In this document: in pieces, positions 1 through 23,975 of the stretch | Position numbering within the stretch: the first letter of the stretch is position 1 | Layout of the letters: each line of letters opens with the position of its first letter | Source of the DNA: Macrostomum lignano | Lineage: Eukaryota | Length of the DNA stretch: 23,975 nucleotides | Assembly (NCBI GenBank): GCA_002269645.1 | Contig: NIVC01005166.1 | Span: 1-23,975, forward strand | Direction of reading: 5' to 3' | Notes under the pieces: model-generated | The model's input: only the letters and a program-made list of their open reading frames with translations | What the model was told of the DNA's origin: nothing | The model's database searches: none | Made by a program: the position numbers and the translations under genes

Positions 1-209
1 CTCGTCAACGGCCAGGAATGGCCAGTTTGTCATCGACAGCCGGCTCTGCAGTCACGCTGATGCATGACTCTGCAGCCCAGCAGCTACAGCTACCGCTGCT
101 TGTAGTCGACAAAGGGGACACGGCACTGCTGGGACGAGACTGGCTGGCTCACCTTCGGCTGGACTGGCCGACAATTATGGCCCAGGTGCACGCCGTGTCG
201 ACGCGATAG
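1..209 (+). pseudogene. Retropepsin (aspartic protease) remnant
   Basis: LVNGQEW (frame 1), FVIDS (frame 2, 26-40) and GSAVTLM...LPLLVV...LLGRDWL (frame 3) rebuild the D[ST]G active site and LLGRD motif across two +1 frameshifts. The segment between the motifs looks shorter than usual. Confidence 0.75.
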
Positions 210-222
210 CGACATCAGCGAC

Positions 223-1565
223 TCGCTGTCCCGGCTGCCATTGCCGCAGCAGTTCGAGGAGAAGACAGCGGTTAACTCGCTGCTGATCGACGAGGGCGCA
301 GGTTCGGCCGCAACTGCAGCGACGGTGGCGCGGCTCACCAGGACGGATGCGGTGCTAGGGCGCGTGCTGCGCTGTCTGCAGACGGGTTCGACCATCTGCG
401 CCGACCTGACCGACTTCGCCAGGCGCCAGAGCGAGCTGTCCATTGACCAGGGCTGCGTGCTGTGGGGCGCTCGAGTTGTGGTGCCAGCCGCCTTGCGACA
501 ACAAGTGTTGAACGAGCTGCACCAAGCCCACCCTGGCATCAGCCGCATGCGCGCCCTCGCGAGAAGCTACGTCTGGTGGCCAAGTATCGACAAAGACCTG
601 GAAGCCGCAGTAAAAGCCTGTCGCACCTGCCAGCTCAATCAGGCGGATCCATCCAAGGCCCCGGTGCAGCCCTGGCCATTCCCGACTGAGCCATGGGAGC
701 GGTTGCACATCGACTACGCGGGACCTGTGGACGGCCGCACTTACCTGGTCCTGGTCGACGCGCACAGTAAGTGGCCAGAGGTGCACAGGGTGAGCAGCAC
801 CACTGCAACTGCGACGATCAGCTGTCTGCGAGAAATCTTCGCTCGTCTCGGCCTACCGAGAACCTTGGTGTCGGACAACGGGCCACAATTCGCTTCGGCC
901 GAGTTCGCTGAGTTCGTCAGTTCCAACGGCATCCGGCACATCTTCTCGGCGCCATTCCACCCGGCGACCAACGGCCAGGCTGAGCGCTTCGTCCAGGTGC
1001 TGAAGCGGCATCTGAGTAAGTGCGGTCACTCCGACGCGCAACTTCAACGACTGCTGATGGCCTATCGCAACACTCCGCACAGCGTCAGTGGCACCGCGCC
1101 GAGTCAGCTGCTCATTGGCCGCCGGCTGCGCAGCCGGCTGGACCTCCTGACACCATCGTTGACTTCGGCCATGCAACAGTGACAGCAGCATCAGCTTCAG
1201 CAGCAGCGGCCAGCGCGCCAGTTCCAGCCTGAAGATCGTGTGCTCTACCGCGATTTCAGCACTGCTGCTCGTGCAGGAGAAGCAGCCGCTGGGCCGAAGG
1301 TGTCATTGTCAATGCCGGCACTCGCAACTGCACAGTCGATTCTGGGCGCGGCGTACAAGCGCGACACGCTGACCAGCTGCTGGCGGCTCCCGCTGGGTTG
1401 GCCGAGTCGAATAGCAGCACAACCCCGGCCGAGGACTGCGCGGCACCTGACGCTGGCGGCACGCCAGCCTCGCCGCAGGCAGACACGGCTGACTCTGCTA
1501 ACGACGCACCCCGGCGCTACCCGACTCGAGTTCGAGCACCACCTGACAGATTGATGCTGCAGTGA
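223..1565 (+). pseudogene. Gypsy integrase with RNase H C-terminal remnant
   Basis: DSLSRLPLP (end of RNase H); zinc-binding LHQAHPG...CRTC; DDE triad LHIDYAGP / VSDNGPQF / NGQAERFV. After an in-frame TGA at 1180-1182 the frame continues RQFQPEDRVLYRDF. A frameshift near 1270-1285 leads to RWAEGV...RHADQL...RRYPTRVRAPPDRL and a stop at 1563-1565. Confidence 0.88.
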
Positions 1566-1577
1566 GGGTGTTAACTT

Positions 1578-1587
1578 AGGGGGGAGA
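1578..1587 (+). other. Polypurine tract (plus-strand primer)
   Basis: AGGGGGGAGA directly precedes the TGT that starts the LTR. Confidence 0.8.
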
Positions 1588-1840
1588 TGTGACATAGTGA
1601 CACGATGAACTTTGCTATAGGTTGCATGCACTGTAGTGTTGACTCACTAGCAGTGGAGTTGTTATTGATCGGCTTAGAGATTGTATTTTATTCGACCCCA
1701 CCCCATGCGCGCGTTTGAATCTGTCTGCACCCACCACCTCAGTGCTAAATAATAAATGTTAACAGCCTAGCTCTCAAGCGAGCACCTTTTACTCACTCCT
1801 GCAATTCCACACTTCTGCCTCGCTTAACAAAGTTATCACA
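1588..1840 (+). repeat. 3' LTR (about 253 bp)
   Basis: Starts TGTGA after the PPT and ends TCACA (5-bp terminal inverted repeat); AATAAA at 1751-1756. The right boundary is inferred because the 5' LTR is outside the window. Confidence 0.7.
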
Positions 1841-2420
1841 GATATACTGATATACTGTTTATGACGTTTTATGACTGATGATATGGTCATATGACAATGC
1901 TATTATCATAAGTCTACCTGAGCAAGAGCGGATTTTTGCTAATCAAGCTTAAGGTGTGAAGATGAGCACGGGAACTCATGCAGTGCTTTCAGTCGCCCGA
2001 AATGCTACCCCCCCCCCCAGGTTACCTTCTGCTCCGCTGGTCAATCGCGCGGCCAGGGGGAGCCAGACAGAATTCGAATCCCATTCTCAAACGCTCGGGC
2101 ATCGGTATGAATGCGAACTGCACGAGTGAGGAAGAAAATAGACTGCAATATCTAGGGCTGCCCATATCTCCTTGTGCATCACGAGTAACTGCGCCATATA
2201 AAGCACGTAGTGGGACTAAACTGCTAATCCTCTACGAACTAGCAAGCGAAGGGTTTTACGATGTGGGATTACTGGGATAATCGGCTTAGGCGGCAATGAA
2301 CGAGCCATTGAAAGGCGGCGCGGTTAGGAGAGATGCCTGAGTGACTGGGGACAGGACTTCACTTGTGTCTGTGCCAGGGAGAGGACTAACTTGCTCAAGC
2401 ATTGATCATGCAATTATACT

Positions 2421-4481
<2,061 letters not shown>

Positions 4482-5371
4482 TGAGATAGACAGACACTAG
4501 GACACTAATACAGACAGACAGACAGGCAGACAGGCAGCCCATGGACAATCAAAAAGCGGTCAGTACACCCAACCCAGAATCAACCGCAATCAGTCAGTAG
4601 TCTATTTATTGCTTTCCTTTGTCCCTTCGCTCCCGTTGATGCCCCAAATAGCGCCTGTCAGTCCTTTGTGTCGCTCCGCTTCATTAACCTCTTTTTCTGC
4701 GTGCCCCCAGCCAATGACACAGCCAGACGGGGCTCCATTGGCCAGCGGCAGGTAGGTGAGACAGAGCCAGGTGTTCTGCACTGCAAGCCGCGCTTCTTAA
4801 ATCAATCGATGATCAGCTCTGGACATCTCGAACTAATAAGAGCTACAGAATCCTTTCCCCATCTAAGAAAAGGGATCTTTTTGGCTTCTCCTCGGCAGCG
4901 GTTGTATAAAGCAATTCCATTTAGTTATTTCTTCAACAGCAACACTCAAGTCAGCTCCATTGCAGTGTCATCAGGAGACAGCAGCCCCTGAGTCTCGGCT
5001 TCAGACTCTTCTCAACTCTTCGAGTCTGAGCCCATTACCGAGTTTGAGCTGATAACCCAGCAGGACTTCGATAGGAGGAAAAACAATTAACAGTGGCTGA
5101 CCCCAAGCGAGGAAGCTTTAATAGGATAATCTCTAAGAGAGCGCTCGATCGAATCCCTAGAACCCAGATCGAAGTGGAGAAGCCAGTATAAGATAAAATA
5201 AGCAGAATTTCCGGCTTTATCGACGCGTCTTGAGTCGCTCAGTCTTGGCAGAAGAGCAGAGTGAGCCACCCAGCCACGCACCGGCATGAGCTGCAGATTT
5301 CGGCTGTGCCACTTGCTGGGGATTCTGGTGAGTTGGAACTCCTCGTTTATCTGCTGCTTACAGGCCTTGGT

Positions 5372-5550
5372 CTCTAATAGCCGGGATAATGAGATTAAAG
5401 TGGATATTGGGATGATGGGATTAAAGGGGATATTGGGACAATGGGATATTGGGATAATGGGATATTTGGATATTGGGATAATGGGATATTTTCAGAATGG
5501 GATTTTTCAGAATGGGATTTTTTGAAAAAAGGGATAATGGGATATTGTGA
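5372..5550. repeat. Degenerate TGGGATAT/TGGGATAA low-complexity repeat
   Basis: Repeated 8-9 nt GGGAT-containing units. Confidence 0.7.
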
Positions 5551-6048
5551 GCCTGGGCTAAGAGAAAAAAGTTTAACAAATACTTTAATCCCTGTCCTCA
5601 GTCTGCAGCAAAGGACAAAATTAGACAAGAAATGTTGTCACGAATTTTGCCTCAGCCCATTTTTTACAGAAAAAGTTTGTGTCAGATAAAGAAGACGTGC
5701 CGAAGAAGCAGGGAGCAGGTGAGGGAATTCTATAGCGGCTTGATAATTGAGGGGCTTCGGTAAGCAAGAGAGGATGGCCTGTACGAAAGAGGTTCAAGTT
5801 TACCTCTAAAGCAACCCCTGTAGAATTCTTACCTTATCCAGTCGATAAACTGTTCACTCGGGCCATTGAGTGAGTAGAAAATTGCAGTGCAAACATTTTA
5901 ATCAGCATTTCCATTGAAATCAGACCGAACAGAAAGCGTCATGAGACTTCAACTTGAAGGCTCGATAGCACTATAAATGCCATAATTTTGTTTGCCTATT
6001 GTTCTCACTTAACTTCTCTACCTTCACTATACTTTTCTGAAGTCTAAC

Positions 6049-6540
6049 CAGGTGTCACTGGCAGTCCCTGGCACTGAATTGCAGGTGTCACTGGCACTGA
6101 ATTACAGGTGTCACTAGCACTGAATTACAGGTGTCACTGGCACTGAATTGCAGGTGTCACTGGCACTGAATTGCAGGTGTCACTGGCACTGAATTACAGG
6201 TGTCACTGGCACTGAATTGCAGGTGTCACTGGTACTGAATTGCAGGTGTCACTGGCACTGAATTGCAGGTGTCACTGGCACTGAATTGCAGTGGTGTCAC
6301 TGGCACTGAATTACAGGTGTCACTGGCACTGAATTACAGGTGTCACTGGCACTGAATTGCAGGTGTCACTGGTACTGAATTGCAGGTGTCACTGGCACTG
6401 AATTGCAGGTGTCACTGGCACTGAATTGCAGTGGTGTCACTGGCACTGAATTACAGGTGTCACTGGCACTGAATTACAGGTGTCACTGGCACTGAATTAC
6501 AGGTGTCACTGGCACTGAAATGCAGGTGTCACTGGCACTG
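6049..6540. repeat. 23-bp minisatellite CAGGTGTCACTGGCACTGAATT(G/A), about 21 units
   Basis: Unit starts at 6082, 6105, 6128, 6151 and onward; includes a perfect 140-bp higher-order duplication. Confidence 0.97.
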
Positions 6541-6821
6541 TTGCCCCAGATTTTACTGAAGTTTAATGAAGACATAAAAAAGTCACCGAAAGGCAAGATT
6601 TATTAACAAAAGACAAAATTTATCCCTCGAGTTTTCGCATAAAAGTACACAAGCGTCAGTCGAGCGAGATGAGCGAGGACTTGAAGGAGAGGAGATGATT
6701 AGGACAAATAAGGACCCTCTGGATTTTATTCCGAAGCGAACTTCCCTCGTCACTGTCAAACTCGCGACAGGCAAGAGTAAATTACATGTGGCAGGACCTC
6801 GACAACTGACATTCAATACAG

Positions 6822-7241
6822 ATACGCCGAACTGTCGTCTTGTTGCTATGCCATCCGTTGCTATGGCAACCAATCAATGCCGGAGACGCAAACACTGGCC
6901 GAATTCAAGGGAGATGGTCACGGTTCGAATTGGCCAGCCAGTCCTGCTGCAATGTCCGGTGCTTCAACGAAGCTTCTACACCGTCAGCGTCAAGCCGAAG
7001 TACTTGGAGTGGTCTTTGCCCATGGGCCGGCCGCAACCAACCAAGTGTCCGGTCTACCTGATGAAGAGCGAAGACGAAGAGCCCGGCTGTCCGGGTGAGC
7101 TGACGGGACTCGGCGTGTCCTTGTGGCACCTCACCCAGCTCAGGGTTCACTCGGCGGAGCTGAGGCACGAAGGCCTCTACAACTGCTCGGTGTACTGGAA
7201 TGCGACCGGGGTGAACGGGGCGGTGCAGCTGCTGGTGCAGG
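6822..7241 (+). CDS. RPTP exon 1 (first found): Ig-like domain
   Basis: [14 protein letters not shown]...LEWS...[18 protein letters not shown]. Donor G|GTGAGT at 7241/7242; acceptor CTGACATTCAATACAG| at 6821 is inferred; phase 1-1. Confidence 0.75.
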
Positions 7242-10200
7242 GTGAGTCGTGGGGTGTAGGAAATGGAGTGTGGGTGTGGGAAATAGGGTGCGGGAAATAG
7301 GGAGTGGGAAATAGGGTGTGGGAATGAGGTGTGGGAAATGTGGTTTGGGAAATAGGGTTGTGGGAAATGGAGTGTGGGAAATACTGTAAATTAAGACAGG
7401 TAAAGTGTCTATCTGAGAGTCTATCAGAGTTTTTGTTTCTCTGTCTGTCTGTCCTTCGTTTCTCTCTCTCTCTTTGTCTCTCCCTCATTCGCCTTGCAAA
7501 ACAACTCTCGTCTCTGTAAAAATTAGTGGTCAGTGAGCAGAAAACTTGGCATGTATAACACAGGTAATTTGCTGTTTCAACTGACTAACCAGACGATAAT
7601 CACAATGAAGGTCATTTTCATCGCAGTTTACAGAGTCAAGCACTCTTAGAAATCAGGCATGCCCTGCTAGCTTTTTGCTTGATGCATGTGGCAGCGAATA
7701 GAAAAAGTGGTTAGTCAGAATACAAGCTCATTCTCAAGAATAAGATTGGTAAAAGCATAATAGTGGTCTGGCACGGCGCTCTGATGTGCCAGCGGCCCAG
7801 GCTCGATTCCAAGTGCAGTCACATTCATTTTGGGCTAAATTGGAATCTCGGCTTGGCTCTGCTCGTGCAGTTAACGGCCTTGAGGGCCAACCCCCAAGGC
7901 ACAGTGAAGTGTACATGCCTAACGATAAATAAAGTTAGGGCCGCTGTACACTCCTGTGTGAGTGTGTGCCTGTGCGTATGACTGCGTACGTATCCGCGCG
8001 CTTGTGTGCCTGCTCAGGGGAGTCGGCGGAATGGGCAGCAATGCCTCTCGCCGGTTGTGTGACAATGTCGCTTAAAGTGCGCCAGGGTGCACACAGCCCC
8101 TTGCTTCTCAAAAAAATGGTACCCACCGCCCCGTGTGTAGCTAAGGTTGGCTCAGGAGGGAAGTCGCTTAGAACCGATGAATACGCACTATGCCTCAGCT
8201 TAAAAGAGGTCAGAAAGAGTCAAAAAACGGAAAGTAAAAAGATGAGCAGTTCGATTATATTTAGCGGAGAGGAAGTTAATTCGCACGACCGTAAAACGTA
8301 GTGCCGGAGTGAGGCGGCAAAGAGCTCCTAGGAATAATTGAAATCGGGGGTACCAGGCCTAAATGCACATCGCAGTGGATAAAATTAAATATTTCTGTCT
8401 CCAGGCCTTTTAAAGCCTTTGCAGATCCACTGCATTAGCGGGAATTTCTTCTTATAATTTATTGTCACTTGGACTGAAACCAGAGCTCCTGACCCGAGAG
8501 CTTCGAGAGATTATAACCTGGAGCACTTGATCCTGAAGTTGAAGGACATTGGGAGTGACTAGATTTTCGATTCTCTCGTACTTCTATTTTAAAAGACATT
8601 CACTTTGTTGAAGTTTTGTAACTTTCTCAGTTGATCCGCGCAGTACCGCTTGGACTTTTGTTGAATAAAAAAATCTGTTTTTGTTTATTGCGCGCTAAAA
8701 AATGCTCATGAGGCCCCAGCCCTCAAGGCACAGATTGTGTGCATGCCGGACACTGAGAAAGTCAGTGTCAGGCCGCCGTAAACTCTGTGAGTGTTCGTGC
8801 TCGGAGCTGCGTGGAACGGGCATGCTGCCTCTTCGCTGGCTTGTGGTTCGACCGTCGCCCTGACTAATTGCGACAGCGCCCACAGCGCTTTCCTGAGCTG
8901 TTTGGCCGGGTTCTTGGGCGAGCGGTTCTCTTCACGCTCGTAACTTCCAACTTGAAAAAAACTACTTTAGACTAGAAGATTTTGATCCAACCTAAATCAT
9001 TGACGATTCATTCACTATCGAATACCCCGAGTAGTCTTTATTCAGGATTTATCGGGAATCGTCGAAAACACCTGACAGACAAGCCAACAGCGCCGCTGCA
9101 CTTGAACGCTACTGTGCTTGGCTCGCACGCGATTCACCTGACTTGGCAGCCTCCGCGTCATCTGCGCCACCTGCCGTTGACCTCCTACGAAATTGCCACG
9201 AGCAGCGGCACCTATCGTCACCTTGGAGACCGATTGATCTGGCATAGAGTTGAGCCTAGACGACTCAGCTACAGGGTGACAGGCCTGACAGCATACACTG
9301 AGTACTGCACCTGGCTGCGAGCCGCTAATCAGCTGGGCCCGGGACCGAGCACTCGCCGCTGCGAGCTACGAACTCTGGAGTCTCCACCGCAGCCAGCGGC
9401 CCTGTCCGCTACCGTCACCAACGTCCAAGCCACCAGCGCCAAGCTTCGATTGAGCGTTGCACCGGCCGGGCATCCGTCTCTGGGCGGCAGACTGCGCGAG
9501 GTCCGGGTGCGATGGCGTCGGACGCGCCACCTCGAATCGCACGCAGGCATGGAGGATCAGTGGACTGAGAAGACACTGGTTGCTAGGCAGTTTCGCAGCC
9601 GAACCACTGCCAGCCAGGACGTTGATCTGATGCTCGATGATCTCGAAGCTTTTAGCGGCTACAGTGTGCGATGCACCGTGCACAACTGGAGATACGCTGG
9701 GCCGGAGCTTCTACTGACTTTTGAAACACTGGAGGGCGGTGAGGAGTCTTATCTGTAGTTTTTCTCTGAACCTGGATGCAGTGCCTAAAGTGGGGTCACT
9801 TTCAGAAAATCAAAATTTGCATAATAAAAAATTCACATTGTTACTTTCACCGGAGAAAAGCTTCACAAGCTCGAAATTTTCGATTCAGCAGAAGTGCAGA
9901 CTAGAATGCAAGCCTTTTTGAACTTGTGAAATTTCGATCTCACGACCCCATAAAGTGGTTTTCGGTGCAGAAAATTTAGAAAACATACGTCATGTGCAGT
10001 CTGGCGTGTTTTATGAAGACTTTGCAAAATGTAGTGATACAATCGATCTTGGTTTCTAACCAATAAAACATTCAATTCGATTAGAACGTTCTGGGTTTGG
10101 ATGCATTCAGTAGTTCTTAGCATCTTGAATCGATGCGGGATCAATGTTTTAAAAGGATACTTAGATTTCAAACTTTACATTTCAATGCAGAAGCCCCAGC

Positions 10201-13200
10201 GCCCACGCTGGCCCAGGACACGCACGCCCTGTTCGACACGAATGTCAGCGTCTCCTGGTCTCGTCTAGCCAGAGTGCCGGGCCACCTGACCGGCTACCAG
10301 CTCTCGTTGTCCGGCCCCTTCAACAGTCGCCGGTTGATCAACATTTCCAGCGAGTTCACTCGGTACTGCATCGCTGGACTAAAGCCGGCCACTCGATACT
10401 CAATCACCATAGCAGCTGTCACTCGCGTCCGAGGCCCTGGGCGCGCGTCTAACCGAGTAGACATCGCCACGGAGCCCAGCTGGCCAAGCCGGCCGCGAGA
10501 TGTCCGGGTGGATGAGAGAAGCTACGAAGCCGGCCTGTTGGTCTCCTGGGCCAGTCGCGGCTTCTTCGTCGGTTCGCCCGCGGTTGACCGCTCAGAAACA
10601 CCGTATCCGCCCAACCTGCTGCTGTTCAGAGTTGAATGGCGGCTACGCAAAGTCTCCCAAGGTCTGCGGCTGGCAGGACGTCCAGGTGGTTCGAGGGAGA
10701 CCCTCGTGCTGAGTCAGCTGGGCCAATGCCGGGTCAATGCGGCGTGGAGGCCCAGGGCCCAGGTCGCGAATGCAACAGTCTACCCAAATGAATCAGCAGA
10801 GGCGAGGACTAAATACCTGAGCACGCGCATCTGTGTAGGTTTTTATGCTAGCCTAAGATGATCTATTTCAAATAGTATTTCCTTGATCCCCCTAGACTGA
10901 TGTCACACGAGTCTTTTTGGTCAGTTTCACTGGATCCATTCGTCAGCTAATAAAAACAACTCTGACTTTGCACGGGCTCAATTTAATCTAGAGCATATCT
11001 AAATTTTCAAGCAAAAGATCAGGAAAAGGCATGGTTAAATGAATCGAATGCTCTTTAGATGATAGAAGAAAGAATATTTCTCGTACAATAAAGGTTGGGG
11101 CCTAATAGTACTTTGACGGCTTTCGTCATTTCATGGCTAATTTTATACGTCAAATTCCGTAGCGGAATGCACTTTTTCAGCTTCTGCAAGGGCAGCTGTT
11201 TTCTGCTGTTTCTGATGGGCGATTTTGAGGCTTTGTAGGCGAAAAAATATCATTTTTCTCTTTGTTCATCTATTCAGGAGCTTTGGCTTGCTGCTGGGCT
11301 GTTTGAGAACTGGGGAAGGGGCGCAAGACTGTCTTGTAGGGATGGCAGCAGGTAGCAACTGAAACCTGACTCCCACGAGTTGACAAAATGATAGCCCTCT
11401 CATCCTGTGCTTGTATAATTGTAGTCTGCACTGTCTTTAGTAGCTAACAGTCTGCTATTTAGGAGCTATGTTTTTTTCATAGCAGATATAGAGACAGCTT
11501 AACCTCGGCAAGCTTATGTTGAAAATGAACAACGCTTGCGGAACCTCCCTACGAGCGTACTACTCTAGTTGCATGCATTGACTTCCTTCTCTTTCCGCTT
11601 CGCCAATCGTTATAAAACGTGACATAAAACGCTATCGTTTTATATCAGATTCCATTGACTAAAAATGCGGAAAAATGGGGTTGTCAATCTGCGCACTGCT
11701 AGAAGTCAACCAGTTCGTAGAATTTGGGCAGTTACATATAACAGGCAATTTGATATCTCTTTAATAACAAGGATAAAAGTTCAGTAGCACTGGCGGTCGA
11801 ACTCAACTTTAAAAAACATCCACTGAAACAATTTCTTAAATCTGCCTCAATCAACTCAGGAGTTAATACCCTGGACAACACTGGCAAGATCAATCGGAAT
11901 TGCAATCCAGCAGCATTCGAATCCATCAGCGCATGTCAGCCTGGACGTCGTGGTAACAAGCGTTGGATTGTCCCAGTGGGACCGCGACCGCAGGTATCCC
12001 GGGCACAAGGCAAAAACCGTCAGCGTCTCTGTGCCTCTTGCATATCTGTTAATCGACCGTTCGACTTGGGACGGCCTGGCTGACTTTAACAACGAATTCT
12101 CTAACGGCGACGAGTCGGCGATAGCTACAGGAGATCGGCGACGCCGGCAAGTGACGTCGGTGAGCATTGGACTCGGCGTTGGCTGCCTGTTTGCAGCGCT
12201 GGGACTGGTGGCGGCCGTGCTGCTGGCCTGGCAGTGGCTCTGCGGCAGGGCGACGCGTCGGAACCGAGGCGTCGGCAGTGCCAGCTATCGCAGACGAAGG
12301 CTGCGCGCCGTTGGCAGCAGCATAGGCGGCGGTGGAACCAAAAGCGGCTGCGGAGTGGAGATTGGAGATTCCGGTTAGGACGCATGTTTGACCTGCATAA
12401 GAACTCAATATTAGAGTCTTTTTTAGAATTTTCATGGTAGATAATTCTTTTAGCTTTAGACATTTTGTCGCGATTTTTTAATCCATTGCGTCATGGAAGC
12501 ATGGCACTTTAACATAAAAGTTCTCTTCGATACTTTGCTTGCTGACCTAATTCTGTCAGCATCAATTCACAAGTTGCAAGCATCTAGCTTAGCCCAAAGC
12601 CATGCAATCCTTTCAGATCCACACGACCCTGCTCAAACATCGGCTCTTCTGAGTAACCCGGCGGGCATGACTATAGCCGAATTCCGGGATCACGTGATCG
12701 CTTGTCACGCCAACGACGATTCCGGCTTTCAATCGGAGTTCCAGGAGCTCCAAAGCTCGGACCCGCCGATCTCGTTGACTGCATTAGATTGCAAACCAGA
12801 GTCCGAGGACAAGGAGAAAACGACGCGCGAAGCTTTTGTAGCTGCGTGCTGGAAATATCCAGAAAATTTGAGTAAAAATCGACACCCAGATGTTTACCCG
12901 TGTAAGTTTGATTATTTACGTTGTCCTTTGTCGATCTAAGATATTGATTGTACTTTCAATGGCATCCTTAAACTAGTTGCTATAAAATTTTTACCAGGAC
13001 ACAGTTCTTAGTTGGTCAAAAGTTGCCTTTCTTAACCGTCAATACAAATGTCTCTTGATGGTCGCTCCTGTCTCTTGGTAGACACTCCTGTCTCTTGGTA
13101 GGCGCTCGTGTCTCTTGGTGGTCGCTCCTGTCTTTTGGTAGACGCTCCTGTTTCTTGGTAGGTGCTCATGTCTCTTGGTAGGCGCTCCTGTCTCTTGATG

Positions 13201-16200
13201 GTCCCTCCTGTCTCTTGGTAGGCGCTCGTGTCTCTTGGTAGGCGCTCGTGTCTCTTGGTAGGAGCTCGTGTCTCTTGGTAGGCGCTCCTGTCTCTTGGTA
13301 GGCACTCCTGTCTCTTGGTAGGCACTCCTGTCTCTTGGTGGTCGCTCCTGTTTCTTGGTAGGTGCTCATGTCTCTTGGTAGGCACTCCTGTCTCTTGGTG
13401 GTCGCTCCTGTCTTTTGGTAGACGCTCCTGTTTCTTGGTAGGTGCTCATGTCTCTTGGTAGGCGCTCCTGTCTCTTGATGGTCCCTCCTGTCTCTTGGTG
13501 GGCGCTCCTGTCTCTTGGTAGGTGCTCATGTCTCTTGGTAGGCGCTCCTGTCTCTTGATGGTCCCTCCTGTCTCTTGGTAGGCGCTCGTGTCTCTTGGTA
13601 GGAGCTCGTGTCTCTTGGTAGGCGCTCCTGTCTCTTGGTAGGCGCTCCTGTCGTTCGTTGTTATCTCCTAGACATAAAAATGGAGCCAAAAAGTTGCTAT
13701 CAGATGTGCTCCTGTCATTCGTCGAGTCTAGCTTGGTTACCAGTTTCATTTAGTTTTTGAGGGTAGCGCAATTTTCGCGGGGGCGATTGGTGACCTCCTG
13801 ACCGAGCCCCCCATCTGCTTACGTATTGATAATCCTGTGTATAAGCTGCTTTTCTCAGTCGCAATCAGAAGTAATAACTGCCGCTACTTCAGACGATCAC
13901 AACCGGGTCATACTTCGGTCAACTTCAACTAATAAGAAAAATGCCGACTACATTAACGCCAGCTATATTAGTGTAAGTAAAGTTTATTTATTTTGCTCAA
14001 GTATACTGATAGCACATACGCTAACACCTATTACCATCATTTTAAACTTTGAGCAGGGATTTAAAAAGAGCGAGCCTACATCGCCTGTCAGAGCCCTCTG
14101 CAGTCAACTTTTGATGACTTCTGGCTAATGGTTTGGGAGAATCGAGTGAGCAGCATTGTGATGCTGTGCAACCTGGTTGAGGCCGGTCGGGTGAGTTATT
14201 ATTAGTTCATTGACAAGATTAAATCTTGTCAAGATTAACTCTCTTTTCAAGATTAAATCTTAAGGGCAGAGTTTCTTCTTTGAGATCCTGTTCTCAAAAC
14301 CTAATTATAATGGAGAGATGGGATCGAACAACAAATATGAACAGCTAGTTTAAAAGAAGATTGCAGTTACTGCGCTCGTATGGTCATCGCTGGATAAAAT
14401 CTTTTTGTGCTTTGCATGACTCCATAGGATCTGAAGATGTTTTGCATAGCCGAAGCAATATTGTTTCGTCAGGGTCTTTTTGTGCTATGGCATAACATAT
14501 TAATGCTAACCTGTCAACTAATTCACCGTTTTACAAATTGCTTTAAATCCAACGAAACAGCGCAAATGCGATCAATACTGGCCTAGTGGCGGCAGCAGCC
14601 AGGTCTACGGTCCGGTGACTGTTGAGCTAATTGGACAAGCAGTCAGGTGGGATCACAAGGTGCGCCTGTTCGAGCTGCACTGGACAGGCAGCGGCAGCGA
14701 CAGCTCGCTCAGTCGCCGCCGAGTGAGGCAGTTCCAGTACTGCCGATGGCCCGACTGCGGCGTCCCGGCGTCGCCGCTGGCGCTGCTGAACTTCGTCCAA
14801 CTGGCTGGGGGCATCGACGAAGACAGAATGAACTCAACAGCCAGCTGCACTGGTGGGCCAATCGTTGTGCACTGCAGGTGAAGCTTTTAACGATCTGTGT
14901 GTAGCACGAGGGGAAGATGGGTTTATCGTGCGATTGGCAGCCATGAGGGTCAACCCTGGTCAAGAGAGTGTTCATGCCTGACGATCAGAAAGTCAGGACT
15001 GCTGTACACCCTGTGTGAGCGAGTGTGTGAGTGCGTGTCTGCAGAATGGGCAAAACTGCCCCAGTGCAGGTTGTGGGGAAACTAAGTCGCCGAAGGAAGT
15101 TCGTCGGCGAATAATTCTGATATTCACAGCTGTTTTTGTTTTTCATTCTTAGTTTTCATCTCAAAAGACTAGGCGACTTTGAAAATGTAGAGTCAGTTTG
15201 GAGAAAAAGATTGATTAAAAGGATAAAAGTTTTGACGTCTGAGGAAAGTCTAGTTAAGCAATGATTACCTGAAGCTTTAGTGACTTACGGTCAAAATTGA
15301 GCGGATTAGCAACTCATGAAATCGAGGGTTGTTTACAGAGTTTACAGAGCGTGTAAACAACAAATATTTTTAAGTGAACGAGCTTAGCACGGAAAAAACT
15401 TTTTGCTGTTTTTTGATCCATTTACTTCAGTAGTTCTCACAGCTGAGTCTTGGATGCATTAAAACTAGTGAGGTGCTCTCAGTCAACGAAAATGGAATGC
15501 TTCTAAAGTATTTCGAATGAAATTTCACTAAGGATATTAGCAAAGTCAAAAAATAAGCGTACCAGCGCGGTACTTCTTATTTATGAAGCATTTCCTATTC
15601 GAAATTTTCAAGACAAATAGCGAATTATACGATTTACCAAAACATCCGGCAACCTCCCTTGCCCCCAGCGCTGGCACAGGTCGCACGGGTGTCTTCATCA
15701 CTGTCGACGCTCAGATGCGCAGAATGCTCGGCGATAGGTCCGTCGACGTGCGCAGCTTCCTGGCTCATGCCAGGCGGCAGCGAATGCGGCTGGTGCAGAC
15801 AGTGCAGCAGTACGCTTTGGTGCACGACGTTCTACTGGAGTTTCTGCTGTGCCCCGAACGGAGGATCTCACGGCATCGGCTGACGTCCTGGGTTCGATCG
15901 TTGGCCGACAGAGAGCCGTGCGGTTGCAGCCGATTGGAAACTCAGTTCCAGGTGAGTTCACGATTCCAGTAGAACTTACTGGACAATGCTATTCGCTGAA
16001 AATTGACTTCATAAGTCCACTTTCAATTTTGGAACTCGTGAGTTTAATTTTGTATTGGCAACGCACGGGCGTAGTTACCATATTCTATCAGTTTCTTGTT
16101 GCCTACTTATCCTTTATCTTTAGGCAGAAATTCACTGTGTATGAATCTCTAGTCTTACTGTAATTTTAGCACTCGCCGTGCCGAAGTTGGCTATGATTGG

Positions 16201-18969
16201 AAATGGCGTTCGGGTGCTATAAAGGAAATTGAATCCAAGTTCCGCGCACTCGAGCGAAAATTGACGAGGAGAGGAAGCTCGTCATTCCCGAAGAAGCCAT
16301 CGCCACATGACACCGTGTACAGTGTACGACAACAAACAAGCATTGAAGATTCACGTACCTTCACTTTCTTTGATAACCATTGCTCAATGAGTTTTCCGGA
16401 CAGGGCGACTCTCGCGTGACGGGCCTGCTTTCAAAGAGCCAAAGTGTATCGGTATCAGGTTTAACTTTTAGGAGCTACTCTGCAACAAATGGCTTTGGTT
16501 GAAAGCGTGGCTTGCGTCATTCGGAAAAATGGAAATAGCAATGGAATCAGAGTGCTCTATTTTTGTTCTCTTTAAAGGGACTCTGAGCAGTTCACATTCT
16601 TTGATTTTTTGTCTTGATTTTCACAATCAAATGCCGATGTCCTGAGAAGCTAAAATGATTTTTACGTCTATTTTTACCTGCCCATCTTTCTCACTTAGCT
16701 TTGCGTTGCTCACGAAGCCAGCCACGGTGACTTTGAGGCGGCACTAAAGCCGTGCAATGCACAGAAAAACCGGGCGGATCCGAACTCTGGGGACTCCCCG
16801 GCCTACTTGCCGGCCGAGGAGGGCAGAGTCAAACTGACGCCAGAGCCTGGGGTTGAGGGGTCCGACTACATCAACGCAACGATTTTGCAGGTGAGCTAAT
16901 ACAGAGCGACACTAAGGCCGGTTTCGTTGCCACTTGATTAATTCTTAATCCACTTGATCAACACAACTTTATCAGCTTTAGTTGACCAGGATTCTCACGC
17001 AGTCTCAAGACGAATCTCCAAGGCTAGCTATACCTAATTCCATTATGCATCTCATGACCAAACAAGCCTAACTTTAAACAAATAATCTTTGAATACAATG
17101 TGAATTCTGGCATTTATTTTAGGGTTATCATTCAGCCAGTGAGTTCATTGTAACTCAGCACCCGACAGTCAATACCACTGGAGATTTTCTTCGAATGGTC
17201 TGGGAGCAAAACTGTGCGACAATAGTGTGCCTCCAGCCGCCCGAGGATCCGCTACCTTGCTGTCCTTGGGCTGAACACAATTCTGAACACCTGCAGTTGC
17301 AGCTTCGGTAAGGGCTTCTGAATTGTTTGGGTGCATTCCAACCCACAGAATATACCGCGATGTACACCATGTTTTTTAGTGGATGTCTTGGATGTCAGCT
17401 GGTTATGGAGATGATGTCACCGAAGGGCCGATATAGCTTGAGATCACACTTAGGCTGAAGTCAATTTAGCAGCACAAATAAGCGCTTCGTTCTTTGATTA
17501 ACTTCGCAATTCTGTAGATTTACGGAATGCCCTATGCATTTTAGCTTTTTATGAAGCCATATGTTGGAGACGGACCAACGCGTTAATCTGATGTGCCAGC
17601 GGCCCAGGCTCGATTCCAAGTGCAGTCACATTAATTTGTGGCTAAATTGGAATTTCGGCTTGGCTCCTGCAATTGACACCCTCGAGGGCCAACAGTGAGG
17701 TGTGCATGCCTAGCTATAGCGATAAATACAGTCAGGGCCGCTGTAAACTCCTGTGTGAGTGTGTGCCTGTGCGTATGACTGCGTACGTATCCTTGCGCTT
17801 GGTGCCTGCTCAGGGGAGTCGGCGGAACGGGCAGCAATGCCTGTCGACAGTTGCGTGACAATGTCGTTTAAAGTGGAAAATTTTCACCCTCGCTTTCAAA
17901 GCCATCGAGAAGAGTTTTCGTTTGCTGTGCGTCAGGAACTCCAGCTATCAACGCCCCGAGACGACTGCAGTCTCGCCACGGCCGTCTGGACTCTGCGACG
18001 ATGGCCGCAGACGCTGGGCGAGTCGCGCGAACTCATGCAGCTGGTGACAGCCGTTGAAGGCGAGACTTCCTGCGCCTCGAACCCGGCCGGTGGTAAAAAT
18101 TCGCCAATTATTGTAGTTGACGGGTGAGTCTTATCGGTCAGCCTAGACTCAGTTTTTATATAAGCACCGTATTTGAGTACTGATATGCCAATAATTATTT
18201 CAGTTTTGGTGGCAGCTATGCCGGCATATTCTGCTGTCTTTGCACTCTTCATCACCAGCTGCTGCACGAGGACTGCGTCGATGCTTACTCGTTGTTTAAA
18301 ATCTACCACAGCTTGAGACCTGGAATCTTTTACTCACAGGTAGGCGTCTCGAAAACTCACATAATATTTGTTATTTGAGGTGCTACCAACTGACAAGATG
18401 TAACATCCTCTCATAAGTAAAATCTAGTTAAGTAATATCAAAGTAACGTCTCAATAGCATCTTTCTAACAATTACGGCGCATCTCCATTTCGGCTAGGTA
18501 ACTTTTACGTAAGTACGTATTATACGTATTACATATTAACTACAAGCTTTAAAGAGCACCTAGAGGTCTTAGTATCTCTGAAGGATTGATTTAACAACAT
18601 ACAGTACACGTATAAGTAAAAAAATCTAGCTAAATAACGTCACTTATCTCTCAAATTAAGGCCGATCTTCAGTTCATCTACGAGGTGATTGAGTACCACG
18701 CCAGACTATTGACGGCGGCCAGAACTTTGGCGAGGTCAACGGCTTTGTCAGCATCGTTGGCTACGTCGGGCCATTCGCGGCGGCAGCAGCAGCAGAGAAG
18801 GCGGTCGCCGGGTCGGCAGTGGTCTCTGACAAGGCTGAGACAAGCGCTGGGCTCGACTGCGTCCTCGGCGACGCTATCGGCTCCTCCTGGAGAGTCCAGC
18901 GCCGCGACGCCTCTGGTTGGCCTGGCGAGCGGCTCGACTGGAGCCGGCGGCTGCGGGGTTCTGCCTTGA
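6822..18969 (+). CDS. Receptor-type protein tyrosine phosphatase, R5 (Ptp99A/PTPRG)-like; 14 exons, about 1470 aa, 5'-partial
   Basis: All 13 introns are GT-AG with matching phases, apart from one 1-nt frameshift inside exon 7. Motifs read: Ig, FN3, TM, D1 ([41 protein letters not shown]) and D2 ([20 protein letters not shown]). Confidence 0.88.
7251..7383 (+). repeat. G-rich GTGGGAAATAGG-like degenerate repeat
   Basis: Many GGG runs just downstream of the exon 1 donor. Confidence 0.8.
7755..8110 (+). mobile_element. tRNA-derived SINE, family A, longest copy
   Basis: A-box-like AGCATAATAGTGG and B-box-like GGCTCGATTCC (7800-7810); 7781-8079 is closely similar to 17588-17875. Confidence 0.7.
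8709..8870 (+). mobile_element. SINE family A, diverged internal fragment
   Basis: Shares CAAGGCACAG, TGTGCATGCC, GGCCGC.GTAAACTC, TGTGAGTG and GGAACGGGCA blocks with the other copies. Confidence 0.55.
9046..9738 (+). CDS. RPTP exon 2: two FN3 domains
   Basis: [24 protein letters not shown]...[12 protein letters not shown] and [12 protein letters not shown]. Acceptor TTTATTCAG|, donor G|GTGAGG; phase 1-1. Confidence 0.88.
10191..10834 (+). CDS. RPTP exon 3: FN3 domain 3 and start of FN3 domain 4
   Basis: VSVSWS...GYQL...[16 protein letters not shown] and PSRPRDVRV...LLVSW. Acceptor TTCAATGCAG|, donor |GTAGGT; phase 1-0. Confidence 0.82.
11860..12373 (+). CDS. RPTP exon 4: end of FN3-4, stalk, transmembrane helix, juxtamembrane
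   Basis: ELIPWTT FN3-like motif; hydrophobic [28 protein letters not shown] followed by basic residues. Acceptor CAACTCAG|, donor G|GTTAGG. Confidence 0.8.
12617..12901 (+). CDS. RPTP exon 5: wedge region and D1 motif 1
   Basis: [23 protein letters not shown]...KNRHPDVYP. Acceptor CCTTTCAG|, donor T|GTAAGT. Confidence 0.87.
13049..13652. repeat. 20-bp minisatellite TGTCTCTTGGTAGGCGCTCC, about 30 units, intronic
   Basis: Exact 20-bp periodicity with recurring variant units. Confidence 0.97.
13893..13972 (+). CDS. RPTP exon 6: D1 YDHNRVIL...DYINASYIS
   Basis: T|AC forms Tyr across the intron. Acceptor CTTCAG|, donor |GTAAGT. Confidence 0.9.
14057..14190 (+). CDS. RPTP exon 7: D1, contains a 1-nt frameshift
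   Basis: GFKK, then in a shifted frame [40 protein letters not shown]. The exon is 134 nt where 135 is needed. Donor |GTGAGT. Confidence 0.82.
14561..14877 (+). CDS. RPTP exon 8: D1 KCDQYWP, WPD loop, PIVVHC
   Basis: Acceptor AAACAG|, donor AG|GTGAAG in phase 2 at the conserved HC-S intron position. Confidence 0.92.
14944..15095 (+). mobile_element. SINE family A, diverged internal fragment
   Basis: TGAGGGTCAACC...CATGCCTGACGAT...AGTCAGGACTGCTGTACACCCTGTGTGAG matches the 7870-7960 region. Confidence 0.55.
15669..15951 (+). CDS. RPTP exon 9: D1 P-loop end and Q-loop
   Basis: [14 protein letters not shown]...[21 protein letters not shown]. Acceptor CCCCCAG|, donor |GTGAGT. Confidence 0.92.
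16699..16890 (+). CDS. RPTP exon 10: D2 start
   Basis: NAQKNR...[22 protein letters not shown]. Acceptor CTCACTTAG|, donor |GTGAGC. Too short for the ORF track. Confidence 0.88.
17123..17307 (+). CDS. RPTP exon 11: D2
   Basis: [37 protein letters not shown]. Acceptor TTTTAG|, donor CG|GTAAGG. Confidence 0.88.
17588..17875 (+). mobile_element. SINE family A, 5'-truncated copy
   Basis: Near-identical blocks shared with 7781-8079, including the B-box-like GGCTCGATTCC (17607-17617). Confidence 0.75.
17902..18123 (+). CDS. RPTP exon 12: D2
   Basis: [10 protein letters not shown]...RRWP...PIIVVDG. The phase-compatible acceptor CTTTCAAAG| is inferred; donor GG|GTGAGT. Confidence 0.75.
18204..18339 (+). 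CDS. RPTP exon 13: D2
   Basis: [45 protein letters not shown]. Acceptor ATTTCAG|, donor |GTAGGC. Confidence 0.88.
18661..18969 (+). CDS. RPTP exon 14: D2 last helix and Ser/Ala-rich tail to the stop
   Basis: [12 protein letters not shown] follows LRPGIFYSQ as expected for the PTP C-terminal helix. Acceptor ATTAAG|; stop TGA. Confidence 0.8.
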   Translation, partial: ADLQFIYEVIEYHARLLTAARTLARSTALSASLATSGHSRRQQQQRRRSPGRQWSLTRLRQALGSTASSATLSAPPGESSAATPLVGLASGSTGAGGCGVLP

Positions 18970-19120
18970 TTGAGTCTGTGCTCAATCAGCCTGAATGATT
19001 TTTTCGAATACATAAGTTTTGTGCCTTGTAAAACCGCCGCGCACCAAACACAATTACGAGAAAAGTACAAAAGTTTTACGCAAAACAACAGAAAAATCTT
19101 CTCGCTACTGAGCATGATGA

Positions 19121-19126
19121 AATAAA
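19121..19126 (+). promoter_or_regulatory. Candidate polyadenylation signal of the RPTP gene
   Basis: AATAAA about 150 nt after the stop codon; the region is AT-rich, so it could be chance. Confidence 0.35.
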
Positions 19127-20111
19127 ATTAATTTAGTAACCATTAACTAAATTAACGATGGCTTGAGCAAAACCTGAGCAAGCTTGTAACGTTCTACTGT
19201 ATCCCCACGATTGACTCACAAATCATCGGATCAGCAAGATGTGATTTGTTAAAACTAATTGCACCGATCTTTGTTTCAATTGTTGCGAACTTATAATTTA
19301 TAGTTACCATCTACCAAATACCCACTGCTAAAAAATTCAACTAATGTAGCTCGTATTTTGCTCTTTTTGTTTTGCTTTTTTTCTTGTGAAATTGCTATAC
19401 ACACTGCGCTCTTGCTTAGCTGCTGTGCCATCTTGACTTGCTCTAGACAGAGTGGCATATTCCGGCCACTTCAATGCTATATTTAGAGTGCAAAGCTACC
19501 GAGATCTTCACTGATCACCTTTGTAAGCTCTGTGAGTTGAACTATTGTATATGACTTGTGGTATTCACTCCGCCATCGATAGACAGATGGCCTTTGGATC
19601 AAGTTGACAAAAATGTACAGTTCTAGAATTTCAATGATGAATTTGTCGGTTTTAAGCTGCTAGATACTAATAGTAGCCAAGTGGAATTCGAATTCATATG
19701 TTTAATTATCCAAAAGTTTGGTCTGCTCGATCGTATGTAATTGATTGTTGAAGGTGGTGTTCGATAAGTTCTGAATGCCATTCATGGCTCATTCGATTTC
19801 CCCTTGGCTTAGCTTTCAGTCCAGGTGGGAAGTACAGTACGAGTCTGATCTTTGCCGCTTTTTGCTCAACCTCAAGTTGCAGGTTGTGTGGCCGGGGGTG
19901 AAATGTTGTGAGGGGTCGACTGACAACTTCGGCCGCTGAATGAGTCAAGCATGCATGCGAAAGGGGTTTATAAATCCATCGTTGACAAACTTCTTTTGAT
20001 AATAATCGAAATACGAGACGAATATAACTGTTCCGGATTGGAGAGGCGATGAGGTAAGCAAGACCACACCCATAAATTTTATTAGAAACAGGTGCGCAAC
20101 TTGAAAACTTT

Positions 20112-20326
20112 GTAGCCTATAGAGGTTAGAGCGTCGGACTCACAACTGAAAGGTCGAGGGTTCGATTCTCGATCCACTCGGAACAATTTGTGTTCGGGAG
20201 CAAAACACAACTCTGCATTGCTTCAATTTACCCAGCTGTAAAATGGGTGCCAGCATTAGCAGCGGCAATTAACCACTTAAGCTCCGCCTGAAATCCAAAG
20301 CACGCTGAAAAAACCATGGATGAATG
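20112..20326 (+). mobile_element. tRNA-derived SINE with CORE-like central domain
   Basis: A box TAGCCTATAGAGG and B box GGTTCGATTCT (20159-20169), then ...ATTGCTTCAATTTACCCAGCTGTAAAATGGGTGCC, resembling the CORE domain end (CTGTAAAATGGG). TGAA-like tail. Confidence 0.7.
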
Positions 20327-20691
20327 AATAGAATGGATTGCTATTCTGGCTCTGGCTATTTTCGTTTTTGACTCTTTTGCATCCGGTTCCCCCCGTGCCT
20401 TTTCATTGGTTGATGATTGCCATAGACAATTTTCGGCCTTCGCCCCTTTCTTTCGATGCACAAGCGCTTTCGCTCGTGTTTTGAAATAAAGGGGGAAGAC
20501 CTACGAGCGCTCGATATTCTCTGCAAGTAACTGACATTCTCAGTTCTTTGCGCCTGTGCATCGAAAGAAAGGGGCGAAGGCCGAAAATTGTCTATGGCAA
20601 TCATCAACCAATGAAAAGGCACGGGGGGGAACCGGATGCAAAAGAGTCAAAAACGAAAATAGCCAGAGCCAGAATAGCAATCCATTCTATT
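20327..20691. repeat. Foldback / MITE-like inverted repeat with 141/142-bp arms and an 82-bp spacer
   Basis: 20327-20467 is the reverse complement of 20550-20691 except for one substitution and a C6/G7 run difference. Confidence 0.93.
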
Positions 20692-20766
20692 AGTGAAGGG
20701 GAGGCAAAGACAAGACAAACCAAGTGTGGCGATGGCGAGGCAGCGAAAAGCCAGAGGATGCAACCC
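20689..20766 (-). repeat. Split direct repeat B2 (element 3' terminus)
   Basis: 77 of 78 nt identical to 20993-21070. Confidence 0.9.
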
Positions 20767-20992
20767 TCAGACGATCGTATTTATTTCATGACTTGTTAAA
20801 ACGAATTAAACTGATTAAAAATTATAATTAGCGAGGAAAAAAAATTCAACCGCGAGCAACCCCGCGCAGCCACAAAGGTGGCGGCCTAAATAGGCACGCG
20901 CACGCACCAACGCACCCACCACCCCACCAGACAGCCAGCACCCAAACAGCACTAACAGCGGTTAGCCCTCGCGGGCTCGCGCAAACCGATGC
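20767..20992 (-). repeat. Putative A2 repeat between B1 and B2
   Basis: Position matches the A1...B1-A2-B2 layout and it contains a minus-strand AATAAA (20780-20785). The partner A1 is not in the window, so this is inferred. Confidence 0.55.
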
Positions 20993-21070
20993 ATTAGTGA
21001 AGGGGAGGCAAAGACAAGACAAACCGAGTGTGGCGATGGCGAGGCAGCGAAAAGCCAGAGGATGCAACCC
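20993..21070 (-). repeat. Split direct repeat B1
   Basis: Direct repeat of 20689-20766, about 110 nt after the YR stop. Confidence 0.9.
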
Positions 21071-21178
21071 CAAGGCCAAACAAACAAATGAATGAACGAA
21101 GGAGAGAATTTACGAAACGGCGGAAATAAGGCTGGGGATAAGAACGGAAATAAAACTTTAAACACAAGCAAAAGTTAC

Positions 21179-22157
21179 TCAAAGGCAACTCTCGTTAAAA
21201 GCACCAGCAAAACGCGAACCAGCCCGCACAGAATCAGCAGATGGAAGGTAGGCAGTCACAGCATCACTTCGCCAGTCACCGATGCACTTCACCTCCTGAA
21301 CAGATAGTCCGAGACGGTAGGCCCAGGTGGCACCACCTCTGCGCAGGCTGTGCGCTGAGAAAGAACGAGCGTCCTGCTCAGCAGTTGCTAGGCAGCGCTT
21401 GAGGAACCTGTCGAATCTTGAGGCAGACAGGACAACAGAGGATCCGCTCGCCAACTGGTAGGAGAACACAGGCTGCCTGCAGCCAAGCTTGCTGACACGG
21501 AGGTGACCCTCTAGCGCAGCCACTGGGCAAAGCGGATGTCCTTCTTTTAGCCTTGGAAGCAACACCCGGTGCAGCTTCGCGCCGAACTGATTCGTCTTGC
21601 CATAACTGACAGAGAGCACAACCCCTTCGGGTGGCGTTGAAAGGCTGAGACGGAAATCGGTGAAGCGGACTGCTGACTGGGCAGGAGACTGGAGCGCCGA
21701 AACATCCCCCACCAAGCAATAAGCGTCACAAGCCAGCAGACTCTGTCAAGCGAACTGCTCGAGTTAAGCCGGTTTTTCACAGACAGCAGCATCGCAGGCG
21801 AGATCGGCAGCTTCCGTCTTGGTCGCTGGCCCATCCTCCGTTTAGCGCCGCGAACGAGCAGTGAGACCAGGTGGTGTTTTGTTAGGTCCTCAGCACCACA
21901 GGCTTTGAACCAGCTGGACAGTGCACTGACATGGACACGCAGACTGTTGAACGATCTCAGGCGGCATTCGACCAGGTGAGCCAGGTAGTTGAGTAGCACC
22001 GACCGGTCGGATCGAGCCGGGTTGGTCCCGTTCTCGTTGCAGAAGCTGTGCCAGGACCGGACGGCCGATGAGATCGCCCTGCGTGACTGCGGTGCGTATG
22101 CTGCGGCGAGGAGGCTGGAGGCGGTGGCGCCGAGGGTCGGCGTTGCAGGGAGGCGGC
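21179..22157 (-). CDS. Tyrosine recombinase (YR), split by one 1-nt frameshift, no ATG at the N-terminus
   Basis: N-terminal core-binding-like region (AYAPQSR...W...LNYLAHL), then catalytic GMFRRSS (R), GKTNQ (K), AHSLRRGGAT (HxxR), GDWRS (W) and TAY (Y). The frame changes near the C run at 21622-21625. Confidence 0.88.
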
Positions 22158-23909
22158 CTGTGAAAATAAAAAACGGGAGGCAAAAACAGAAAACGCGTGA
22201 TCCGAAAACTCCACAGGGCAAACTGGTACAGACCCGTAAACACGGAAAATAAAATTAAGCAACTCATGACGCGAGTGCAGGCGGGACCCTGCATCAGCAA
22301 ACAGCTGATAAGCACCAGGAACGTGAAAGACCTCAAATTCAACGTCAAAACGCAGACAGAGCAACGCCACAGACTGCAGCAACCACATCAGACGCGAGTC
22401 CTTGGAGACACCTCGCCTTAGAATCCAACACGCCGTCTCATTGTCGCAGTACACAGCAAGCCGACAACCAGCCAAGGATTGGCCCCATCTCAAAACAGCC
22501 AGCAATATAACCACAGCCTCCTTGTAATTGATGCAGTAATTCTGAAAAACACCATTTGCGTCGATCTGCCAGTCAATAAAGCACCAATCACGAATCCCAT
22601 CACCGTCACGGAGCACCGCCGCGGCGCCTGAAGACGACGAGTCAGTCTCTATGGCAACACAAGCCCTCGGCGAAGTCCACAGGCCAACACCGATGCGATG
22701 CTGCAAAGCCAACCGCCACCAGGAGAGGTGGTGCACCACGGAGGGACTAACAAGAACCCTGTCATGAGGTCGATGCAGCTTGTTAACAATGTCGATAAGA
22801 GGTCGGAGGAAAACTCTCCCGTGCCGAACAACTTGCGACGCCCAGTTTAACTTGCCGATCAACTTCTGCAAATACGACTTTGACAGCCTTTTCTTCGAAG
22901 AGCAGAGGGATAAAACATGCAACAAGTCTTGGACTTTTTCGGCAGGAAGAGACATCTGGCCTGCCACGCTATCAAATAAAATGCCCAGAAAGGTCATCCG
23001 CGTTGTCGGCGGAACACACTTGCTACGGTTAACGGTGAAGCCTAGCCGCTCGAGCAGATCGATGAGATGGTTGTAGAACTTCCAGCAGGACTCCAGATCT
23101 CCACAAAAGGCGAAGTCATCCATGTAGGCCTCCATAGCGTAGAAACCATGCTTCAACATCATAAAACGCACAGCTTGGCTCAGCTCGTAAAAGCAGAAGA
23201 CGGAAGCCGAAGCACCAAACGGGAGCCGCGTGTCGTACAGGTACACTGGCTGGCCCTCGCCTTGGAGCTGAATCTTCATGCCTGTGACCCGGTGGTCATC
23301 AGGGTGCACACCACATGAACGATATGCTTGCGACAGATCCACTTTGCACATGTACGCGCCGCTGTACAGCTTCGAGGCAAAGTTGCTGGCCGAAGTAAAA
23401 CGCAACTTCCGTTTCGACTCAAAGAAATCATTCACAGAGGCGCCAGTTGGCAGGCTGCAGTCGTGAATAAGGCGGATGGAAGACGAATCCGCCTTAGGGA
23501 TCGCACCAAGTGCACTAACGATGAGCGGCCGGTTGCCTGCCTGGCAGCGCCTGTAGCGGTCCTGCTTGAGCTCCTGGCGCACCTGGGCCTCAACAGCTTG
23601 CTGGTGAATGGTAGCTGATCTGTGATTTGCCATCTCAGTGTGGTTCTTACAATCCATCACTTTATTAGTAATTCGAAAGCCATTCTTCACACCATCGAGC
23701 ACGAACCTGACACGGTCCTCCGGCATCTCGGTCCCAGCCAGCTCTTCCCGCCAAACCGCAAACACAAGGTCGCTCGACAACTCAGTTGAACTCGGGTCAC
23801 ATAGGGGGAGCTCCCCGTGGGGGCACAGGAGGGCGACCCGACGGCAGACATTGAGTCCTGTGCCCCCACCTCGCACGCTAGTTTTTTGAAAATTGGCCCG
23901 GGTCCCCAT
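21957..23909 (-). CDS. Reverse transcriptase / RNase H ORF (650 aa, uninterrupted)
   Basis: RT motifs RLIHDCS, CKVDLSQAY, RLPFGAS, YMDDF, FLGI; RNase H motifs IETDSS, NYKEA, VYCDN, ADAGSR. Confidence 0.93.
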   Translation of the reverse strand: MGTRANFQKTSVRGGGTGLNVCRRVALLCPHGELPLCDPSSTELSSDLVFAVWREELAGTEMPEDRVRFVLDGVKNGFRITNKVMDCKNHTEMANHRSATIHQQAVEAQVRQELKQDRYRRCQAGNRPLIVSALGAIPKADSSSIRLIHDCSLPTGASVNDFFESKRKLRFTSASNFASKLYSGAYMCKVDLSQAYRSCGVHPDDHRVTGMKIQLQGEGQPVYLYDTRLPFGASASVFCFYELSQAVRFMMLKHGFYAMEAYMDDFAFCGDLESCWKFYNHLIDLLERLGFTVNRSKCVPPTTRMTFLGILFDSVAGQMSLPAEKVQDLLHVLSLCSSKKRLSKSYLQKLIGKLNWASQVVRHGRVFLRPLIDIVNKLHRPHDRVLVSPSVVHHLSWWRLALQHRIGVGLWTSPRACVAIETDSSSSGAAAVLRDGDGIRDWCFIDWQIDANGVFQNYCINYKEAVVILLAVLRWGQSLAGCRLAVYCDNETACWILRRGVSKDSRLMWLLQSVALLCLRFDVEFEVFHVPGAYQLFADAGSRLHSRHELLNFIFRVYGSVPVCPVEFSDHAFSVFASRFLFSQAASLQRRPSAPPPPASSPQHTHRSHAGRSHRPSGPGTASATRTGPTRLDPTGRCYSTTWLTWSNAA

Positions 23910-23975
23910 CAGCGTGGGCTCGGGCTTCAGAGTGCGGCTGTGAGCACCTGCGGCACTGATGGGCGAAGCGGCAGT
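23878..23975 (-). CDS. C-terminus of gag-like ORF1 with a Cys/His knuckle (partial)
   Basis: CRFAHQCRRCSQPH...FSKN-stop, typical of the DIRS/Ngaro gag C-terminal zinc finger; overlaps the RT start in another frame. Confidence 0.7.
   Translation of the reverse strand, partial: CRFAHQCRRCSQPHSEARAHADGDPGQFSKN

Follow-up and report, generated by a model that had tools for sequence, protein, structure and literature searches.

The window analysed here is a whole contig of 23,975 nt. The 3' part of a minus-strand retrotransposon occupies its last 3.3 kb and comprises the end of gag, a reverse transcriptase/RNase H (RT/RNase H) frame, a tyrosine recombinase (YR) frame, and split direct repeats; the contig end falls inside gag. 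The same insertion is present as L031 on contig C110, and the sister copy L032 gives the full plan of 4.47 kb (~4.5 kb), A1-gag-pol-YR-B1-A2-B2. The features of the window are the following.

23878..23975, minus strand: 3' end of gag with A-AAA-AAC before TAG; the rest of gag lies beyond the contig end
21957..23907, minus strand: RT/RNase H ORF (pol), Pfam RVT_1 and RT_RNaseH above cut-off; ORF limits taken from L032
22255..22257, minus strand: TAA after which the YR frame is open; the acceptor follows 32 codons downstream
22158..22193, minus strand: polypyrimidine tract and CAG acceptor; predicted intron end at 22158, in phase 1 relative to the YR frame
22167..22173, minus strand: T-TTT-TTA heptamer in the pol frame, within the tract; candidate -1 slippery site
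21179..22157, minus strand: tyrosine recombinase exon (core-binding and catalytic domain), Pfam Phage_integrase below cut-off; R, HxxR, and Y columns conserved
21832..21834, minus strand: first in-frame YR ATG (RRMG), 108 codons after the acceptor, beyond the SAM-like core-binding domain
20689..21070, minus strand: 3' split direct repeats, B1 at 21070-20993, A2 at about 20996-20838, B2 at 20766-20689

In L032, the split direct repeats lie at 4295-4463 (A1), 8373-8450 (B1), 8447-8615 (A2), and 8688-8765 (B2). Its gag-like, RT/RNase H, and YR ORFs follow in this order with 364, 650, and 358 codons and match Pfam SAP, RVT_1, RT_RNaseH, and Phage_integrase. The catalytic YR residues R153, H269, R273, and Y303 are invariant in 10 sequences, and R272 is found in 8/10. 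No Pfam match to a methyltransferase, protease, or DDE integrase was obtained in pol, gag, or YR (E 0.01-0.05), a search that a remote domain could escape. DIRS1-like elements are marked by inverted terminal repeats, an internal complementary region, and a methyltransferase; this set of traits is not found, as the repeats are direct and a methyltransferase match is lacking. From this structure, we assign the element to the Ngaro type, while PAT elements also have split repeats. The copy in the window is damaged: its YR is broken by a frameshift near 21625, where most sisters have an open frame of 326 codons, and it carries a 1-nt indel near 23812 relative to most sisters.

Several observations concern the surroundings and the other copies. 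The element is inserted in a high-copy palindromic repeat (window 20327-20691), and the 5' end of A1 is cut short at this locus. On the plus strand, at about 6500-19000 and tail to tail with the element, lie exons which by eye resemble a receptor-type protein tyrosine phosphatase (Ig, fibronectin III, phosphatase). Window positions 106-1182 hold a fragment that by eye resembles a Gypsy integrase, and positions 2395-4548 a tetranucleotide array of 2.1 kb. Most copies of the window family have a further open frame of 165 codons that spans the acceptor, the third minus-strand frame at 21890-22387. Deletion derivatives (L009, L026, L056, L060, L067, L069, L096, L100) join A1 or the gag start to pol or to the vicinity of the acceptor; in L026, the T-run at the end of A1 is joined to the acceptor tract.

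The YR frame has no start codon of its own where one would be needed. The original prediction had placed a TAA at 22255-22257 and the first ATG about 110 codons into the domain; both were confirmed on reading back the coordinates, with the ATG 108 codons on. The SAM-like core-binding domain gives a weak Phage_int_SAM_4 match to YR residues 15-86. As the first ATG lies beyond this domain, a protein begun there would be without it. The pyrimidine tract had been given as 35 nt ending at 22158. The tract and its AG are indeed at that place, although the span is 36 nt including the AG (22193-22158). In the YR frame, a Gly codon starts with the G of the acceptor AG, which makes the acceptor phase 1. 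With pyrimidines at 28 of the 33 positions preceding the AG, it stands at the top of the 169 AGs on the element sense strand in the window (the runner-up has 25), and in L032 it ranks 1/245 AGs under a generic acceptor score, which was our own and was fixed after the first sites had been seen. The tract doubles as the RT/RNase H tail, as had been proposed: the pol frame reads SRFLFSQ across it and stops 66 codons later.

Among 30 fetched relatives, CAG/G is kept in 25; the site is mutated in L020, and L027-L030 are without the region. The expectation that in sister copies the stretch from the upstream stop to the acceptor is free of in-frame ATGs held for L001-L024 and L026, but not for the decayed copy L025, which has one. 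The YR of L115 has no ATG within 330 codons. An in-frame ATG upstream of the acceptor does occur in some families (L052, L053, L068, L081, L116-L123, L132), and this counts against splicing.

A matching donor is located in gag. It reads CCG/GTGAGT after gag codon 146 and is phase 1, like the acceptor (L032 4910/4911). The site lies 556 nt beyond the window end, and the same locus on C110 carries it (G000:C110:20421/20420). Of the 197 GTs that L032 has from the 5' UTR to the acceptor, this one scores best. Upstream of it in gag lie a SAP domain (above the Pfam cut-off in 4/4 gags) and a coiled-coil-like stretch (by eye). Of the two places that had been considered for the phase-1 donor, the 5' UTR and gag, it is thus gag that stands and the 5' UTR that falls. 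With the donor in gag, YR would be produced fused to the N-terminal part of Gag (Gag-N–YR) and not on its own. The predicted intron is 2,374 nt long, and the predicted fusion has 472 aa.

To follow both sites across the Macrostomum lignano genome, we fetched 86 further loci by YR similarity, which together with L032 fall into 13 families; the counts below ignore shared ancestry. Between families, the median identity is 30% for gag and 40% for YR. The acceptor is found at the homologous place, the YR start, in 13/13 families. In a set of 41 loci, 33 have it in phase 1, six have an intact site and are frameshifted downstream, and two are without the site. The corresponding values for a set of 26 loci are 19, two, and five, and in a set of 20 loci, 15 are phase 1, and frameshifts, duplications, or deletions affect the others. 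Of the loci with a gag N-terminus, 36/36 have their best gag donor at the homologous xG[E/K] site (32 phase 1, four frameshifted), and so do 11/12 loci of two families found later. The donor is kept in 11/11 testable families; for the two remaining families, the fetched copies do not include a gag start.

The predicted splicing product also exists as DNA. In a search with P0088, 1/118 hits spans Gag-N and YR in one frame. This hit, L215 (G000:C3137:10500-16500, minus strand), is a 2-kb element with complete A1...B1-A2-B2, a single open SAP-coiled coil-YR frame, and no N. It is 99.5-99.7% identical to L073, which belongs to a sister family of the window's and has the donor GTAAGC, and the predicted intron is exactly absent. 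The plain reading is that L215 derives from a reverse-transcribed spliced RNA, and it may be a recombinase-only non-autonomous element. It is the single intron-less copy seen in the assembly among 40 matches of its family. No intron-less copy was found among 29, 23, 41, 26, and 25 matches of five other families, the window's included, and six other candidates with long frames proved not to be intron-less.

Transcript contigs were examined as well. In the assembled Logan contigs of 8 of the 24 listed runs (run kinds guessed), no donor-to-acceptor joint was present; as such contigs drop rare variants, the missing joint is no evidence either way. Single contigs bridge donor and acceptor unspliced in runs X1, X5, X9, X12, and X13. 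A contig break in X6 at L032 7282/7283 and the end of a minor X1 contig at 7283 adjoin the acceptor; this candidate was dropped, as X13 and X14, from the same study as X6, are without it. A joint in X12 ("5368 to 1227") was dropped as a splice because the A1/A2 repeat and the truncated A1 of L031 account for it. A slightly higher contig depth over YR was set aside as evidence.

Elements from elsewhere were collected in a metagenome scan of 80 loci, of which 22 were dropped (YR start not reached or <200 nt upstream) and 58 were scored, forming 32 clusters. Near the YR start, 50/58 loci and 30/32 clusters have a phase-1 site as their best acceptor, compared with 85/223 (38%) control windows further inside YR. 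A gag frame was available in 12/32 clusters, and the best gag donor is phase 1 in 11/12. Codon-shuffled gags give phase 1 in 55-65%, against which the 11/12 outside clusters reach only p=0.04; donor phase alone is weak evidence.

Public gene models with such joins were found, one from Macrostomum lignano and several from amphioxus, and may be ab initio. P0088, among the best 150 profile matches, joins exactly as predicted for family F11. The amphioxus models P0180 (with YR) and P0197 (without YR) have their first 173 residues in common and diverge at K-G-K. P0197 continues as a non-YR frame beginning with G-K, as expected from a phase-1 donor, and the cluster of P0180 has four members of 503 aa. 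An hhalign comparison of P0197 with flatworm gag gave no match (probability 1.3%). A protein search with YR alone (36 hits) showed no fusion among the five hits examined. A search with the N-terminus of P0143 returned no full gag, only homeobox chimeras. Two amphioxus RefSeq models, P0195 and P0196, combine a homeobox exon with a sequence related to the N-terminal part of the YR fusion P0143; the join falls at nearly the same position, which is what splicing from an element's donor into a host gene would look like. The UniRef entry P0038 joins a family F8 YR to a host methionine synthase and is probably an annotation chimera.

The matching sites, their conservation, and the natural intron-less copy together support the env-style spliced subgenomic mRNA of the original prediction. 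We consider it likely, with a probability of about 0.88, that YR is expressed from such an mRNA, in which the phase-1 donor in gag is joined to the acceptor at 22158 and a Gag-N–YR fusion is encoded.

The explanation in print is a -1 programmed ribosomal frameshift from RT/RNase H in the overlap, which would yield a Gag-Pol-YR polyprotein and make the T-rich tract a slippery site. Such a frameshift was called probable for YR by Poulter and Butler (2015), as quoted in section 17 of PMC13003380, and according to the excerpts of PMC3783388, the YR of fungal Ngaro elements can share the frame of RT-RH. YR does lie in the -1 frame of pol, and the window family and L049-L051 have the canonical T-TTT-TTA in the frame of pol, which puts it at that place in 2/10 clusters. 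However, a canonical heptamer is absent near the acceptor in most genome clusters and in 23/26 outside clusters (present in 3/26), YR-frame stops are as near as 2-10 codons upstream, and in 2/26 outside clusters, the acceptor TAG is itself the pol stop. A frameshift accounts for neither the conserved gag donor nor L215. Hence, we regard it as improbable as the general route, although it could be a minor second route in the window family.

Even less probable is that the splice-like signals are by-products of protein constraint, the tract reflecting a hydrophobic-Gln tail of RNase H and the donor a Gly-Glu motif of Gag, and that L215 arose by a DNA-level or template-switch deletion at a microhomology. 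The pol frame reads x-L/F-x-F/L/S-Q in 13/13 families, which fits a constrained tail, but the pol tail past the site varies from 8 to 305 codons, and outside elements use TAG in place of CAG and vary the junction residue (G, D, A, E). Synonymous codons are also fixed or skewed at the sites. The donor Gly codon is GGT in 11/11 families, while GGT makes up 18% of Gly codons in these gags. A single codon throughout was found in 0/24 other conserved gag columns and 0/24 YR columns, control columns which share the same ancestry. In L072 and L073, Glu is replaced by Lys at the donor, yet the donor is retained (GTAAGC). Purines number 45 in the six pol codons before CAG, whereas their residues would predict 72. 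The constraint at the splice sites is thus one that, judged from these codons, acts on nucleotides and not on protein. As for a deletion, large internal ones are common (18 others in 70 copies), and the L215 junction has 5 nt of microhomology, CAGGT, which is common to the donor and acceptor sites. However, an element contains about 8,500 such microhomology pairs, and by a rough estimate, 19 deletions would hit this one with roughly 0.2% chance. As a separate observation, L079 and L080 are the copies in which the pol frame remains open for 305 codons past the acceptor, over almost all of YR.

Flatworms trans-splice a leader that ends in AUG. That the acceptor is paired with this leader or with another 5' partner (internal promoter, host exon), or that YR starts upstream or at a non-AUG codon, has in its favour this AUG, the upstream ATGs of some families, and the models P0037, in which the acceptor is used with a different, doubtful donor, and P0188, which also places another first exon onto the acceptor; it is nonetheless very improbable, as a leader AUG joined at the acceptor would read the pol frame and stop after 66 codons, the upstream ATGs are unconserved and absent from the window family, and the gag donor and L215 identify the partner.

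For splicing from gag to YR, we propose the following course. The host spliceosome would splice a share of the full-length transcript and remove 2,374 nt, comprising the C-terminal half of gag and nearly all of RT/RNase H. Translation from the gag ATG would then give 146 Gag residues (SAP domain, linker, and coiled-coil-like stretch), the junction Gly, and 325 YR residues. Without splicing, the RNA would continue to encode Gag and, by recoding at the stop of gag, Gag-Pol, and it would remain the template of reverse transcription. Signals for such recoding are present at the gag-pol junction: among the gag ends of 11 families, A-AAA-AAC stands directly before the stop in six (in the window at 23887-23878, minus strand), and TGA-CT is found in five. 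The former likely directs a -1 frameshift into pol. The latter likely allows stop readthrough, pol being in the gag frame in L057, L061, L062, and L107. More speculatively, the shared coiled coil may co-assemble YR with Gag, so that YR travels with the cDNA, and the SAP domain may tether YR to DNA. The spliced RNA would retain all terminal repeats and could itself be retrotransposed. Slightly better than even, in our estimate, are the odds of a wider version, in which phase-1 splicing from gag to YR is ancestral and general in animal Ngaro elements, the Gag part loads YR into the particle, and the spliced RNA founds intron-less recombinase-only elements.

The proposal bears on two questions: how a recombinase lacking a start codon is expressed in YR retrotransposons, for which the review view assumes a frameshift, and how the enzyme reaches the cDNA. 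If splicing is the route, two exact splice sites and a fusion protein can be named for YR expression. In these flatworm families, the integration enzyme would be equipped with a SAP domain and a coiled coil, features relevant to packaging and to the choice of target, and Ngaro insertions would bring a strong donor and a strong acceptor into host genes.

Spliced subgenomic mRNAs are known for env of gypsy and of avian retroviruses, in which the donor lies a few codons into gag, for foamy-virus pol, and for the spliced gag of copia. As in retroviruses and LTR retrotransposons, one primary transcript would serve here as genome and pre-mRNA, and a downstream ORF would be reached via an acceptor hidden in the end of pol. 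Unlike spliced env, the product would be an integration enzyme, predicted to keep 111-146 Gag residues with whole domains and not a short leader.

With the Ngaro superfamily (order DIRS; excerpts of PMC9210276, PMC3783388, PMC3266345, PMC8547959, and PMC13003380), the element shares the split direct repeats, the gag-RT/RNase H-YR order, a YR that overlaps the end of pol in the -1 frame, and the lack of a visible methyltransferase. For comparison, we used excerpts of PMC9210276, PMC3783388, PMC7192593, PMC4157794, PMC8547959, PMC6681497, 10.1101/2021.04.08.439009, PMC6431247, PMC13003380, PMC2632668, PMC4495291, PMC3266345, and PMC9940879. The search returned no report of Gag-YR splicing in these excerpts, and an earlier mention is possible in founding papers, subscription journals, Repbase notes, or supplements. 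The published Ngaro account, in its excerpted form, calls a frameshift probable and names no splice. The present elements differ from it in that the gag donor and the acceptor are both conserved and an intron-less copy exists, all of which point to splicing. The element itself is of a known kind, and as far as the literature searched goes, the proposed Gag-YR splicing is the new part.
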